Source: Fistulifera solaris (lineage: Eukaryota). From it: 64,000 nt of DNA. Of this stretch, positions 1 to 64,000 are shown in pieces. The stretch covers positions 62,001 through 126,000 of the forward strand of contig AP026140.1 in assembly GCA_030295235.1 (NCBI GenBank), read 5' to 3'. The translations under genes were made by a program, and so were the position numbers. Positions within the stretch are counted from its first letter, which is position 1; every line of letters starts with the position of its first letter. Below the pieces are notes generated by a model, which was not told the origin of the DNA, did no database searches, and saw only the letters and a program-made list of their open reading frames with translations.

Positions 1-75
1 TTTGCGACAACCGTACAATGAACATCATGTAGAGCATGCGATCAGTACGTTTTCTACATGCAGGTGCACCCGATC

Positions 76-87
76 GGCACGCGCCTC
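76..87 (-). promoter_or_regulatory. Possible low-iron-responsive promoter motif upstream of the FBP1-like gene
   Basis: The minus strand reads GAGGCGCGTGCC, a 9/10 match to the A(A/C)G(G/C)C(G)C(A/G)TG motif described from diatom iron-regulated promoters, about 110 bp upstream of the ATG. The motif is short and could be chance. Confidence 0.3.
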
Positions 88-196
88 ATCGGTTGTCCCG
101 GTTGTCACTCTTTTTACAAAAAGATACCGTGCCCTTCGCCAAGATCGAGCAAGACGATGATCGAGCATTCTTTGTTCAAGCTTGTTGAGGTACACC

Positions 197-1788
197 ATGA
201 AGTTTGGGCTTCTCTTTCTCGCACCCTTGTTGGTAACAGCGAATCAGTTCTTAGATGACCGTGGTAGAGCTCATGTGTTGCGGGATGAGCCTCGCGTCTT
301 TTGTTCGGCGACGACTGCCATTTCTTTGGTCCATCTAGGTAAAACTCGTTCTCTCTTTCCCTACTGCTCGTTGCCGTTTACTAAGCTAACCGCGTTGGTG
401 ATTATTTCGTAAACTACAGGGATGCCCACCGATTGGCTGGTGGCTACTTGGGGTTCACCTTTCAATCGCTTTTCCAATCTAGCCAAGGGCGAGAAATCTG
501 AGTACTTCACCATGGATATACAGCCCGACGATCTTGCAATCTTGCAGTCGAAACCTTCCGTCTCGAATCCAGATTGTCTGGACGGAACTCAGCCGGAGAA
601 TTTGTGTGATGAGATGGATGAAGCGAAGGTCAAAGCTCTTCAAGGAGTAACACTTATCATCGACGTTGTGGAAAACATTGGATCGGATCCCTTCCCTCTC
701 AACGCTTCTGTAGCATTGAATGTGCCCGTCGTAACCATCGATTCATCTTTTGATGGTGCTCTTAACTGTCTTCCGGATGCGGTGAACTACCTCGGTACCG
801 TTGACCAGAATTGTTACAAAAGATCCTACCTGGATGTCGTCAACCGTATTTATGATATGGCTGAATGGATGGGTATCGATACCCGTCACGATCGTGACTT
901 ACTTTGCAAAGCCACACAAAGATTTCAACAAGCAGCTAAACAGGCTCATGACAAAGGTATTCGGTTCTTGCTAGCTTCTATTCAGAATCAAGAATTTGAG
1001 GAAGGAAACATGCGCATGTATGTAACGAACCCTTGCATTTCAGTACAGCACGGACCATGGAAGAAATCGGTTTGCCCATCTTGTGGCCTGGTCTCTGCCA
1101 AGAAGAGATTTGCAAGTCGTTAGGAGAACTCCCTGCGGCGTATGAGCTTGTTCCGGCGAAGTTCTACTTCCCAGACTGCCCCGACGGTCAAATCGAAGCA
1201 AGCTGCGGCAAGAACACTTTGTATAAAGCGGACTTCTTGTTGCTAGAAGGATTCGGCTACCAGCAACTCGAAGACGACCCGGAAGCGTTCACGAATTTGT
1301 TTCCAGACCCAGCGCTTCTTGCCGGCCAATATATTGCCTTTCCTTTTGACGCGCATGTCTTCTCGCATCGCTCTCTTGCTGGCTGGTTGGAGGTTCTCAC
1401 CGAACGTATCCAGAAAGCCAAGCGTATTCACGAAGCCACTCCTTGTTCAGAAGCGCATGTAACCTCTCTACCACACCTCAACTACAAAGATGCGGAGCTT
1501 GGTGGTGGCGAGTACGCCTGCTGGAATCCTCAGTATCACAATTCTGAGTATGCCACTTGTCCTCCTGAAGAAGTAACCGAGGGTCTCTCGAATGGTGCAG
1601 TCGCGGGCGTGGCAGTTGGCGCCATTTTTGTTGGGGCCTTTCTCATGTTTGTTCTCATGAGATTCGTGTTGAATTATAGAACTGGCATCGACAAGAAGTT
1701 TCAAGAGGCTGAGGAAGAAGAAAAGGAGCTCGAGTCAAACACAAGCCAGGCGTCGCATGTGAATGATGCAGCTTGGAGGAGTGAATGA
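197..1788 (+). CDS. Membrane-anchored periplasmic-binding-protein-like protein (ferrichrome/siderophore-binding FBP1-like)
   Basis: ATG 197 gives a signal peptide MKFGLLFLAPLLVTA followed by FLDDRG..PRV, the typical N-terminus of Fe-siderophore/B12 solute-binding proteins. Intron 339-419 (GT..AG) joins to ORF 422. A 1-nt loss in the CCC at about 1031 joins to ORF 1033-1788. C-terminal TM helix GAVAGVAVGAIFVGAFLMFVL. Confidence 0.7.
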
Positions 1789-1969
1789 GCAAGTGTTTGT
1801 CCGGAGTATTCTTTGTGTATTATTTGTTTTCTTTCGATGTCGTTCTAAGTAACTAAGCAATAACGTTTTCAAGATGTGATTTATTATTAGTTGATATTGT
1901 AGAATGTTGATTCCATGAACATAGTTATGATAGTGTGATTGTCAGTGCCGATGATTTGCAAAAATGCAC

Positions 1970-2449
1970 TTACAATCTCATTCCATCCGCCATAATAGAC
2001 GTCATATATTTAAAAACACGAGTCCAGTTTTCAGCATCTTCCGTTGTGAAGTCAGCTCCCATAATTGTTTCGACTGCGTAAATAGTAGCTCGACCCATCG
2101 AGGAAAGATCTTCCGGCTTGGCGCCGTAGGAAATGTGTCGCTGACCAAGATCCTTGAGAAAGTCCTCCAAGGAATCCAAATTCGGCCCAAGAAACTGAAC
2201 GACACAGTCCACCATATCCACAATCACAGGCGCATGAGTCTTGAATGATAAGTGTTCCTTGATATTTTCGACGCCTTCCATATCGAAGATCGCTGCGGCG
2301 CGAGGATTCAATTGAAAGAGTCGCTCAAAGATGAGTTCGCCTAATCGATCGACGTAGTCCTTATCTTTCAGCTTCACCTGGTCCCATGTACTCGATACAT
2401 TCATGGCGATGGTGTAGTCAATGCTTTCGATACGAGTAGCCGTTGTCAT
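1970..2449 (-). CDS. Single-domain 3/3 globin (about 159 aa)
   Basis: Globin pattern: A-helix W (STWDQV), IFERLFQLNP..AIF, distal KTH, proximal LGQRH, H-helix AENW. The likely start is the ATG at 2449. Confidence 0.9.
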   Translation of the reverse strand: MTTATRIESIDYTIAMNVSSTWDQVKLKDKDYVDRLGELIFERLFQLNPRAAAIFDMEGVENIKEHLSFKTHAPVIVDMVDCVVQFLGPNLDSLEDFLKDLGQRHISYGAKPEDLSSMGRATIYAVETIMGADFTTEDAENWTRVFKYMTSIMADGMRL

Positions 2450-3532
2450 GGTGTCCTTAAATGTTGAACAAAGGGTTTGAAGGAGCTGAAAGAAAAAATA
2501 ATGAAAAGAAAGTGCGGCGTAGAGGTGCAAAGACCCTTTCGGCCCAAAAATTTGGCTGGCTGAGACCAAGATGCAAAATTGAATCTTGGATATTTCGGAA
2601 AAATTTACAGTTTTCTCTATAGTCTGGATTCTACGATACTGCCCCTCCACTATGTAAACGGACATTCACGTTCAGATTTAGTTCTTCCGTGCTCCGTTTG
2701 GCGGTCATGCGACATTTCATGCTACAAAAATGTCTATTGTAAATCGGATGATCTTCGCAATGACCCCGGCATCAGTAGTAAATTGGATTGATTGTTTGCC
2801 ATGGACCTATCCGCTATCCCGAACTCCGCTAAAAAATGGTACAATAAAGTAGAGTAACCTCATGACATGTGACATGATAAACATCTGCGGATGCCTACGG
2901 CGAAAACAGCAGGCAACAGCAGGCGGGTCAAAAAAGCAATTGCCCCTACAGTGGTGTAAAGTGTACTATTCCCAAATATTTTATTCACAATAACGGAGAT
3001 AAGACACTTCGTGCTGACGGCTTAAGGGCTATAGCGAACCTTGGATGTCTTTGTCTTGGGCCTTTCCGGATGCAGGAGGGAAAGTTGATATGCCCACACC
3101 AAAACTTTAGCAACCAAGAACCAAAAGGAACTTCTTTGCGTTTCTCGTTTCTTTCAAGCTTAGTAACTGCAAGCGTTGCTTAATCTTCGCAACTCTCAAC
3201 CGCAATTATCAAACGGTCTATGATAGACAATAATAGAGAAGAGAGACTGCAGGAGGTCTGTTTCTCACTTGCCGCTGCTTGCTTAGCTGGTCTGGCAGAA
3301 TGTTTTTATTTTAAAAATTTCAATCCGAGGGCTACCTTTTTCTTTCGAGAATCAACTGAGCAGAATACAATGTTCTAGTGAATCTATTTACAGTACGCCT
3401 ACATAAATTCATTGTCACAGTATGAATCGCTCATTGGGACTAGGGAGGCTTCCTGCAGAAGGAATCTCTACGATTGGTCGTAAACCAACAAGAGCCAAGT
3501 CTTTGGGTCAAGCCTTTCTTATGATTCAATCA

Positions 3533-4234
3533 TTAAAGGCTAGCCACGAAAGAAAGCAGGAAGAAGCATCCTGTCGCTGCTTTCACATAGAGCCCCTTCA
3601 CACTCGAAGTAGTCGTTGTTTCTCCTTCATGGGAATGATCATCGCAAACCAGTTGACTTTCCGTCGCCGTGGCGGAATTACAGACATGCATGGTGCAAAT
3701 GGATTCCATATCATGCAAACCTTCTTCGGCAGCTGTTGTCAAGGACTCATGGGGACAGTTGTCGTGAACTGCTACGAGAGTTAGAAAGTTGGTGCCACAC
3801 GCCTCGGAAGAGCAGTCGGTCAAACACCCGGCATCCAACATGGCACTGTAGGCGGTATCACCGCTTCCGTCATCACAGACAGGAATAGGACAGTCAGGAG
3901 CTCCTTCGGTTGCGGCGCGTTGGATCTCACAGGCTACGCAAACGGTGTCAAAGTCATGGAAGCCATCCTCAATTTCGGTCGGGACTTCACCCTCTTGACA
4001 ATAGTCGTGATGCGCCTGAACGATATAGTAATTCATAGTGCAGTCCTCGGTGCTGCAATCCGTAGCACAAGAAGATGTTTGCAACGCATTGAAAGCTGTC
4101 AGCATAGCCGCCGTATCCGTACAATCAATGGCAAACCCCAAATGCTCCGCTTCACAGGCGCAACTCTCGGCCGAAAGCACCGCAGAAAACTGAGAACTCA
4201 GAAGAAGGAAGATTGAAGCAGAAATAAACATCAT
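3533..4234 (-). CDS. Secreted, probably GPI-anchored Cys/His-rich double-repeat protein (putative metal-binding)
   Basis: Signal peptide from ATG 4234. Two internal repeats C-x2-DC-x4-C...(H/V)HD-x-C...G-x-HD...C-x2/4-C, then DDHSHE, a Thr/Ser spacer and a hydrophobic C-terminal tail. Confidence 0.8.
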   Translation of the reverse strand: MMFISASIFLLLSSQFSAVLSAESCACEAEHLGFAIDCTDTAAMLTAFNALQTSSCATDCSTEDCTMNYYIVQAHHDYCQEGEVPTEIEDGFHDFDTVCVACEIQRAATEGAPDCPIPVCDDGSGDTAYSAMLDAGCLTDCSSEACGTNFLTLVAVHDNCPHESLTTAAEEGLHDMESICTMHVCNSATATESQLVCDDHSHEGETTTTSSVKGLYVKAATGCFFLLSFVASL

Positions 4235-4484
4235 GGTAGCACAGTTGAATCGTCTTGGTAAAGCGGTAAAAGGTATAAATGAGTCGAAAGATATGATCGA
4301 ATGAATAATCGATGCGAAAATTTGGCGTGCCTTCGTGCATCGTTTTGAGCCTAAACAGGCCATAATAATAGCCTGGATCCAAACTTTCGCAAGATCAAAC
4401 TTCATAGTCTAGAATGCAATGTTGCAAGTCCGCCTCTCTACGAAGTGTTTTCGATAGAGTAGGCAAGGCTATTTCGAGACTTGA

Positions 4485-4493
4485 GACACGTGT
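4485..4493. promoter_or_regulatory. ACACGTGT palindrome (CACGTGTC on the minus strand) in a bidirectional promoter
   Basis: Lies about 250 bp from both divergent ATGs (4234 and 4736). Matches the CACGTG(T/C)C-type element known from diatom low-iron promoters. Confidence 0.45.
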
Positions 4494-4735
4494 GCTGTGG
4501 CCTAAACAAAACACTCACTAAAGGCCGCTTAACTCCCTTTCACTCCAACACTTCTTTATGGTCACCGTCGTCTCCCTCGATCTTTTGAAAAAAAGCCAAA
4601 TAGCTTTACCTGAGCCACAAAAAGGTTGTAAGAGCTTCTCATTATCAGTGACTCTACCGGTTGATTGATTTTCTATCCAGTCGATTGTTTTCAAGTGCTC
4701 CCTCTCGCTCACTTTTTTTTTATAAACAACAAATT

Positions 4736-6595
4736 ATGACTAGCAGCAGCAGCATCACCACAATTTGCTTTTGTTCCTTGTGTGCTCTGGCTGTCTCGTC
4801 TACCGTACAGGAACAACTGCCAACAACGCCACTTTCCCGTAGCTTGCAAGTTAAGAGCACGTTTGTCAATTTGTATGAAACGGTCACTACCGTTGACGCC
4901 TCCGTCGACAAGGACATTCGCGCCATTTTCTCAAAAACCAACTTGGGAACACAGGAGGCATTTGAAGAAGCCCGAACTCTGTATTCACAAGGAGCTTATG
5001 CTGGATCGTATGCGACGCTGCAGATTGACGCTTCCAGTTTGACAAAGGATCTAGTTGCTGGGACTGCAATCCAAGGAGTCTCGAGCAATCGTCCCAATCA
5101 GCCTGCGATGGGGTATGTCAAGGAAACTGCTCCAGCTGGGAGTACATCCATAACAGTACGGTACACGACGGATTGTTACGTCGGTGGACTCGGTACACCC
5201 ATCGTCGATCATTGTAAGCATACTATTGCAACATGCTTTTTGCTCGTGTGTGGATCCACCTGCCTCACGAAACACTGTTTCTCCTTTCGTTGCTATGAAT
5301 CAGGTCTCAAAGAATCGACTGGCGATCAAACATTTCAAATGGGCGAAAATGGTCAAGAACTAGCATACACGTACAGTCCGTTACAAGATACAAAAAATGC
5401 TTTGACCTTAGAGCTCCTGGGCCAAGGCAATTCATCGTCGCCCACCTACTCTGCGTTCTTTGATTACAGCGGGGCGTATGACTATGCCAACCAAGTTATG
5501 ATGGCGGCATTTCAAGGTTCCACAACAACGTTTCCGAATCAGCACACGAACATGGACTTTTCGAAGTTGGACCACGAAGGTCGAGCCGGTGAGTAATTTA
5601 TGTCCGACTTTTAGTTGCCGATCCTCAAGCTCACACGCTTTGTCGTCAATTGTAAATTCACAGCTGCCATTCGCTGGGGAATGGTTGGTATGAATATACA
5701 TTCGCATGTGCTGGAGAAATTACATCAAGCCACGGCGTCTTGCAAAGAGAACGAAAATGCCATTCATTACTGGGACGAGGCAGTCGGCTTCTATACGGGT
5801 TCCATTACCGATTTTCCTGGCGAAGAAGGATACCTTCTCTTTACTGTTGCTGAAATGGAATGCTCTTATTTTGGGACATGCAGTGAAGGCAGTATGGCTC
5901 GTGTGAATGAAGCAATCTTTGTGGCATTTCTCGAAGGCAAAGATATGTTGCAGAAGAAGCAATGTAACGAAGTCATCGAAGTTTCCCGGCAAATCAAATC
6001 GATGATGATGATTCCTCTCGTTCAACGCATCCTTCGTCATGCGTATGAACTGGATCTGCAAGAAAATCAACAAGCCAAAACTCAAGGTGACGCCGCTGCC
6101 TTCATGGCATCTTTGGCACCACATCTGTACAGCTGTCAACGATCGTCAGCACACATGTTGTGGAATGATCTCGCGCCGGGAAACGCCACAAAAGCAAGTT
6201 TCGAAGTTCTCAAATTCACTTTGGAGCGCACGTACGACTGTTTGGGTATCTCTTGTGAGGATGTTGGCGGTTTGTTGCACATTGATCCGACTGGCAGTGG
6301 ACTTTTGTACAATAAAGGCGCCGAGCCCTGTAATTACGTTCCGCCGGCAGCTGAATCACTGAATAAGACGGCAAGTACTACCCGTGCAGAAGAGAATGGT
6401 GATGACAGGAATCAAACCGCATCGACGATCGTCTTTGTGGCGCTAGGATTTTTAGTTGCTGCAATTCTCGCTGCGTTGGTTCGATATCGCTCGAAAAAGC
6501 CGACGAAAGTGTTGGCAATGGAACAAACAGCCGATGTGGCATCAAATGATAAGGAAGATGCGACCGTGGCGGTCGAAGTTGGAGAAATAGCTTGA
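4736..6595 (+). CDS. ISIP2a/phytotransferrin/FEA1-family low-iron-inducible surface protein, divergent paralog
   Basis: Signal peptide and family motifs A..LY.QG, WDEAVGFYTGS, C..FGTC, IPLVQ.ILR.AY and Y.CLGISCEDVGGL, with a C-terminal TM helix. Introns 5214-5303 and 5589-5663 restore one reading frame. Confidence 0.85.
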
Positions 6596-7154
6596 ATGAT
6601 AAATAAAGAGAGCACTTCGTAGTGTCATAGCAATCATGCAGAGACTATCAGGTCCGTCGGAAAAGGCTGTGTTTATCCGTCATAATGATAATACAATAGA
6701 TCGTTTCGAATGATTCACCGATCGACGTATCACTGCATTACAAACTAGTTGAAAGAGTTGCGCATTTCGCCTTGGTCACCAGCAAGAAGGTGAGGGTTGA
6801 AAATAATGAGAGGTGTCGGAGATGTGGGGAGAAAATCAAGACGGAATCGGACGGTCGCGTTTTGCGCCACGACGAACCGTTACTCAGTCTCTCTATGTAC
6901 TCGTAATTTTGATGGATATTACTACACTAGATCACACACTACTATAGATAGTTAGACAATAGCTATTTTCAAAACAGAAAGTATCCTTGCAGTTGGACAT
7001 GAACCGGTTTTCAAAGAAAAGTGTGATCCAAAAGTCCACGGCACTTTTGCAAAAGATGAATGAAGCCAACAACGGAAGACAAGGCAACTCCGAGAAGTAG
7101 GGCAACCGAACAACAAACATCGTTTGAATAACATTTTAGAAGTCTCATTTCACC

Positions 7155-8159
7155 ATGGATCAGCTACAACTCGAATATGTTCAAACAAATGAACGCTCGT
7201 CGTCGTTCACGAGAGCTTTTGAGAACGATACGTTGCAAGCTGCACAAGACGACACCGTCATGGTGTCATTGCTGCGTCGTACCGATTCGGAGGATCCTAT
7301 TGTCTCTCTCACTCCGCCGCCTTTGTACAAATTGACGAAACGAGGCGGTAGCATTGACACAACACCCGGAAGTGATCAAGTTGATAACTTTCGTCCGAGG
7401 CACTTTCTGTCAGAGAGAGGTGCCTTTACGCCGTTGATTCACGAAGGCGTGTCGTCGCCGACAACTCCTATCGAGCACGCAAGTGACTCTCTTTCACATC
7501 AACAAACCAGAATTTCCTCCATTTTCCATTCAAGGCGTGTATCGGTGTTGGAGGACGATGACGACGACGATGATGATTTCGACGACAATTACGTCGACCT
7601 TGAACACGACGGTGACATGTCCATCGCGATCCCGGCCGACATCGAAACGGAAACATCGCATGCTGAGGTATCTATTTCAAGCAATTTCTGTGGAGTAACA
7701 AGTGCAGAAGCCCACAACCTGACAGAATGCTGTGGTAGCTTCCGCGACAAGCTGATGTGTCTATTTGAAGCATCTACAACGTCAAAGGTCAATATTCACA
7801 AGACACAAGCAAAGGTTAGCGACGTCAAGCACTCAGAGAAAATTGAAGAGGCATTAGCCAGAGAAACAGCATCAGTTACTGAAGATGATTTTTCATGGAA
7901 TCAAGATAGCTTTCGAGATAGTAAACAGAATGAATTTAATCAGCGAGTTCAATCAAACGGGAATCCAGACGGCTGGCCAATGCATGTTGCTATCAAGGAC
8001 ACAGAAGATTCCACTGTGGCGTCTACTATGTCGGCCGAGTCGAGCGGAACAGCCGTTTCGAAGAGTCCACGCCGTTTGCGCCTGGCGCGTTTGCACCGAC
8101 AGCGAATGCAGCAGCATCAACACCGAGTTGAAAATCTACATCAGGTGTCTATCTTTTGA
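7155..8159 (+). CDS. Hypothetical acidic low-complexity protein (334 aa)
   Basis: Long ATG-initiated ORF with a poly-Asp tract, Ser/Thr-rich. No recognisable domain. Confidence 0.7.
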   Translation: MDQLQLEYVQTNERSSSFTRAFENDTLQAAQDDTVMVSLLRRTDSEDPIVSLTPPPLYKLTKRGGSIDTTPGSDQVDNFRPRHFLSERGAFTPLIHEGVSSPTTPIEHASDSLSHQQTRISSIFHSRRVSVLEDDDDDDDDFDDNYVDLEHDGDMSIAIPADIETETSHAEVSISSNFCGVTSAEAHNLTECCGSFRDKLMCLFEASTTSKVNIHKTQAKVSDVKHSEKIEEALARETASVTEDDFSWNQDSFRDSKQNEFNQRVQSNGNPDGWPMHVAIKDTEDSTVASTMSAESSGTAVSKSPRRLRLARLHRQRMQQHQHRVENLHQVSIF

Positions 8160-8767
8160 AAAGGCCGTGGATCTTGTCAGTGATAGGCTTTCTATGTGAA
8201 AGCAGCACGCATCTCTTGTTGCGCATCACATATGTTGGCGAACATATGTTTATCATGTATGTATCGTATTGAATGTATCAGCCTATAAATAATTTAGTTG
8301 TATGTTTCTACAAATGAGCGTATTCTGTTGCTACCCCCTTCGCTTTACTGTCAACCTTTGAAATATTGGTGAAAGATAGGGCATTTTACGTCAAGATCAT
8401 TTTCTGTTGACCGCCTCATAACATTCGCTGGTGGGAAAGATGTACAGTACCCTTATGACGTTCTTCTGTGACGATAGCCTCGTGAATTCTAGATATTCAT
8501 TTTACTGTAGGCCCAAAGTGTATACTAATTTTTCCGTGACTGCGATCCAGTCATGACCGTGACGCAACGGCCGCCTGAAGCGAATGACGTCAGGAATTCC
8601 AACGAATGACTGACGGCAGCGCACAAAAACTCGTCCGCGTCAGACGAGTTTCTCGCGAGGCATTTTCTGTTGCATCCGTTTGATGGAAGAACAAGAGTTG
8701 CCCAAGAATCTTTAGACTCTTTGCGTCAAAAGCGACCAGACAACTATTACTGTTGAGATAGAAAGCG

Positions 8768-9842
8768 ATGCGATTTCTTTTTGTGACACTTCTCGCGTGG
8801 CTGTCATCGACCGCTGTGGCTTTTGTGCCGCCGACGCAACGCGTTCCGACGGCACTCGCTACCGCCATGACGCCCCTGTTTCCGACTCAAGCCTGGGAAG
8901 GAAAGGAGTTTCGTGTTACGGAGTTGCAAGACATGTTTGCGGAAGCTATGCAGAACTTTCAGAACCTCATGGAAAGTCACTCAACCAGCTCTTTCGATTT
9001 TGACACGGACATGAAAATTGCGGCTTCCGTGGCTACAACGGTTCGGGGCAACGGCGTCGTGAGCAACGAAGAAATGTACCGTTACATTCAACAAGGAATC
9101 GATCAACTAGTTACGACGCTTGCGCAAGTCTTGGCTCAGCTAGATGGATTCAGTATTGAGCAAAAGATTGCGGCGGCTTTAGCGACGGTCGTGATTTCTT
9201 ATCCTGTCAGCTATCAATACTATCAATATGAGTTGGCGGAAGAAGAACGACTGGCGGCAGAAAAGAAAAGCGAAACTAGCCGAAAAGAAGAAAGCAGAAG
9301 CCTTGAAGGCAAAAGCGGAGAAGGCTAAAGCTGCCAAAGGAAAAGAACCCAAGCAATCAGTTTCGAAAATAGCAAAAGACACGGATGTCGTGGCTGACGT
9401 CGCTGCAGAGAAGCGACCAGCCAAGGGTCCCAAGGGAGCCAGTAAAGAACAACTCACCATGAAAGACGAAGTGCTAGCGCCGGTTCAAGAGGTTGCCACG
9501 GCACAAGCAACCGAATCTTCTAGTCCTCCCCCTCTTCCTGTAACCTCTCTCGAACGTACTGTTACTGTGCAAGTGCCCGCATCACCGCGTGTAGTGGAAT
9601 CGACAATGCCCGTCATGGGAAAACAATCCGAAGACGGAGGAATGGATGCGTATGCGAGAGCTTATGCGGCCATGCTGTCTCAGGTACAGGCCGTTCAAGT
9701 GGCAGAACCGGCCCCAGCCTCTCCGCTTGCTCAACCTGTGGCAACATTTACCACTGACCCTCCTGCTGTAGAAACATCGACACCTGTTCGTTCCGGTGGT
9801 GGTACTGCTAGTTACTTGGAAACACTGTCACGTTCCGCATAA
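8768..9842 (+). CDS. Probable plastid-targeted single-TM protein with a Lys/Ala-rich region and SYLETL C-terminus
   Basis: Signal peptide plus AVA-FVP cleavage motif and one TM helix. An extra A in the A-run at about 9266 splits ORFs 8768-9328 and 9228-9842. Confidence 0.75.
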
Positions 9843-10006
9843 ATAAGATAAGAAAAGGAGAAGCTGTGCGAGCGATTATCCTTTGCTGTATAAAACTGAT
9901 TGAACTTTAGTACGTCACAACCTTATCTGGTATGCCTTCAGTTATTTTGTGATCACGCGTGATTTGTGACGATTTCCCTTTTTAAAAAGAATGTAGAAAG
10001 CTTTCG

Positions 10007-10600
10007 TCTGGAAACGGCGTTTTTCAACAAACATCGTTTCTGAGTAAATTCCAGAAAATCTGGAAAGCGCGATCTCCTCATACAGAAATTCTGTTTTGGT
10101 CCAGAAATTTGGACCATGTGTTTTTATCTCACAGAAATTATGTGAACCTCAATTACCATTGGACCTCGTTGTTATAGATCATACAGTGCTTCCCCGCTAT
10201 TTCCAGCAAATCTGGAAACGGCGTTTTTCTACGAACATCGTTCCTGGGTAAATTCCAGAATTTCTGGAGAGCGCGATCTCCTTATACAGAAATTCTGTTT
10301 TGGTCCAGAAATTTTGCACAAGGGACCAGGGACCAGGGACCAGGTGTTTTCATCTCACAGAAATTATGTGCACCTCAATTCGTTTATTTATTGCCTTGCC
10401 TCAATTACCATTGGACCTCGTTGTTCTAGATCATACAGTGCTTCCCCGCTATTTCCAGCAAATCTGGAAATGGCGTTTTTCAACAAACATCGTTTCTGAG
10501 TACATTCCAGAAAATCTGGAAAGCGCGATCTCCTCATACAGAATCCTGTATATGCCCAGAAATTTTGCACCAGGGACCAGGTGTTTTCATTCACAGAAAT
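10007..10600. repeat. Tandem repeat of about 2.6 copies of a 204-bp unit (CCAGAA/TTCTGG family)
   Basis: TCTGGAAA(C/T)GGCGTTTTTC recurs at 10007, 10211 and 10463. Copy 2 carries (GGGACCA)n and a CCTCAATT-flanked insertion. Confidence 0.9.
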
Positions 10601-10891
10601 GTATTTTCGTTTTTCGTTCGTTGAACTCTTTGGTCATCGCTGGAAACTTGGCTGAAATCTGAAATAGTCAGAATCCCGTAAGAAAACGTGTTCCACGTTC
10701 CACGTTATTCCTTCGGATTTCGTATGTTCGGAGTACAAAATCGATTTCAATCGTGTGTGGCCCGCACGTTTCACATCATTTCACTTCCCATTCAAGCGAC
10801 AAAGCAAAATTCATTATTCACTTTTCCATCCGAAGCACTCTCGCTCGACTAAAGATAAAAATATAATTCTACCTCCCAATATTCATTTATC

Positions 10892-11521
10892 ATGGACGAC
10901 GTCTTGTCCAGCACACTCCATCTCTCTTATCTTGCCCCGAGAAGTGGCGCACCTCACATGCTTCTTCTGTGGATTGCGTGGGGGTCACTTATTATTTCGT
11001 GGACAATTGCTTGCATACGCGGGCCTTACACGAAGCTGGACGAGCGCTATACCGAGATCGAAAACAGACTCATTACAAAACGAGCTATGTCGCCACCGGA
11101 ATATCAAGACCAGCGGCAAAGCAAAGAGCATCGAGAATGTGCAATTTGTCAAAGTGCTTTTCAAGAAAATGATCTAGTCAGCTGGTTACCAGGGTGCTGT
11201 CACGTACATCATCACATGTGCATAAAGCGCTGGTTGCTCCAACATTTTAATTGCCCTACTTGTCGGCTTTCTCTTGACGAGTGTGAAGCGGTGTTATCAA
11301 CATCAGGCGGTCCAGATTACTTCTGTATTTATGATGGTTTGCGGCATGTATCACATGAAATTGAAGACGGCCGTACTTGTCGCATTTCATCCGAAGAGCT
11401 CAAACAATATCGCGATTATCCGATTGCTTTATCGGATAAAGGCATGGACCAGGAGGATCCCTGGGGTAATGCCGAACTATTACGATCATACGGGAGGCAC
11501 ATGCGTTTGCCGCCCGTTTGA
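10892..11521 (+). CDS. TM + RING-H2 E3 ubiquitin ligase (ATL-like)
   Basis: CAIC...CCHVHHHMCI..W....NCPTCR RING-H2 domain preceded by a TM helix. Confidence 0.85.
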   Translation: MDDVLSSTLHLSYLAPRSGAPHMLLLWIAWGSLIISWTIACIRGPYTKLDERYTEIENRLITKRAMSPPEYQDQRQSKEHRECAICQSAFQENDLVSWLPGCCHVHHHMCIKRWLLQHFNCPTCRLSLDECEAVLSTSGGPDYFCIYDGLRHVSHEIEDGRTCRISSEELKQYRDYPIALSDKGMDQEDPWGNAELLRSYGRHMRLPPV

Positions 11522-11930
11522 GGAAGGGCTTGATACTTGCATTTGATTGACATTCATAAGGATATAGAATATACCATTATTCGTTTGATTTGGTGTTTCT
11601 AAATGTGGTCAGAGGTTAAAGGCTCGAGGCCATTATTTATTTTAACGCAGAAATGTAGCACAAAAGAACATGGTTCTCTGTTCTCTGTCACATCGGTTTA
11701 TCGTTTATCGGTTTACTACTTTGTAAAATAGAAACAAAGAACAGAAAGAACCGCACGCGAAAAATAATACGGAGTAATGAGAACCTTGATGAGAACACGG
11801 GTGTTGACGACCCCCTCCTTTTGCATTTGCTAACCATTGAAAAGATAAAATAGCATTGCAGGTCGCCATCGTAGATATCAACATTCATTTTAAACTAAAC
11901 TTCTTTGAAACGAGAAGTCTTATTCGAAAC

Positions 11931-12544
11931 ATGGATGATGTTGCGACGTCTCGTCCCGGTAATTCTACCGACTCGACGACAACAAGCGACGACAGTGAAG
12001 CAGCTTTGTTCTTCTTTTTGGCTTGATCGTGATATGGACGTTTATCATTGTTTTGTCCTTTTGCGCTGCCCGTTGCGGCTATCTGCAGTCATCCCAGGAA
12101 AGTGAACAGAACTGTCAGGCAATCGACGATCAGATTATTACCAAGCGAGCCGTCTCATTCGCGTTCACTTCCGAAGATGTGGAGGCAGGATGTGAAGCCA
12201 TCAAAGATACCCCAGAATGTACAATTTGCTTAAATTCATTTGAGGAACATGATATTGTCAGCTGGTCACAGAATCAAGCCTGTCGACACGTCTTTCATCA
12301 TACTTGCATAATACCGTGGTTGGCGAAAGATCCGCAATGCCCTTGTTGTCGTCAACCTTTCTTGGGCAATTCGTCGAATCGAGCCGCTACGACATTTTTC
12401 TCAGTTCATATGGGATTGGTTGATACTTGTAAGGCCACACCAGAGCAGAAAGATGCCTATCAAAAGCTTCTCGAATCGAGTGAGCTAATACGATGCAAGT
12501 CTAACACTCGACTGGGTAAGTTCGCCGAGAAGAATGGAGAGTGA
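11931..12544 (+). CDS. TM + RING-H2 E3 ubiquitin ligase, tandem paralog
   Basis: CTIC...CRHVFHHTCI.PW...QCPCCR. Starts MDDV like its neighbour if one T is added to the T-run at about 12015. Shares the ITKRA motif. Confidence 0.8.
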
Positions 12545-12819
12545 ACATCGTCGATTGTCGAACCAATTTTATACTACTTGAACATATTTTCGAATGAGCC
12601 GACCTCTACCTAGATAGCGTAACTAGAGGGTGCTCTCAATTCGCTCGACGTCACATTGTTCCGCAATCGCTGAAGCTTCACGTGCGCTACATTCGGCATT
12701 TGGCGAAGATCATTCGCCTGCGCGATCATACTGTTCTAAACGACGGCCTAGTATTTGCATGCTTTACGATTACTATTACAATTATTATCCTATTCCGACA
12801 AACTGTTATACCGCCTGAA

Positions 12820-13279
12820 TTAGTCCATTTCTTCGTCGACAAGAAGTGCGTATTCATTGTCTTCTAAGTATTTTTTCTCTTCTCTCATTTCCTCCTTGGT
12901 TATTGTCATTATTGAAAAAACCATCCCGGCAAGAGTGAATAAGGCCACCCCGGTCATGACAACAATAAATGTGTTGTCTTGAGAAAAAAGGCATTTGTGT
13001 GAGAGCTAGCGTATTGCAGCCAAGTGATGCCGTGAGGAAGAAGAGGTGTCGCTTGTGCGGGTCATCCGCCGAAGCTTTGAGCCATTCCAAGGCATTGAGT
13101 ATGAAGAATATTATGGAAATGATCAGTATTATGGAAAAGCAAAAGCAGTGGGTGTAGGCGAGCGTCGTATCTTCGTTCAAACACCGACAATTTGTCGCGT
13201 AACAAAGGACGAGAATTAGTGCGCCCACCGTAAAGCCGGCTCTACGATACGTTGCCTTGTTATTCTTTGCATCGATCAT
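12820..13279 (-). CDS. Small hypothetical multi-pass (about 4 TM) membrane protein
   Basis: ORF from 13279 has three hydrophobic segments. Correcting the A-run at about 12985 adds a fourth (TFIVVMTGVALFTLAGMVFSIM) and an acidic tail ending at TAA 12820. Confidence 0.6.
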
Positions 13280-14916
13280 TGCTTTACTTGTTGTTCAATA
13301 TCCTTCAGAATGAATGACAATGGATGAAAAGGCGTCGGAAAAGATTTTTAAGCTGCTCTTATTGTCTTTGACACGCGGTTGTCAACAAAACGTAGTGTCT
13401 TTCGTCTTTCACGAGTACTTAGTTCTTCACTTTCTTCCTCAAAAATCACAGGTCATAATGGTCATCATAGGTAATAGTCAGCCTACAGGATACAAGTTAC
13501 AAGTCTACACCCATGGAATTTTCAAGACAAGTAAAAAATAAAAAATAGAAAATACTTTCTAAGTCATAGTGGCGTAGTGACATAAAACATAGCTTTTCTA
13601 GAGTTTCTAGAGTGCTCGTGTACTGTACCTGTACCTGTACCAGGTACTGTGAGTATCAATCAAGATGATGATTATTCTTCATTCAAGCTTGCTTTTGCGA
13701 CGCCTCTTTTCTATGTGGTTCCGCTTTCGACGTTTCCCTCCTTTTGTTTTGATTACACAATAATCTAGCACAAGGAGTCAGTAATGACAAGAACTTATTA
13801 ACTCTCATAGAGCGAGCAGCGAAGCAGAAAGAAATACTCAGCAGACCTTCAGTTGAGGCTTCGAGCAAAGACGGAAGTGCAAACGAAGCTTTCGAATTTT
13901 CTTCCATTCCGAGGTCGCATGAAACACATTGGCAGCCTTCAATCGAGATGCCAGCAGCCTCAAAGAGTGAATAGCATTCCTTTCGGAATGATCAAATCGG
14001 TAGTGGAGGAGTCGTCGTTCAGAGTGTCTGAGGCGGTCTGAGTGTTTGTTGATCCTTGCTTTGGTTAGAAAGATCAAGCGAGGCAAGCGTCTAGGGTAAC
14101 TGTCCAGTGGGATGTAAAGAGCTGCATCGTGCTTTGTGGAAATGGCATATCTTTCAAAAGATCAAAGTAGCAAGACAGTAAGATGCATTTGAAGCAGCTG
14201 CCTATCTAAAGGTAAATTCACTGTGCAGTTCAGATTGAGAACGACACTTGGAGTAAATCATCGGTGACGACTATTGCGAGTGGGGCATCTCTGTCTGCTA
14301 CGCATTCGACATTTAAATAGCGTACGAAATCGTGCAGTCAAATCAATGAGATTCTACTAATTGGTGTCATGAGCAGCATACCGAAAGTTCTCTCCGTTCC
14401 ATCGGATCAATGAGTAGAAATACTTAAGAGGCTAATCTTTGTCGACAAGTTACCTTCGCAAGGAACCCAAGCTCCAACTCGAGAAATCTTAAACTTCCTT
14501 ACAACAATCAACCACTTGGTAAAGACCAAGAACGAGACTGCAATAAGATTCATACTGGCGATCTACTTATCACAGCAAGATTTGTAAGGAAGCAAGAAAC
14601 AAGGGCAATGTTTTCTTTTCACTTTCAAGCTGATATATGTTCCTTTGCTTTGATAGCAGCAAGGTATGATTTAAACGCGACATGACGAACTATTCAGAGT
14701 CCATGCTCCGTTTCAGAGAACGATTCGTTGAAGATTCACGTTTAGAAAAGAGCATCAAACACATCGCAATCGGCAAATCAACCGATTCACCTTGTTGTAT
14801 TGACAAAGGTAGAGTAAGCTTTTGATGATAAAAAATACATACATTTCCTTAATAGATTTACATTATTACGTTCTCGTGGTTATACAAGCCGATCACTCTG
14901 TTAACTTTGGTTGGTG

Positions 14917-15327
14917 TTATGTAAACAAGCACTGCGGCATAGTGTGAGACAGATCTCGCATGAATCTTTCTCTCCGGTAATCTGTGTTTCTCAGTCGTCG
15001 TATTTCTTGTAAACGAATCTGTTTAAATTCCTTCTCCTTTCTTAAAGGAATTTGTCGTCAAAATCGGTCTTCATTCGTCCCTCACAAAGGAGATTCTTCC
15101 AAAAGAAGATGATGCTTTCCAGAGATTTGATCACAGTGATACTGATCGGGAGGTGTTCGATTCGTAGTTCTGGATTTTGAGTGGTAGTACATGGTCGGAT
15201 TGGGCGTTCTGGGTCCTCCGCCCATCACATTCGAAGCTACGATGGCCACAGGATCGAAGGAGACGCGATGTTTATCGGCTCTCATGCTGAGAGGAAGGTC
15301 GTTTGTATGAGCCGTCATGTTGCTCAT
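14917..15327 (-). pseudogene. Possible decayed small gene (frame interrupted by two TGA codons)
   Basis: The frame from ATG 15327 continues protein-like past TGA 15082-84 and TGA 15058-60 (RQIPLRKEKEFKQIRLQEIRRLR..) to TAA 14917. Confidence 0.3.
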
Positions 15328-15993
15328 TGCTTTGCGGTTTCAAAAAGAATGTGTTGTGAAAGTGAGCTCGACTAATCTTTTGGCTGATTTTGAAGGATCG
15401 TGCCGAACACGAAATGGGAAGACAGGAACAAAAGTATTCTCATCTACCTCGAAAAGGGAGGAAGACGAAAACAGAACAAACACACGGCACTTTGCGTCAT
15501 TTTTCTTTGCATGCGCGTTTCTGTTTGGAGCTGTTTTGTGTTTTGCCATACGCACGCTTTCGTCACACTAATAAATGCAGAATCCTTTCCGTAGATATTA
15601 CAGTTTCAGACACTGTGAATGTCACTTTGTCAAGTTTTCTGTAGACGACAGTTCGCTGATTCCGATGATGACTACTGACGTCTCTTTTTGTATGGGATAA
15701 CATGTACGGCATAAGACCGCGTCGATGCATCGTCGTTCTTCGTTGGAAACCTCGCATCTCGCATTCGTGAACTGTGAAAGAAATTCACGCGCGTCGCGCG
15801 ATCCTTTGAATACCGGATTGGTAACTGTTTGTCGCAGAAGACATTCAATCACTCTCCGAATTTGACGCTGTCAGAATTTTCGCAGCGCTTGTCACAAAAT
15901 CGCAGCAATAATTTCATAGGTTTGACTTGACGCTCCAGTCGTCACAAAAGTATGCGAAAGGAACAATTTGTGGCCTCCTAAGATAGGCAATAA

Positions 15994-17277
15994 ATGACAG
16001 AAGCGAAAGACTACGAGACGGAGCTCTCACCTTTGTTGCAACGTCGACAGTCACACACTTCGCTCAATGAAGAGTCACTCGCGAGCAACACAGAGACAAC
16101 AATCAATTTAATTAAAACTTGTATGGGTACAGGATGTCTCGCATTACCATTCGCGTGTCAACAAGGTGGTATTGTACTTTTTATCATCGGGTTATTTGCA
16201 GTGGGAGCTTGGAATGTTTATTCCGTCCACCGTTTAGTGCAATGTTTATCCTGTTTTCCCAAATCAAGACAGTTATCGGATGCTACAAGCAGTACTACCC
16301 GTATCAACTCCGCACAGGAACCCCAAATACCACCAGAAGGTATCGCTGTCATGAGTCAAGTGACTTGGATCGCATTCGGGCCGCTGGGAGTACAAGTACT
16401 CGATGGAATCATGATGGTATTGTTCTTTGGAGTGATTACGGCTTATTATTGTGCCGTTCTAACGTTTCTAGGCGATACACCGTTGTCGTTGGGAAGAATA
16501 TTTGATAGTGGATTGACATGCATCATTCTCACCGTTCTATCGCTAGTGCCGCATGTTGGTGCATTGAAATATGCCAGTGCGTTAGGAATGATCGTACTCT
16601 CCCCTGACCTTTGGTGTCATTTTCGTTTACGGATATTCCGGAAACAACAAGGAGGGTGCGACGTTGAATATGTGGCCTTCTTCCATCGATGGGCTGAGTC
16701 AATGGTTCGGTGTGATTGTCTTTGGATTTGGAATTGTTCCCATGACGTACAATTACCGATCCTCGATGCAAAGGCCAGAAGATATCGTGAAAGTTACATT
16801 GCATGCCATGTTTGGGACAGCTTGCTCGTATACTATCATCGGATGGGGTTTGTATGCACTGTTTCCTTCTTTACAAGGTGATGTGCTCAGTGAATTACCC
16901 CGACACGGAGTCTTTCCCATTGCCACTCGTTTAGCCATGGTCACAGTGGTCTTGATGACGGCACCCTTTTGATTGTACCATGTGCGGAGTTATTGGAAGG
17001 CAAATGGCAGCATGCGGGGCGATTATTCACTCGATTAACAATCTGCGGCGTTTCGTGTACACTGGCGATCCTCTTTCCGCATTTCGTTCAGGCTTTATCA
17101 CTTGTAGGGTCAACGTGCGTCGCTGCCGTTAGCTTTTGCGTGCCTGCGTTACTCCACTGGAAATTAGTAAGGGGACAATCGGAACAGGAGTATAAGCGTC
17201 TAGCCAAGGTTGATTTGTTCATGTTTATCCTGGGAATCGTTTTGACGGCCATCAGCACCTACGTTCTGCTTTCGTGA
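15994..17277 (+). CDS. Amino-acid transporter, AAAP/Aa_trans family
   Basis: TM1 signature NLIKTCMGTGCLALPFA..QGG and many TM helices. Indels at about 16602 and 16966 link three ORFs. Confidence 0.9.
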
Positions 17278-18032
17278 ACATTGAGAGTAAGAAACAGAAC
17301 CGAGTCTCTACTAATCGACGTTTAGCCTACGGTCGTGATACAATCAAAGGCAGATTTGACCAGTAAAATCATGAACCAATGTGTCCGATAAAAGGCAGTT
17401 TCCATCAAGGAGGTTCTTGCAAATTGAAAGCCTAAACTAAACGCTTTTTTAGGCTGCAAACAAGCTCGGCTTGGTCTCTCTGAGTTGCTTTAGCAACTAC
17501 TTCAACCTAAGGGTCTAGCGGTCTAGCAGCCCTAGCTAGTTTGTTTTTCGCCATGTTGTTTAGTCTAGAGATGACCGATGACTCGACGAAAGGCAAAACA
17601 TCCAAGATCTAAGCATCAAAGTGCTCTTATGCCTCTTGGAGACTTGAGAAGCGAAACAGCAAGCAACGCCGGAACCCGCGGAAAGAAATACTTATTGGAT
17701 TGGACTTATGCGCAAAGGCGCCAAAGTCTGTTTTGACTATACACTGTGAAGGATAGTACGCCTATCAGCACTCGACACACGACACACATACACAGGTAAC
17801 TACTGTATTCAAGATAGTACATTTTGAGCACTGTTGAAAAGGCTGCATAAACTCCGCCTGCTTTTTCATGCGATGATGAGGCTGATTTTTTCGCCCACCA
17901 TAACCACACGCAAGCAAGAACGATGAAAGACGAAACATAAAACATAAACGAAGGAGCACCGGTTTATAATCAGAGCAACACAAAGGTGACATAAACTGGA
18001 TTCCATTTTAGAAAAAAAGAGATCGCGATATC

Positions 18033-19262
18033 ATGAGCAGAGAAACTACGGAAAAGCCGTCGAGTCTTTGCAAGCGATTCCTCTCCAGCAATGCGGCGTT
18101 TATCATTGTGATCATACAAATTCTCATCTTATGTCGCTCCAACAAATGCGTTTTCGATACAGTAAGAGAGGAAAAGGACTTTTCGTTCCCGCTGCAACTT
18201 TCGGACGAGCACGAGCGTAGTGAGTCGCCTTCTAACTTGCTCTCGTCCGACGGTCACTCTGCTCTCTCTAATGCCGATAATGCGCAAAAGAAGAGTCGCG
18301 TGTTGATGGGGCTATTAGCCGCGGAATCACAAGATTTGAACGATTATGCAAGAGTGCAGCGTGAATTGTTTGCGCTGCACCCAAATGTGTGTTCGCTGCA
18401 GCAATTTCAGGAGACGCGATCATCGGCTTGTGAATTGCTTTATACGTTTGTGCTCGGAGCTAACGAGGACGGTCCTACGGAAATTGTAAATGAAACGGTG
18501 TCTGTTCTTACTTACAACACAAAGTCTATTTTAGGTGGGGATGACGTGATTCATCTTAATATTCGGTAAGTTGTTGTTCGACTTCGCATCGACACTCCTC
18601 AGGCTCGCATTCAACTCTTTCTCATGCGTGCTGTTGCTTTTTTGTGCAGAGAAAACATGAACGAAGGCAAAAGTCAAACGTGGTTTTACTATGCAAGTAC
18701 CATTGCGGATGCGTTGGGAATCGACTACGTTGGTAAGATCGATCTTGATACATTGCTGTATCTGGACAAACTTTTCGGCTTCAAAGAGATGCATTTGCCT
18801 CCAGCGCCATACAACAATCACATTCTGGTGGGTCAGCTAGTCGACAAAGATATGTGGAATATCGATTTGTACGGCAAACGGTTCCCGGGAAAGTTTTGGC
18901 CAAAAGAAAAGCTTGTCCTTGACCACTTGCAACCTCCCTATCACATGTACGCGCAAGGTGGATGCTACATTATGAGCACCGACTTGGTGAAGGGCGTCGT
19001 TCGCGTAGCCAATACTGTGCCCAAGGAGAACTATTTCGAGCAACATGAGGATCATGATGTCACGACGATGGCTTTTATTAGCACGGTGCTTAAAGACGAT
19101 CCGAATTATGCGGCAACGATGAGTCTGAAACAGATGACTACCCTTAGTTTATTTTGGAAGCATCCTGTGAAGAGGGATCATATACGATGGAGTCGGATTT
19201 GGAAAAATGAAATCAGGCGCATGGGCAGAAATGTGAACAATGTTGCATCGAAAACGTCATGA
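18033..19262 (+). CDS. Type II membrane glycosyltransferase, GT31 (beta-1,3-galactosyltransferase)-like
   Basis: N-terminal signal anchor. Motifs FVLG, ENMNEGKS, YVGKIDLD (DxD), YAQGGCY..S.DL, HEDHD and HPVK. Intron 18566-18649. Confidence 0.75.
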
Positions 19263-19488
19263 GTGTGTGAGCGACTTTGGGCGTAACTTCAATGGTAACC
19301 AAACTGCTTGTATTGAATGATACTATGGTCCTCTTCAAATGATATCGCTAGAAAACCCGAGCGAGAGAAAGTTTTCAAAGATTGCAGCGTTTGTGAAACG
19401 ACCATCATCCCAGAAGCAGAACAAAGCGGAATGGGTTGTAATTTATTACATAGATCTAACCATTTAATACATAGGTCTAACCATTTAT

Positions 19489-20968
19489 TTATGGGTTGTA
19501 TTTATGAATAAAGCCGGTAGCGACCTGAACGGCCTCCTCTATAGTTTGTGCTTGAGCCCACATGGCAGTTTCTCCGTCTTTACATCCCTCCCAACTTTCA
19601 AAGGCGACCTCCAACGTACTTGAAATCTTTGCTGTAGCTTGGTCGATGTAGACAAAAGGAATACCTGACAGGTAGGACAGGATAGCGGCATGTAAACGAT
19701 CGCAGATCACGACCTTCCCCAACGAAAGCATCTGGATCGCCGACTCCGTGAATAAAAAAATCGTCCGAAGGCCACAATGCGAATCGAGTGTTCCAGTCAA
19801 AGACACCAAATCTTAAGTCATCCCCGCCTTCGAGGGCGTTCAGCATTGATCGAATATCATCATGGGACGATGATATTACTGACTCTTTATCGGTCCGTAG
19901 GAAGAATACGATATCCAGCTGTAATGCTTCTTTTTCCTTGGTTATCCTTCGTTCGTAAGGACCTAAATGAAACGCAATGTCGGGAACCAGTAGATTGGTA
20001 GCAAATGGGTATTCTTTCAGCGCCTCGTTGTAACCTTTTCGCTCACGCCACGAGAAGACCACTCGAGAAGCAGACTCCTGTTTGGCAATCTCCGTCTCTA
20101 AACTGGTAAGACCCAAGGCGGTAGCAATACCGTTTCGAATGCGTTTTGTATCTTCTTGTCGCAATTTGCCCGAGTAATAATGAAAACTAGATGGCATGGC
20201 CACGACCGTAAAATTGTTGCGGAGTAGTGGCTCGAAACTTGCCACGCGTTGCCGATGTGTGAAGTACCACAAGTCACCGAAATTGCCACCGCCGTGCCAT
20301 ATGGCAAATGTATTTCCAGTATTGTCTTGTTTCAAATAGTCTCGACAATTGATGTTCGCGAACCGCCCAGACTGAGCGTAACCACACGTATCCACGGAAG
20401 TGTCCGCATATCCTAAATGTTGAAGAAAACGTTGCTCCCCCTTGTAGAGCATACTGTCGCCGACGTTGGGATGGTAAGCAGGGTCCACTAATAGCACGGG
20501 CTTTCGATGTTCTGCAAATGTTTGGATGTGAGGATCTAGCAGCTGATGTGCTAACTCTCGAATTTTGACAATGCATTCGTGCCGTTTGCGGATGCCTGGA
20601 TGATCTGTATCAAACAGTTCAATCGCTTCAGGAGCAATGCTATCTTCGGGATTGATTCCTTGCGGAACTGTAAAATTAGAGAGAAGCGCGGCTATGTCAA
20701 TCTCGGATATCAGCCTGTCTTTTTCAACGAGAGTCGACGCGAACGACGCATCTTGCTGCTGCTGATTTTCCGCCTCCTCGTCTTGTTGTCGCTTTTCTTG
20801 TGGGAGGTGCGCCGAGGGTTCGTTCATGCCTTCTCTGTTGATCATTCCGAGAACCCCATCGACCATGATCGAGTAGCGAAAGTTAAAAAGCGTGACAAAG
20901 CCAACAAGAACCGCTACTATCATAACGAGCTGCGGGCGTTTCACCTTATTGTTGTCTGTTTTTATCAT
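19489..20968 (-). CDS. Polysaccharide pyruvyltransferase (Pvg1/WcaK-like), type II membrane
   Basis: Motifs HPNVGDSM, HGGGNFGDLW, WRE, PDIAF, LRTDKES and DRLHAAILS. An extra base in the A-run at about 19755 splits off the C-terminus. Confidence 0.88.
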
Positions 20969-21045
20969 GATTGCCTAATTTAATTCAATGCATAAAATGC
21001 TAATCCATTATGGTACTTGTATATGTTCGAATGTTTTTCGTCTTC

Positions 21046-21615
21046 ATGAATTTCTGGACCAGCCCAGATTTTCTGTGGAAATAATGAAATACACCTGGTC
21101 CAGAATTTCTGGACCAGCCCAGAATTTCTGTTTGAATGAATTCCATTTGGTCCAGAATTTCTGGACCAGCCCAGAATTTCTGAATGAATGAAATCCACTT
21201 GGTCCAGAATTTCTGAACCAGCCCAGAATTTCTGTATGAATGAAATCCACTTGGTCCAGAATTTCTGGACCTGCCCAGAATTTCTGTATGAATGAAATCC
21301 ACCAGCCTAAAATTTCTGTATGAATGAAATTCACGTGGTCCAGAATTTCTGGAAAAGCCCAGAATTTCTGTATGAATGAAATCCACGTGGTCAAAGATTT
21401 CTGGACCAGCCCAGATTTTCTGTATGAATGAAATCCACTTGGTCCAGAATTTCTGGACCAGCCCAGAATTTCTGTATGAATGAAATCCACTTTGCCCAGA
21501 ATTTCTGGACCAGCCCAAAATTTCTGTATGAATGAAATCCCACTTGGCCCAGAATTTCTGGACCAGCCCAACATTTCCGTATGAATGAAATCCACTTGGT
21601 CCAGAATCTCTGGAC
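21046..21615. repeat. Minisatellite of about 11 copies of a 52-bp unit with internal palindrome GGTCCAGAA-T-TTCTGGACC
   Basis: Unit starts at 21097, 21149, 21201, 21253, (one internally deleted unit), 21337, 21389, 21441, 21493, 21546 and 21598. Confidence 0.95.
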
Positions 21616-21909
21616 TACCTGGTAGTTAACTAAATAAAAATTGGCTTGCATCGATTTCTCGGATTCAAATTGGATGATATGGGGTTTATATTAGAAGCTT
21701 TTTAAAAAGGCACTCACATGCAACGACTCCAGTAGCTCCTCCGTCCCTAGTTGCTTTCGCCGAACTCTCTTTTGGAAAATTGGGCTGCAAATGATTGGCG
21801 ACTTATACACTTGTAGTCTAGTCGTCCATTTGCTGCCGCAAATCGTTAGGAAGTAGTAGTTTCATTCCAAATGCAGAACAGACTTGCAGAACCATCAATG
21901 CCGCGCTCA

Positions 21910-23133
21910 TTACGACACCATAGTCTGGACGATACGTTCCATTCGCTTCTTTTCATTTCGCCAAACAACAGACCAGCTCCTTCGCTGCCTCTTTACAGGA
22001 TGCTTCCAAAATAAACTAAGAGTCGTCATCTGTTTCAGACTCATTGTTGCAGCATAATTTGCATCGCCTTCAATCACCGTGCTAATGAAAGCCATTGTCG
22101 TGACATCATGATCCTCATGTTGCTCGAAATAGTTTTCCTTGGGCACAGTATTAGCTACGCGAACGATCCCCTTCACCAAGTCCGTGCTCAGGATGTAACA
22201 TCCGCCTTGTGCGTAAATATGATAACTGGGCTGCAAATGTTCGAGAACCAGTTTTTCTTTCTCCCAAAAATCAGTTACGAACCTCTTGCCATAATTTTGA
22301 ACGTTCCAGACATCCTTGTCGACTAGTTGACCCACCAAAATGTGATTGTTGTATGGCGCTGGGGGGAGATGCATTTCCTTGAAGCCGAAAAACTTGTCCA
22401 GATACAACATTGTATCCAGATCGATTTTTCCCACGTAGTCAATTCCCAACTCATCTGCAATTGTACTGGCATAATAGAACCACGTTTGACTTTTGCCTTC
22501 ATTCATGTTCTCTCTGCAAACGAAACAAGCAAAGTCAGTAAGAATGAGAAATAGACGTATCGCTCGTGGTTTTTATGCGAACCGCAATAAATCCCCTCTA
22601 CAAACAAGAACGCCAGGTAAAACGTACCGAATGTTGAGATGCGTCACATCGTCTCCCGTCAAACCCTTGCGGATGCTGCTGGCGAGAACCGGCATCGTGT
22701 CGTTTACAATTTCCGTAGGACCGTCCTCGTTTGCTCCGAGCACAAACGTATAAAGCAGTTCGCAAGCCGATGATCGCGTTTTCTGAAATTGTTGTAAGGA
22801 GCACACATTCGGATGCAGCGCAACGAGTTCGCGATGCACTCTTGCATAATCATACAAAAAGCGCGATTCTACAGCCATTAGTCCCATCAAAACACGACTT
22901 CTCGTTCGTCTCTCAGCAGAAATTTTCGATGTAAAGGTCCCTGAACTCAATTCGGTCGAACGGCTGAGCTCATTAACTGATTGAGGCTGAAACTTTGTGG
23001 CATTTATACCTGACCCGATATCGATCATGCATCTCGAAGAGCACCATAACACGAAAATCTGAACGAACAGAATGGCGAACGTCGCATTGCTAATTGCCGC
23101 AGATCTTTGGCTTTTGTTCGATGGCATTTCCAT
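21910..23133 (-). CDS. GT31-like glycosyltransferase, inverted paralog of 18033-19262
   Basis: Catalytic exon is close to identical in protein sequence. Intron at the same position (22514-22627). N-terminal stem is divergent. Confidence 0.8.
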
Positions 23134-23458
23134 GCTTACTTCAACAAGCACTTCAATTATCTATTATAAAACCATAGAGCGACGCAATTCTTGCTATTAC
23201 TTTCGTCTCAGGATGAGCATAACATAGTTTCATAACGTCTTTCGTTTCTGTTTTATTGTTTCTTTGTTTCATGCGTTTCATCGCATCGCGTCGTTTTTTC
23301 AATGCGCAGTCTGTCTGTCCTCCGCCGTTTGACCTGCTCGTCACGGCGCTTTATTATTGTCCGTTGAGTTTTGAAATTTGAAAATTCGAAAAGGGACTGA
23401 ACTGTTGGTCCAGACATGACCGACGGCTCATAATTATAGATGCCTCCTAACCATCAAG

Positions 23459-23956
23459 ATGGAAGAAAATGAGCAAGAAATAGCAATATCTTTCTCCAAC
23501 TATGAGGAGATTGAAGTCTCTACAGATTGCCTCACAAGCGAACAAGATGGAGGCACTGTAAAGAGAGTTCGCTTCGATAGCCAGGTTTGGGTCCATAAGC
23601 ATGCATTAATTCTTGGAGATAATCCAGCGGTGTCCGATGGAGTCCCTTTGCAATTGGCGTGGGAAGCGGAAGGCATGGAAGTTTGGGAGTTACAAGATAA
23701 CGATAAACGTCGTCGGATGCCACCCAAGTTATCAAGCTACGTACGAAAAGTGATTGCATCCGATCAAAGCTCGCGGAATTGTTTGGTGCAAGTCCGAGAG
23801 GAAGTACGCGCCATTCAAAAGTCTCGAAGGGAGTCGGCTCGGCCAAAAGTTTCCTTGTTTGATATATTCTTTGGCAGCAGCAAGCTTTACGTGACAAGTA
23901 AGAGTCACATGAAAAGCAAAGGACACAAGTCGCACATGTTCTTTAGTCGAATGTGA
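23459..23956 (+). CDS. Small hypothetical protein with KRVRF and LGDNP..S.G.PL.L.W motifs
   Basis: 165-aa ATG ORF. I recognise the motif pattern from a recurrent diatom hypothetical family. Confidence 0.7.
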   Translation: MEENEQEIAISFSNYEEIEVSTDCLTSEQDGGTVKRVRFDSQVWVHKHALILGDNPAVSDGVPLQLAWEAEGMEVWELQDNDKRRRMPPKLSSYVRKVIASDQSSRNCLVQVREEVRAIQKSRRESARPKVSLFDIFFGSSKLYVTSKSHMKSKGHKSHMFFSRM

Positions 23957-24666
23957 ATTATTGAATTGAGCAAAATGCGGAATGCTACCCTTGCTTGGTA
24001 ACACGCCGCACATACTTTAAACTGAGTTTATGGTTAGGCAAAGCTGAATAAGTTTATGATAAAAGATTTGGAAATGTGTAAAACTAGGCTACAACAAACC
24101 GCGAGTTGAAGATGATTACTGGTAGCGACAGGTGTTTTCGACCAAAATGCAATTATATTAACTGATGTTTTTTTAAAAGAGTATTATCATGTACTGTTAT
24201 TCCTTGCATTAAAATCCAATTGCGGTTATACCGGCTTATGAGAAGCAAGACAATCGAATACAAGATTGCTATGGTCGTCAGTCAAGATCCACGACGAAAA
24301 TGTGGCGAACATTTTCATAGAAAACCCCATCATTTTCGTCCGCAAATGTTTGAATTTGTATTTAAAGGCAGCTCTATAAAAACATGTTTTTTGCTATAAT
24401 AAGATTCTGGTGACGTGACATCACCGAGCATCAACGGAAACATGTGGCCTAAATGAATCTTCCTCTTTGTCAACGGTTTTTCTGCGAATCCTTTTGCACC
24501 TCCATCGTCACGTTTCGTATTTACTATCAAAGCAATAGTACTCGCTGTTGCAAAACCTCAACAAACAACAATCACCAGAACGATCATTTTCATTGTGATT
24601 CATTCATTCAGTTCGATCATCGTATTGTTGCACGTTTACTATTACTCAACACTTCTTTTAAACAAG

Positions 24667-26453
24667 ATGATAGATGCGGAAGACACATCGTTTGAATGGT
24701 CGCTAGATGAAGCGAAATATACTTCTATTAAGCGTTGCCTCGAAAGTGATGTTGTCAATTTATGGAAGTTGCGTGAGATGGCTTGGGATAAAGGAGGGCT
24801 TCTCTGTCCGCAATTGCGTCAGAGAGCATGGCCGATCCTCTTTCAGTGCCATACATCGTTTCGTTCGACGCCGGAACCGCTTGCGGTAGATGTTGCTTCA
24901 AAGAATTTAGCGCAACTTCAATATGACACAACGAAAGTTGTCTGGAACATTCAAGAGCATTTGTTAGCCAGTCAGCGTGCTTCCAAGCAACTGGATACGG
25001 AATTGCTGTGCGCTAAATCACGCAGACGCCGTAGGGTTACCTTCATGGACGATGCAGACTCTCTGGATTTCTTTTCTCCTGGCTCGAAAGGACCTCGGGT
25101 GTCACCGACTTCGTCGCTCGATTCGCGTTCGAATTCTCCTACATCGATAGGTCCGGATGATGAGCTTTCTTTAGATGATCGATCGATTCTTTCGAGAGGA
25201 ACTGTCTTACCAGGTGTTCGTCCTCCGACGGCTCAAGAGCAACTGGTTCTGTACAATGCTGTCGCTGCGCTGCTGAGAACTCCGGGTGAACCCCACACAC
25301 ATTATGAAGATGACAATTATTATGTCTTCCGTGGTCTCGTCGATCTTGCCGCACTATTCATGATCAACATTGAGTCGCCTTCTTTGGCGTCTTTGTTGTT
25401 AAAACGAGTGAGTGTGTGGCATCTTCGAGATGCCTTACGTCGCGATCATTCGGTAGCGAATACAGCACTCTCGGCGGGCCTGGGAGTATTGCTGCAAGCC
25501 GTGGAACCGTCCTTGTATCAAACTGGAGTCTACCACCAATCTTCGCTCATTCATACCATGACGAGTTGGTTTACACGGGATATTATGGATGTTCGAGTGG
25601 TCTCCAGAGTTCTGGATGTACTTTTGGTCAGTCATCCGGTGACTGTGATCTATCTCATGGCGTCCATCTTGCACCATTCACGTGCACAGATCCTTGAAAC
25701 AGGGTGGCGACGTGAATGGGTGGCCGAAACGGTTACTGAAGATACCGTCGAAAGCATTATCAAAAAGGCGCTGCAGTATATGTAAGTTCTATCTTTTGTT
25801 GTCTTATTAGCATGCAAGGTCATGGTCTCACCAACCTTACCCATTTCATTTGACACAGGCGTGCATGCCCCATCCTTGACTTGGTTCAAGCCACTCGTCG
25901 AGTAGTGGAGAACCCTGACGCTGTAGTCATGTTGGAGGAGACCTTACCAGCCATTCCGGCTTCCACCCTTTCGGATTTTGCTGTTTGGAAAGTAAAAGAA
26001 AGCGACGAGCTGGCTTGTGAAGCAGAAGTTCATCCGTCGTTCTATCCGGCAGCCTCATTGGCGATGGGGTTACCGTTACCAGCCAACCGAAGTAAATGGG
26101 TCTTATTTCTTCTTTGTGTCATGGTTGCTTTGGTAGCGCTGCCTTTCTGTGCCTCTCCCACGGTGCCCACCGTCGATATTCCCAAAACATGCACAGATTC
26201 GCGTCGAGCCATGCATCGTGTTCTACCAAATAATTCCATGACGCGACAGAATAATAGTGTTCGGCCCACAATTTCAAATCGACTGGAAAATGCAGGATCC
26301 ATGTTGGAGACATTCAACTACACCGCGAAATATGGACTGCCGTACGTCTTCGTGCCGGTCAAAATAATAGTCGAAGTCAGGCGCACTGTTTCGCATTGGA
26401 TTGATATGCTTCGTGAAGCGTTTGGGGAAAACATCTATGTAGATTTGGAATAA
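24667..26453 (+). CDS. TBC/Rab-GAP-like protein (TBC1D20/Gyp8-like) with C-terminal TM
   Basis: LWKLRE.A...GGLL...LR.RAWP.L, SWF..D, RV.D.LL.SHP...IYL. Intron 25782-25858. Confidence 0.75.
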
Positions 26454-26489
26454 TGAAGTGTAGCGTAACGTATTAATGTCGGGTTGTTG

Positions 26490-29190
26490 TTAAAGTACTA
26501 CAAACTGACTGCACACAATTCCACGGACTCTGTAGAAATCCTCGCAAAGTGGACCCTCCACGTGCAACTTTCCACTTTGTTGCTCTTTTCTTACCAAAAT
26601 GCCACCATTCACCACTAGCTGTGAATGTCCCTTCATTGTCTTGTAGTCCGCTTTCATCCCTTGAGCAATCAGTTCAGCCCTCAGATCCGTCAACAGAATT
26701 TCACCTTCACTAAGATACAACGAGGGACTGTCATCGGAGATTTGATCGACGCGTGGTGCCAGCACGAAACTGCCATCAAGCGCAACTTTCTGTCCAGTGG
26801 CCGCCAACTTTAGCTTGCTTACAGTACATGAACCTAATTTCGTTTCTTTGAATTCGACCGGTCCTGGTGGTTCCTCGCAAACTTCCCTTTCTTCTGGTAG
26901 CAAATAAGGTGTATCTACTAATCGGACCGCATATGCTGCGTGGCCCACGTGAACTTCTGTGGTTTCACCATCGCTCGGTGTTTCTACATTTGTGTCGCCT
27001 GAGGCAAAGTCATCGTCGCTTCCGCTAGAAGCGAAACTTCGTCCACTAAATACCCAGGTATTTCTTGGGTCGTTGCCGGACCTCCCAAAACGATGACTTG
27101 ACGTGGCTGGAGCGCTCGAACTGACTGCCTTGCCGCTTGTGCATCGACTCTCCCTTCCAAAGGTACGAACGACACTTCGGCTAGAACCTCAATTTTCCGA
27201 GAAACCGCGGTTACTTTCGTCGGTGCACGACCGTTACGACCACGAATAATTCCACTTCCTTCTGAGAGGTCTGCTGCTTCTAGTGCCTGTTCGTCCACAT
27301 CGTCCGCGCCATCATTATCTTCTTCTTCGGATACTTTTGCGGAGCTGCGTTTACTCTCGACACCGTAGCCGAAGCCTCTTCGAGCTACATCATCTCCAAT
27401 TCGACCACTGCTACCAGCGAATTTCAAAGGGTCAACGCCGGCGACGATATCGATAAAGCGTTCAGGCTGTACTGCGATTCCGTAATCGTCTTCAATTATT
27501 TCTCCCGAACGACCAATCGACTCACCAATTCCATACTTTGGTACGGAATCAGGTTGTCCGATACCAGCAACATCTTCCTGCAGGTCGAAGGTAACTGTGG
27601 AAAAGAAGGCTATCAGAAAATGACAAACATGCAAAAATGATATACGTGAGCAAATGGACTTACGATGCAAAGGCTTTGAGAATTTCAAAAAGAGAGTGGA
27701 ATCAAAGCGGCTTTTTCTTCTTCGGCCTTGAAGCTGTCGAAACATTTGAAACGGCTTTGACTTCTGGTTCGTCATCTCCAAGTCGCAATTGTCCTTTCGC
27801 CAGCTCCACTTCGCGTAACATGGCTCGCTTCTCCTCCTCCTTTTGTGCCATAATGCGAGCCTGCTCTTCACTTTCGAGAAAGCGCTTCAATTCTTCTCCC
27901 GTAAGCGGAGAACGCTGGGGAACACGTACATCTACCTTAATGGAATCGTCCATTTCTCGACCTTCTCGTTTGGCTTGCGTCCACGCGCTCATTAACTGAC
28001 CTGCCGCAGTCCAAGGCGAAGTTCTTTCTCCATCGTCCTCTTCGATAGGCATGCTACTTGTTGTGGAAGTCAACTCTTTTTGGTGTCGCAGATAGCACTG
28101 CGATGAATCCGTAAAGATGACAGCATTGTCTGGATTATCTGCCCATAGCAAGAAGACATCTCGCGAAGGTCCATGATCCAGTGTCAGACCAGATGCCACA
28201 ACACAAGTTGGGTTATTGTTTCTCTCCATAAAGCTCTGTAACTGCGCCGCTGATGTAAAGAAGTGCACTGCATTCAATCGAAGCGGATGACTTTGCTGTG
28301 TATCAAAGGCATGTCCCTGCCGATCGGACATCCATTCGAGTTGACAACGAGCGAATTCGGCCGTGTTCGGTACGAGAGGTCCCAACCACACAAGATTGTA
28401 TGTCTCACCCAAACGTTGCTTTTCCCAATGCTGCTGCAATATCAGTATGAGTTCAATGACACGACCCGAAGCATCCGCAGGCAACAAAACATTTCCGTCG
28501 CGTCGTAGCACCGCCAAAACTGATTCCACGAGTTCTCGTTCGGCTTGACTGGCCATCAGCGACGGCAACAAGGGCCTCCTTCCTTTGGTCAATAGATGAC
28601 ACTGCCGAAACGCAATACCACCAGGACGAGTAATCAAAGCATCTGGTTTTGATTGTTTCAATAGAGTAGACGAATCCAAATGCAGTTCCCTGGCCATATT
28701 GTAAGTAGCTGTAAAGAGCACGACCGTCTCATCAATCACACGCTGAAATGTGTAGAAAGCTCCTCCAACAACATGTCCCGCTCGTTGTGCCGTAATCGAT
28801 AAGTTCCCAATATGAATACTTTGCGAATATTTGATGCAAATAACAGCCGAAATAGCGGCATCGAGCTCTTCGAGCGTAAATGGCGGGCGAACTCCGTCCA
28901 TACTGAGTGCGGCGTGATGATCGTATAGCGTCATTTGACCCATTTTGACGGTAGGAAATGTCGCATAAATCGGAGCTGTACCTCGATACATCGGTAAGGC
29001 TCCCAGAGATTGCAGCGTGCTGTCGGTAATTAAGACACAGTCATGAGGGAGGGAGTTCTTCTTTCGGGGGAAGCGCACCCAGATTGCACAAAATGCGGCA
29101 ATCGGAAAACTCAATCAAAGTGCAATCCGGTTCTAACGCTTGGCCCTCTTCCGACCATCGGCTCCCTGAAAGAGGCGTTACTCGTAGCAT
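26490..29190 (-). CDS. CPSF2: Cleavage and polyadenylation specificity factor subunit 2 (CPSF100)
   Basis: IYAT.PT.KMGQM.LYD, AGH.VGG, LR.DGNVLLP.D.SGR..EL, L.G.EL, and C-terminal EGPLCEDFY.VR. Intron 27595-27663. Indels at about 29047, 27712 and 26990. Confidence 0.93.
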
Positions 29191-29756
29191 GTTGATGTAT
29201 TAATGGTGAGTAAGTATTGCAATATAATTAATTTATGTGATGATTGGAGCAGCCCTTGCAATTTTTTGTGCGATAAATAATTATTTTTTCTGCCGACCCT
29301 ACTGACGACGGACGGTCCATAGGAGTACGGTCTCCAAAATGTGTGGTAACACTTACCTTACTGGATTACTGGATAAATAAAATAAAATAAAAATTGAGAG
29401 TTTAGCGTACTTTTATCCTATCCCTATGACAGAACCGAAACACAATCCGTCACTAGACAATCTAGATCACGCGGGTTGCCAAGTCATCACGAAGGCGATG
29501 AACAGGGGGGCTGCCATCTGATTCAGATTCGAGTTGTGGCCTGGTCCGTCGGCCGTGGATTACTGGATAAAAAAATGGCTAGAATTTACTATGCTTATAG
29601 GACTCAATCAATCGGCTATTTGCTATTTTTACTACTATTATTATTTTCAGACTCCCTCGAGATGATTCAAAATAAAGTGCATTAACATAGACCCATGTTG
29701 ACTCTTAAGCAGATTTCAAGAGCTTTTGAATCAAAACGCTTTTAAATCGAAAAGAA

Positions 29757-30260
29757 GCAACGTCTTGAATATCTACGTGCATTTCACGTAGGTCCCCGTA
29801 GGGAAGTTTATCGACAGAGGGGGAACCCGGATATGGTATATATTTGACATCCACCTTTCGAGAATGGTTGACTATGCAACGCCATAAAACCATAAACCAG
29901 CACCAACCATTCGCACTAATAAACGATATTCAATCATTATATCAAAATCAAACGAAGAAAACAGCGATGATACAACGCTTCGAAAGTTTACGTGGAATTC
30001 ACGTAGGCCACGTAGGAATTTTATCGATCTAGCTAGCCCTCAGAACTTATCGACTTTGGCCTTATCAATTTTCGAGTCCGACGGCGACAAATCTTATCGT
30101 TAGATTCCTCGGCACATTTTGCAAGAATCCATAAACAAGAATAATTGACATGCATTGAAATGCCAAAACATGAAAGGACAACAGATGCAATGCTGCGGAC
30201 TTCTACGTGCATTTTACGTAGGTCCCCGTAGGAAATTTATCGACAGAGGGAAATCCGGAG
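29757..30260 (+). repeat. Diverged tandem repeat, 3 x about 215 bp with a conserved 75-bp core
   Basis: Core CTACGTG-N5-CACGTAG..CGTAGG.AA.TTATC.ACAGAGGG..CCGGA at about 29757, 29972 and 30187. Confidence 0.85.
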
Positions 30261-30376
30261 TTGGTGAATGCAGTCGAATGGATGAGCTATAAATAATACT
30301 CCGTATAAACTTTTATCACGCACCTTCCATGATGAAGTTCATTATTATTTAGACGCTTGCTAATTATGATTTGTAC

Positions 30377-33300
30377 TCAACTGCTTTGGAACTTGATGAA
30401 ATAGGATGCCAAGTACGTCGGAAGATACTCGCACGGAAAGCTGGACCAGTAGCCTACTATTGCGGGGTCGCAGTCGTTGCTGTTGTGCACGTGTGGAAGG
30501 TCGAACGACAAGAAATAATCCGCGGCGTATTGGAACAATGGCATGAAAGCAAAGAGACAAACAATTGCAAGGAGCCAATTGAAAAACAAGAACTCCATGT
30601 CATCGATTGAAGCAGGTGTATCGTCCCACAGTTCAGCACACCAGTAGACAAACGCGTGCTTGCCAGATGACAAGGGCGTCATGACAACGCTTGATAACTC
30701 TTCAGGGGATACTTCAATGTAATGCAGCTCGTCGTGAACCCCAAAAAAGACGTCATGGCAGCAAGTTTGGAATAGTATCCAGCCATGGGTATAAAAAATT
30801 CTCCTCCGTCCATCGTTCCGAGTTGCGCATCGTCGTCGTCTGGAAAAGAAAAGCACCTAGCCGAAGAAGCCAACCGTCGAGTGTGGAGTGCGGAGGGTTT
30901 GGGGGTTCATATGTCGAAAGCACATCAGCAGTGGCTTCAACATGATCATCTTCATCGTGCACTCCGTAAAATACATCGTGGAGCGAGGGTAGATAAGCTT
31001 TCCAGGTCGACGGAAAAACAAGGTCCTCCGTTTTTGTGGACTGGAACTCAGGTTCACCAGTGTCAGTATCATGATAAACAACATCCACGGCATTATTGCC
31101 TGGCAAGAGAGGATGGCTCTTCGATGAGAAGAAGGAATATTCAGTGTAATAATCCAACTTTGTGGGCTTGAATACTGAATGTAAGCCACCATCGGTTGGG
31201 GATAGCTTTCGTCCTACCTGATTCTCATTGTGCAGTGAACAGTCCGACTTAGGTGCCAATGGGTTCAATTTCGGTGCGTTGATGGAAGGAGTTATCAGTC
31301 GAAATGCGTTGCCCTTCTGCGATGTAATAAAAGCGTTTCGACTACGCGCGTTCTTTTCTTTCTCGGCTGAGCTGTTTGGAAGGAGACCAGTGCTGAAATT
31401 GTTAGGCAATGGCTCTAGGGAAACGCGATTGGGCTTCGATTTTTGCTTACCTCCGTATGACAGTTTTGCTTTTGCATCCCTAGTAGGTGATACATTTTCC
31501 TGATCCTCTGTTTGACCTTGAACATCCGAGTCGTTCTCTCGCTCTCCAACGAAGGGCCGTTCGGGTGGCGGACTTAAATCCAAGAAGTTGTTGTCGCAGC
31601 AATCTTGATGGCTCAAGCACTCTGTCCCGGTGTCATTGCGTTTGAGAGATTGAGTAGTTGACCCGTCATGGATCGACATGTCACGTGCCGCCTTAATCGA
31701 TTGATTTATCGGACTCGATGAGGGACGTTGTTCTAGACCATCTAGCGATGCTGGATTAGAATTCGTATTTAGTGGGCAACGATCGCCGTCATTTTGGCCG
31801 CTTGCGTTTTCCGATTCGGGGCGGATCTTGTCGCCATTTTCAATGAAAGTGTCGCTCTGTTGCGTAATGGGCTCTGACGATGATTCCGCACTTCTCTGTT
31901 GAAGAGACTTCAAATGACATTCGAGATTTACTGAAGTCAGGGCAGCATGCCGTGGGCGCTTCGTAGCACTACCCAACGACGTCGAGGCCGACGCGATTGG
32001 ATTCACCGTTCGAGCGTTTCGGAAAGTGACTAGATATTCGAACGTGAGTGAGGCACTTGTGATGGCAAACAACACACTTCTACGCAGAAATGATACTTAC
32101 CATCCAATCCCACAACCTGGTTTGAAGCGTCGTGACAGAATACGTCGATGCGGTAGTCGGTCGAAGCATTTGCAATGTCGTCCACAAAGCAGCCCAGTAA
32201 ACCAATGCCTCCAGCAATACCTAATTTGTACGCCTGCGATGCGAATGTGCCTTCAATTTCTGTTTCCAGCTGAGGGATGGAAATCACCTTTGGCGGCAAA
32301 CCATTTTTCCAGTTAAGACTTTCCAATGTCTTACAGGCGACAGGCAGAGCCGACAAGCGACATTCATGAGCCGACGAGAACCCGTCAAAAGCAATCAACG
32401 ATAGCGTGAATACCATGGAAACCGAATCGTCGTCCAAGAAGACACCTTGGGACATTAAACTGGTGAAACGATGATGAGATGGATTTACCGTGGCTTTTGA
32501 ATATCCGCTCGACGAAGCAGACGATATATTCTGCACATCCTGATGACTTGAATGGCGAACAACCAAGCGTTTGTTCGACCAGTCCTCGCGTAGTAAATCG
32601 TAATCATCGTCGAGCCGACAGTTGTTGATATTCGACTGCATGTCCAGAGTCCATTTTCCGGGCATGGCTTCGAGGGGCATGAGCTCCAGCACGCGACCTT
32701 CTTTCGGCAAATTTTCGGTCCGACCTTCCACTATGGTTTGCTCGAGAAATGCAGTGCGATCTGCTGCATCGGGAACTGTATTGACTCCCTCGACAATGGC
32801 CCAATACTGTGACGGCGGAATCGTCAGCTCCACCGACAATCGCTCCAACATATCCCGTTTTCGACGACGCTGACCGGCAAAGGTGACTGCTTTACCTTCC
32901 GTCTTATCCACAACGCAGAGAGACTTTACGTTATCGACGTAGTCCGTGTCATTTGTATCGACCGGCATTTCGTTCGCTGTCGACGGCGTTCCCGGCGGGA
33001 CTGTCGGTGCCGCCTCGCCGCTGTTGCGTATCGTTTCCAAAGGCTCGTGATAGCTTTTCTGTGATTCTTTCTTTGTCGCTTTTCCTTTCGGAGCGTGTAC
33101 ATGCTGTTTCGCTCCTTTGACAGCATTGCTTTTCGAACGTTTCGCGGTACTGGAAGAACCGGCCGTTTTCGGCGCTTTCGCTCGCGATTGCTGCGCCGTG
33201 GGACGATTTTGAGTCATTTTATGCTTTTCTTTCCATTTTGCGTAAGCATTTTTGTATTGCACGGTGCTCTGGCGATTCCATTGCTCATAATACGTCAAAC

Positions 33301-33409
33301 TGTCATTGCGAAAAATGCGATCCCGTCCCTTCAACTCCGAACTGCATCGTTTCTTGTGCGGAGGGATCTTTGCATTTACAACATTCGTTGCAGTTTGAGC
33401 TGCTGTCAT
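30377..33409 (-). CDS. Large hypothetical protein (about 980 aa) with an internal repeat and C-terminal TM
   Basis: ORFs 32030-33559, 30753-32075 and 30377-30856 are joined by intron 32030-32100 and an indel at about 30757. The motif LHDVF(Y/F)GVHDE occurs twice. Confidence 0.7.
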
Positions 33410-33754
33410 TTTGTTGTTGAGAAAAAGGCTTTGAAATAATGTAAAACGAATAATAGGACACCAACAAGTCCAATGTTGCTCGCTTTCGAGTTGTCTGCGA
33501 ACGATGATTGATTTTTGTGTGCCGGCAAACAGTGCGGAGAAAAGAAAAGATCGCGCCAAAATTGCGCAGTAGCATTTCTAGGAAAAAGGCGATACTAAGT
33601 CCCAGTGAGACGCGTATTTTGTTTTTTGTCGTTGCTTTCAAGACTCATTTTTGAAAAGGACGCGTTCTTTTTTACTATTACTCCGTAGTATATAATCATC
33701 GCATTCCGCCAAAATGACAAGAGTGTGGCATCGTATCTAATGAAGAATGACAAG

Positions 33755-34596
33755 ATGTTACGACGAATCAACTTTGCTTGGGTAATACTCTTCGGCTTGT
33801 TTTCATGTTCAAGATCAGCTATGGTTATCACCTTAGGTGACTCGTATGCGGCTGGAACAGGTGCGCAGGCATTGCGGAAGGAGTACGATGATACAACTTG
33901 CTACGTCGAAGATGACACAAGTCCTGGAGGAAAATATGCTTCCGCACGTGGTTTGAAGCACATTGTGGCAGCTTGTAGTGGTGACCTCGTCATTGATACT
34001 GTGGCGCAATGGGATGATTTGCAGCTACGTTATTCCAATGAAGCTACGGATCTTTGGGAAGGATCGGTTATTCTTGTGACTACCGGCGGAAATTCGCTCG
34101 AGTCGATTCGTGGTGACGACTTTGTAGAAGGTCTGATTCGCTGTTTGACTGTTCCGCGTTGTTACGAACCCCCAGAAAATCAGGTTGCGAACTATGATGC
34201 AGTGCAAGCCGAACTAGAGCAATTTTACTCTCAGTTAGCGGTACAAGCATATCGAGCGACAGTCCGAGTTATCGGATATCCGAAAGTATTCAATTCTAAC
34301 CGGCTTCGATGCTCGATTCCTGGGATAACAGTTCGGGAAGCCGACTTTTTGACAATATCGTAATTGGAATGAATGATCGGATTGTGACGGCCATCGACGC
34401 AGTAAAGTCAAGTTTTCCTGACTTCGACATACGGTTTGTCGATGTCACAAACTATTATACGAACGGTGCATGCTCGCCCTTCAAATCTCGCCAAGTACGA
34501 AATCTAAATGCGCGCTTTCCCCGTTCCAGTTTTCATCCCACACAAAATGGATACGATAAATCATATGGGGCTCTGCTAGATACAATGAATGGCTGA
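33755..34596 (+). CDS. Secreted SGNH/GDSL hydrolase (SEST-like)
   Basis: Signal peptide. Blocks LGDSYAAG, ACSG, TGGN, GYP and SFHPT..GY. A T is missing at about 34346. Confidence 0.88.
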
Positions 34597-35062
34597 TTGC
34601 GGTAATTTGAGAAAGAGAGGTGGATTAGTAAGTCGAAAGCCAAAAAAAACACCACCGGTTCACCGTAAAGGGTTTCTTCATTTATGAGATATGTCACTTC
34701 ATTGACCGCCCAATTGAGCAGTTTTCCGGTGAAGAAAAGGCAAGTTTGTCGGTTGGTTTACAAATCTTCTGCGAGATCTTTCACGCTTTCAAGTCGCTCA
34801 TAGCAAAACGAGGGGCCGAACACTTTCCCGAGACTGACTTCTGTTTTCAGTCACGATTGCCGAAAGAAGCGAGGACTTACTTAATACTGTGAGCCACAAA
34901 GTACTAAGTGCCTGACCTAACGGCCATAACCCATAACATAACGGCCCTCTTCGATCGTCGTCATCGCGTAGAACGCACAATAATTTCGTCCTCTTTCTTT
35001 CATCGGAAACAAACAACAACACTTCTCTACCGAATATCGATTATTTCTGTCAGACGAAGCCG

Positions 35063-35909
35063 ATGTTATTCGCAGTACGGTCGCTTCTTGTTGCATTGTT
35101 GTGCTATGCCGCCGTTCCGCTAACGCAAGCAGCCTTAGTTGTGACGATCGGAGATTCGTATGCGGCTGGAACAGGCATTCATGCTTTGCGGAAGGAATAT
35201 GATGATACGTATTGTTACGTTGAGGTAGACACCATTCCTGGAGGAAAATACGCTTCCACGAGAGGACTGGAGCATGTTGTAACGGCGTGCGCGGGTGATA
35301 CGATTGATGCAACTGTAGCACAATGGAACGATTTGCAACTTCGCTACCCAGACGAAGTTGCCGATCTATGGGAAGGATCGGTGATTATTATTTCCACAGG
35401 AGGGAACTCCGCGCTCACGAGACGAGGCGAGAATTTCGAAGAAAGTTTAGCTAGAGTGTTAAGGACTCGACGATTTCACGAGGATGAATTGAACCAAGTA
35501 GGAAATTTAGGTGACGTGCAAACAGAGCTGGAAACATTTTATTCTCAACTGGCGGTCGAAGCGGCAGAAGCGACCGTTCGGGTGATGGGTTACCCTTTAT
35601 TTTCAATTCTAATCCACTGAAATGTTTCATCCCTGGAATCCGTGTCGCAGAAGCCAACTTTTTGACGAAACAGTGGTCGAATTGAATGAAGTCATTGTTG
35701 CGGCTATCGAAACAGTTAAGACCGCATTTCCTAGCTTTGACATCCGCTACGTCGATGTTGCTCCTTCTTACGGCAGCGGCGCTTGCTCTCCTTTCAAATT
35801 CCGCCATATAAGAGACATCAATGTTCGGGCTCCGGTTACCAGCTTCCATCCAACGCAAGGCGGATATGATAGAGCTTACGGGGCTTTTCTGCGGACGATG
35901 TTAATCTAA
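35063..35909 (+). CDS. Secreted SGNH/GDSL hydrolase, tandem paralog
   Basis: IGDSYAAG, TGGN and SFHPT. A T is missing at about 35600 and again at about 35659. Confidence 0.85.
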
Positions 35910-36122
35910 TTGGGTCGAAGTTACATAGGACGCTCTCCTACTAAAGGTGCTGCTCGTAAAAATGTTTGTAAATAGCGTATTCTTTAAGTGCTCTCATTTC
36001 GAATCAATTACTAGCAGCGATACTTTGACATAGTCTAGTCCAAGTAATTGGCTCTACATCTCAACATCTTGTCGCCATGTGGAATCAGCTCGTCTCATAG
36101 TCTGCTATCACATCCGCTCAGG

Positions 36123-36385
36123 GATCAAAATGGGGAACTTTAACGATGTTCAGAGCGGTTAATTAAAAGTGTTTTACTCTCAACCGGCGGCAGAAGCGGC
36201 GGAAGTGACTGTTCGTGTGATGGGATATCCTAAGATTTTCAATTCGAATCGCTTCAAATCGTTCATGCCAGGGATAACGGCCCGAGAAGCCAAAACTTTT
36301 GACGATCCCATCTAAAATGAATGATCGAATCGCTGCGAGCGTTGACACAGTACAATCCCGGTTTTTGACATTCATTTATTGACAC
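36123..36385 (+). pseudogene. Truncated third copy of the SGNH hydrolase
   Basis: Translates as FYSQPAAEAAEVTVRVMGYPKIFNSNRFKSFMPGITAREAKTFD...MNDRIAASVDTV. Contains stops and indels, and lacks both GDS and SFHP. Confidence 0.85.
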
Positions 36386-36646
36386 TGTTGCGTTACAAGC
36401 ATGCTGTCGACACCCTGGAGCTGTGCATGCAAGATAAGTGTGCCGTTACTGGTCAACAACGATAATTTTGCAGGCGATGCCTAGAGATGATGAGAGCAGC
36501 TTGCGATAATGAGTCGGTCTCCGTCACCTGCACTAAAGACAATTAACGATATCCGCTCAGCGTCCTCAGTGTTGTGTTGGCATAAAACTTTGTTGCTCCC
36601 CGCAATGAAAGCCATGAAGATTTCGTGCCAAGCAAACTCTACACCC

Positions 36647-37994
36647 TCACCGAATCGCTTTCATCTGATCTTGATCATTTAGCAACTGGACAAGCTGTAG
36701 TAAAAGCAGCGAGATCATCGGTTTCGCCAAACGCATCCAATACTGTGGACCTTCTCCTTTCGCTTTGCTTTCCATGGTGTACCAGCAACCTCCACCAAAC
36801 ACCAGTGTCAATCCCACCATAGTCCCTCGCGTAACTGTCTCCCGAAACCACACAATCGCCATGACAATGGCGAACACGCGTTACCAGCATTGAGTAGAGA
36901 ATGTGTCAATGCCGAACAGTAGCCAAGAGTGATCATGGAAAGTGAATTGTACATTGGATGCCACGTCAAAATACCCCAATGGATGCCGTGGATTGTCGCA
37001 TCAAAAACATCCAAAGCGACGGGGAGTGATTGATGCAGGCCCAACAAGAGAAAGAGCATCATGGAAAACGCTACCATGAACCACGCCGATTGCCAAGAGA
37101 GTTTTGTGAATTGCATCAACGAAGTCTCGAGAACACCGGTTGACGGTGGACTGCTACTCGACGGTTGAGCCGAATTATTGCTGTGTTGTTGGCGTTGCAA
37201 CACATTCCGCGTCGAAAGGGTAAAACCGCTGAGCAGTGCAAAGGTTACGGCATGGACGTGTGGCTGGCTACTTTTGGATTGAATGAGCGAAATGGCCGCC
37301 CCGACCGTCAGGATCATGCTACTCGCGACTCCCATGGTAAGTAATTTGCGTTCGTCGGGCAAGAAAAGACGAGTCAATAAGAGAATTTCGAACGGTTCCA
37401 ACAATTTAATGATTTGTACCTGCGGGAAAGAACTTTGTGAGCGAGTTGGAAGATGTGAAGTCAACACTCTGAAACTTCGAAAAAGACTTACAAGAGAAGC
37501 AGAGCCGTACATATAACCCAGATTTGTACAGATGCTTCCGATTCCGTGCAACGCAGACGAAATGCTTTCGCGGAACTGAAATATAGTAAACACGGAACGG
37601 TCGGGGCTACGGAATGACCTCTGCGTTGAAATAATAGAGAGAAGAGCATGAAGCAGCAGAAGGACATAACCGACAAGTGCTCCGAGAAACAGTTGAAGCG
37701 TAGTGACAACCGAAGTGATTGCGGTGATGGTGAACAGTGAGTTCGTCATGAGATTTTCTTCTTTTGTACAAGGTCTTTTATGAAACCAGAAAAGCTTTGC
37801 ATGGAAATGCCATTCATTCCGTTCGTAGTATACCAAGCGGCGACCATAAGAAAGAAAGATGCATAATAGCGGATTTGAACAAGTCCTATTAGCCATATTG
37901 ACTGCACTTGCTCACTGTTGTGAACCAGCGGCAACGTTTCCTGTAATTTAATTCTACTTTGCGCACCCTCTCTCGGCGCTGTCAACGACGACAT
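36647..37994 (-). CDS. Triose-phosphate/nucleotide-sugar transporter (TPT/DMT) family protein
   Basis: WY..N, T.LQL..G, QIIKLLEP, RNV.Q and LTHSLLNAGKRVFAIV. Intron 37420-37491. Indels at about 37762 and 36881. Confidence 0.82.
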
Positions 37995-38419
37995 GAGCGA
38001 ATGCAAAGTTTTTTCGAGAAGTTAAGCTGCCTGCGTGCCGCTGTCGTCGCTTTCCGAGCAAACTACTTCGATCACAAAGATGAGGATGAGATTTATTCGA
38101 CGATGAGGTTCATTCGCCTTTTATTCATTCAATATTGCAATATTCACCCGAGGGAAAAAATGACGAAAAAGATCCGCCAGATCGACTCACGATGGAAAAT
38201 GCAGTCGTGATAAAGGTAAAGTAGTTGAGGTAACACTTTGGGCCTGTATTGTACTCGGTGGTAAGCACGCACGCAAGATAATGATCCACAAACTATTCGA
38301 TGCAAAGAAATCGCTTGCTTTCTCCGACATGAATCTTTTGCGGCATGAAACGACAACAATCGATAACCGACATCGAATTGGTTATTAGTTATTATAAGGT
38401 ACGTGAATAAACGGAAAAT

Positions 38420-38494
38420 GCGGTGCTTCGAATGTCTACGTAGCTTTTGCGTAGGCCTCGTAGGGAAACTTATCAACAGAGGGGCACCCGGATA
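38420..38494 (+). repeat. Solo copy of the 75-bp core repeat
   Basis: GCTTCGAATGTCTACGTAGCTTTTGCGTAGGCCTCGTAGGGAAACTTATCAACAGAGGGGCACCCGGATAT matches the cores at 29.8-30.3 kb and 42.4-42.9 kb. Confidence 0.85.
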
Positions 38495-38702
38495 TAAAAA
38501 AGTAGTATACACTTGGGTTCAGACAACAATGGGACACGGTAAGGCAACGAGTACGTCAGCAACGAGAAAAGGAAACGCGTTCCTTTTGCACGCCTGTGCA
38601 CGCGAACATCATGAAACGAAAAAGATGAAACCTAATTACCTTAAAGGTTTCTCCTAGTCTTATTAATTCATCAGTATTAAAGCATCCTTCTCCTTATAGC
38701 TC

Positions 38703-40363
38703 ATGAGGTTGACGGCTTTTACCGCCGCTGTAATACAAGCGCTTCCTGCTGTTCATTCGTTTGGAGTACACAGGAATTCCGCGTTCTCATCGTTTCGTCT
38801 GTATCAACAACCCGAATGGTCCGATTTTGACGACTTTGTGGGCGATGAAACGGCCAATTTGTCTTCGTTCTTTGCATCTCGGCCACCGGATAATTCGGCT
38901 TGCTCGACACGACAATTCTCGTTGGGTGCTGACCTCATTCTTTCTGATTTTGTCGGCAATATGGGCTTTGAAGAAGGTGCGTGTGTCCTGCATTGTGCTG
39001 TTGTCACCATTCCATTCAACCTCATTCCTACAAAAATGTTTCTTCTTACAACAAAGTAACGGACTGGGAATACTATTACCAAGATGACGATCAATCGAAT
39101 CGAAAAGTCGTACAACCGAATCCATTTGATAAATCGAAACCGAAACGAACACGAACGAGCAGTGGTTCGGTCGTACGCATCTTTCGTGCCGAATTTGTGG
39201 GACAACTGGGCGGGATATTGCGGGCACAAGGATTGGATCAGCGTTGTATCATTAAAGAGTTTAGTGGGAATTTGGCCTTGGAGTTGGCACAGAAAGAAAC
39301 GGAATCGCTGGGACGCGTGCAATCCTTACTTCTGGCGAAAGATAAGGCCTATCAACAAGGAGAATGGACGAAAATTGCCAGTGCTCGATCCGTACAGTTA
39401 CGTCAAGACAATGCAAACGTGGCTACTTTATTGCAAGAATTGAAACAATATCCCTTTGTGGGAATGCTGGGAGAAGTCAATTTGGCCGAACTCGACGATG
39501 AATGGGATCCAAATGAATTTTATCGTGCATTGGGAGTCAAGCCACCATCGCCCGATGCCATTTGGTTAGTGTACGAATACGCGGGACTCTCGACCATCCA
39601 GGCGTATGCCAAGCCGGCTGTAATCAAACGGTCAAAACTGCCTCCGTCACGGGGATTCTTTGGGAATGTCATTGAACCACCAGCTCTGCCGCCCTTTGCC
39701 GAACGAGCGGATTTCGTTGTAAAAGGCATTATCAAGGGTGCAATTGAGGCAGTGGCTCAACTGCACGAAGCTGGTTTAGTGCATCGTTCGATTGGACGGA
39801 CTAGCATTTACCTGTCCAGTACGACACAAGACAAAACGGAAGCAGTGTCTGTATTCAATACACGACGACAAATATTGCGCGTGAAAGTAGCGGACTTGGG
39901 GTTCTCGGGTCTGTACAAAGATTCAACACAAAGTGAAGAATTCTGTGCCCGGGCACGAACGTTTGGTTTGTCGTTCCGAAAAGGAGATAACAATGTTGCG
40001 ACGGCCAATTTCAGCATTGCCGAGGACATGCATGCCCTCGGATTTGTGATTCTAGCATTATTGTTAAACTCCTTGGCAGAACTACCAAATCCCAACTTTC
40101 AAATGCCCAATACTGACGAAGATACTTTACAACGTCTACTGGGAGAAATTTTCGAAAAAGACATGGATCAATTTCGAGAATATGTGGAAGCCGAAGATAT
40201 TTGGACCGACCTCGTTCAACTACTGGATGAAAACGATCGTGCCGGTTGGAAGGTGTTGGAAACGCTCATGCTAGCACGTGAAAAAGCTAGCAAGAACAAG
40301 GATACGCAACAATTGTTTTCCATCCGAGGTCTACTCAATAGCCCTTTTTCGCCTAATCGGTGA
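38703..40363 (+). CDS. Probable plastid-targeted protein-kinase-like protein (HRS instead of HRD)
   Basis: Signal peptide plus VHS-F motif. Motifs IIKEF, WLVYEYAG, LH..G.VHRSI, VKVADLGF and EDMHALG. Intron 38977-39056. Confidence 0.8.
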
Positions 40364-40395
40364 TCGAAAGAATAGAAAATGAGACGCTAACAATA

Positions 40396-42141
40396 TTACT
40401 TGTTACTACTGGCTGATACCGATGCGACTGACGGGGGCTCCCATTTCAAATATTGAGGTAGACAGAGCAGCAGCTTTTTACTGTGGCATGCAGACTGGTT
40501 AGAAATATATTTTCCAAAATAGACAAAACATAAAATAGACAAGCAGTGCCGTCCACTTACTCCTTTTTCATGTAATTACGAATGATGGATTGTTTGACGT
40601 AGATGACGTGTTGGCCTTTCCAAACCTAAATGTATCACAAAAATTGCAGGAGTTAAATTGAAAATGTCGACAAACCATGCACCGAGAAACCAAATTTTTG
40701 TCCTTACCTTTATCATATCGAGGTATTGTAACGTGGAAATGATATCTTCAGATCGAATTCCGGTTTCCGCGGATATCTGAGTGATATTCGTATCCACTGT
40801 CACGTCGTGATTGGCAAAGTAAAGCATCAGGACGTGTGTCCAGTAACTACGATAAGACAGTTTTCCCAGATCCGACAAAGGCTTTTCGGGAGAACCTGTC
40901 TTGTTTTCCAGCTTGGTCAATTCATAAGAAAGACTAATGATGAATTTTCCAAAACCGCACTTTTGATACTGTGGAAACGTCAAAATGCAAGCTAAATTGT
41001 ATCCCTCCGAGGAATTCTAGAGTTGATCAAAGAGGTACAGCGTTTCATTGTGAGCATGGGCGTGATTCAATAAAACATAGTTCTTTGGTGCCACCTTGAC
41101 CTACTTTTTTCTTTCGAGAAATATCCCACAATGTGTGCTCCTTCCGCATCCACTTTGGTGACGATGTAAAAGAGAAATGGTGTCGTTTCAAAGTACAACG
41201 TTTTGTGATCCAGAAACAATTTGGCCAAAAGGCACAGCTTTTGACAATACACCCGATGTTCCTTTCCATCAATTTCGTATACGGACACATCCTCGTGACG
41301 GTATATTTCTTTTCCGGGAGGATGACGATGCGCACAAACGTGATGTTTGTAGGTTTTGAAATTTTTCATATACGAGAGACAATATTCACAAACGTACAAG
41401 GTTTCCAAATCACAATACGCCGCGGGGAATGGACTGTAATACCATGTTTCGACTTGCCATTTCCCAATTACAATGGTTTCAATGTTTTTGACCTTGGTGG
41501 CCTCTTCGTGTTCACGTTCGAGTGTCGGATCTTCCCCATGCCAGTTGCCACCCGAAAGTAAATCTTTAGGTTCGGTTGTAGCGTCCGCCTCGTCATTTTC
41601 TCCATAAGATTGTTGATTGGCAGGGTGATAATTCGACATACTACTCCGACGACGAGACGGCCGACCGACAGCGCCAGTCGTAGAAGAAGACGTAGGATCG
41701 TTTTCGTCGGCCGCGTCCTCGGCGTGTCGTTGCAACGTATTCAGTTGAAATTTGTCTAGTGTAACCCATTCATCGAGACGTCTGTGATAGAAGAAAGAGT
41801 AGACAGGAAAATGTCCCGAACGCAAAGACACAGATAAGTAAAGAGCTAGCACACGAATCAAGAGCACAGAGCAACCACACGTACCGATCATGATTCATAT
41901 AATGAACGTAATACTCTACTTCATCGGCGGGGAGTGAATCTACATTAACGTCAGCTTCATTCTTTTTGTTAGCAGCCTTGCGCTTCCGATGATGAAGAGG
42001 TCTGCGATGAATGACTATTGCATCTAAATATTCTCCCTCCTCTTCACGCCATTGTACTTGACATCGGTCGTGAACTTGTAAAGGCGCCGTTAGAGTCGTT
42101 TCCGTCGTTTCTGTCACTGCTTCTGCTGCTGTATCGATCAT
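40396..42141 (-). CDS. MYST-family histone acetyltransferase with chromo-barrel (Esa1/Tip60/MOF-like)
   Basis: YYVHY...[49 protein letters not shown] and [11 protein letters not shown]. Introns 41782-41884, 41017-41104, 40626-40707 and 40481-40560. One extra base at about 41105. Confidence 0.95.
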
Positions 42142-42431
42142 CGTTAGGCTTGTGTCACTTATTTTGGACTAAATAAAGTATAGAGAAGGTATTAGAATGA
42201 AAACAATGGTGCAAAATGCGGTCAATGTGATGAATGGGAAGTAAATTTTATAGGTGCATCTAAATAAGTACACGGACCATGGACAGATTGTCGCTGACGC
42301 CGTCTATGGCCGAAAAATTTTACCGGCGTGATGATAATGCGATGCGGAAAACAGTCTCTCTTTGATAATCAACGCTTTCACCTTCATGGCAATCGGCTGC
42401 GCAATACATCAAAGTCAAACGCATACAAACT

Positions 42432-42943
42432 GCAACGCTTTGAATTTGAATGCCTACACGTTCTTTCACGTACCTTGTCGTAGGGAAATTTATCGGCAGA
42501 GGGACAACCCGGATATTGGGCACTTTCGATCACACCATTTTTCGCGTCTTTTCGACACCAAAGTCAATAATTGATTTGCCCAACATCGCTAACGCGAGCC
42601 ACGAAGCAATAATCGATTCTGATTTGACACGAAAACATGAAACAGTACAATAATACAACGCTTCCAGTGTCTACGCGTATTTTACGTAGCCGCTGTAGGA
42701 AATTTATCTCTGTAGGGGCACCCGGATATTGTGCTTTTCGACATCATCCAGTTATTGGATATACGGCACTCAGATGTCAACGTTTCCTTGTCCAACGTAT
42801 TTCCTTCGTATCCGGAAGTGATAAGCACCATCGATTTGAAAAAAAAACATTGATGGAAACGAATGATACGACGCTTCGAAAGTTTACGTAGGTTTCACGT
42901 AGCTTGTCGTACGGAAATTTACCGGCAGAGGGACAACTGGATA
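42432..42943 (+). repeat. Second cluster of the 215-bp repeat (3 cores)
   Basis: Cores at about 42432, 42655 and 42868. Confidence 0.85.
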
Positions 42944-43063
42944 AACTAAAACTTTTCGGACTATGCAAAACTGCAAAACAAGCGAAGTCCCGCCAAGCGT
43001 GACGAAACTAAATTGTCACTAGAAAGAGTGTTACCTAATTACAAACTCCAAACAACCCACTGA

Positions 43064-44275
43064 TCATTGCAAATTCAATTCGTGCGCCAATTCCTTGATA
43101 TCTTCGGCTTCATTCGGTTCCGGAATACCCGGTACCGGGCAGCACGAGACACCAATCGTATTTCGAGTGACCATCTCGGCCATTTGTTGCGCACGCAGTG
43201 GATCCGTCACCCACGTGTGATAGAACTCAAAGGGACATTCGGCTTCTCCTTTTTCTCCATCACCATTGGCATAAACACCCGTATATCCACGATGCGTCAA
43301 TTTGAACAACTGATTCTGGGACTGATCGTGCGCCCGCGCATCACGAATGCCCGAAATGGAGAGTTGTGCGTACTGAATGCCATTGATTTCCGTACCACAC
43401 TCGCCCAACGTTCGACCGTCAGCTCCAATGAGCGCCGAATGCCCAAAATACGTGTACACACCATCGAATCCGGCCGCATTCGCGACCGCCACGTAGACTT
43501 GATTGCACCATGCCATGCACTTGCTCACCATGACTTGCTGTTCCTTGGCGGGGTACATGTATCCCTGGGGACGAATGATGAGTTCGGCGCCCCGCATGGC
43601 ACAATCGCGCCAAATTTCGGGATAGTTGCCGTCGTCGCAAATAATCATGGAGACTTTCATGCCTTTGGGTCCTTCGACGACCGACGTACCCAAGTTTCCC
43701 GGCGTCCAGCCTTCAATCGGGGTCCACGGCAACAGTTTGCGATACTTTTGTACAATTTCTCCTTGATCATTGATCAATACACAGGTATTGTAGGGATTCT
43801 TGTTTGGATGGTCCTCGTGTTGTTCACCCGTGACCGAAAAGACGCCCCACACTCCGACTTCCCGACACGTTTCGCAAAAGAGATCGGTAACCGGACCGGG
43901 AATGGTACATGCCGTATCAAACATTTCTTGTCGATCGTACATGATTCCCATGGTCGAGTATTCGGGGAAGACGATAAGATCCATGCCCGGCAAACCCATC
44001 TTGGTGCCTTTGACGATTTCACACAGCTTCTTGGCATTTTCCATCACATCTTCGTTGGTGTGAAGACGGGGCATGGGGTACTGAAAGACACAGACACCGA
44101 CTGTGTCTGTTCGAATAAGGTAGTGAAAGAGAAAAGAAAAGCATTGTGAGTTACAGGAGTATCTGTGATAGTGCTCAGAGTCAACTGGGAAGGAAACGTA
44201 GTCGATTTCTTGTGAAAATTATCCGATTTCGCTGTACGTACCGGCCGAGCTTGAGATATCTCCATGACGCGACAT
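43064..44275 (-). CDS. amiE: Aliphatic amidase (nitrilase superfamily), bacterial AmiE-like
   Basis: [16 protein letters not shown]...MPRLHT N-terminus as in AmiE. Catalytic triad motifs FPEYS, YRK..PW and [16 protein letters not shown]. Intron 44107-44241. Confidence 0.93.
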
Positions 44276-44573
44276 GTTTCTTCTTCAAAAGCTGTCTGTT
44301 TTTAAGAAGTTCAGCAACGAATACTACCTGGTAATGATAGATGTTTGCAAAAACGGGGTAAATGGATCGATGACGACGATCCTAAAAAAAAAGAATGAGA
44401 AAAAGAAAAAAGATTTTTGTGAGGAACGCAAAAGAAACTTCCGTCTTCGCGAAGGGAACTTGCCGCGCATGTTGCTCGCACCTCGCACTCGTCAAGGAAC
44501 CTGCCCAGTGAAAAACAAAACTTCCAGATTTTCTGGCTAGATCATCAAACCACCAGTACTCCGTACTTTCATT

Positions 44574-45530
44574 TTCACGTCGAAAATTCCGAGGATCGAA
44601 ACCTTGATTTTTCACTATGAAACGGAGTGTTGGTTTACGCCAGCCAAGACTGGATTGAAACAGTAATCTTGAACCGAACAACAAAGGGTTCCGTTTTGCG
44701 TCTCTTGCATCCGTCCATTGTCATTCAACTGCGAATATAATCATAATAACGGGTAAATAAGGTCACAACATTGATCATTCGGAACTATTTGTTAAAAGTT
44801 TCTTTTATATTCACGTCGAAAATTCCGAGGATCGAAACCTTGATTTTTCACTATGAAACGGAGTGTTGGTTTACGCCAGCCAAGACTGGATTGAAACAGT
44901 AGTCTTGAACCGAACAACCAAGGGTTCCGTTTTGCGTCTCTCGCATCCGTCCATTGTCATTCAACTGCGAATATAATCATAATAACGGGTAAAAAAAGTC
45001 GCAACAATGATTATTTGGAACTATTTGTTAAAAGTCTCTTTTATATTCACGTCGAAAATTCCGAGGATCGAAACCTTGATTTTTCACTATGAAACGGAGT
45101 GTTGGTTTACGCCAGCCAAGACTGGATTGAAACAGTAGTCTTGAACCGAACAACCAAGGGTTCCGTTTTGCGTCTCTCGCATACGTCCATTGTCATTCAA
45201 CTGCGAATATAATCATAATAACGGGTAAATAAGGTCACAACAATGATCATTCGGAACTATTTGTTAAAAGTCTCTTTTATATTCACGTCGAAAATTCCGA
45301 GGATCGAAACCTTGATTTTTCACTATGAAACGGAGTGTTGGTTTACGCCAGCCAAGACTGGATTGAAACAGTAGTCTTGAACCGAACAACAAAGGGTTCC
45401 GTTTTGCGTCTCTTGCATCCGTCCATTGTCATTCAACTGCGAATATAATCATAATAACGGGTAAATAAGGTCACAACAATGATCATTCGGAACTATTTAT
45501 TAAAAGTCTCTTTTATATTCACGTCAAAAA
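44574..45530. repeat. Young tandem array, 4 x 236 bp
   Basis: TTCACGTCGAAAATTCCGAGG starts at 44574, 44810, 45046 and 45282, with a partial copy at 45518. Copies differ only by scattered substitutions. Confidence 0.97.
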
Positions 45531-45549
45531 TGCGAGGAAACATCGATTA

Positions 45550-46100
45550 AGGAATTTCTGGAACATGCACGATATCCTTTGTGACACAAAGCACCGATTC
45601 CATAGTTTCTGGACAAAACACAGAATTTCTGTATGACGCAAAATATGTTTTTTCAGAAAATCTGGAATTCCACAAATATATCAGTGTTTAACTCAAATTG
45701 ACCGAACAGCACCGATTCCAGAATTCCTGAAATAGGCACAAAATCTCTGCGTTACGAAAAATATCAATTCCAGTATTTCTGGAACATGTACGAAATCTCT
45801 GTGTCACACAAAACATCTTCCAGAATTTCTGGAAGCCCTACAGAGTTTCTGTATGATGCAAAACGCCGATGAATTACTGGAACGTGTCATTTATCATTGT
45901 GCGGCTCGAAACACCGATTCATTCATTCCAAACGTTCCTTACTGGTACAGAACATAGAGGCTGAGTGTTTGGTCTTTCACGTGCCCAGAAAAGCTGGAGT
46001 ATGGTGTCTAAACGTGCTCAGACAAACTGGGGATGTGTTTTCCGGTACCCAGAAAAACTGACTTAGTGTAGTTTTCACATACCCTGGAAATCTGGGAACC
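45550..46100. repeat. Degenerate CCAGAA/TTCTGG repeat tract
   Basis: Many CAGAA(T/A)TTCTG variants, a 221-bp internal duplication (45555/45776), and 34-bp-type units at about 45975-46100. Confidence 0.75.
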
Positions 46101-46265
46101 TTGTTTTGTTATAAACCTTACGTGCTGCAAACGTTTCCGCATCTCTCGTCACGCATAACGCCGACTGCAACATCATCATTGTTCTCTTTCACTCTCTTCA
46201 TCTCTCGAAACTAAAATTCTCTACACTTTGAGCCTTCTTCATTAATTTTTGCGCAATTCATCAGT

Positions 46266-47446
46266 ATGGTTCTACCGCTTCCATTGCTCGCCGTCGTCGG
46301 TGTCGCCGCATTGGCGATTGGCCTCGGAATTCTTCAAAGACAACAACAACAACCACCACTACGCATGGAACCAGGCGTTACGTATGTCATTGGAGATTTA
46401 CACGGTGATGCGGATTGTGGAAAATACTGGGTCGATCGATTGGGATTGATTGAAGATGATGTGTGGATGCAACCGAATGCGTCCTTGGTGTTTTTGGGCG
46501 ATTATGTCGATAAAGGACCCTTTTCTTTGCAAACGATTGAATTTGTCAAAAGCTTAACGGATCGATTTCCCGACAAAGTTACCGCATTGTTAGGAAATCA
46601 CGAATTGGAATTGTTACGCGATCGCAATGATGAGACCGTTGTCAAATATGTACACTTGGCGTATTCCGCGGTTCATCCGGAAGATTTTTGAACTACATTC
46701 ACGAACCCACCGAAGAAGATCGACAAATTATTGATGTCATTATCAATGCGAGTATCGAAATTTACTCACATCGCATGCAGCAACAAATGCTGGCGACTCC
46801 TGTAGCGCATGCGCATGCATACAATCGCAACAGTCTCTTTGAATTGTTTGCCGAAGAAGACCGGCCATATTTGCAACAAAAAATGGCTTCGTATCAACAA
46901 GCTTATTTGCAAACGTTTGCTTCCAACACGACACTCGGAAAATGGTTGGAGACAAGAAAGATTATTCACGTGGAGAATGGCGTAGTCTTTTGTCACGGAG
47001 GTTTGAGTGAAGGGATCGTGGATCAAATCCATCAAGTAGGAGGTGTCGAGGCATTCAATGAACTATTTCAACAAAATGCGGACGATCAAACAATTCACAA
47101 ATTCTTGCAAACACCCAAAGGAAAGGCCGTGTACAATATGTTAGTCTACCGAGGCAATCACCAACCCGAGGCGTGTCCGTCGTTGCAGCGCATCTTGGAA
47201 CAACTGAATGTCACCAAGCTGGCCGTGGGACACACACCGGGACAGAATGTTCGAACGCTGTGCGAAGAACAGTTCTGGGCCTTGGATTCATTGTTGGGTC
47301 GCTGGATTCGAACGTCCGGAAATCAATATTGTCCTGTAGAAGGTCGATCCTCACAAAATGGTCGATTTGTTTGTCCTCCTCTCACAAACTCTTGCATGGG
47401 ACAAGTGACACGATTTGCCAATGGAAAAGTCGACATTTTAACGTAA
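46266..47446 (+). CDS. Calcineurin-like metallophosphoesterase (Shewanella-like phosphatase type) with N-terminal signal/anchor
   Basis: GDLHG, GDYVDKG, GNHE, HGG and GHT. A T is missing at about 46685. Confidence 0.87.
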
Positions 47447-48252
47447 CTATGTTTGAAGTTAACTGAAATGTGTGTAGTCTAATTGAACCGACACACCACC
47501 GTCTTCCCTATAGCTAGCTATAGCTAGGGCTGAACTTAGGTTGATTTTTCATCTTCTACTTGGCAACTGGCATCATAGTTTAAACATTGTGGCAATTCAA
47601 CATGATTCAAAGGATCATTTCAAAGGTTGAAAGAACGTATGAATGAAAAGTGACACGAGCCACGAACCAACTCTAGATTCGAACGACCTCGTTCAGTTCA
47701 GTCACGATTTAATTCACACGATCGGAGGGAGGCGGAGTGAATACCGCGAATTTTGAATTCATCCATGAGACTACATTATGGCTGCCACTGCGAAAGTGTC
47801 TGGAGTAAAGAGTGTACTATTTCTCTTTTTCTTCTTAAGTAGAAATAGCCTATTAATCGACTACATTCGGGAGTCACTTAGAGGCCCAAGCAGAAGCGGC
47901 TTTAACGATTTTGTCAATGAATTTGTTAGCCAGTGGCACGCTGGCTTGTTCGTTGGACCTCTTGGTCACGCATGTCGGTTTTCACGGGGAAAATAATTGT
48001 CGGGTTGATTCTCTCGTTGCGCAGCAAATGCTTGTTATTGCGCAGGAAGAAAAAAGGACAATCCGATATCGTTTGACGTTCTTTCTTGCAATAGACAATC
48101 CTTTGGACTTGAAAGTGTAACTCAAGTTCCATTTGCGGAAGAAAAAGTTGCAAAACGGAGATTCTTTTTACAGCGAAAAGCGCCAGAAACTTCGAACGCC
48201 TTCTTTGTTATTCACGTGACTCTTTGATTGCTTCGCATCTATATTTGAAAGA

Positions 48253-50196
48253 ATGTCATCACAACGTCGTCGTGACCGCAATTCACCTCGTAACACGGAT
48301 AATATGGTGTTTGAACCCTTCGATCCTTACGCCGCACCCATGACCATTTCCGTCGTGAACGATCCCCTCGAAGATGACGCCGCCGTAGCTCGTGCTTTAC
48401 AAGCGGAATACGAAGCCGAATACCGACGCAGTCAAAGTGCGTTGCGCAGTGATCACAGCGTTCCTTTGGGTCTCATTGTTTCGACAGCTCCGTACGAACC
48501 ATCAAGAGGATCACAACGTTCGAGCAGTCGTCCATCGGCTCGCGATACAGCCTTTCGGGGCGAAAGCGTACGAAGAGCCAATGAACTTAGCTCGGGACGC
48601 GCCGCCGAACGAAAGCAACAGGAACGAAGTCAGTCGAAAAGCCGTCGCTCGTCACAGGAACTGTCGGATGCGGAATACGCGCGGAAATTAGAACGAGAAA
48701 TGAGTCAAGCCAAAAAGAATCTCATTCGTCAAAACATGCCCAACGTCATTCCAGCAAAAGTCGTTCCTCACTACAAGACAAATCCGATGAAGAGTATGCT
48801 CGAAGATTAGCACGGGAACTAAATAAGCCACATGTGCTGGCGCCCGCGGCCGCGGCAGAAACGTTGAAACGATCTCAAACGCCGGCGACATCTCGTTCGA
48901 ATAGCGAAGATGACATTGCCATAGTGGAGGTGGCGATTATGACCGCCGATGATGAAGCGTATGCTCGTCGGGTCGAACAGGAACTTGCCGACGAACGTTT
49001 AGCCGAAACGATCCGCAGGCAAGAGCAACAGCGCATTGATCGGCAGCGTGCGAATACGTTACAACAGCGACAACAGCAACCCACATCTCGCAAATGTTGG
49101 TTTACACTCTTTCCAATATTGTTGATTATCGGAGCTGTTGGGGGTATCTTGTACTTTTTCTTATTCGGGGATGATGGATTACCGAACTGGATGCCGTGAG
49201 TTGTTTTATGATTGGATTGTCTATCCTGTGTTTGTTTATGTCATGGTCTTACCTATTTTTATCTCTGCCTCTTCAGATCACCAGAGGAGTTTGCGGAGGA
49301 AGATCCATTTGCCCAGAAAGGTCCTGATGAAGTCAATAAGTGGAGAACTTCTGACACTGGTCTTGAGCTGGAGGTTATGAATGCTTTGGACGATCTTTGG
49401 TTCCCTTACTTTTACTCTGCCGTTTCAGAGTGGGACGAAGGAAGTCCCGATGCCGTGACGCTCCGAACCACCCGAGTCGATGCGGACCCTGAATGCCGAA
49501 CCGTTCCGGGGGTGCTCAAAGTTTGCAACGGCAATTACGGCGAAACATCATGGCGAGGAATCAACAAACTTTTGCTGGAAAATGATGACATTTATGCCAG
49601 CGCGGCACGTATGAATGAATTCTACTTCCGTGGGGAGGATTCCGATCAGCGTCAGTACACCATGTGTCACGAGATTGGACACGGTCTGGGGTTACCGTAA
49701 GTGCGAGCGAGGCTTCCCGTGCTAAGATTTATGTTTTCCTGGTGCTAACGCTGCCTTGTCAATTTTTCTTTGCAGACACACGGATGAAAGCTTTGTCAAC
49801 AGAGACCTCGGCAACTGCATGGACTATACCAACCGTCCCGATGTCAATAAGCAACCTGATCGGAGCAACTATGTCTTTTTAGCGGAATTGTACGGTACAG
49901 TACCAGGCAGCCCACCTTATACCCCCGATGTTGACACCGACGGAACAGTCGAAGCCGAAGCACAAGTCAACAATGATTCTGAATCAGATCACAACAGCGA
50001 TGATCGTAGATTGCGTGGTAGTTCACATCGTATTTTGCGTTTCATCGAGCAAGTCGATGAAGAGATTGAACGCGGTCTTTCAGCCATACGATCACACAAT
50101 GATTGGACGCTGTTGCACAGCTCTGCATACGGAGAAGCTCACGAAAAGATACTGGACGATCAATTTAAAGTCCAAGTACACTTTCTTCTCCCTTGA
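48253..50196 (+). CDS. Type II membrane metzincin metallopeptidase with N-terminal D-x2-(Y/L)AR-x-L repeats
   Basis: HEIGHGLGLP/HTDE (HExxHxxGxxH split by intron 49697-49775) and Met-turn NCMDY. One TM helix. Intron 49196-49276. Indel at about 48768. Confidence 0.82.
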
Positions 50197-50349
50197 GAAA
50201 CTTTACTTTTTTTCGTTTTTGTCCGGGTCGCACTAAGCAGAGTAAAGATACATTTATACAAACTCGTATTTCTTGCTCTGCTGTCGTGGTAGCTCTAATT
50301 ATAACGACTTGTGGATTAGTATGTTGTTTATATTCTTTTCACTTAAACA

Positions 50350-50670
50350 CTATTCATCGTCTTCGGCTGCCACAAAAGGATTCGCAATTTCCTCCGCCCC
50401 TTCTTGTGGCGCCACGAGCGACACTTGCGTTCCCCGAATTACTGCCATCCCCAACTTTCGTGTGCGATCCGTCGGCATTTGCGTCTCCGGATCTCTTATA
50501 TACTCAATGCAATCTTCTAAAACTAGATTCACAAGATCATCGTAGCCTTTGAGCGTCCCTTTCAACTCTCTGCCCCCGAGACATTTGACTTGTACAACAG
50601 TGTCCATCATTTTGGCCAATTCGAGAATCGATTCTTTGCGGTGTGAAGTTTTTTCGGCACTTGTACTCAT
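50350..50670 (-). CDS. LSM7: U6 snRNA-associated Sm-like protein LSm7
   Basis: KESILEL.K..D..V.VK..GGRE..G.LKGYD.LVNLVL...R.LG..V.RGT.V.....EEIANPF. Confidence 0.96.
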   Translation of the reverse strand: MSTSAEKTSHRKESILELAKMMDTVVQVKCLGGRELKGTLKGYDDLVNLVLEDCIEYIRDPETQMPTDRTRKLGMAVIRGTQVSLVAPQEGAEEIANPFVAAEDDE

Positions 50671-50842
50671 ATTGTGTTGTTTGATTGATGTTTATTGGAT
50701 TGTGTTCTTTATTATGGTGTATAAAGGGAACAAAACGAAGAATAATGACGCCGCATAGCACTTCATTGTCATCGACGCGGCGGGGTCTCGTCGCTGTCGT
50801 TCATCTCTGTCGGTCGATGATTGTCGACATTCCATGTGCGTC

Positions 50843-51072
50843 TTTCACCTTCCCAGAAAATCTGGAGAAAGCTGTGGGGTCATGTACCCAGAAGATGTGG
50901 GCGAGTGCTATTTTCACGTACCCAGAAAATGTGGGAGAGTACTATTTTCACGTACCCAGAAAATGTGGGAGAGTGGTATTTTCACCCAGAGGGCGTGTGA
51001 TATTTTTACTTACCCAGAAAATGTGGGGGTGTGCTATTTTCACGCACCCGGAAAATGTGGGAGCGTGCTTTT
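50843..51072. repeat. Minisatellite of about 6 copies of a 34-bp unit (TATTTTCACGTACCCAGAAAATGTGGGAGAGTGC)
   Basis: Direct repeats between the divergent LSM7 and nocturnin-like genes. Confidence 0.9.
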
Positions 51073-51235
51073 CAATAGTCACACGAGGGCGCCTGCAACA
51101 AAATCTTTTTTCACAAAAAGTTGTTGTCGATCTATTCTTTGACATCCTTATTACAAGTACTTGCAGATGTAGTGTCAGTTGTCAGCATCAAGCAAGCTGC
51201 ACTAATATTATCATTCATTCGCTTGTATTTGATGA

Positions 51236-52735
51236 ATGATACGACGACAGAGACTTCCTGCCTTGTTTATAGATTTATGTATCATCGTTTGGTTGCTTCC
51301 CACTACCGGCCATAGTTTCGCTCATCCTCGTCGTCGTTTCTTTGGCTCCTTTCGGTATTACCGACCCTGGTCATTGAATTTGTTTCTTTCCAGTTATCCT
51401 CAAGAAGAAGAAGACAAAGAAAGCTTACAAGAACTACAACAAAAGTTTTCAAAGCCAAGTGCTTCAAAGAATCCTATCACTATTCGATCGAACGCTTGTC
51501 ACAACATGAACAGCTTCACTCCCGTCAAAGATCAATTCGGTCTTCCCGCTTGGCAGGATATATCCGAAAATCGATTCATTCGCATTGAATCGGAAGTTGT
51601 CTCTGATCATGCATTAACTACTACGGAGCAAGTTTGGAAACAAATTCGCAACGTTCGATCGACACAACAAGAATACGGTCCCTCGAATCTTCTTTCTCGG
51701 ACGTGGATCCCATCAACGCCATTGACTCCGACAACAGAAAACACATTTTCGGTGGCGCAATTCAATGCACTGGCTGAAGGGTTGTCTGCGGGGCCCAATG
51801 TCCCGACACCTTTTACGCCGTGCCTCGATGACGATACGCCCTCAAGCAACAACATCAACAGCAATAAGAATCCAGTCGAGATGTATGGAGGATTCACATC
51901 GATTCCTCATCCAGAACTTATCTTGGATTTCGAACTCCGAAAATGGCGTCTCTTGGAAGTTCTTCTGACATCGGATCAAGCCGACGATACAACTGTCAAG
52001 CCCTGTGACCTTTTGGCGGTGGAAGAAATGGATCGATTTTATGGTTTCTTTGCTCCAATGTTACGTCTGTTTGGTTATCATGGCGCCTTTTGTCCCAAAC
52101 GGCAATCTCCGGGCGTGAGTATGGGCTGGTACTCCGATGGTTGTGCCCTGTTCTGGAACCAACAAGTCTTTGAAGTCATCTCACAACGTCATCATGGATA
52201 TTCTGTTGGAAATCAAGTTGCCTTGCATGTTGTATTGAGGCATCAAAGTAGTAATAGATTGCTGGTGGTCGTTGTGACACATTTGAAAGCGAAATGCAGT
52301 GCCGCGAACGAAATGATACGCATGACACAATTACAAGAACTGTTGGTGCAAATAGAAGAGACAATAAAAGACGTCCCATCAAAGGTCCACGATTCCAATC
52401 AAATACCAGTTATTCTTTTGGGTGATTTTAATACGGATCCTCCGGCGACTTTCCCATCACAGGGCGCCTCTTCGTTGAATCAGCTGATAACAGCATCGAA
52501 TGGCTGTTTTCAGTCGCTTTATCCCTTGGACTCGTCAACGCATTATACAACATGGAAGGCACGGGGATCGGAGACAGTCAAGCGCATCATTGACTACATC
52601 TTTTACCGGGGTCCTGTGGAGCCCGTAGCTACCTTGGAAGTTCCTGAAGAAACGGAACTAGAGCCGACCAAACTGCCCGGACTGCGCTATCCTTCCGATC
52701 ACGTACTCATCGCTGGTCGATTTCATTTCCTTTGA
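51236..52735 (+). CDS. Nocturnin/CCR4-like EEP-family phosphatase with an N-terminal targeting peptide
   Basis: QFNALAEGLS, EEMD, DGCALF, THLKA, GDFN, YTTWK.R, IDYIFY and YPSDH. Signal peptide plus HS-FAHP. Confidence 0.88.
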   Translation: MIRRQRLPALFIDLCIIVWLLPTTGHSFAHPRRRFFGSFRYYRPWSLNLFLSSYPQEEEDKESLQELQQKFSKPSASKNPITIRSNACHNMNSFTPVKDQFGLPAWQDISENRFIRIESEVVSDHALTTTEQVWKQIRNVRSTQQEYGPSNLLSRTWIPSTPLTPTTENTFSVAQFNALAEGLSAGPNVPTPFTPCLDDDTPSSNNINSNKNPVEMYGGFTSIPHPELILDFELRKWRLLEVLLTSDQADDTTVKPCDLLAVEEMDRFYGFFAPMLRLFGYHGAFCPKRQSPGVSMGWYSDGCALFWNQQVFEVISQRHHGYSVGNQVALHVVLRHQSSNRLLVVVVTHLKAKCSAANEMIRMTQLQELLVQIEETIKDVPSKVHDSNQIPVILLGDFNTDPPATFPSQGASSLNQLITASNGCFQSLYPLDSSTHYTTWKARGSETVKRIIDYIFYRGPVEPVATLEVPEETELEPTKLPGLRYPSDHVLIAGRFHFL

Positions 52736-52988
52736 AATTTACTTGTAAGTAATATCATTGTAGAAGCATGTAGCTAGGAATAGCATGTTTTAAATGTACT
52801 TTAAATGTTGTTGCTCGAAGGGCAAGGATGTGAAAATCCGTAGTAATCAAGTTATTATGTTCAGCAGAAGAAGAGCTAATTTGACTTTCCCACCGAAAAA
52901 ATCAGCCCCTTCAAACTATTGCCAAAGGCTGAGTTTTCGGAAAGAGAAGGTTCACGTGCGTTTCTCATCAACAGTTCCTCTTTGACTA

Positions 52989-53270
52989 TCATTGAATGCC
53001 TCGCTTCTTCATTTCTGCTTTGGCTTCTTCAATTTCAGCCTCCAATTCCGTACTTGCGTTAGGTACATCATTGAAACTCATGACTCCCACTATCAGAACG
53101 GCCAGAAGATACAGTCCTACAGCCACAATGGCCCAGAAAGGCAGGAAATAAATGAACAACAGCATGGCATTGTTGTCGTCGTATTCGCTGCGCTTTTGCA
53201 ATGCCATGTACCAGATAGAAAGCAGGGCAACAGCGTACCCGATGAATAGTTGATAACGCAGTAAAGCCAT
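52989..53270 (-). CDS. DPM3: Dolichol-phosphate mannosyltransferase subunit 3
   Basis: 93 aa with two TM helices and FND.P.A..EL..EI.EAK...K.RG. Confidence 0.9.
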   Translation of the reverse strand: MALLRYQLFIGYAVALLSIWYMALQKRSEYDDNNAMLLFIYFLPFWAIVAVGLYLLAVLIVGVMSFNDVPNASTELEAEIEEAKAEMKKRGIQ

Positions 53271-54248
53271 GGTTAATTGTATCGAAAGGAAAGAAAGGAA
53301 GCAAAGTTGAAATGAATAATGTCACTTCCCTTCCATCATTGCCGCACAATACTCGCAATAACTTTTACCAGTACTTTCGCAAAGCCAAACTACGGTTCAT
53401 GACTGAATGCAGTCGTGGTAAAGTTGGATTACACTTTGGATTTATAGTCAAAACGGAATACACCGATCCGCAAAGAGTTTCGGCATGTGATTATGAGCCA
53501 AAACGACGCTAATGAAGGATACAGGATACTATGAGTCAAAACGACGCTGATAAAGGATGCAATACAACTAAAATAATAAGACGAACGCGAGCGATGACTC
53601 GAGAAGACGAACGGACTATAGACATTGCCGTCATGCACGAAAATTTAGGTGATTGATTATGATGATGATTCAAGTTTTATGGTTGAATGGCAAAGATAAT
53701 TAACCACCTTTTCTAAAAAATCAAAGATAACTTGTAAGTGGGGTGCATAATGATCAACACGTTATTTTTCATGTCGTTGCAACTTTTTAGCAAAGAGACA
53801 AAATAAGTGATGTCGGAAATTCTGTGTGACAGTCGAATGCATGTGACATGTGACATGTGCCAGATACCGTGAAACAACTTTGCTTGTGTATTTAGAGTTT
53901 ACAGCGATACCCAATCGTCCTTTGTGTACGGACAGAAGGAAAGGCGATAATTATGATTATATTTAGTTAGACGATGCAAACCGTAACCGTTTCAAAAAGC
54001 TTAATCAATTTTGCGGACGAATAAAATTCATAGCAAAATCTTCCCTATCTCCGCAAGTACTATCACCTAAAGTGGTGAAGGGGGCCTCCGATTTTGAAAT
54101 TTTAGCCGGTGAATCCGACGAATTGCGAACTGTTACCATCCAATCTAACGAAATCGGTGACATGCTTGTCAATCGCCTCACCATTTCAATCAAAAAATAG
54201 CCCGTTCGCTTGATACCGAGACCATACAAGAAACTACAACCACCAAGA

Positions 54249-55220
54249 ATGCAAGACCAATCACCCCTACTGAGCTTGCGAATGAGGTCGTCGGATTCGC
54301 AGTTTGTTCGGTTCGAAGTCGACCAAGATAGCTCAATGGACCAACTTGCCGTCATGATATCTCAAGATCGAGAATACCGCTGTCGAGACTATTTCGGACG
54401 ACGAAGCGCTGCGAAATCGATGCACACTCAATCACCGACTTCAACGCAGTTGGAGTTATTAGACGATACGCCCGACAGTATCTGCCGAGAGAAAATGGTC
54501 GATTGGAGCTATCGCGTTTGCGATCATTTTCACACCAAGCGCGAAATCGTAGCTTATGCGTTTTCCTTTCTGGATCGTTTCGTCGATCGGTGTCACTGTG
54601 ATCGAAAAGCGTTCAAATTGGCTGCCATGACGGCACTCTACTTGTCGACAAAAATATTCAATCAGCAACAAATGTCACTGGGCAGCATATCGGAGTTGAG
54701 CCGAGGAGAGTTCGCGACTCATCATATTGCGGAGATGGAGAGTATAATTCTGCAAACACTCAATTGGAAGATGAATCCTCCCATTGTACAAGCCTTTATT
54801 CGAGTGTTACTACCGGTGCTGGTCCAGGAAAGGAGTCCGCGCAGTATCCAAAACTTGTGCGACCGCGCCATTTTCTTTGCCGAATTAGCCGTCTTTGATT
54901 ACAGCTTGATTACCGAAGATCGTTACGTGCTAGCGATCGCGTGCATACTGAATGCGGTGGAGAGCATGGACGAGACTCTGTTACAACAGTCCAGTCCTTC
55001 CCAGCTGCTAATGAATTTACAATCTCAACATTGCCTCGATCCCGATATGGAAGCACTGGGACATTGTCAGGGGCGTCTGTGGATACTGTACGGTACTTCC
55101 GCTCAACTCAAAGAAGGTGATATTCTACCACTACACATTCGAAAAGGACTTGAAGTCGAATACTCGGGTGAATCGAAGGGGCACAGCGCTCATTCACCCA
55201 TTGGAGTCGGGCACTATTGA
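54249..55220 (+). CDS. Cyclin (diatom-specific type)
   Basis: Cyclin box CREKMVDWSY.VCDHF...REIV..A.SFLDRF and EME..IL..L.W..NPP. Confidence 0.92.
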   Translation: MQDQSPLLSLRMRSSDSQFVRFEVDQDSSMDQLAVMISQDREYRCRDYFGRRSAAKSMHTQSPTSTQLELLDDTPDSICREKMVDWSYRVCDHFHTKREIVAYAFSFLDRFVDRCHCDRKAFKLAAMTALYLSTKIFNQQQMSLGSISELSRGEFATHHIAEMESIILQTLNWKMNPPIVQAFIRVLLPVLVQERSPRSIQNLCDRAIFFAELAVFDYSLITEDRYVLAIACILNAVESMDETLLQQSSPSQLLMNLQSQHCLDPDMEALGHCQGRLWILYGTSAQLKEGDILPLHIRKGLEVEYSGESKGHSAHSPIGVGHY

Positions 55221-55747
55221 TATTCTGGATAAACAGAATGAATCATGTCCTTTCTGCTTAACGACAGTCCAAAATCATAAATTATAGATCTTTTGTTCAT
55301 ATTTTTCAGGAACGGCAACACTAGAAAAATGATTTGAAGAGCCACGACTTTCATAAACGGCATTTCAAACAATTGTAATTCATTGCCAGACCAATACCAT
55401 TGCAATCAATATCTCTAGAGATAGCTGGGGCCAGACTGTTTCCCTATATGGTGACGTGTGACGTGGGCAAAGGGTGCGGAGATTCGTGCCATGCGTGAAT
55501 GAGTCGGTCCTGTGAATCTGGGACAAACACACACACGTGCGCGGCAGTACTGAATTCTACGGCCGGCGGGCTGTGTGTGTAATGCGTGACGCAGCAACGG
55601 AGAAGGATTTTGTGCGCCGCGAATAAAGGATCGCGTTTGCTGAGCCGCCGTCGATGCACGATGCGCGTTATTTATTGCATGTGTTGCAAACAATAGTTTG
55701 TCATTGCTTTCGTCTTTGTCTCTATTTCTTTGCTTCATTCATTCAAA

Positions 55748-57505
55748 ATGATAAAGAAAACAGACTCGTGGACGCTTCCGTCTATTTTCGGCTTCGAAAA
55801 GCGTACTTATCAGTACATTGCGTCCGAATTTCATCCCTTTCATCAGCACGAAGGAAATGTGTTGGCGCATCTTTTCACGACGAGTCTCGGTATTTGGGGA
55901 GCCATTCAGCTCGCGCGGGTTCTTGGTTTCGCATTTTTGCCTGTAGCGTACGGTATACTGGTGGCGGCTACCACTCCGCTGATGACGGCCTTTCTGCACT
56001 CGCTCTTCCTTTACGGCGCCTTTTTTACTTCAGTTCCGCTGGTATTCGGAATGACGTCCGAATGGCAAGTCTGTCTTTCAGCGATTGCCGTAGGATACGG
56101 TCTACAGGATGTAGCGCATTGGGCTTTTCAAGAAAAGACTTATATGCAGAGTTACATGGGAGAAAAGAAGCCTTGGATGTTGATCGTTCATTCGATTTGG
56201 TTGCTTCCGCTGGTGTTGGATAGTATGACCATGCGCTACTGGTTTCTGCCCAAAATTGTCAGTCGGAATCGTAACATTGTAACACAGGTAGCCAGTCGTG
56301 AAGCAGTCGAGAATTTGCGGAAATGGATACACGAAAACGTTCCCGAGACACCGGAAACCACACATGTCTGGCCGCACAAACAGGAAGCCACTTCCCAAGC
56401 AACGGCGGCTTTAGAACATGATCCGGCCATTCTGGAAGGTTTCCGTCGTGTTTTTGCCGCAAAACACTTTGATGTCCGCCCGGTGCAATCCATGAACGAG
56501 ATTTACGTTACGGCTGTTGGGGCCAAGAAAGAAATCAATTCGGATGCGGTATTCTATACTCCGCACACCGATGGGCCGTATTGGTTCTTGCCGTGTGCTT
56601 CCTTGTATCGTGTTTTGGTGGGAGTTACACCCAATCGCATGGTCCGCACTCGTTTTAATTTGCAGCATGAATCACGTGACAAGGTAGTCGATATGTACGA
56701 TGTATTGGGCTTTGACTACAGCCGTGAGTTGCACTGGATCGACCACGTGCCTGGTGCGGTCAACGATGAGCGACGATCTCTGTTGAAGCTGCATTTTATT
56801 GTTTATCCGAAAGGATGGCACTGGTACGGAGATTTATGTGCTACTCTGCAAACGAACTACAATACCTGGGCTCGCAACAACTTTTTGCGCACACTACGAC
56901 CAGAAGGCTGGTACGAATTTGGCTTGGCTTGGTGGATCTGGTTGACGACTTGGACCAATGCGATCTTTGAAGAACACGTCGGATGGAGTAACCTAGTGTA
57001 TTTGCTGGCTAGCTACGCGATGGGAGCGACTCCTTTCTTGATCCTGACTTCATTCCGTCATTATGTCGTCTACATTACGACTTTTGCGTTCCGTGAGCCA
57101 GATGTTGGCCATGGGTATTTGATGCGTGACGCCAAATTGTACAAAACCGTCAGCATGATGCACATTGCTCGTCGAATCTTACCGCTGGTCGCTATGCAGA
57201 ACGATTGGCCGGCCGTTCTGTTGGCGTTCGCTGGATTCGGCACGACGTTGGCGGCGACCGCTCGCTTGGGGATGGTTCGTACGTACTTTGGTACCGAGCT
57301 TGGTTTGGTGAAGCCAATGTGGATTTCCGGATTCCCCTATGGATATATTCCGCATCCCATGATTGTGGGACAGATCTTCGCTTTTTATGTGATTCTAGGA
57401 TGGTTTTGGCCGCGACTCACGCAAGAAGATGTTGCCTTGTTAGTCACTCACATGGGCTTTTATACCACGCACATGCTTCAAGAGATGTTTACCGGTAGCT
57501 ATTGA
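55748..57505 (+). CDS. Multi-domain membrane protein: Mpo1/DUF962-like + putative Fe(II) dioxygenase + PEMT-like domain
   Basis: N-terminal F...H....N...H and GY.LQ..AH..F.EK. Central HTD...H...R. C-terminal TYFG.ELG...GFPY..IPHPM.VG. Confidence 0.8.
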   Translation: MIKKTDSWTLPSIFGFEKRTYQYIASEFHPFHQHEGNVLAHLFTTSLGIWGAIQLARVLGFAFLPVAYGILVAATTPLMTAFLHSLFLYGAFFTSVPLVFGMTSEWQVCLSAIAVGYGLQDVAHWAFQEKTYMQSYMGEKKPWMLIVHSIWLLPLVLDSMTMRYWFLPKIVSRNRNIVTQVASREAVENLRKWIHENVPETPETTHVWPHKQEATSQATAALEHDPAILEGFRRVFAAKHFDVRPVQSMNEIYVTAVGAKKEINSDAVFYTPHTDGPYWFLPCASLYRVLVGVTPNRMVRTRFNLQHESRDKVVDMYDVLGFDYSRELHWIDHVPGAVNDERRSLLKLHFIVYPKGWHWYGDLCATLQTNYNTWARNNFLRTLRPEGWYEFGLAWWIWLTTWTNAIFEEHVGWSNLVYLLASYAMGATPFLILTSFRHYVVYITTFAFREPDVGHGYLMRDAKLYKTVSMMHIARRILPLVAMQNDWPAVLLAFAGFGTTLAATARLGMVRTYFGTELGLVKPMWISGFPYGYIPHPMIVGQIFAFYVILGWFWPRLTQEDVALLVTHMGFYTTHMLQEMFTGSY

Positions 57506-58478
57506 AAATTGAAAACACATAACGCTCAATTTAAAAAGTAATGATAATATTCATTCCCTGGCTCAAAATATAAAGTAGATACGACCTACGATGCCTAATC
57601 AACCGACTATTGATTACAGAATTGTATGTCTGTTGCATTCGTCTTTGCTTTTGCGAGGTAAGATGTCTGCTAGCTCTTACGCTTTTTGCAGTCGGTAGTT
57701 AGTTATGCTTTATTTCACGATTCGTGACTTATTCGCGACTCTCTTCCTTTCTCTGACGCCACCCACCGCTCAAGCAGGATGGAAGGCCGTTTAATCATTT
57801 ACAATTACAAGGATTTGTAGTAAAAGTTATAAAGATAGAGAGCGTCGAGTCTCGCATTATTTGTTCGTATCCCTAGTTTTCTGCCGTACAGTATGACGAA
57901 CGACGAACTTTATGGACACGCGAGAGATGTCAAACCCAATCTCATTGGCTAAAAACACTCGGAGTATCGACTTCATCCAAGTGAAACGCATACTTTTGTG
58001 TACAGAATTAACCCACGTCTGATCATCGTCCGTTGATGATTCGTGTCGGTTCGTGTGTCCAGTATCTAGTTTGGTGTACGTCATCAAGAAACAAGTTCCC
58101 AAACCAAAAGCGAAGGCTGGAATTTGGCGACGTGAACGAGTTCCTTGTATGGTCATAAGTTGTAGTATCCGCTTTACTTAATGGAGGAGTCACGCTTGCA
58201 ACTTTTCTACTAATTCCTATATTACTCTAGCTTAGGAAGTAGGACATACGCGTCTGTCTCCCCTACAAAAATACACGTCGAAGTTTTGCAACACCACGAG
58301 ATCGAAACGCCAAACCGTGGCCACCTCCACCTCGAGTGGAGGAAAAATCTTCCGACTTTTCGCTCGTCCCCCCAATTGATTTCACTTTTTGTATCCTCGG
58401 CTCTCTCAAACGGTTCAATTATCGTCGATCAAATAACATCTTGCTGGACAAATCAACTATTCAAGCTGTCAATCAAAA

Positions 58479-59583
58479 ATGAACCCGGCAATGATTGATG
58501 TTGATGATGCGATCGATCGATTGATTGCCATGAGGCACCAAGAGGAAGTCAGTTATTCTTATCGAAAGTACCTTCCTCCGTTTCCTGCTGGATCCTTCGA
58601 TGGAAAATTAAACGTAACATGGCGAGAGAAGATCTGTCAGTGGAGCTATAACGTAGTAGACCAGTAAGTATCTACTTTCAGAGATTAGTTGTCTTCGTTG
58701 ATCGCCGACTTTACTCACATACTAAATCCTCCGATACAGTTTCGAACTATCGAGAGAAGTCGTTGCAGTAAGCATATCAATATTTGATCGCTTTCTAGCG
58801 ACTCAAGGAAACAAGTGCAACGGCGCGCTTGCTCTTTTAACGTCCCTAACGACATTACACATCGCCATCAAGCTCCACGAGAACAAGAAGATCAAGCTCA
58901 CTACTTTGGCAAACTTGAGCCGAGGCCAGTTCGGCCCGGAACATATCGAGGAAATGGAGAGACGAATACTGAATGCTGTCGGCTGGAAAGTTCATCCACC
59001 GACGCACTATTCTTTCATCTCAGACTTTCTGCTGCTTTTGCCTCAGGAAGCCAATCCTGTGGTCCGTAAAGAGTTGTTTGAACTCTCAAGGTACATTTCT
59101 GAGCTCGCTGTTTGCGACTCTTTCTTTGTTGATGTCAACAACTCCACAGTAGCTTTTGCAGCTCTGCTCTGTGTCATGGATGATATCAGTTATTCGAGGC
59201 TATCAGCGGGTTTGCGCGAGAAGATGTTGGTGGACATTTCTCTAAAAGTGGGCTTGAACCACTTTTCGCGCCCCGTTCAGGCTGCTCGTGAGCGTTTGAG
59301 AACAATGTTCATCAACAGCTCAGCGCATACGATGCTCGCGAGCTTCAACCAGAAAATGTACGACGCTACTTCCGATTCGCACTCCTTCGGGAATGCCTCG
59401 ATATCGTCCACTGGATCCAGTTCTCCGTCTCTTCCGAGCAGATCGCGCACCAATTCCTTCGACAGCAAGAGCAGCTATCGTTATTCTCCCTCACCACGAC
59501 GCCACTTTGTTGCCAGCGTCTCGCCTATGCGCCATGGCCGATCCCACATATCTTGCTCCCCCATTATGGCGGGCGTACAATGA
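58479..59583 (+). CDS. Cyclin (diatom-specific type)
   Basis: WREKICQWSYNVVDHFELSREVV.....FDRFL and EMERRIL..V.W..HPPT. Intron 58664-58739. Confidence 0.92.
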
Positions 59584-60541
59584 TTCCTATGATAGAAACG
59601 CAACCACGCACACAACATACAGATACATTCCCTCATACATACTTACATTCTCTTACATTAAGAGACATTAGATTGAACACACGAGATCACAAATTGGTTA
59701 ACCAGTGATAATAGACTATTTTTTTCTATCTTGCTTACAACATAGACTGCTACATCATGAACTCTTTTAGCCTATTTGACCTTACCGCCAATTCCTCATC
59801 TACTTTTTTCCTTCCACGATCCTGTGGCGAGAGGAGCTTTACTAGAGATGAATCCTAGATACTGGATCGGGGCCCCTAGCTGCAAAGATCGAACGGTGCG
59901 CATGGACTGACGAGCAAACGAAAAGTTCCATCGGCAAGAGCAATAGCCCCGACGAGCACTGACGTAGATCTTCCAATGTCGACTGTCGACTCCGACTTTT
60001 CAGTAATTCCGGATTCCACGAACGAACATTGATCCGGTTGTGACTGTAGCGTGTGAAGTAGTCTCATCGCCGCTCGCCGCTACGATAGTCTTTCGTACAC
60101 TAGCCCGCTGCACTTTGCACTTGCAGTCTGGATTCAGGATGACGACATAGTTCTCATTTTGAGAAAGGAGGGAGGGGCGGAGGAGTGAGGATTGAGGATT
60201 GTTCGTCGTTGATCCGGTTGGATCAAAATCTTACGTCAGCATCGTCATTAGGTCATGAGTCATATTTGACTCTACTCATTAGAGTATACTTGTAATGCAC
60301 ACGGCTCTAAGGACGTATAAAAATGTAGGCTCGATAATGTATTTCCTGGATGACGTCATTTGTTTTCAATGTTCACGATCACGTCATCCATAATATTCAT
60401 TACCTGTACGACAAGTAATGCGGCATTCACGGAGGTCTTTTGGCAACAAAATTTCGTCCCATTTTTTATTTGTGTTCCACATCATCGATGACGAGTTTGA
60501 TAACAATTCAATCATCGTTGAACTAACTGCATTTCAACACA

Positions 60542-61975
60542 ATGGAGACGAGCGATTCCCTGTCTTACAAGTATATCAAGGGCAAACGACCTTTGGAAGT
60601 GTCTTCGGATTCGTCTTTCGAAAATGGAATAACCGAAACCTCTGACGCAGAAATTCATGTATCCGGGTCGAAGAAGCAAAAAATCGTTAGTTGCTTCGAT
60701 GAGGATCATGTCGCTTCTCGTACATTTTCCCATTTCAAGAATAGTAGATTAGGCGACGTGCTTGAAAGCTCTCACTCTAAAAACCAGAAACAAAATGTCT
60801 CATCGTTGCAATCATCGCGCCTATCCGATACAAATATAGAATCATCGAACAACCACCGAGAAATTAAAGTAACATTGAGCGCTCCTTCTTCTACCGTCAC
60901 ACCCTTTCCATCGACGTCAGATATGAAAGCACTGTCTGGTAGTAATTCAGAGTCGGTGATGGCATCATCATCTTCACCTGTCGAATTGGACTCCGCCATC
61001 ACACGTAAACTGACGGAGCGATGCGAATCTCAAACACCAGCGTACAAAATGCCTAAGATGACTCCCGTTTCGGTTACGCCTTCTCCATCTTCTGTCAATT
61101 TTAGAGAAGTGAAGGTGAATGTAAAGGATGCAGTGCGTATGGAATATCTTTCTGCCAAGAAAGAAGGCACGTCAGTGAGTTGCGCTGAGGATTCGTCGGC
61201 GACGGAATCTCGCTTAAAGTTGAAGGTTCAAACTGCTGAATCAAAGCAGCCCACAGGAAGAAATGGCGTCCGGCGAGTGCTCGTACTTCTCGTTTTGTTG
61301 CTGCTCGTTCTGTTCTTTTCCTTACGCTGGAATTCGAGACCAGTTCTGACGGGTGAAAATACCGTCTTCGTTCCTGGTGCGGGTTTTTCAGGCTTTTGGT
61401 ACACATTGGGAAAACTTCGAAGTATTCCTAGTCTATCGGAAAAGGAATTTTACTGTTATTCTTCGGGATGCTTGGCAGTTGTGACGATCTTGCGCAATTC
61501 GACGGTCAACGAAGTGTATGACAAGGCCAGAGCTGTTCAGATTCGATGGCAGGAGGGTCATCTTCACCGTTATGAAGTTGTAGCCTCCTTCGTCGATGAT
61601 CTATTGAGTGATGTTGCAGTTACAGAAACAACAAATGCTACGGATTTTGATCTAACATCTCTTCTATCGGTGAACATCATCACTTCCATTCACCGCGGAG
61701 GCCCCATTCTGGCTTCTGAAATTAGAAGAGCTGAGTCGCTCGACGAGCTGAAAACGATGCTTTTGCAAACGACATGGATTCCCTTTGCCGTGGGAGGTTC
61801 TTTGTGGCACGATAGTCATATGGATGGAGCTTTCACCGCGCACCAACACCCTTTGTGTGCTTTGGAAGTCGGATTACCTTGGAACTTTGACATGATTACG
61901 AATGCGGTGAACGTCAACCTCGGAAAAGATAAAGTGGAAAAGTTTTACAACATGGGTCTGGAACATGGGTTCTAA
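60542..61975 (+). CDS. Single-TM protein with a C-terminal patatin-like lipase domain
   Basis: Ser-rich disordered N-terminus, a TM helix, then GAGFSG, CYSSG (GxSxG variant), T.IP and DGA. Confidence 0.7.
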   Translation: METSDSLSYKYIKGKRPLEVSSDSSFENGITETSDAEIHVSGSKKQKIVSCFDEDHVASRTFSHFKNSRLGDVLESSHSKNQKQNVSSLQSSRLSDTNIESSNNHREIKVTLSAPSSTVTPFPSTSDMKALSGSNSESVMASSSSPVELDSAITRKLTERCESQTPAYKMPKMTPVSVTPSPSSVNFREVKVNVKDAVRMEYLSAKKEGTSVSCAEDSSATESRLKLKVQTAESKQPTGRNGVRRVLVLLVLLLLVLFFSLRWNSRPVLTGENTVFVPGAGFSGFWYTLGKLRSIPSLSEKEFYCYSSGCLAVVTILRNSTVNEVYDKARAVQIRWQEGHLHRYEVVASFVDDLLSDVAVTETTNATDFDLTSLLSVNIITSIHRGGPILASEIRRAESLDELKTMLLQTTWIPFAVGGSLWHDSHMDGAFTAHQHPLCALEVGLPWNFDMITNAVNVNLGKDKVEKFYNMGLEHGF

Positions 61976-62034
61976 GGTTTTCGTTGGTGCTACATAGCGT
62001 CTCGGACAAGTGGCCAACGAAGCTTTCTTTATGG

Positions 62035-64000
62035 TTAAGAAGTAATTTCTAGTTCCTTCTCAGAAAGACGATCGAATGTCATTACCATTTCACAATGATC
62101 GGTGAGGGGAAACATATCAACTGGCGATGCCGAGGTAATGCGAAAAGCATTACCTGGGTACTTTTGGATGCTGGCTGACAAAGCAAAGTCGCGTCTTGCA
62201 CCAATGACCCGGTCGGGTTGCAGCTAACGTAAACAATCCTTTTGATTCTTCGGTTGGCCCTCAGTGTACGAAGTACCTCGTTGTGAAGACCCTCCCGCGC
62301 TGGATCGACAACAGCCACAAACTGCAAATTTTCCTCTTTCGCTTTGCCTATTTCCTTGCTAAGCACCTGCTCTGCTCGAGCGGCAACAAAAGCGACATCC
62401 CAGATCTTTGACGTATTGTCGCCTTCATTGTTCTCGTCGGTTCGCACTGTAAATCCATTTGCAACTGCGTTCATTTTTGCATCCTCAATTGCTAAAACAA
62501 CATACATGGATCAAGCGAATAAGAGGTTGTTGGGGAAAACTAAGCGTACATAACGTCACCGACGTACCTGGTTCACTGATATCGACGCCAACCACCTTTC
62601 CGACTGCACCTTCTTTCAGACAAGTAAGTCCGATGGTCCCTGTTCCGCAACATACGTCGAAAAGAAGCATATCTTTCGCCGACGGGGTCACTGCTTTTAC
62701 TCGATCCACTACCATTTGGTATAGTATTTCTGCCCCTTCTGTATTGACCTGGAAGAATGCACCGGGTGATATTTGGAAGTGGCATTGACCAAGTCGTTCT
62801 GTAAGAGTCTTCTTGCCAAAGACGTGCTAACGAATAAATGAAGACGCGATAAGTTAGATTGAACTCGAATAATTAATCATAAAATATCATCATCATTCAC
62901 TTACCTGTACAGGATGTTCGGGTGGAGGATTCGAGATTCCTCCAAATTCCTGAAAGAAAACGCTAGTGACTTTGATGGGTTCGTCATTGGGCAATTGAAG
63001 TTCAGCAGCGGTCAGTACGGATACTAACCGTGCCCGTTCGGCTTCGAAATGTTCCACGTAAGCGGATTCATCGCCCACTCCCCCCGATGGAGGAGTATGT
63101 TGGATGATGACCATACATTCACGCGTTCGCCGGGATGTCCGCAAAGTCATCACCCGCCAAAAACCAACATGATCTTTCACGTCATACGGCGGCAACGGAC
63201 TCGTCGCCAGAAACGCATCTACTAGATCTACTAACTGACACACTTCCGTGGGTATATTCTGACAAACGTGTGGGCGCGAAACCCCACCCGCCCAGCCAGT
63301 CACCATAAATCCGACGGCTGGAATTTTGGTCGGTTCTGTATCCTCTTTGTTCTCGTCGTCAAACTGGTATCGATACCCAAAGTTAAACTCGCATTTGTTT
63401 CTCAATGGAGTCGGTGCACTAACAATGTCCTCCACGAAAACGCTGCGATCTCCTTTGAGCCAGGAGTACAATTGTACCGTTTGTCGCTTCTTGTCTCGAT
63501 CCAGCTCTCTGTGTTGGCGTCAATCAGGACCATTATGAGCAATACTCGACCAAAATAAATAAATGAATTGCATGCTACGTACCGGAATCGCTTTTTAACG
63601 TTCGCGACAATTTTCATAGCACATCCCTTGATCATGTTCGTCATTTTCTTACTTTTCTGCTCGTCCGCTGACAACTGCCAGAGAGGGGTCACTTTGTTTT
63701 GAATCTCTTCTTCCGTGACAGGACGTCGGGCTGCTGTAGTACTTTCTTCAATGATCCGTTGTCGCTTGGAAGTCGGGGCCGAAGTGGGATCCGTATCTTC
63801 CGCAGCACCTCGTTTCTTCTTGTCGTCACTTTCTTCCGTTCCGGGCTTCGCTACCAGTTCAAATCCACGCTTGTTTTTCAACTTATTTTCATTAATGTAC
63901 TGAATCAATAACGGACACATTGATTCTTCTTTCATTGTTATGACAACAAAACTATCTTGTGGAGGTTTTCGGAACTTTTCAAAGTCGATCGCTTTGTCAG
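62035..64000 (-). CDS. tRNA (uracil-5-)-methyltransferase TRM2/TRMT2A-like, 5' end outside the window
   Basis: RNKCEF, FFQVN, DVCCGTGTIG, VDP.R.GL, YVSCNP and VDMFP.T.H.E. Introns 63509-63582, 62827-62904 and 62492-62567. Indel at about 62162. Confidence 0.92.

Follow-up and report, generated by a model that had tools for sequence, protein, structure and literature searches.

A head-to-head gene pair next to an FBP1-like gene and a globin in Fistulifera solaris is a candidate zinc- or cobalt-capture module

Four consecutive genes with the strand order + - - + occupy positions 197..6595 of a 64,000-nucleotide stretch of Fistulifera solaris DNA (the window; contig AP026140.1, positions 62,001 to 126,000), and they raise the question of whether these neighbors act together in metal uptake, and on which metal. 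The initial annotation had described them as one co-regulated cell-surface metal-uptake module made of three secreted, anchored proteins and one globin. All four genes are present (Table 1), and the globin was confirmed by Pfam, whereas the signal peptides and anchors of the other three, including the GPI-like end of gene 3, were called by hydropathy rather than by a dedicated predictor.

Table 1. Features of the four-gene locus (positions in the window)
Feature	Position	Strand	Details
Gene 1, FBP1/DesE-family siderophore-binding-like	197..1788	+	exons 197-338 / 420-1788; intron 339-419; 503 aa
Gene 2, single-domain globin	1970..2449	-	159 aa; Pfam PF00042, E 3e-11
Gene 3, candidate Zn/Co chelator of an unnamed family, secreted with a GPI-like anchor	3533..4234	-	233 aa
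Divergent spacer, candidate bidirectional promoter	4235..4735	.	501 bp
Gene 4, phytotransferrin (ISIP2a/Fea1)-family paralog	4736..6595	+	exons 4736-5213 / 5304-5588 / 5664-6595; introns 5214-5303, 5589-5663; 564 aa

The splice sites of gene 4 were set by GT-AG and reading frame, not by RNA, and a donor at 5580 also fits. Contigs of runs X3 and X4, whose RNA origin is a guess (single study), cover the globin, gene 3 and part of gene 1, and gene 4 has only thin coverage, in the X3 contigs. The homeologous contig C20 has the same gene order as the window contig, C19. Among 37 metagenome loci, 13 have gene 3 head-to-head with a gene-4-type gene, and this arrangement occurs in 8 of 11 informative sequence groups, with spacers of 170-932 bp and a GC content of 0.37-0.54; gene 3 has no such partner in the remaining three (L058/59, L076/77 and L083). 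No FBP1-like gene or globin was found in 39 loci, including five groups that contain the pair and 2 kb or more of downstream sequence. The conserved unit consists of genes 3 and 4, not of all four, and gene 1 and the globin are neighbors of the pair in this lineage only.

Gene 1 has a hydrophobic N-terminus (hydropathy peak at residue 3) and a C-terminal transmembrane segment from residue 442, and its reading frame shifts at 1032 in the window sequence, a shift that the initial annotation passes over. Because contigs of runs X1, X2 and X4 (three runs from two studies, X1 possibly being the assembly's own source) carry an extra T after 1032, and a tandem paralog to the left of the window (C19:59445 onward, 371/452 identical) is open across the same spot, we consider gene 1 intact and the frameshift an assembly error; a programmed or pseudogene frameshift was rejected because these runs contain the base that the assembly lacks. 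The C20 copy contains many stops in this assembly. Single-sequence PDB searches gave no matches, and none of the 40 gene 1 relatives scanned, out of 115, matched the periplasmic-binding Pfam domain. A family profile built from 48 sequences, with the tandem paralog (82% identical) at their head, matches the siderophore receptor DesE (2x4l) at E 4e-12, establishing homology to bacterial hydroxamate-siderophore receptors (DesE/FhuD), and one member of the family, F. cylindrus FRACYDRAFT_233151, is labelled Fe/B12 periplasmic-binding. The first description of gene 1 as FBP1-like was thus borne out, and by sequence it is a member of the FBP1/DesE family, with putative ferrioxamine binding and low-iron induction.

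Upstream of gene 1 lie a second FBP1-like gene, a metallo-beta-lactamase-fold gene and a CBM6 glycosidase. A ferric reductase, for which the sequence left of the window had been pointed out as a place to look, is missing there: PF01794 has at least 11 matches in this genome (G000), none of them on C19 or C20, and none was seen among the ORFs in the 30 kb upstream of the window. The divergent FBP1-FRE2 pair (PMC6876252) resembles this locus in that gene 1 belongs to the FBP1/DesE family and in being a head-to-head metal-uptake pair, as we propose for genes 3 and 4. Here, however, the FBP1-like genes are a tandem duplicate on a contig without a ferric reductase, and it is genes 3 and 4, not an FBP1-like gene, that stand head-to-head. 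Gene 2 matches Globin with 44.3 bits against a Pfam cut-off of 22, contains no hydrophobic segment, hence neither signal nor anchor in hydropathy, and is identical to its C20 homeolog at 151 of 159 residues. The globin family is large in this genome, with 22 matches.

Gene 3 encodes a protein that contains 19 Cys and 10 His and has a hydrophobic stretch at either end and no cytosolic tail. It consists of two helical repeats (21/54, E 4e-14), each with H-D-x-C and E-x-G-x-H-D motifs. We found 68 relatives, and a 46-sequence alignment has 22 invariant columns, with invariant His, Asp and Cys; H76, D77, H93, H157 and D158 are kept in 46/46 sequences, and H75, E89, D90, D94, E170 and H174 in 45/46. 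His/Asp-rich linkers and tandem copies are frequent in the relatives, and at locus L067 a His-rich ZIP gene lies downstream of gene 3 (PF02535, E 2e-27). The AlphaFold2 model has a mean pLDDT of 80.6; a fold search gave nothing clear (best Z 4.9), establishing neither a new nor a known fold, and a Pfam search gave no match. Some relatives carry a fused extra domain, for which one query found no match in G000. Like pTF.CatCh1, ISIP2b and pTF.ap1, which are encoded in clusters and are anchored, rich in Cys and linked to metal uptake, gene 3 is Cys-rich and, by hydropathy, anchored, but homologs of CatCh1 conserve no His, Asp or Glu, unlike gene 3. In the first part of each supplementary alignment, no likeness to the CatCh1, ISIP2b or ap1 rows was seen by eye, and a possible identification of gene 3 as CatCh1 or pTF.ap1 was dropped. 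Gene 3 represents an unnamed family and is a candidate Zn/Co chelator. A Chlamydomonas zinc protein may be a green-algal relative.

Gene 4 has a hydrophobic N-terminus and a C-terminal transmembrane segment from residue 509. It matches the protein P0080 at E 8e-37, which places it in the Fea1 family; its relative P0079 matches PF07692 at E 2e-4, below the cut-off, and the first match of a protein atlas search (0.93) belongs to a cluster of which 34% of the proteins carry Fea1. These sequence matches agree with its earlier description as ISIP2a-like. The Fea1 Pfam domain was not matched in gene 4's own exons, its family profile had no match in the PDB, and a fold search with the relative P0069 gave nothing clear (best Z 6.0, helical bundles), supporting neither a new nor a known fold. 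A complex prediction of gene 3 with P0069, which comes from another organism, scored 0.00 with alignments not used, a value that weighs neither for nor against an interaction.

The ligands of phytotransferrin are Asp48, Tyr71, Arg183 (carbonate), Tyr214 and His294 (bioRxiv 10.1101/806539). With this numbering transferred by ligand spacing, the Phaeodactylum sequence being outside the alignment, gene 4 keeps Asp48, Tyr71 and His294, has Ser at the Tyr214 position and, on both C19 and C20, Leu at the Arg183 position, where C23_a, C24_a and P0080 have Arg. Gene 4 thus has neither Arg183 nor the full iron-ligand set, lacking two of the five, whereas the phytotransferrin copy on C23/C24 retains them all, and the iron reading implied by the initial annotation is weakened by this loss. 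Arg183 is replaced in 7/7 groups where it aligned, and the unlinked paralog C23_c likewise lacks it; Asp48 and Tyr71 are present in every linked gene-4-type copy where they align. A branch (95/92) separates the gene-3-linked proteins from the ligand-complete copy. Gene 4 therefore resembles ISIP2a/pTF (Phatr3_J54465; Pfam Fea1 PF07692) in family sequence, signal peptide (hydropathy), single C-terminal transmembrane segment, short tail, similar length and three ligand positions, but differs from it in both replacements, in its separate branch and in standing head-to-head with gene 3 behind a GGCY-rich promoter.

The spacer between the two genes contains eight GGCY/RGCC sites (4348, 4358, 4370, 4467, 4499, 4523, 4594 and 4613) and a single CACGTG at 4487, about 250 bp from both start codons, and the C20 spacer keeps the cluster and CACGTG. 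The GGCY core has four bases and was first noticed by eye in pair spacers, the window's included; we used the plain core, counted in the best 400-bp window, and a weight matrix. The best-window count omits the promoters of L136, L113, L096, L007 and L008, whose start codons were not settled, and those of L140 and L142, which offered fewer than 400 bp. A stricter paired-site motif was set aside, since it had been defined after the fact and read on minus-strand loci that had not been reversed. With a matrix built from eight metagenome spacers alone, the window promoter scores 8 sites, whereas 147 background promoters average 0.9 and reach at most 5.

The families SBP_bac_5 and COG0523 contain the Zn/Co-induced ZCRP-B and ZCRP-A (PMC9010474), respectively. 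Counting all copies of each family without singling out true orthologs, we obtained 8, 11, 12, 9 and 7 sites in the SBP_bac_5 promoters, so that 5/5 reach at least 7 compared with 5/145 background promoters, and 4/9 COG0523 promoters reach at least 8, the spacer's own count, compared with 3/145. ZIP promoters reach 8 in only 2/9 cases, iron-family promoters have at most 4 in 10/10 and a cluster in 0/10, and two ISIP3-like promoters score 5 and 4 under the matrix. The promoters of gene 1 and the globin have background counts (4 and 3) and no CACGTG. Enrichment is uneven in the pair itself, being absent from three of the eight metagenome spacers (L067, L070 and L074) and mixed in held-out gene-3 promoters (11, 7, 4, 4, 3, 2, 2 and 2). 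CACGTG, which is close to the iron motif ACACGTGC (PMC3491386), occurs in 2-3 copies before the ligand-complete phytotransferrin and in 0/8 metagenome spacers. We found no literature on the gene 3-gene 4 pair, the gene 3 family, a diatom Zn promoter element or the GGCY motif in a search that covered subscription journals thinly.

Because of a head-to-head linkage kept in many algae and a promoter signal common to zinc-starvation families, genes 3 and 4 may form a zinc-capture module, and we place their role as a co-regulated, surface-anchored pair scavenging Zn or Co just on the likely side. We propose that they are an old head-to-head pair under one short promoter, co-transcribed when Zn (or Co) is scarce. 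The gene 3 product, tethered outside the cell, would have a helical fold braced by disulfides, with His/Asp/Glu pockets that catch divalent metal ions, and could hand these over to the gene 4 product. The latter, a membrane-anchored phytotransferrin paralog whose ferric-carbonate site has been lost, most likely acts as a receptor or carrier, keeping metal at the cell surface or internalizing it by endocytosis, and so may feed ZIP-type transport. The linkage, the separate branch of the linked proteins, the loss of Arg183, the invariant residues of gene 3, the His/Asp-rich linkers and tandem copies of its relatives, the ZIP gene at L067 and the GGCY counts argue for this reading; the four-base core, the uneven enrichment, the low share of ZIP promoters that reach 8, the background promoters that equal the spacer's count, the ISIP3-like scores, CACGTG in both homeologs, the kept Asp48, Tyr71 and His294, the unlinked Arg-less C23_c and the three partnerless groups argue against it. 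As with ZCRP-B and ZCRP-A (PMC9010474), a membrane-tethered extracellular protein is proposed to concentrate Zn for ZIP transporters, and genes of both families in this genome carry the spacer's motif. Unlike them, genes 3 and 4 have no CobW or SBP_bac_5 domain in a Pfam search, come as a pair and are only candidates for a Zn response, by promoter-motif proxy.

The first proposal, a single co-regulated metal-uptake module of all four genes in this lineage, is quite improbable. The order is kept on C20, both FBP1 and ISIP2a have known roles in iron uptake (PMC6876252, PMC7966952), and the RNA-like contigs lie over gene 1 in part and over the globin and gene 3, but the broader module is not supported, because the related loci contain neither gene 1 nor the globin, both of which also lack the motif, and C19 and C20 have no ferric reductase; in addition, the C20 copy of gene 1 has many stops in this assembly and two Phaeodactylum globins follow nitrate (PMC6779911). 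The proposal of a metal-uptake module is backed for genes 3 and 4 only, because of their conserved linkage and shared motif. We also think it unlikely that this pair is a conserved iron-starvation unit, in which gene 4 would bind Fe without carbonate or serve as a phytotransferrin co-receptor and gene 3 would be an accessory like the proteins of the Phaeodactylum chromosome 20 cluster. The phytotransferrin ancestry with Asp48 and Tyr71 retained, CACGTG midway in both homeologous spacers and before the ligand-complete copy, and the adjoining FBP1-family genes fit such a role, whereas the metagenome spacers lack CACGTG and the iron-family promoters lack the GGCY cluster. His/Asp metal sites are promiscuous, and soft, His-rich ligand sets such as that of gene 3 suit divalent ions, which speaks against iron but leaves room for metals besides Zn.

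The pair could accordingly handle another divalent metal (Ni, Cd, Cu or Mn) or detoxify an excess, with GGCY marking that regulon; SBP_bac_5 proteins are similar to the nickel receptor NikA (PMC9010474), and one SBP_bac_5 gene is head-to-head with a ferric reductase gene. We regard this as a distinctly improbable reading, and Zn/Co fits the GGCY regulon best because the motif recurs in both ZCRP families and in one His-rich ZIP pair. It is very improbable that genes 3 and 4 encode a conserved non-metal surface complex for adhesion or the cell wall, with the motif enrichment accidental or common to promoters in general. The motif is short, and fold and domain searches point to no function, but the SBP_bac_5 promoters stand out from the background and the invariant residues of gene 3 are of metal-ligand types.

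Returning to Zn/Co capture by genes 3 and 4, a broader proposal is more tentative and lies somewhat on the doubtful side of even: a widespread new diatom zinc-capture module would combine a phytotransferrin branch without ferric-carbonate binding and a new helical His/Asp metal-binding fold, both under a multi-copy GGCY element that would also drive ZCRP-A/B and a His-rich ZIP and be the first cis-element known from a zinc regulon in diatoms. Zn may limit diatom growth, and only two Zn-stress proteins are established (PMC9010474). If the proposal is true, the pair would add two new surface components for diatom Zn capture, provide a testable cis-element for finding the Zn regulator and the rest of its regulon, and show that a family of iron receptors has been turned to the use of a different metal. 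Iron-stress biomarkers include ISIP2a (10.1101/2023.11.05.565706), which has been surveyed by profile HMM (PMC7966952), and such counts could be confounded by a phytotransferrin branch that lacks the carbonate Arg. Under the broader proposal, some ISIP2a signals in ocean surveys that are taken as iron stress would report zinc stress.

All four genes of the cluster described in the initial annotation were located in the window, which spans C19:62001-126000 of the assembly, in the order + - - +, and the same genes recur on the homeologous contig C20 at ~80% DNA identity to C19, a repetition that appears as in an allodiploid. Fistulifera solaris is a pennate diatom, and among named proteins those nearest to the products of genes 3 and 4 (86% and 91% identical) both carry its label. 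The gene 1 reading frame shifts at position 1032; contigs from three of four sequencing runs have an extra T after it, the fourth run's contig merely beginning there, and the tandem paralog immediately left of the window (371 of 452 residues identical) is open at the matching position, so gene 1 is intact, with 503 amino acids. Frameshifts in several C20 genes may be assembly errors. The proposed secretion and anchoring are consistent with hydrophobic segments at both ends of the gene 3 and gene 4 products and a transmembrane segment from residue 442 in gene 1; neither terminus of the globin is hydrophobic.

Coordinates of the cluster and of other features observed in the assembly (C, contigs) and metagenome loci (L)
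Feature	Location	Observation
Gene 1, FBP1/DesE family	window 197..1788 (+)	
Gene 2, globin	window 1970..2449 (-)	
Gene 3, putatively secreted Cys/His protein	window 3533..4234 (-)	
Spacer of genes 3 and 4	window 4235..4735	501 bp, candidate bidirectional promoter
Gene 4, ISIP2a/Fea1-family paralog	window 4736..6595 (+)	
A-run	window 4296-4305 (+)	in runs X3 and X4, RNA-like contigs that cover gene 3 finish here, at the gene's 5' end; either an antisense transcript or a library artefact
Low-GC segment and RING-H2 genes	window 10146-10662 and 10859-12544	segment duplicated, with two RING-H2 genes in tandem after it
Homeologous region	C20:58700-64500	single FBP1-like copy with many stops, adjoining a copia-like retroelement
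Phytotransferrin-family tandem trio	C23:379300-385900; C24:363600-370300	only the first gene has all five ligands and 2-3 CACGTG upstream
Distant phytotransferrin-like domains	C29:705589-710500; C28:161041-166917; C46:355364-357643	repeated, in long proteins
SBP_bac_5 (ZCRP-B-family) gene	C1:591898-594888; C2:567198-570180	head-to-head with a ferric reductase gene in both homeologs, a layout resembling FBP1-FRE2; GGCY counts 11 and 12, highest found
Two DUF305 (ISIP3-like) genes	C30:562616-565692; C31:555887-558984	opposite strands, His-rich insert; 4-5 GGCY sites at plus-strand copies; possibly a zinc-linked paralog
Unnamed ~140-aa domain	L050:5548-5967; L058:10499-11959; L051:11530-11877; L072:808-1176	before or after gene 3 repeats

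Genes 3 and 4 form a conserved head-to-head pair. Around gene 3 relatives, 39 metagenome loci were fetched, two without a gene 3 match were excluded, and the remaining 37 fell into 23 groups at 90% DNA identity. A gene-4-type gene stands head-to-head with gene 3 in 13 loci from eight groups, at a spacing of 170-932 bp; the partner is missing despite sufficient flank in three groups (L058/59, L076/77 and L083), and in 12 the flank is too short to show it, so 8 of the 11 groups able to show the pair have it. L058/59 shares its contig-name prefix with the pair-bearing L050, and L076/77 is 38% identical with a GC of 0.58; pair-bearing groups have gene 3 identities of 41-60% and a GC of 0.37-0.54. 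The loci are presumably from diatoms, and further neighbours vary between groups; in L067, a His-rich ZIP transporter comes next after gene 3.

Gene 4 is, as first annotated, a member of the Fea1/ISIP2a family. The Phaeodactylum phytotransferrin ligands are Asp48, Tyr71, Tyr214 and His294, plus the carbonate-binding Arg183 (bioRxiv 10.1101/806539). We transferred these positions by spacing, with the Phaeodactylum sequence itself outside the comparison; the spacings in the relative P0080 (Asp-Tyr 23, Arg-Tyr 31) and in a C23 gene (Tyr-His 80, counted by eye) agree with the published numbering. Arg183 is replaced by Leu and Tyr214 by Ser in gene 4 and its C20 homeolog, so that gene 4, although a family member, does not have the ligand set of a functional phytotransferrin. 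Where the positions align, linked groups have replaced Arg183 in 7/7 and His294 in 6/6; C23_c, a paralog without gene 3 linkage, has lost both too. In an unrooted tree, with L063 on a long branch, a 95/92 branch has all nine linked gene-4-type proteins of the tree on the same side, together with six relatives of unknown context.

Gene 3 has 68 relatives, the named ones being from diatoms (Proboscia, Thalassiosira, Odontella, Cyclotella and Cyclostephanos), and an Atlas search found a further unnamed cluster, most often green algal (score 0.92). No Pfam family matched gene 3. Its alignment of 46 sequences has 22 invariant columns (14 Cys, 3 His, 2 Asp, 2 Pro, 1 Gly), and H75, E89, D90, D94, E170 and H174 are conserved in 45. 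The protein consists of two internal repeats (21/54 identical) with a confident, helical predicted structure (pLDDT 80.6), for which a fold search against solved structures gave no clear match (best Z 4.9). Relatives have tandem copies, His/Asp-rich linkers and fusions with a second unnamed domain of ~140 aa, which has no Pfam match and was absent from the assembly in a search with one query. The cysteines probably brace the fold through disulfides, and the His/Asp/Glu clusters are putative divalent metal-binding sites.

AGCC/GGCY words are abundant in the pair spacers. A weight matrix from the eight metagenome spacers alone finds 8 sites in 400 bp of the window spacer, against a mean of 0.9 and a maximum of 5 in 147 background promoters from the assembly. 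Gene families for scoring GGCY (best 400-bp count within at most 800 bp upstream) were picked from a Zn/Co study reporting one CobW-type and one solute-binding protein as Zn-induced (PMC9010474). The counts are 8, 11, 12, 9 and 7 for SBP_bac_5 promoters (three homeolog groups), 8, 8, 8, 10, 3, 4, 3, 6 and 7 for COG0523, 9, 8, 3, 3, 4, 3, 6, 7 and 4 for ZIP, 8 for the pair spacer, 4 for gene 1 and 3 for the globin; background promoters reach at least 7 in 5/145 and at least 8 in 3/145. Ten phytotransferrin, DUF305 (which we take to be ISIP3), flavodoxin and FBP1 promoters, labelled as iron promoters from family knowledge rather than data from F. solaris, have 0-4. The counts are a clue to Zn/Co as the metal, tempered by a core of four bases, hand-set start codons, non-independent homeologs, scores of 5 and 4 at two ISIP3-like promoters, and a lack of enrichment in 3/8 metagenome spacers and in roughly half of the gene 3 promoters held out. 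The pair spacers of L070, L074 and L085 each contain one or two GAATCT words, with few GGCY sites in two of them, and this lineage is possibly under a different regulator.

The initial annotation had joined all four genes into one module, a reading we consider improbable: the linkage extends to genes 3 and 4 only, and gene 1 and the globin had no match in any of the 39 loci (tblastn, E 1e-3), five pair-bearing groups having 2 kb or more of flank where those two genes would lie by analogy with the window. The FBP1-like identity of gene 1 was upheld by a profile of 48 relatives whose sole match among solved structures is DesE (E 4e-12); diatom FBP1 is homologous to DesE, which can substitute for it, and in Phaeodactylum FBP1 has the reductase FRE2 as its partner (PMC6876252). 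The ferric reductase sought near the cluster did not appear, with none of the 11 matches, a lower bound for the assembly, on C19 or C20. The assembly has several other FBP1-like genes and 22 globin matches, and neither gene 1 nor the globin is more than an ordinary neighbour of the pair. Four FBP1-family relatives (P0127, P0148, P0155 and P0197) carry a C-terminal Hint (self-processing) domain.

That the pair is an iron accessory is unlikely, if the least so of the alternatives. In its favour, the spacer of each homeolog has a single CACGTG, similar to the iron motif ACACGTGC (PMC3491386); against it, CACGTG occurs in 0/8 metagenome spacers, and gene 4 lacks two of the five phytotransferrin ligands. 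The putative divalent sites of gene 3 could also suit a pair handling another metal, which we hold as improbable as the four-gene module alongside the GGCY counts of Zn/Co-study families. A pair with no metal role at all is very improbable beside those conserved clusters, even with no Pfam family for gene 3.

The pair's genes belong to, or act like, known surface metal-capture systems. Our literature search found no account of the gene pair, of the family to which gene 3 belongs, of the branch without the Arg or of the GGCY motif. Paywalled articles, supplementary files of preprints and raw proteome data lay beyond its scope and could already list the pair genes as Zn- or Fe-responsive.

We lean towards the pair being a low-Zn/Co-induced surface metal-capture unit, made of a chelator (gene 3) and an anchored receptor (gene 4); the linkage, ligand loss and motif counts were observed directly, and we infer the rest of the mechanism. 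Scarcity of Zn/Co would switch on both genes through their common spacer, the gene 3 product would chelate metal at the cell surface, and the anchored gene 4 product would concentrate or internalise it for ZIP transport, a role that may be like the supply of metal to ZIP transport proposed earlier for ZCRP-B (PMC9010474).

Follow-up and report, generated by a model that had tools for sequence, protein, structure and literature searches.

A diatom family of two-repeat Cys/His proteins, probably lipid-anchored at the cell surface, is encoded head-to-head with a phytotransferrin-like gene in many lineages

Fungal CFEM proteins (Rbt5/Pga7/Csa2) are small, helical, disulfide-stapled and often repeated GPI-anchored domains with which the cell captures an iron source for delivery to an uptake system, and the CFEM domain binds haem through Asp. 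The ectodomain of LIV-1-type ZIP transporters (e.g. ZIP4), which takes part in metal uptake, is helix-rich, disulfide-bonded and His-rich. The Pfam family Fea1 (PF07692) is known as "low iron-inducible periplasmic protein", and an internal duplication has been reported for its diatom relative ISIP2a. In the work on diatom phytotransferrins, PF07692 is described as the domain that defines ISIP2A (PMC7966952). Iron limits diatom growth over large ocean areas, and further partners in the phytotransferrin pathway are described as still being sought (PMC7972479). One pair of diatom iron genes, FBP1 and FRE2, is reported to be divergently arranged and to show correlated, iron-sensitive expression (PMC6876252).

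The locus compared here with these systems lies in a 64,000-nucleotide stretch of Fistulifera solaris DNA (the window) and encodes a Cys/His protein with the following gene and N-terminus.

Positions 3533 to 4234, minus strand: complete, intron-less coding sequence of the Cys/His protein, 233 codons plus stop (from the translation, homologues and gap-free contig cover).
Positions 4169 to 4234, minus strand: signal-peptide-like N-terminus, MMFISASIFLLLSSQFSAVLSA, residues 1-22 (from inspection of the sequence and the same start in relatives).

The coding sequence proper occupies 3536-4234 on the minus strand, with the stop codon at 3533-3535. An alternative, longer ORF on the same strand has an upstream ATG at 4405. 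The start at 4234 was preferred because the relatives listed in the family alignment begin with a methionine and a signal peptide at the equivalent position, and because no ATG lies between 4305 and 4234 (no minus-strand ATG, read as CAT, in 4235-4305). By inspection, the N-terminus is hydrophobic and ends in LSA followed by ES, with a matching start in those relatives. The two sequence patterns reported in a first-pass annotation of this DNA, CATDCSTEDC..QAHHDYC..DGFHDF..CVAC and CLTDCSSEAC..AVHDNC..EGLHDM..CTMHVC, each with two HD pairs, are present in the translation, as are the DDHSHE patch and the hydrophobic end behind it. Its description of the protein as very acidic agrees with the composition of the mature form (residues 23-233), which has a pI of 4.05, 36 Asp and Glu against 3 Lys and Arg, 10 His and 19 Cys. 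Contigs from three small runs of one study cover the region without a gap from 3300 to about 4300 and end at 4296 and 4305 with untemplated A-runs; strand and RNA nature are undecidable from the contigs. The divergent neighbour described below is uncovered in the same three runs, an absence that carries no weight.

To define the family, a word-index search was run and returned 68 homologues, the top one being a hypothetical protein of F. solaris with 86% identity. F. solaris is allodiploid, and the two genes may be copies from its two subgenomes. When 1.84 billion representatives were searched exhaustively with phmmer, there were 330 matches at E ≤ 1e-3, 220 at E ≤ 1e-10 and 50 at E ≤ 1e-30. 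Because of these 68 homologues and 330 representative clusters, the gene was considered real. The named members come from Proboscia, Corethron, Odontella, Thalassiosira, Cyclotella, Cyclostephanos, Thalassiothrix and Fistulifera, and thus span radial and polar centric as well as araphid and raphid diatoms; none of the named matches is from a model diatom. One match is filed under an amoeba transcriptome, and in one Atlas cluster green algae are the commonest known phylum, the phylum being known for 7 of its 177 members. These matches hint at either a wider range of the family or contamination.

The first-pass annotation called the protein uncharacterised, and every search agreed with this. No Pfam family matched the Cys/His protein at E values up to 10, the family profile had no match among PDB sequences, Foldseek against the PDB gave a best E of only 1.9, and VIA-align against 48,161 chains peaked at Z 4.9, for generic three-helix units. 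An Atlas match to Elicitin scored 0.78, under the level counted as a lead, and this identity was rejected. The literature searched by topic and by motif contained no description of the family, a result on which bioRxiv supplements may still bear. The Cys/His family is large, uncharacterised and distributed across all major diatom groups.

The body of the protein consists of two related halves.

Positions 3938 to 4099, minus strand: repeat 1, residues 46-99, whose helices carry Q73-x-H75-H76-D77-x-C79 and E89-D90-x-x-H93-D94 (from repeat alignment, AF2 helices and conservation).
Positions 3695 to 3856, minus strand: repeat 2, residues 127-180, whose helices carry H157-D158-x-C160 and E170-x-x-x-H174-D175 (same three lines of evidence).

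Residues 46-99 and 127-180 align over 54 residues without a gap, with a BLOSUM62 score of 129 versus 34.4 ± 6.4 for shuffled sequences (z = 14.7; 0 of 2000 shuffles reached the real score), so that the double repeat with a kept Cys scaffold, proposed on first reading, stands. Conservation was assessed with a domain profile in 157 near-full-length domain copies out of 211 family proteins. Eighteen Cys were conserved at 81-100%. The highest conservation apart from Cys was found at the His/Asp positions, which in repeat 1 comprised H75 (97%), H76 (99%), D77 (100%), H93 (98%) and D94 (65%), accompanied by Q73 (88%) and E89 (81%), and in repeat 2 H157 (94%), D158 (96%), H174 (95%) and D175 (74%), accompanied by E170 (92%) and E177 (89%). 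The HD pairs, on whose conservation the first-pass annotation had staked its metal-ligand idea, are thus conserved in the 157 copies, and they are far above chance because they are conserved across the whole family. On this evidence, a metal-ligand role of the Cys/His domain is plausible.

An AF2 model based on 46 aligned sequences was all alpha, with a mean pLDDT of 80.6 and 129 residues at or above 90. Its helices were placed at residues 25-31, 41-53, 63-78 and 86-95, then at 124-134, 144-159 and 167-177, and the last 29 residues were disordered. Among the domain copies, C60 was missing in 20 and C99 in 23, and both were missing together in 18. This correlated loss implies a disulfide pair between C60 and C99, which would connect the beginning of helix B with the end of helix C and supports, for one disulfide, the earlier description of a disulfide-stapled domain. 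With such a tie, the HHD and ExxxHD clusters would be located at opposite ends of the hairpin within one repeat, so that two repeats or two molecules would have to come together to form a putative metal site.

Behind the repeats, the protein continues with a linker and a hydrophobic end.

Positions 3623 to 3643, minus strand: DDHSHEG, residues 198-204, a short form of a His/Asp-rich linker (from comparison with relatives).
Positions 3536 to 3622, minus strand: Thr/Ser-rich spacer and hydrophobic C-terminal end (GCFFLLSFVASL), residues 205-233, resembling a GPI-attachment signal (from the sequence and a pLDDT below 50).

GPI-attachment signals are composed of small residues, a short spacer and a hydrophobic end of 10-20 residues without a cytosolic tail. 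The Cys/His protein ends in ...TTTTSSVKGLYVKAATGCFFLLSFVASL, with small residues, a short spacer, a hydrophobic stretch and no cytosolic tail. Under a strict definition of such a tail (KD ≥ 1.3 over the last 15 residues and no charge in the last 12), it was found in 97 of the 161 relatives with an informative C-terminal end, where small residues precede the hydrophobic stretch and no cytosolic tail follows; 10 further relatives of the 161 have a GPI-like end placed after an extra domain. The GPI-like tail noticed in the single sequence is thus a trait of the family. At least three His were present in the linker of 33 of the 97 strictly GPI-like relatives. Other relatives have a transmembrane helix and a short tail instead, several of these tails ending in E-[IVL]-[AS]. 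In 4 of 141 representatives, a Hedgehog-type Hint module (E 4.5e-16 to 1.1e-24) comes after the Cys/His domain, with a CF[SA]G-type site before the module; Pfam found no Hint module in the window protein. In Hedgehog proteins, self-cleavage by Hint releases the module and attaches a lipid to the N-terminal domain. Membrane tethering is therefore constant across the family while the type of anchor varies, and since three anchoring devices lead to one outcome, the domain would act on the outer or luminal side of a membrane. The window protein itself is probably a lipid-anchored surface protein, judging from its C-terminal end.

On the other side of the start codon, a short intergenic region separates the gene from a divergent neighbour.

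Positions 4235 to 4735, no strand assigned: intergenic region between the two start codons, 501 bp, a putative bidirectional promoter with the palindrome ACACGTGT at 4486-4493 (from the sequence).
Positions 4736 to 6595, plus strand: type I membrane protein, a candidate Fea1/ISIP2a-like (phytotransferrin-like) protein, whose gene is interrupted by at least one GT..AG intron near 5589-5661 (from ORFs, intron sequence, Atlas clusters, sub-threshold Fea1 matches and synteny).

The neighbour begins with a signal-peptide-like stretch and contains a conserved WDxAVxxYTGS block, one transmembrane helix and a short tail. Its nearest ESM Atlas clusters scored 0.96, 0.96 and 0.91 and contained PF07692 Fea1 in 17%, 38% and 88% of their members, and the best ten Atlas matches having a family all agreed on Fea1. 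Direct hmmscan of the neighbour's ORFs in the window gave no Fea1 match, and sub-threshold Fea1 matches were found in 2 of 7 neighbour homologues (E 0.1 and 0.14, at model positions 139-190 and 308-343 of 359). No internal duplication was detected between the two ORF halves (score 33 versus 33.9 shuffled), PDB searches with the neighbour gave nothing relevant, and a word-index search for longer proteins gave one match. Because of the Atlas clusters, the sub-threshold matches and the identity of PF07692 as the ISIP2A domain, the neighbour was named Fea1/ISIP2a-like; it is a candidate for this class that stays below the Pfam gathering score.

The arrangement of the two genes was then compared with environmental sequences, for which metagenome contigs were scanned with the family alignment, yielding 39 loci, and searched by tblastn with the window's neighbours. 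A phytotransferrin-like gene was located upstream of the first Cys/His gene in 13 environmental loci, always on the opposite strand and across a gap of 515-1056 bp. Of the 15 loci whose upstream sequence reached 2 kb or more, 11 had the pairing, and L009, L010, L027 and L034 lacked it. Ten loci contained the full C-terminal half of the phytotransferrin-like protein, and these fell into six groups with a mutual identity of only 31-62%; the window's own protein, with 33-43% identity to those at the environmental loci, represents a further case. As an internal control, the window's globin and two upstream ORFs had no match in any of the 39 loci, so general gene order is not kept at such distances and the pair is. 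The head-to-head pair is conserved in at least six diatom lineages and is the most informative new fact about the gene. The phytotransferrin-like neighbours have tails ending in EII, EIA or QIV, which resemble the E-[IVL]-[AS] tails of some Cys/His relatives, and many of the loci hold a second, tandem Cys/His gene fused to a second domain.

In iron-regulated diatom genes, an iron-response motif ACACGTGC is described around position -200 (Lommer 2012, PMC3491386). The palindrome ACACGTGT in the middle of the intergenic region is close to this motif and is not conserved in related loci. It was rejected as an iron promoter motif: the 7-mer ACACGTG is not enriched within the 64-kb window (5 found versus 8.6 expected), CACGTG is found between the two genes in just one group of the 13 paired loci, L002-L004, and no 6-8-mers were common to the paired loci beyond the level of shuffled sequences.

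Our leading, still tentative, reading is that the Cys/His protein binds metal at the cell surface, tethered there by a lipid, and acts together with a phytotransferrin-like receptor, probably in the uptake of iron; the metal binding, the metal and the partnership are what we infer here. A GPI-type lipid anchor would hold the secreted, all-helical and disulfide-stapled ectodomain, built from two tandem three-helix repeats, either at the external side of the plasma membrane or in the lumen of an endocytic vesicle. On two of its helices, each repeat would present His and carboxylates as a cluster (QxHHD and ExxxHD in one, xHD and ExxxHD in the other), and these clusters, together with the acidic His/Asp linker after the domain, would bind metal cations. 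The protein would be made from a divergent promoter region shared with the Fea1/ISIP2a-like receptor and would then cooperate with that receptor: it may concentrate iron at the surface and pass it to the receptor, take iron from the receptor, or travel with it through endocytosis. Iron is favoured over zinc because of the conserved pairing with the phytotransferrin-like gene, that is, from the genetic context, and the divergent FBP1-FRE2 pair provides a precedent for such an arrangement among diatom iron genes. Counted against this reading are the 4 unpaired loci among the 15 testable ones, the position of the neighbour under the Fea1 threshold, the lack of a common promoter motif, the separation of the two clusters within one repeat and a ZIP gene near one locus; His/Asp tracts of the (HD)n type are also more typical of Zn, Ni or Co binders. 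A wider proposal, which we regard as doubtful, is that the two genes represent an ancient diatom iron-capture module, kept head-to-head since before the main lineages split, in which a lipid-anchored partner (metallochaperone- or ferroxidase-like) is needed to load or unload the receptors. If true, this module would provide a component missing from current diatom iron-uptake models.

The alternative that survives best, unlikely as we judge it, is that the protein scavenges or buffers zinc, cobalt, nickel or copper at the surface, acting alone or with ZIP-type transporters, the adjacency to the phytotransferrin-like gene then reflecting shared regulation or chance retention. The His/Asp-rich linker is short in the window protein, many relatives having a far longer one, e.g. 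(HD)n or HDHDHD, and conservation among the ligands falls on His and carboxylates, not on any free-Cys motif. At one locus (L018), a gene with a Pfam Zip domain (E 1.8e-27) lies 1.7 kb downstream on the same strand, and diatoms are described as using ZCRP-B, a membrane-tethered putative Zn/Co ligand (PMC9010474). Against this reading, ZIP adjacency was seen in 1 of the 7 long loci scanned versus 11 of 15 for phytotransferrin-like adjacency, and the 39 other large ORFs scanned in the window included neither a ZIP nor any other metal-transport gene. Nor was a Pfam Zip domain (PF02535) found on the same polypeptide in any of 141 representatives at E ≤ 1e-5, or in any of three longer homologues, for which a word search by length is weak evidence. 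The ZIP-transporter fusion mentioned in the first-pass annotation was therefore not recovered; what holds of its overall interpretation is the secreted, Cys-rich two-repeat domain with conserved His/Asp and a GPI-like tail.

Apart from Hint, no Pfam domain was found in the 141 representatives at E ≤ 1e-5. The second domain mentioned above, of about 145 residues, is present in 40 of the 211 family proteins, in either order and sometimes in arrays. Across 21 aligned proteins its H, P, E, F, E and H residues never vary (HxPxEFExxxH), and His-rich linkers come after them. The model of the whole protein (pLDDT 82.1) shows this domain as a beta-sandwich, and fold searches returned a generic jelly-roll only (Foldseek best E 0.13, VIA best Z 5.7). 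The HxPxEFExxxH domain and its His-rich linkers would fit a metal-handling module. These architectures bear on a further, quite improbable alternative, in which the Cys/His protein is an acidic, Cys-rich, calcium-binding structural or adhesive protein of the surface or wall, frustulin-like, with His/Asp serving folding, pH sensing or protein contacts. Frustulins are acidic Cys-rich wall proteins with an ACR domain, and the Cys/His protein may resemble them. The pI of 4.05, the 18 conserved Cys, the tandem copies and multi-domain arrays in relatives and the lack of an enzyme or transporter signature in Pfam are consistent with such a role. However, a calcium binder of purely structural function would not usually keep His nearly invariant at five positions, the gene is kept paired with one for an iron-uptake-type receptor, and the fusion partner carries its own invariant His/Glu motif.

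Least probable of all is a small extracellular metallo-enzyme or redox partner, e.g. a di-metal His/carboxylate helper of ferroxidase or reductase type that readies iron for the phytotransferrin-like receptor or releases it from there: paired ExxxH and HD motifs on four predicted helices recall di-iron carboxylate bundles, the gene is paired with a Fea1-like gene and green-algal Fea1 is reportedly co-expressed with a ferroxidase and a reductase (Allen 2007), but the domain is small and heavily disulfide-bonded, and no ferritin-like or other enzyme fold matched (best VIA Z 4.9, best Foldseek E 1.9).

If the tentative reading as a surface partner in iron uptake is followed, the Cys/His family offers a testable candidate partner of the phytotransferrin-like receptor and a candidate unrecognised part of diatom iron capture. 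It may also represent a new metal-binding fold and could serve as a metatranscriptome marker gene. Should the metal be zinc or copper, it would still be a surface metal ligand of a new class, in a phytoplankton group of key importance.

Among described systems, ISIP2a/Fea1 (PF07692) is similar in being an acidic, membrane-anchored algal surface protein tied to low-metal uptake, and a gene resembling its members adjoins the Cys/His gene. The Cys/His protein is nevertheless not its homologue: it has no Pfam match at E up to 10 and a much smaller, helical fold, and it is anchored by a hydrophobic C-terminal end, whereas the ISIP2a/Fea1-like neighbours are anchored by a transmembrane helix with a cytosolic tail. 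The pTF.CatCh1/ISIP2b protein of Phaeodactylum (Turnsek et al. 2021, PMC7972479) is likewise Cys-rich, secreted, C-terminally anchored and largely diatom-restricted, and belongs to the phytotransferrin pathway. In the account given of it there, one CXC and one CXXC are conserved and no His, Asp or Glu (PMC7972479), whereas the Cys/His family is near-invariant at such residues. Judged by eye and by motif, its published alignment (three CXC, and DCXXC near the end) looks unrelated, and membership of the Cys/His protein was rejected; the Fistulifera member in that alignment is a different protein, and supplement files 1-13 of PMC7972479 contain none of the motifs HHDYC, HHDFC, FHDYD and FHDFD. 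Membership in pTF.ap1 was rejected as well, its published alignment representing, by eye, a longer and unrelated protein (e.g. the ...TLFLRWTGGDTVGGGDS... block). ZCRP-B (Kellogg et al. 2022, PMC9010474) shares the proposed role of a membrane-tethered extracellular metal ligand feeding nearby transporters. Kinship was rejected here too, as ZCRP-B is described as NikA-like, with a solute-binding-protein fold and an N-terminal transmembrane helix (PMC9010474), and the Cys/His protein has no such similarity.

In the Hedgehog/Hog proteins (Hint, PF01079), the likeness is confined to the 4 of 141 relatives whose Cys/His domain precedes a Hint module, the window protein having a GPI-signal-like end instead. 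The LIV-1-type ZIP ectodomain is comparable in being helix-rich, disulfide-bonded and His-rich, and may be what the first-pass annotation meant by its ZIP fusions; in contrast, the Cys/His family has no ZIP core, and no ZIP4 ectodomain chain was among the fold matches listed. Since the Cys/His protein has neither a Pfam nor a fold match and differs from ZCRP-B, pTF.CatCh1 and pTF.ap1 (the two pTF proteins as judged by eye), it may therefore represent a new fold or family. The CFEM proteins differ in the number and spacing of their Cys; the Cys/His protein had no Pfam match to CFEM (PF05730) at E up to 10, and no CFEM chain was among the Foldseek and VIA matches listed, the best of which by VIA (Z 4.9) were generic three-helix units. 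They would nevertheless resemble it in working principle, as small, all-helical, disulfide-stapled, often repeated and GPI-anchored surface domains. By analogy, the working principle of the Cys/His protein would thus come closest to that of the CFEM-type iron-relay proteins and of the proposed tethered ligands of diatoms, ISIP2a and ZCRP-B.

The Cys/His family includes relatives that carry a second, undescribed domain of about 145 residues, exemplified by residues 23-170 of the family protein P0038 and present also in P0040, P0009, P0187 and P0085 and at two environmental contig loci (L001:5563-5967 and L009:10517-10915). Both domains were located on one polypeptide, in either order, in 40 of the 211 family proteins. 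Structure prediction indicated a beta-sandwich for the second domain, in which the H, P, E, F, E and H positions of the motif HxPxEFExxxH are invariant and which is accompanied by His-rich linkers. A Pfam search gave no match for this domain, and fold comparison no specific match. In environmental diatom contigs, the Cys/His gene was often found as tandem duplicates, or with its domain doubled inside a single ORF (L001, L002-L004, L006, L009, L014, L015 and L019).

The genetic context analysis covered the following neighbouring genes:
Window 413-1788 (+): two overlapping long ORFs, whose protein contains Cys and ends in a TM helix plus acidic tail
Window 1973-2449 (-): globin-domain gene (Pfam Globin, E 3e-11), immediately downstream of the Cys/His gene
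L018:12371-13630 (+): gene for a ZIP transporter (Pfam Zip match, E 1.8e-27)

A ZIP gene downstream of the Cys/His gene was found at one environmental locus, L018, where it lies 1.7 kb beyond the Cys/His gene and a phytotransferrin-like gene is located upstream of the Cys/His gene. The adjacency of the globin gene was not kept in related loci. The two overlapping ORFs had no match in Pfam or among PDB sequences, and the start of their gene probably lies close to, or ahead of, the first base of the window.

Read contigs over the Cys/His gene and the intergenic region showed these features:
Window 4296-4305: contigs from two small runs stop with 21-22 untemplated A
Window 4713: a contig of a DNA-like run is one base short in the T-run that shortly precedes the start of the phytotransferrin-like gene

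On the plus strand, TATAAA was observed at 4274-4279, about 20 nt ahead of the A-run ends. The contigs carry no strand information. In a tailed cDNA library, these ends could mark where the sense mRNA begins at its 5' end; alternatively, they could be the poly(A) site of an antisense transcript that runs across the Cys/His gene. The difference at 4713 is one of homopolymer length within the intergenic region.

Similar C-terminal residues, E-[IVL]-[AIS]/II, were common to TM-anchored Cys/His members (P0087, P0096, P0111, P0117, P0122 and P0176) and phytotransferrin-like neighbours (window 6560-6592; L018, L006 and L025), and these ends may constitute a sorting signal shared by both protein groups. 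In P0079, P0080, P0086 and P0143, the Cys/His domain is followed by a Hint module of the Hedgehog type, and the junction between the two is of the CF[SA]G type; this implies that autoprocessing and lipidation would serve as an alternative to the GPI-like tail.

What the first reader, a model, noticed from the sequence alone, without database searches (positions are those of the whole stretch)
18033..23133. GT31 / pyruvyltransferase / GT31 cassette: candidate pyruvylated-galactose pathway in a diatom
Seen: two inverted GT31-like paralogs bracket a pyruvyltransferase, and all three have Golgi-type signal anchors. Known: in Schizosaccharomyces pombe the GT31 enzyme Pvg3 adds beta-1,3-Gal and Pvg1 pyruvylates it from PEP, giving a negatively charged glycan cap. 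Inference: a clustered pathway for pyruvylated surface glycans or EPS (adhesion, metal binding, frustule coat). I do not know of this being described as a gene cluster in diatoms.
Basis: partly seen in the sequence, partly recalled or inferred. Interest (0 to 1): 0.75.

Follow-up and report, generated by a model that had tools for sequence, protein, structure and literature searches.

The report
Diatom sugar-pyruvylation gene trio
In the diatom Fistulifera solaris an enzyme that probably caps surface sugars with negatively charged pyruvate sits between two sugar-adding enzymes, which offers candidate genes for the pyruvate reported in diatom slime, although the grouping was not found in other diatoms.

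Summary
Confirmed. Two inverted, intron-bearing GT31-like paralogs flank a Pvg1-like pyruvyltransferase (PT) in Fistulifera solaris. All three have an N-terminal anchor and are under purifying selection on both subgenomes. The PT frameshift at 19754 is an assembly slip. The PT keeps Pvg1's three proposed catalytic residues and its model matches 5AX7 best. The genome shows one PT and three such GT31s per subgenome, so chance adjacency is unlikely (about 4e-4, post hoc). Relatives of the PT are fused to TPT-family transporters (the kind of carrier that could supply PEP, as Pet1/Pet2 do in yeast) or to a GT31 domain, and a TPT gene lies 16 kb away here. Against the cluster reading: no GT31 of this family lay beside any of 38 related loci (26 distinct), the donor sugar is unresolved (Gal, GlcA and GlcNAc transferases fit about equally), and the nearby transporter's link is weak in trees. 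Pyruvate has been reported in EPS of two diatoms; I found no gene assigned to it. This scan earlier noted a transporter-PT fusion in another diatom-type genome. Verdict: a known kind of pathway in a new lineage, with a local, probably Fistulifera-limited, gene grouping.

The parts
18033..19262 (+). GT-A: GT31-like glycosyltransferase, 381 aa, type II anchor, intron 18566-18649; DxD (D209-L-D211), GGCY (281), EDHD (311), HPVK (349)
   Evidence: intron joined in contigs of runs X3 and X4; model matches GT31-fold enzymes; dN/dS 0.07 (exon 2) and 0.15 (exon 1) against the C20 copy
19489..20968 (-). PT: Pvg1-like polysaccharide pyruvyltransferase (PF04230), 492 aa, type II anchor; one-base assembly slip at 19754
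   Evidence: D171/R308/R424 align to Pvg1 D106/R217/R337 (counted from the printed alignment; residues); Foldseek best hit 5AX7, E 1.7e-14, TM 0.74 by target; dN/dS 0.17 and 0.05
21048..21615 (.). 52-bp tandem repeat array between the PT start and the GT-C end; non-coding; a different repeat lies at this place on C20
21910..23133 (-). GT-C: inverted paralog of GT-A, 370 aa, intron 22514-22627; 82% identical to GT-A in exon 2, 57% in exon 1
   Evidence: dN/dS 0.09 and 0.24 against the C20 copy; this intron was not seen joined in any contig listed
36647..37911 (-). TPT-family (PF03151) transporter FisN_6Hh424, about 16 kb from the PT; candidate Golgi PEP importer, link unproven; split over three frames in the window, one open frame on C20
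   Evidence: start codon not fixed

Best explanation
The locus encodes the last steps of an anionic glycan cap. In the secretory pathway (Golgi, inferred), one or both GT31 paralogs add a beta-1,3-linked terminal hexose, most likely galactose, from a UDP-sugar to a surface or secreted glycan. The PT then condenses phosphoenolpyruvate onto two hydroxyls of that sugar as a ketal, releasing phosphate, as Pvg1 does in fission yeast. Luminal PEP comes in through a TPT-family antiporter, possibly the one 16 kb away. The two GT paralogs arose by inverted duplication before the two parental genomes split, are partly homogenised, and differ in one internal segment and the C-terminus, so they may serve different acceptors. 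Shown: genes, folds, motifs, selection, low copy number, fusions in relatives. Inferred: compartment, donor sugar, coupling, product, transporter identity. Rough step odds: PT is an active ketal pyruvyltransferase 0.9; GTs are active 0.9; GTs feed this PT 0.6; donor is Gal 0.55; FisN_6Hh424 is the PEP carrier 0.35.
For: Profile search of PDB sequences gave 2 hits at E<=1, Pvg1 at 1.8e-28 and WbbZ at 0.38; the PT model's best match is Pvg1. D171, R308 and R424 are kept in 136, 143 and 140 of 146 family rows. GT-A model: GT31-fold enzymes at Z 14-16.5. dN/dS 0.05-0.24 for all three genes. One PT and three GT31-like genes per subgenome; adjacency by chance about 4e-4. Of 30 long family members scanned, 7 carry a TPT domain and 1 (P0243) a GT31 domain directly before the PT domain; named fusions are from a choanoflagellate and a chytrid. 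Of 26 distinct metagenome loci, 3 have TPT-PT fusions, 1 an adjacent TPT, and 4 a glycosyltransferase gene in the flank. Pvg1 needs Golgi PEP carriers Pet1/Pet2 (PMC4872226, passages) and pvg3 supplies the beta-1,3-Gal (PMC6994554, passage). Pyruvate is reported in EPS of Amphora rostrata and Navicula subinflata (PMC9148076, PMC4706044, passages citing older work).
Against: No ORF of this GT31 family in the flanks of 38 related PT loci (16 of 26 distinct loci had at least 2 kb on a side; positive control hit), and no PF01762 hit among 143 flank ORFs scanned. The GT31 domain fused in P0243 is a canonical one, not this diatom subfamily (no hit with the subfamily profile; hhalign probability 14%). 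The donor is unresolved: CHSY3 (Z 16.5), B3GalT5 (16.1) and B3GalT6 (15.5) are tied, B3GNT2 follows at 14.5, at 14-18% identity. Pvg1 H168, which shapes acceptor choice, is T237 here and variable in the family. The nearby TPT ranks fifth among 20 own loci with a profile of fused domains, none of its 91 homologs is fused to a PT, and its grouping with fused domains has SH-aLRT 85 in one tree and 61/89 in the careful one. The older pyruvate assays may reflect bacterial EPS (inference; originals not read).
Confidence: 0.5

Rival explanations
1. Passive neighbours. The PT is a real pyruvyltransferase and the GT31s are real transferases, but they act on different glycans; a rearrangement in the Fistulifera line put them together and an inverted duplication made the bracket.
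For: Linkage absent in 38 related loci; neighbours of PT relatives are mostly unrelated genes (Mpv17, ankyrin, kinase, lipase); flanks differ even between near-identical PT copies L027 and L050; the rest of the window holds no further recognisable glycan genes among the ORFs scanned apart from the TPT. Conservation on both subgenomes is expected, since the whole region is collinear.
Against: Chance adjacency is about 4e-4 (post hoc); GT31-PT and TPT-PT fusions and other GT neighbours recur; the loci tested are distant (29-49% identity) and none of those placed in the tree falls in the 14-row branch around the F. solaris PT, so close kin were not tested.
Confidence: 0.3
2. Coupled, but not galactose. 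The GT31s add GlcA, GlcNAc, Glc or Man, and the PT caps a different terminal sugar or uses another ketal position (3,4 rather than 4,6).
For: Fold matches are tied across donors; H168 is not kept; pyruvate ketals are known on Man, Glc and ManNAc and at 3,4 positions in green algae (PMC6801904, passages).
Against: The eukaryotic examples listed in that review's table are all on galactose; the closest solved enzyme is galactose-specific Pvg1; A. rostrata EPS is 32% Gal (PMC4584364, table passage).
Confidence: 0.15
3. The PT is a pseudogene, or the block is bacterial contamination or an assembly artefact.
For: Frameshift in the window; nearest large ESM Atlas clusters are mostly bacterial.
Against: The extra base is missing from contigs of two studies; intact homeolog and database protein; spliceosomal introns in both GTs; collinear eukaryotic neighbours on both subgenomes; purifying selection; a Nitzschia inconspicua member in the same branch.
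Confidence: 0.03

Closest known systems
Schizosaccharomyces pombe PvGal pathway (Pvg1 pyruvyltransferase, Pvg3 beta-1,3-galactosyltransferase, Pet1/Pet2 Golgi PEP transporters)
   Same: PF04230 GT-B fold with the three proposed catalytic residues; type II anchor; GT31-class partner; TPT-family carrier fused to or near relatives.
   Different: About 20-22% identity to Pvg1; H168 not kept; the GTs form a diatom subfamily with no shown orthology to Pvg3; genes adjacent here, whereas the yeast genes are unlinked (recalled, not checked); acceptor unknown.
GT31 family (B3GalT5, B3GalT6, B3GNT2, C1GalT1, Fringe, GT31-type domain of CHSY3)
   Same: GT-A fold, DxD, glycine-rich loop, xED, C-terminal His; PF01762 over the cut-off.
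   Different: Only 9-18% identity in structural alignments; no PDB sequence hit at E<=10 with the family profile; own NMNEGKSQTW / PPAPYN signature; donor and acceptor unknown.
Bacterial EPS pyruvyltransferases of PF04230 (EpsI/EpsO-type, WbbZ, CsaB)
   Same: Same domain; in bacteria such genes lie in polysaccharide gene clusters with glycosyltransferases (recalled).
   Different: Signal anchor and stem; only 24-32% identity to the 26 weaker hits; CsaB model scores 18 bits against a cut-off of 213.
Brown algal FK-GFPP / sulfotransferase / hydrolase gene cluster
   Same: A small stramenopile gene group tied to making an anionic extracellular polysaccharide (PMC11468063, passages).
   Different: That cluster is conserved across orders and adds sulfate; this one was seen only in Fistulifera and would add pyruvate.

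Membership tests
Pvg1-like ketal pyruvyltransferases (PF04230) | PF04230 domain over the curated cut-off | tested here: met
   34.6 and 30.8 bits for the two frames, cut-off 25.3; 69 bits on the intact homeolog
Pvg1-like ketal pyruvyltransferases (PF04230) | Proposed catalytic D106, R217, R337 | tested here: met
   D171, R308, R424 by the alignment (chain offset 53, my count); kept in 136, 143, 140 of 146 rows
Pvg1-like ketal pyruvyltransferases (PF04230) | Two-domain GT-B fold like 5AX7 | tested here: met
   Model pLDDT 85; Foldseek E 1.7e-14, TM 0.74 by target, next family 1.2e-6
Pvg1-like ketal pyruvyltransferases (PF04230) | Acceptor-pocket H168 | tested here: not met
   T237 in F. solaris; V39, A36, I32, T12, H7 of 146 rows. 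Bears on acceptor range, not on catalysis
Pvg1-like ketal pyruvyltransferases (PF04230) | Golgi location, PEP-dependent 4,6-ketal transfer to beta-Gal | not testable with these tools
   Only an N-terminal hydrophobic helix is shown
GT31 glycosyltransferases | PF01762 domain and GT-A fold of the B3GNT2/B3GalT type | tested here: met
   27-32 bits, cut-off 23; Atlas score 0.96 to PF01762 clusters; Z 14-16.5 (GT-A only)
GT31 glycosyltransferases | DxD, xED and C-terminal His motifs (motif roles recalled) | tested here: met
   D209/D211, E311/D312, H349 nearly invariant in 72 sequences
beta-1,3-galactosyltransferases (Pvg3-like) | UDP-Gal as donor | tested here: inconclusive
   CHSY3, B3GalT5 and B3GalT6 tied within 1 Z; B3GNT2 close behind
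beta-1,3-galactosyltransferases (Pvg3-like) | Orthology to S. pombe Pvg3 | not tested
   No Pvg3 sequence was returned by any search
Pet1/Pet2-like Golgi PEP transporters | TPT-family transporter grouping with PT-fused or Pet-type carriers | tested here: inconclusive
   Subfamily profile scores 8 of 12 fused or adjacent domains above every other F. solaris TPT (best 33.9 bits), but tree support is weak; Pet1/Pet2 themselves were not in the set
Eukaryotic biosynthetic gene cluster | Adjacent non-homologous genes of one plausible pathway | tested here: met
   consecutive accessions GAX21540-42 and GAX14646-48
Eukaryotic biosynthetic gene cluster | Linkage conserved across genera | tested here: not met
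   0 of 38 loci; limited to distant relatives with short flanks
Eukaryotic biosynthetic gene cluster | Co-expression and a shared product | not testable with these tools
   Only assembled contigs were available

The most novel reading that the evidence does not exclude
The trio plus the TPT gene 16 kb away is a complete loosely clustered kit (priming sugar, ketal, PEP import) for pyruvylated diatom EPS, and the PT family (212 representatives at E<=1e-30, with diatom, choanoflagellate and chytrid members and repeated transporter and GT fusions) marks pyruvylation as a widespread, overlooked source of surface charge in protists.
Probability: 0.25. Interest if true: 0.72.

Novelty: new variant of a known kind. 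Interest (0 to 1): 0.48.

Why it matters
Pyruvate has been reported in the EPS of two benthic diatoms, once as about 20% of biofilm EPS, yet my searches found no gene tied to it and a review of pyruvylation has no mention of diatoms. A single-copy PT in a culturable diatom makes the question testable: one knockout pair or one in vitro assay shows whether diatoms pyruvylate their own glycans. That bears on adhesion, biofouling, cation cross-linking and how marine bacteria degrade diatom polysaccharides. The fusions also point to a search route for Golgi PEP carriers outside yeast.

Tried and rejected
PT pseudogene reading: rejected. Expression: no holder was on record as RNA; runs X3 and X4 (RNA is a guess) cover parts of both GTs and none of the PT, which shows nothing either way about the PT. 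Viral contigs: no relatives of PT or GT (17 and 50 pattern matches, none confirmed). PDB sequence search with the GT profile: 0 hits at E<=10. A weak fourth PF04230 match on C15 (24.5 bits, under cut-off) was not resolved. dN/dS for the TPT: the slice was out of frame and is discarded. Equal 'longest contig' lengths between unnamed proteins: PT P0002 and GT P0148 both list 21,488 bases, a hint of a third linked copy (82-86% identical PT); similar equalities among short contigs are expected by chance and were not used. P0217's N-terminal part was taken as transporter-like by eye; it has no Pfam hit and was dropped from later trees. Trees: one search left out P0217 and three own TPT rows used; one search dropped 14 of 38 rows (long branches, near-copies); one search kept 146 rows covering at least 270 profile columns and thinned the bacterial-like hits. 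No complex prediction was run, since binding is not claimed. Literature searches without a paper on diatom pyruvyltransferases, judged from listings: 'pyruvyltransferase + diatom' (1 paper), 'pyruvyl transferase + diatom' (4), 'pyruvylation + diatom' (3), 'diatom + pyruvate + polysaccharide + pyruvylated' (5), 'fistulifera solaris + glycosyltransferase' (13), 'diatom + gt31 + glycosyltransferase + gene cluster' (4), fusion search (226, top 15 seen, none holding 'pyruvyltransferase'). Subscription papers and all supplements (for example diatom CAZyme tables) were not seen and could list these genes.
Full report
Setting. The window is G000:C19:62001-126000 of a 51.7-Mb, 62-contig genome with paired contigs. 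The PT matches a protein named FisN_6Hh432 of Fistulifera solaris at 100%, and a collinear homeologous region lies on C20 at 76-90% DNA identity, as expected for this allodiploid (allodiploidy recalled; the H/L gene names agree).

The observation. GT-A runs 18033-19262 (+) and GT-C 23133-21910 (-), each with one GT..AG intron at the same place in the IR|ENMNEGK motif. The GT-A intron is joined in contigs of runs X3 and X4 (one study, RNA status guessed). The PT runs 20968-19489 (-), convergent with GT-A and in the same direction as GT-C. In the window it is split over two frames. Contigs of both runs that cover the site (X1, and X2, a wetland metagenome of another study) lack one base at 19754, and the same two runs correct two one-base slips in the neighbouring amino-acid transporter gene. 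The C20 copy is open. So the break is an assembly error. All three proteins have one strongly hydrophobic stretch near residues 13-33 that the two models show as a helix followed by a low-confidence stem: the type II layout. The annotated proteins have consecutive accessions on both subgenomes (GAX21540-42, GAX14646-48). Between subgenomes dS is 0.5-0.8 and dN/dS 0.05-0.24, so all three genes are maintained.

The pyruvyltransferase. A profile of 27 close relatives finds two PDB sequences at E<=1: Pvg1 (1.8e-28) and WbbZ (0.38). Counting along that alignment (chain offset 53), Pvg1 D106, R217 and R337, the residues proposed as catalytic in PMC4872226 (abstract and passages), fall on D171, R308 and R424; these are kept in 136, 143 and 140 of 146 family rows. 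The model's best structural match is Pvg1. H168, which hinders LacNAc in Pvg1, is T237 and variable, so the acceptor range need not equal the yeast's. The family is wide: 212 representatives at E<=1e-30. A branch of about 100 rows holds F. solaris and Nitzschia inconspicua KAG7370062 (FastTree, most rows unnamed, so 'diatom branch' is an inference).

The glycosyltransferases. Pfam scores are just over the cut-off, the ESM Atlas places GT-A with PF01762 clusters at 0.96, and the model aligns to CHSY3, B3GalT5 and B3GalT6 (Z 16.5, 16.1, 15.5, tied), then B3GNT2, C1GalT1 and Fringe (14.5-14.0), all at 9-18% identity. They are GT31-fold enzymes with intact motifs, but 'galactosyltransferase' is a family label, not a result. 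They belong to a subfamily with 81 hits, including a Pseudo-nitzschia gene model and an unlinked intronless F. solaris paralog on C3/C4. The two paralogs are 82% alike in exon 2; 60-base blocks range from 0.57-0.72 (one internal segment and the C-terminus) to 0.97, and some paralog blocks are more alike than homeolog blocks, which suggests partial gene conversion with a protected divergent segment (inference).

Is the grouping meaningful? For: the genome searches show one PT and three such GTs per subgenome (lower bounds), and a simple calculation gives about 4e-4 for a GT within 2.5 kb of the PT (post hoc). Among 30 long family members scanned, 7 carry a TPT transporter domain and one, P0243, reads FkbM methyltransferase, GT2, GT31, PT in one chain (a second 1610-aa cluster member exists). 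Named fusions come from Stephanoeca diplocostata and Spizellomyces punctatus. Since Pvg1 depends on the Golgi PEP carriers Pet1/Pet2, these fusions support a luminal, PEP-using role for the family. Of 26 distinct metagenome loci (38 before merging near-copies), 3 are TPT-PT fusions, 1 has an adjacent TPT with a second PT and a GT8, and others have a GT47, a GT92-like gene, or GT4- and GT7-like genes nearby. Against: a profile of the diatom GT31 subfamily found nothing in any of the 38 loci while hitting all four control ORFs; 8 distinct loci had at least 2 kb on both sides and 8 on one side, enough to see an arrangement like this one. The GT31 in P0243 is not of this subfamily. The Pfam-recognised TPT fusions all lie outside the branch that holds F. 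solaris. The loci tested are distant, so linkage in close genera is untested.

A fourth gene. A TPT-family gene (FisN_6Hh424) lies about 16 kb from the PT on both subgenomes. With about 12 TPT genes per subgenome that proximity has a chance of about 1.5%. It belongs to a stand-alone subfamily (91 hits, none with PF04230). A profile of that subfamily scores 8 of 12 fused or adjacent domains above any other F. solaris TPT, and a quick tree groups it with 7 of 11 fused domains and no other own TPT (SH-aLRT 85). But a profile of the fused domains ranks it only fifth of 20 own loci, and careful trees leave the join open (67/83; 61/89). It is a candidate, not more.

Mechanism. Most likely the GT31s add a terminal beta-1,3 hexose, probably galactose, and the PT caps it with a pyruvate ketal from PEP in the Golgi, giving an anionic surface or secreted glycan (confidence 0.5 for the coupled reading; about 0.9 for PT activity alone). 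The main rival is that the genes are neighbours by rearrangement (0.3); a second is coupling with another sugar (0.15).

What is known. The yeast pathway is described (PMC4872226, PMC6090015, PMC6994554: abstracts or passages). A review lists eukaryotic pyruvylation in yeast, red and green algae, a sponge and a mollusc and holds no occurrence of 'diatom' (PMC6801904, term search and passages). Two reviews and one paper cite pyruvate in EPS of Amphora rostrata and Navicula subinflata (PMC9148076, PMC4706044, passages; PMC4584364 for sugar tables); I did not read the originals. The Seminavis genome paper's main text has no 'pyruvyl'; a red algal genome paper only names PTs as needed. A precedent for a stramenopile polysaccharide gene cluster exists in brown algae (PMC11468063, passages). 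Databases already label these proteins by domain. This scan earlier noted a TPT-PT-GT-like fusion in another diatom-type genome (e1-7619605), seen after my own fusion results; it is an unchecked note. No supplements were read.

Verdict. The feature is real and the enzyme is a credible Pvg1 counterpart. The cluster is not shown to be conserved or co-regulated and the sugar is unknown. New variant of a known kind; interest 0.48, mainly because it makes an old chemical observation testable.

Noticed in passing
window 21048-21615; L010 about 4330-4510; window 50843-51069: A 52-bp tandem array built on a near-palindrome sits between PT and GT-C. The exact unit occurs only here in the assembly (6 matches), yet related contigs pile up to summed depths over 1000. 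The C20 homeolog has a different repeat at the same place, akin to the 34-bp array at 50.9 kb.
   Followed up: partly
window 15994-17277 (+): Amino-acid transporter gene (PF01490) split over three frames by one-base assembly slips at 16601 and 16966, both corrected by contigs of two runs.
   Followed up: yes
window 33689-35900 (+): Two tandem secreted-looking GDSL/SGNH hydrolase-like genes (weak PF13472) between the trio and the TPT; such folds include carbohydrate esterases (recalled), link untested.
   Followed up: no
L038 373-19945 (also L037, L039, L040): Intron-poor block: GT4-like gene, nucleotidyltransferase-HAD-kinase fusion, TPT-PT fusion, two anchored unknown proteins, GT7-like gene, then an NDC10_II-domain ORF; looks like a true glycan cluster in an unidentified eukaryote.
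   Followed up: partly
L042 133-9096: PT next to a TPT transporter, a second, different PF04230 gene and a GT8 gene.
   Followed up: partly
P0243, P0190, P0198, P0306: Further fusions of this PT family: FkbM-GT2-GT31-PT (1592 aa); a weak rhamnosyltransferase-like N-terminal half in Nitzschia inconspicua; DUF6625-PT; and in Spizellomyces a methyltransferase gene next to the TPT-PT gene, with a 1085-aa protein in the same cluster.
   Followed up: partly
L023/L025 and L032 groups: Two distinct PT loci both have an Mpv17/PMP22 gene directly downstream, the only shared neighbour seen besides a methyltransferase in the near-copies L027/L050.
   Followed up: no
L014 1-5028 (G000:C4): Copia-like retrotransposon remains just upstream of the third GT31 paralog on C4, absent from the C3 stretch fetched; judged by eye from ORFs.
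   Followed up: no
window 44566-45538; 1973-2665; 54201-59580: A 236-bp tandem array (4 copies), a globin-domain ORF, and two cyclin-domain ORFs.
   Followed up: no

What the first reader, a model, noticed from the sequence alone, without database searches (positions are those of the whole stretch)
55748..57505. Three-domain membrane enzyme: Mpo1-like + HxD..H..R dioxygenase-like + PEMT-like
Seen: one uninterrupted 585-aa ORF with (i) FHPFHQHEGNVLAHL and GYGLQDVAHWAFQEK, the three-His pattern of DUF962/Mpo1; (ii) a soluble core with HTD, ELHWI and RRSLLK, the 2-His-1-carboxylate plus Arg layout of Fe(II)/2-oxoglutarate oxygenases; (iii) TYFGTELG..GFPYGYIPHPMIVG, the PEMT/ICMT-like methyltransferase signature. 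Known: Mpo1 is an Fe-dependent 2-hydroxy fatty-acid dioxygenase and PEMT methylates lipid head groups. Inference: a single-polypeptide oxidation/methylation line for an unidentified membrane lipid. Betaine-lipid (DGTA/DGCC) or sphingolipid tailoring are testable guesses.
Basis: partly seen in the sequence, partly recalled or inferred. Interest (0 to 1): 0.78.

Follow-up and report, generated by a model that had tools for sequence, protein, structure and literature searches.

The report
Candidate enzyme for algal lipid DGTA
This diatom membrane protein, whose relatives sit next to or are fused with the genes that make the phosphorus-free lipid DGTS, is a strong but untested candidate for the long-missing enzyme that turns DGTS into DGTA, a major membrane lipid of many marine algae.

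Summary
The 585-aa ORF is real, uninterrupted and conserved. Its three parts hold up: an Mpo1-like His-rich membrane domain (profile match 96%), an Fe(II)/2-oxoglutarate oxygenase fold with near-invariant H273-D275-H329-R343, and a PEMT-like domain. The context points to betaine lipids. In 19 of 31 bacterial loci the gene lies beside btaA/btaB-type genes (DGTS synthesis), in several arrangements and separate clades. 28 of those 31 genomes carry btaA, against 17-18% of phylum samples. Three proteins fuse it to a whole BTA1, and the diatom has its own BTA1. Two named carriers, Diacronema lutheri and Diplonema papillatum, are reported DGTA producers. Best reading (about 0.7): the unknown DGTS-to-DGTA enzyme. 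Inferred chemistry: Mpo1-type loss of C1 makes C2 the new carboxyl, the oxygenase joins an N-methyl carbon to C3, and PEMT restores the third methyl. No activity was tested. Against: most giant-virus copies lack two of the domains and BTA genes, and DGTA is not reported from cultured bacteria. The scan reached the same reading earlier on another genome (e1-7563829); mine was noted before I saw it.

The parts
55748..57505 (+). Single-exon ORF, 585 aa, order Mpo1-like / 2OG-Fe(II) oxygenase / membrane linker / PEMT-like; candidate DGTS-to-DGTA enzyme
55799..56242 (+). Mpo1/DUF962-like helical membrane domain (about aa 18-165) with conserved H32, N37, H41, Q120, H124, E129, H148; a probable metal site (inferred)
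56252..56863 (+). Double-stranded beta-helix domain of Fe(II)/2-oxoglutarate oxygenase type (aa 169-372)
56564..56572 (+). H273-x-D275, first two predicted iron ligands
   Evidence: H273 in 154 of 154 and D275 in 153 of 154 rows of the distant-relative set; ligand role by analogy
56732..56734 (+). H329, predicted distal iron ligand
   Evidence: 161 of 161 rows of the distant-relative set
56774..56776 (+). R343, predicted 2-oxoglutarate-binding Arg
   Evidence: 479 of 480 rows; role by analogy
56903..57172 (+). Membrane helices between oxygenase and PEMT core (aa 386-475) with conserved G412, N415, H438, K466
57173..57496 (+). PEMT-like domain (aa 476-583) with G508, YFGxEL, FPY, HPM and E579
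   Evidence: fold search inconclusive

Best explanation
The protein is the step after BTA1 (BtaA/BtaB) in betaine-lipid synthesis: a membrane enzyme that converts DGTS into its isomer DGTA. Shown here: three conserved domains with intact-looking catalytic residues, and repeated physical linkage of orthologs to DGTS-synthesis genes. Inferred: the substrate is DGTS (about 0.85 that it acts in that pathway) and the product is DGTA (about 0.7). Proposed chemistry, inferred only (about 0.4 if DGTA is the product): (1) the 2OG-Fe(II) domain activates an N-methyl C-H and joins that carbon to C3 of the homoserine chain; (2) the Mpo1-like iron site cuts C1-C2 oxidatively, releasing C1 as CO2 and leaving C2 as the new carboxylate with the C2-N bond broken; (3) the PEMT-like domain methylates the resulting dimethylamine back to the trimethylammonium. 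Each domain is used once, and the reported decarboxylation and recarboxylation needs no CO2 fixation. The order of steps 1 and 2 is open.
For: Neighbourhood: 19 of 31 bacterial loci have a btaA-type gene within the flank of up to 6 kb: 16 as btaA-btaB-gene on one strand (Planctomycetota), 1 as gene-btaA-btaB (BD1-7 clade), 2 convergent. These were found with my own profile; 7 of the 19 were checked with Pfam DUF3419 and all 7 matched. 9 of the other 12 genomes hold DUF3419 elsewhere, so 28 of 31. Background: DUF3419 in 46 of 251 genomes of the Planctomycetota sample and 60 of 351 of the phylum sample around Plesiocystis. In the latter the gene is in 5 of 351, all 5 with DUF3419, and 2 of the 3 newly found ones are btaA-btaB-gene runs. 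Family sample around Stieleria: gene in 15 of 301, all 15 with DUF3419. Fusions: P0312, P0315 and P0231 carry the module plus DUF3419 plus a class I methyltransferase in one chain. The 13 linked rows of a 61-row tree are rejected as one clade, p-AU 2e-63. The own genome encodes a BTA1-type protein. Chemotype: carriers named Diacronema lutheri and Diplonema papillatum are reported to make DGTA (PMC8379373 and PMC8611851, passages). Literature: DGTA is assumed to come from DGTS by decarboxylation/recarboxylation, enzyme unknown (PMC10685587, passages; PMC10057378). Mpo1 shortens 2-hydroxy fatty acids by one carbon in one step (PMC10398889, passages). DGTA occurs in marine bacterial size fractions with unknown synthesis (PMC4796936).
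Against: No activity was measured, and context names the pathway, not the product. Giant-virus relatives mostly break the pattern: 77 of 80 viral loci show only the oxygenase part, 3 add Mpo1, none PEMT; 0 of 80 have btaA in the flank; 1 of the 8 viral records that could be searched (of 19 asked) has DUF3419. Only 2 of 80 metagenome loci showed a bta-type neighbour. Three divergent bacterial loci have PEMT and oxygenase parts without Mpo1. 3 of 31 carrier genomes showed no DUF3419 (may be incomplete). In the Stieleria family the background is 217 of 301, so co-occurrence there says little, 16 of the 19 adjacent loci are related Planctomycetota, and the samples overlap with the 31. The three fusions are not rejected as one clade (p-AU 0.29). 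The diatom gene itself lies about 510 kb from BTA1. One paper states DGTA has not been identified in bacteria (PMC10667739). A Pyramimonas carries the gene while a Pyramimonas sp. was listed with DGTS, though that paper assigned isomers by phylogeny (PMC7074452). I saw no lipid data for Fistulifera, Monosiga or Chromera. The C-terminal fold does not separate methyltransferase from reductase.
Confidence: 0.7

Rival explanations
1. It acts on DGTS but makes something other than DGTA: a hydroxylated, shortened or otherwise unrecognised betaine lipid, or it cleaves and recycles the head group.
For: All neighbourhood and fusion evidence fits equally. 2OG-Fe(II) enzymes usually hydroxylate (established knowledge). 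Forms without Mpo1 or without PEMT exist. DGTA is not reported from cultured bacteria.
Against: DGTA is the one known DGTS-derived lipid with a missing enzyme and reported carbon loss. Two named carriers make DGTA, Diplonema with only a minor homoserine isomer. Breakdown would not need a methyltransferase.
Confidence: 0.14
2. It works on acyl chains: the oxygenase 2-hydroxylates a fatty acyl group (PhyH-like), the Mpo1-like domain alpha-oxidises it, and the PEMT-fold domain is a reductase or a separate activity; includes sphingolipid tailoring.
For: PhyH-type structures are among the fold matches. Mpo1 is a fatty-acid enzyme. One relative is fused to a lipase-type hydrolase (P0311). Sterol and steroid reductases match the C-terminal model about as well as ICMT (Z 5.9-6.2).
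Against: It does not explain operons and fusions with btaA/btaB in separate clades. Pfam PEMT is the family matched by all 57 scanned relatives; no reductase family was listed. The genome has separate stand-alone Mpo1-like genes.
Confidence: 0.08
3. It makes DGCC, the third betaine lipid.
For: DGCC synthesis is also unknown, Pavlovales carriers make DGCC too, and one hit is labelled as a dinoflagellate.
Against: T. pseudonana makes DGCC without a BTA-like enzyme (PMC5516115), so linkage to btaA/btaB argues against it.
Confidence: 0.04
4. It is an ordinary phosphatidylethanolamine N-methyltransferase, as databases label it, with passenger domains.
For: UniRef and JGI names of relatives say phospholipid methyltransferase.
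Against: The oxygenase and Mpo1-like residues are as conserved as the PEMT ones, PEMT is lost in viral forms while the oxygenase stays, and the labels are automatic.
Confidence: 0.04

Closest known systems
BtaA/BtaB and fused BTA1 (DGTS synthesis)
   Same: Same pathway by gene context: operons, fusions and co-occurrence.
   Different: No shared domain; this protein has neither DUF3419 nor a class I methyltransferase and would act after them.
Yeast Mpo1 (PF06127, 2-hydroxy fatty acid dioxygenase)
   Same: N-terminal domain is homologous to stand-alone PF06127 proteins and keeps H..N..H and Q..H..E motifs.
   Different: Divergent, below the Pfam cut-off in this protein, fused to two other domains at either end of the chain, with one more conserved His (H148); substrate probably a head group, not a free fatty acid (inferred).
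Fe(II)/2-oxoglutarate oxygenases (prolyl hydroxylases, AsqJ, AndA, PhyH)
   Same: Double-stranded beta-helix with HxD...H and a following Arg.
   Different: 7-17% identity to solved members, no Pfam or NCBIfam family, membrane-anchored, own invariant residues E251, D266, R288, D323, R326, K347, H349; top matches are tied, so no subfamily can be named.
PEMT/Opi3 phospholipid N-methyltransferases (PF04191; ICMT fold)
   Same: C-terminal YFGxEL, FPY, HPM and distal Glu pattern; Pfam PEMT hits across the family.
   Different: Weak score here (19.3 bits against a cut-off of 25); fused; proposed to methylate a betaine-lipid intermediate, not PE.

Membership tests
Fe(II)/2OG oxygenase superfamily | Double-stranded beta-helix fold | tested here: met
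   Model residues 169-372 match 2OG-Fe(II) enzymes, best Z 12.8, rmsd 3.5, 157 aligned; Foldseek E 5.8e-4
Fe(II)/2OG oxygenase superfamily | HxD/E...H triad and a basic residue for 2OG | tested here: met
   H273 154/154, D275 153/154, H329 161/161 among distant relatives; R343 479/480. 3D geometry was not measured.
Fe(II)/2OG oxygenase superfamily | Fe- and 2OG-dependent turnover | not testable with these tools
   Needs an assay
Mpo1-like (PF06127) | Homology to the family | tested here: met
   Profile-profile 96%, E 2.9e-9, with the distant-relative profile (4% with the diatom-only profile); 17 of 57 relatives hit Pfam weakly; Atlas feature hits to clusters with 11-12% PF06127. This protein alone gets no Pfam hit.
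Mpo1-like (PF06127) | Catalytic residues of yeast Mpo1 are kept | tested here: inconclusive
   Conserved H32, H41, Q120, H124, E129 line up with motifs in stand-alone members, but the paper naming the yeast residues was not held, so the match to tested residues is unchecked
Mpo1-like (PF06127) | Alpha-oxidation of a 2-hydroxy acid | not testable with these tools
   Needs an assay
PEMT (PF04191) | Pfam score over the curated cut-off | tested here: not met
   19.3 bits against 25 for this protein; the second copy and many relatives score higher, up to 40.8
PEMT (PF04191) | ICMT/PEMT membrane fold | tested here: inconclusive
   ICMT Z 6.2 (rmsd 4.3, 120 aligned), sterol reductase Z 6.0, SRD5A Z 5.9, tied with unrelated helical proteins up to Z 7.0; no Foldseek match at E<=0.001
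PEMT (PF04191) | SAM-dependent N-methylation of a lipid amine | not testable with these tools
   Needs an assay
Betaine-lipid pathway gene | Linked to and dependent on btaA/btaB | tested here: met
   19 of 31 adjacent, 28 of 31 co-occur, 3 fusions; not met for most viral copies
Betaine-lipid pathway gene | Present in DGTA producers, absent from DGTS-only and DGCC-only eukaryotes | tested here: inconclusive
   Two positive matches; absences could not be tested because no eukaryote genome set is searchable

The most novel reading that the evidence does not exclude
It is the complete DGTA synthase, a single chain that isomerises a lipid head group by an oxidative relay with no described parallel: radical C-C bonding of an N-methyl carbon, Mpo1-type loss of C1 that turns C2 into the new carboxyl, and re-methylation. 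The gene then predicts DGTA in planctomycetes, myxobacteria, a choanoflagellate and cells infected by some giant viruses.
Probability: 0.3. Interest if true: 0.92.

Novelty: new variant of a known kind. Interest (0 to 1): 0.8.

Why it matters
DGTA replaces phospholipids in phosphorus-starved diatoms (PMC5516115) and feeds fatty acids into storage oil (PMC9892843), yet its enzyme has been missing since DGTS was named as precursor in 1992. A named gene makes the question testable with one expression or knockout experiment, offers a marker to predict DGTA from genomes, and gives a candidate source for the unexplained DGTA in marine bacterial fractions (PMC4796936). If the carbon tracking holds, the old decarboxylation-recarboxylation scheme would be replaced by new oxygenase chemistry.

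Tried and rejected
PDB sequence search gave only a chance pilin hit. No match in the phage collection. NCBIfam has no family for the protein. The Atlas structure search with the N-terminal part found nothing above TM 0.42. Fold search of the C-terminal 200 residues was inconclusive. The oxygenase-only tree did not finish its careful search and was used only as a first look. Independent origin of the three BTA1 fusions was not shown. The gene was found in none of 250 sampled Planctomycetota genomes besides the centre, so that sample served only as background. Expression: two runs guessed to be RNA cover parts of this ORF and of the upstream cyclin but not the spacers, a third covers everything like DNA; this is a weak hint only. 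OkaE (recalled as an azetidine-forming enzyme) is among the top Foldseek rows but is tied with unrelated oxygenases and was not counted as support. Window neighbours (cyclins, an LSM protein, an endonuclease/phosphatase) show no lipid cluster. Ten literature searches listed no paper naming a DGTS-to-DGTA enzyme or this domain combination; I saw listings for all and passages of 15 papers, no whole texts and no supplements. The library lacks most subscription journals, including the 2025 review on betaine lipids cited, the 1992 labelling paper and the Mpo1 residue paper. No complex prediction was run, since no binding is claimed.

Full report
Observation. The frame from 55748 to 57505 on the + strand is open for 585 residues and holds every motif quoted. 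The window is eukaryotic: neighbours are cyclins, an LSM protein and an endonuclease/phosphatase, and the closest named protein is Fistulifera solaris FisN_6Lh416 at 96%. The own genome has two copies on different contigs, 100% and 96%. The first homolog search gave 165 hits; the 120 listed are 53-96% identical and the named ones are diatoms.

Anatomy. AlphaFold with 57 sequences gives a confident model (pLDDT 88.7, pTM 0.86): a helical N-terminal part, a beta-rich middle, a helical C-terminal part. The middle (169-372) matches Fe(II)/2-oxoglutarate oxygenases throughout the top of the list (best Z 12.8; Foldseek E 5.8e-4; Atlas TM 0.54-0.62 to PhyH and 2OG-FeII_Oxy clusters), with no Pfam or NCBIfam family of its own. 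Among distant relatives found by protein search, H273 is kept in 154 of 154 rows, D275 in 153 of 154 and H329 in 161 of 161; R343 in 479 of 480 rows overall. Rows are redundant, and the viral, metagenome and bacterial loci were collected with a pattern that contains H329, D323 and R326, so for those residues only the protein-search rows count. The N-terminal part is a divergent Mpo1-like domain: a profile from 50 distant relatives matches 11 stand-alone PF06127 proteins at 96%, E 2.9e-9, while the diatom-only profile gave 4%; H32, H41, Q120, H124, E129 and H148 are kept in 93-99% of distant rows. The C-terminal part hits Pfam PEMT below cut-off here, in 57 of 57 close relatives and up to E 3.2e-10 elsewhere. 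Folded alone (pLDDT 93.8) it matches ICMT, a sterol reductase and SRD5A at Z 5.9-6.2, tied with unrelated helical proteins, so the fold does not settle methyltransferase against reductase.

Family. A profile search of 1.84 billion representatives found 809 proteins at E<=0.001 and listed 150. Among those 150 plus one viral protein, 61 have the order Mpo1-oxygenase-linker-PEMT, 9 have Mpo1 moved behind PEMT, and the rest are partial or oxygenase-centred. Keeping Mpo1 at either end suggests that the parts work together (inference). Named eukaryotic carriers besides diatoms: Chromera velia, Monosiga brevicollis, Prasinococcus, Diacronema lutheri, Pavlovales CCMP2436, Chrysochromulina, Tetraselmis, Pyramimonas, Diplonema papillatum and one sequence labelled Prorocentrum minimum. 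The gene also occurs in 31 bacterial genomes and 117 viral stretches, 80 kept.

Context. Three unnamed proteins of 1179-1231 aa carry the module followed by DUF3419 and a class I methyltransferase, the two parts of BTA1 (DUF3419 is the domain by which BTA1 is recognised in PMC10685587 and PMC7407893, passages). In bacteria, 19 of 31 loci have a btaA-type gene in the flank: 16 as btaA-btaB-gene on one strand in Planctomycetota (one with a broken btaA), 1 as gene-btaA-btaB in the BD1-7 clade, 2 convergent (7 of 19 checked with Pfam, all positive). Nine of the other 12 genomes have DUF3419 elsewhere, giving 28 of 31. Backgrounds are 46 of 251 and 60 of 351 in two phylum samples. In the second the gene is in 5 of 351 genomes, all with DUF3419; two of these were known, and two of the three new ones are btaA-btaB-gene runs. 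In the family sample around Stieleria it is in 15 of 301, all with DUF3419, but the background there is 217 of 301. One metagenome locus has it convergent with a fused BtaB-BtaA gene. The diatom protein is 32% identical over its length to the Rhodopirellula baltica operon gene and 34% to the Diplonema protein. In a tree of 61 hand-picked rows the 13 linked rows are rejected as one clade (p-AU 2e-63; labels were set before that tree was seen), whereas the three fusions are not rejected as one (p-AU 0.29). The gene thus nearly always comes with btaA while btaA mostly comes without it, the pattern expected of an optional downstream step. The diatom has a BTA1-type gene on the same contig, about 510 kb away.

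Results against. Viral copies mostly keep only the oxygenase and following helices (77 of 80), none has btaA nearby, and 1 of 8 searchable records has DUF3419; they may act on host lipid or do something else. Three divergent bacterial loci lack Mpo1. One paper says DGTA has not been identified in bacteria (PMC10667739), though another reports it in marine bacterial fractions with unknown synthesis (PMC4796936). A Pyramimonas was listed with DGTS, by phylogeny-based assignment (PMC7074452). Absence from DGTS-only eukaryotes could not be tested, and I saw no lipid data for Fistulifera.

How it most likely works. DGTA is held to arise from DGTS by decarboxylation and recarboxylation with enzyme and mechanism unknown (PMC10685587; PMC10057378 citing the 1992 Ochromonas work). 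That C1 is lost while C3, C4 and the N-methyls stay is my recall of the 1992 paper, which I could not read. Mpo1 removes one carbon from a 2-hydroxy fatty acid in a single step (PMC10398889), which leaves C2 as the carboxyl. Applied to DGTS this accounts for loss and regain of a carboxyl without CO2 fixation. DGTA then needs a CH2-N on C3. The economical source is an N-methyl carbon joined to C3 by the 2OG-Fe(II) domain, through a ring or a fragmentation and re-addition; oxygenase rearrangements of methylammonium substrates and C-C ring closures are recalled precedents, not checked here. That leaves a dimethylamine, and methylating a lipid dimethylamine to the trimethylammonium is what PEMT does (established knowledge). 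This uses each domain once and predicts exact labelling. Shown: domains, residues, linkage. Inferred: substrate, product, every chemical step. Odds: acts in the DGTS pathway 0.85, makes DGTA 0.7, full mechanism 0.3.

Chemotype check. Diplonema papillatum, a non-photosynthetic euglenozoan, has abundant alanine-type betaine lipids and only a minor homoserine isomer (PMC8611851); Pavlova/Diacronema makes DGTA and DGCC (PMC8379373). These are two matches, not a profile.

Novelty. The parts are of known kinds and databases label relatives as phospholipid methyltransferase or hypothetical. Ten searches of the held library listed no paper that names a DGTA-forming enzyme or this combination; the putative DGTA synthesis gene mentioned in PMC5516115 is, on my reading, the BTA1 homolog, which I did not verify. 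Subscription papers and supplements were not seen and could hold an earlier identification. An earlier report of this scan on another genome (e1-7563829) reached the same reading; my note of it came first, and that report is not counted as support.

Verdict. Real, conserved and probably the missing DGTS-to-DGTA enzyme; untested. New variant of a known kind, interest 0.8.

Noticed in passing
L001:1292-3584: A giant-virus bin carries a permuted relative (oxygenase first, Mpo1-like last, no PEMT) directly followed by a rhodopsin gene (Pfam E 4.9e-15), with a lipocalin gene upstream.
   Followed up: partly
L007:4986-6938: A viral contig with a DNA-polymerase-like gene nearby encodes a complete stand-alone BTA1-type betaine lipid synthase, DUF3419 plus methyltransferase; another giant-virus bin holds DUF3419 as well (L238).
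   Followed up: partly
L008-L087: Many giant-virus contigs keep a form with the oxygenase and following helices only; its substrate is unexplained.
   Followed up: partly
L233:5394-6779, L234:4897-6366, L250:3972-5475: Divergent bacterial subfamily with PEMT before the oxygenase in one frame, or as two convergent genes, and no Mpo1-like part.
   Followed up: partly
P0311: A relative fused at its C-terminus to an alpha/beta hydrolase of the Hydrolase_4 family.
   Followed up: no
family sample around G263: DUF3419 (btaA) is in 217 of 301 sampled genomes of the family of Stieleria, suggesting betaine lipids are common there.
   Followed up: no
L190:4799-5869, L198:5133-6975: Two planctomycete loci show a broken run: btaA and btaB in pieces in one, btaA missing and btaB and the gene shortened in the other.
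   Followed up: no
window 54210-55220 and 58906-59583: The gene is flanked by two cyclin-domain ORFs; no link to lipid metabolism seen.
   Followed up: no
window 50685-51239: The overlapping ORFs here translate with repeated short units, suggesting a tandem repeat upstream of the endonuclease/phosphatase gene.
   Followed up: no
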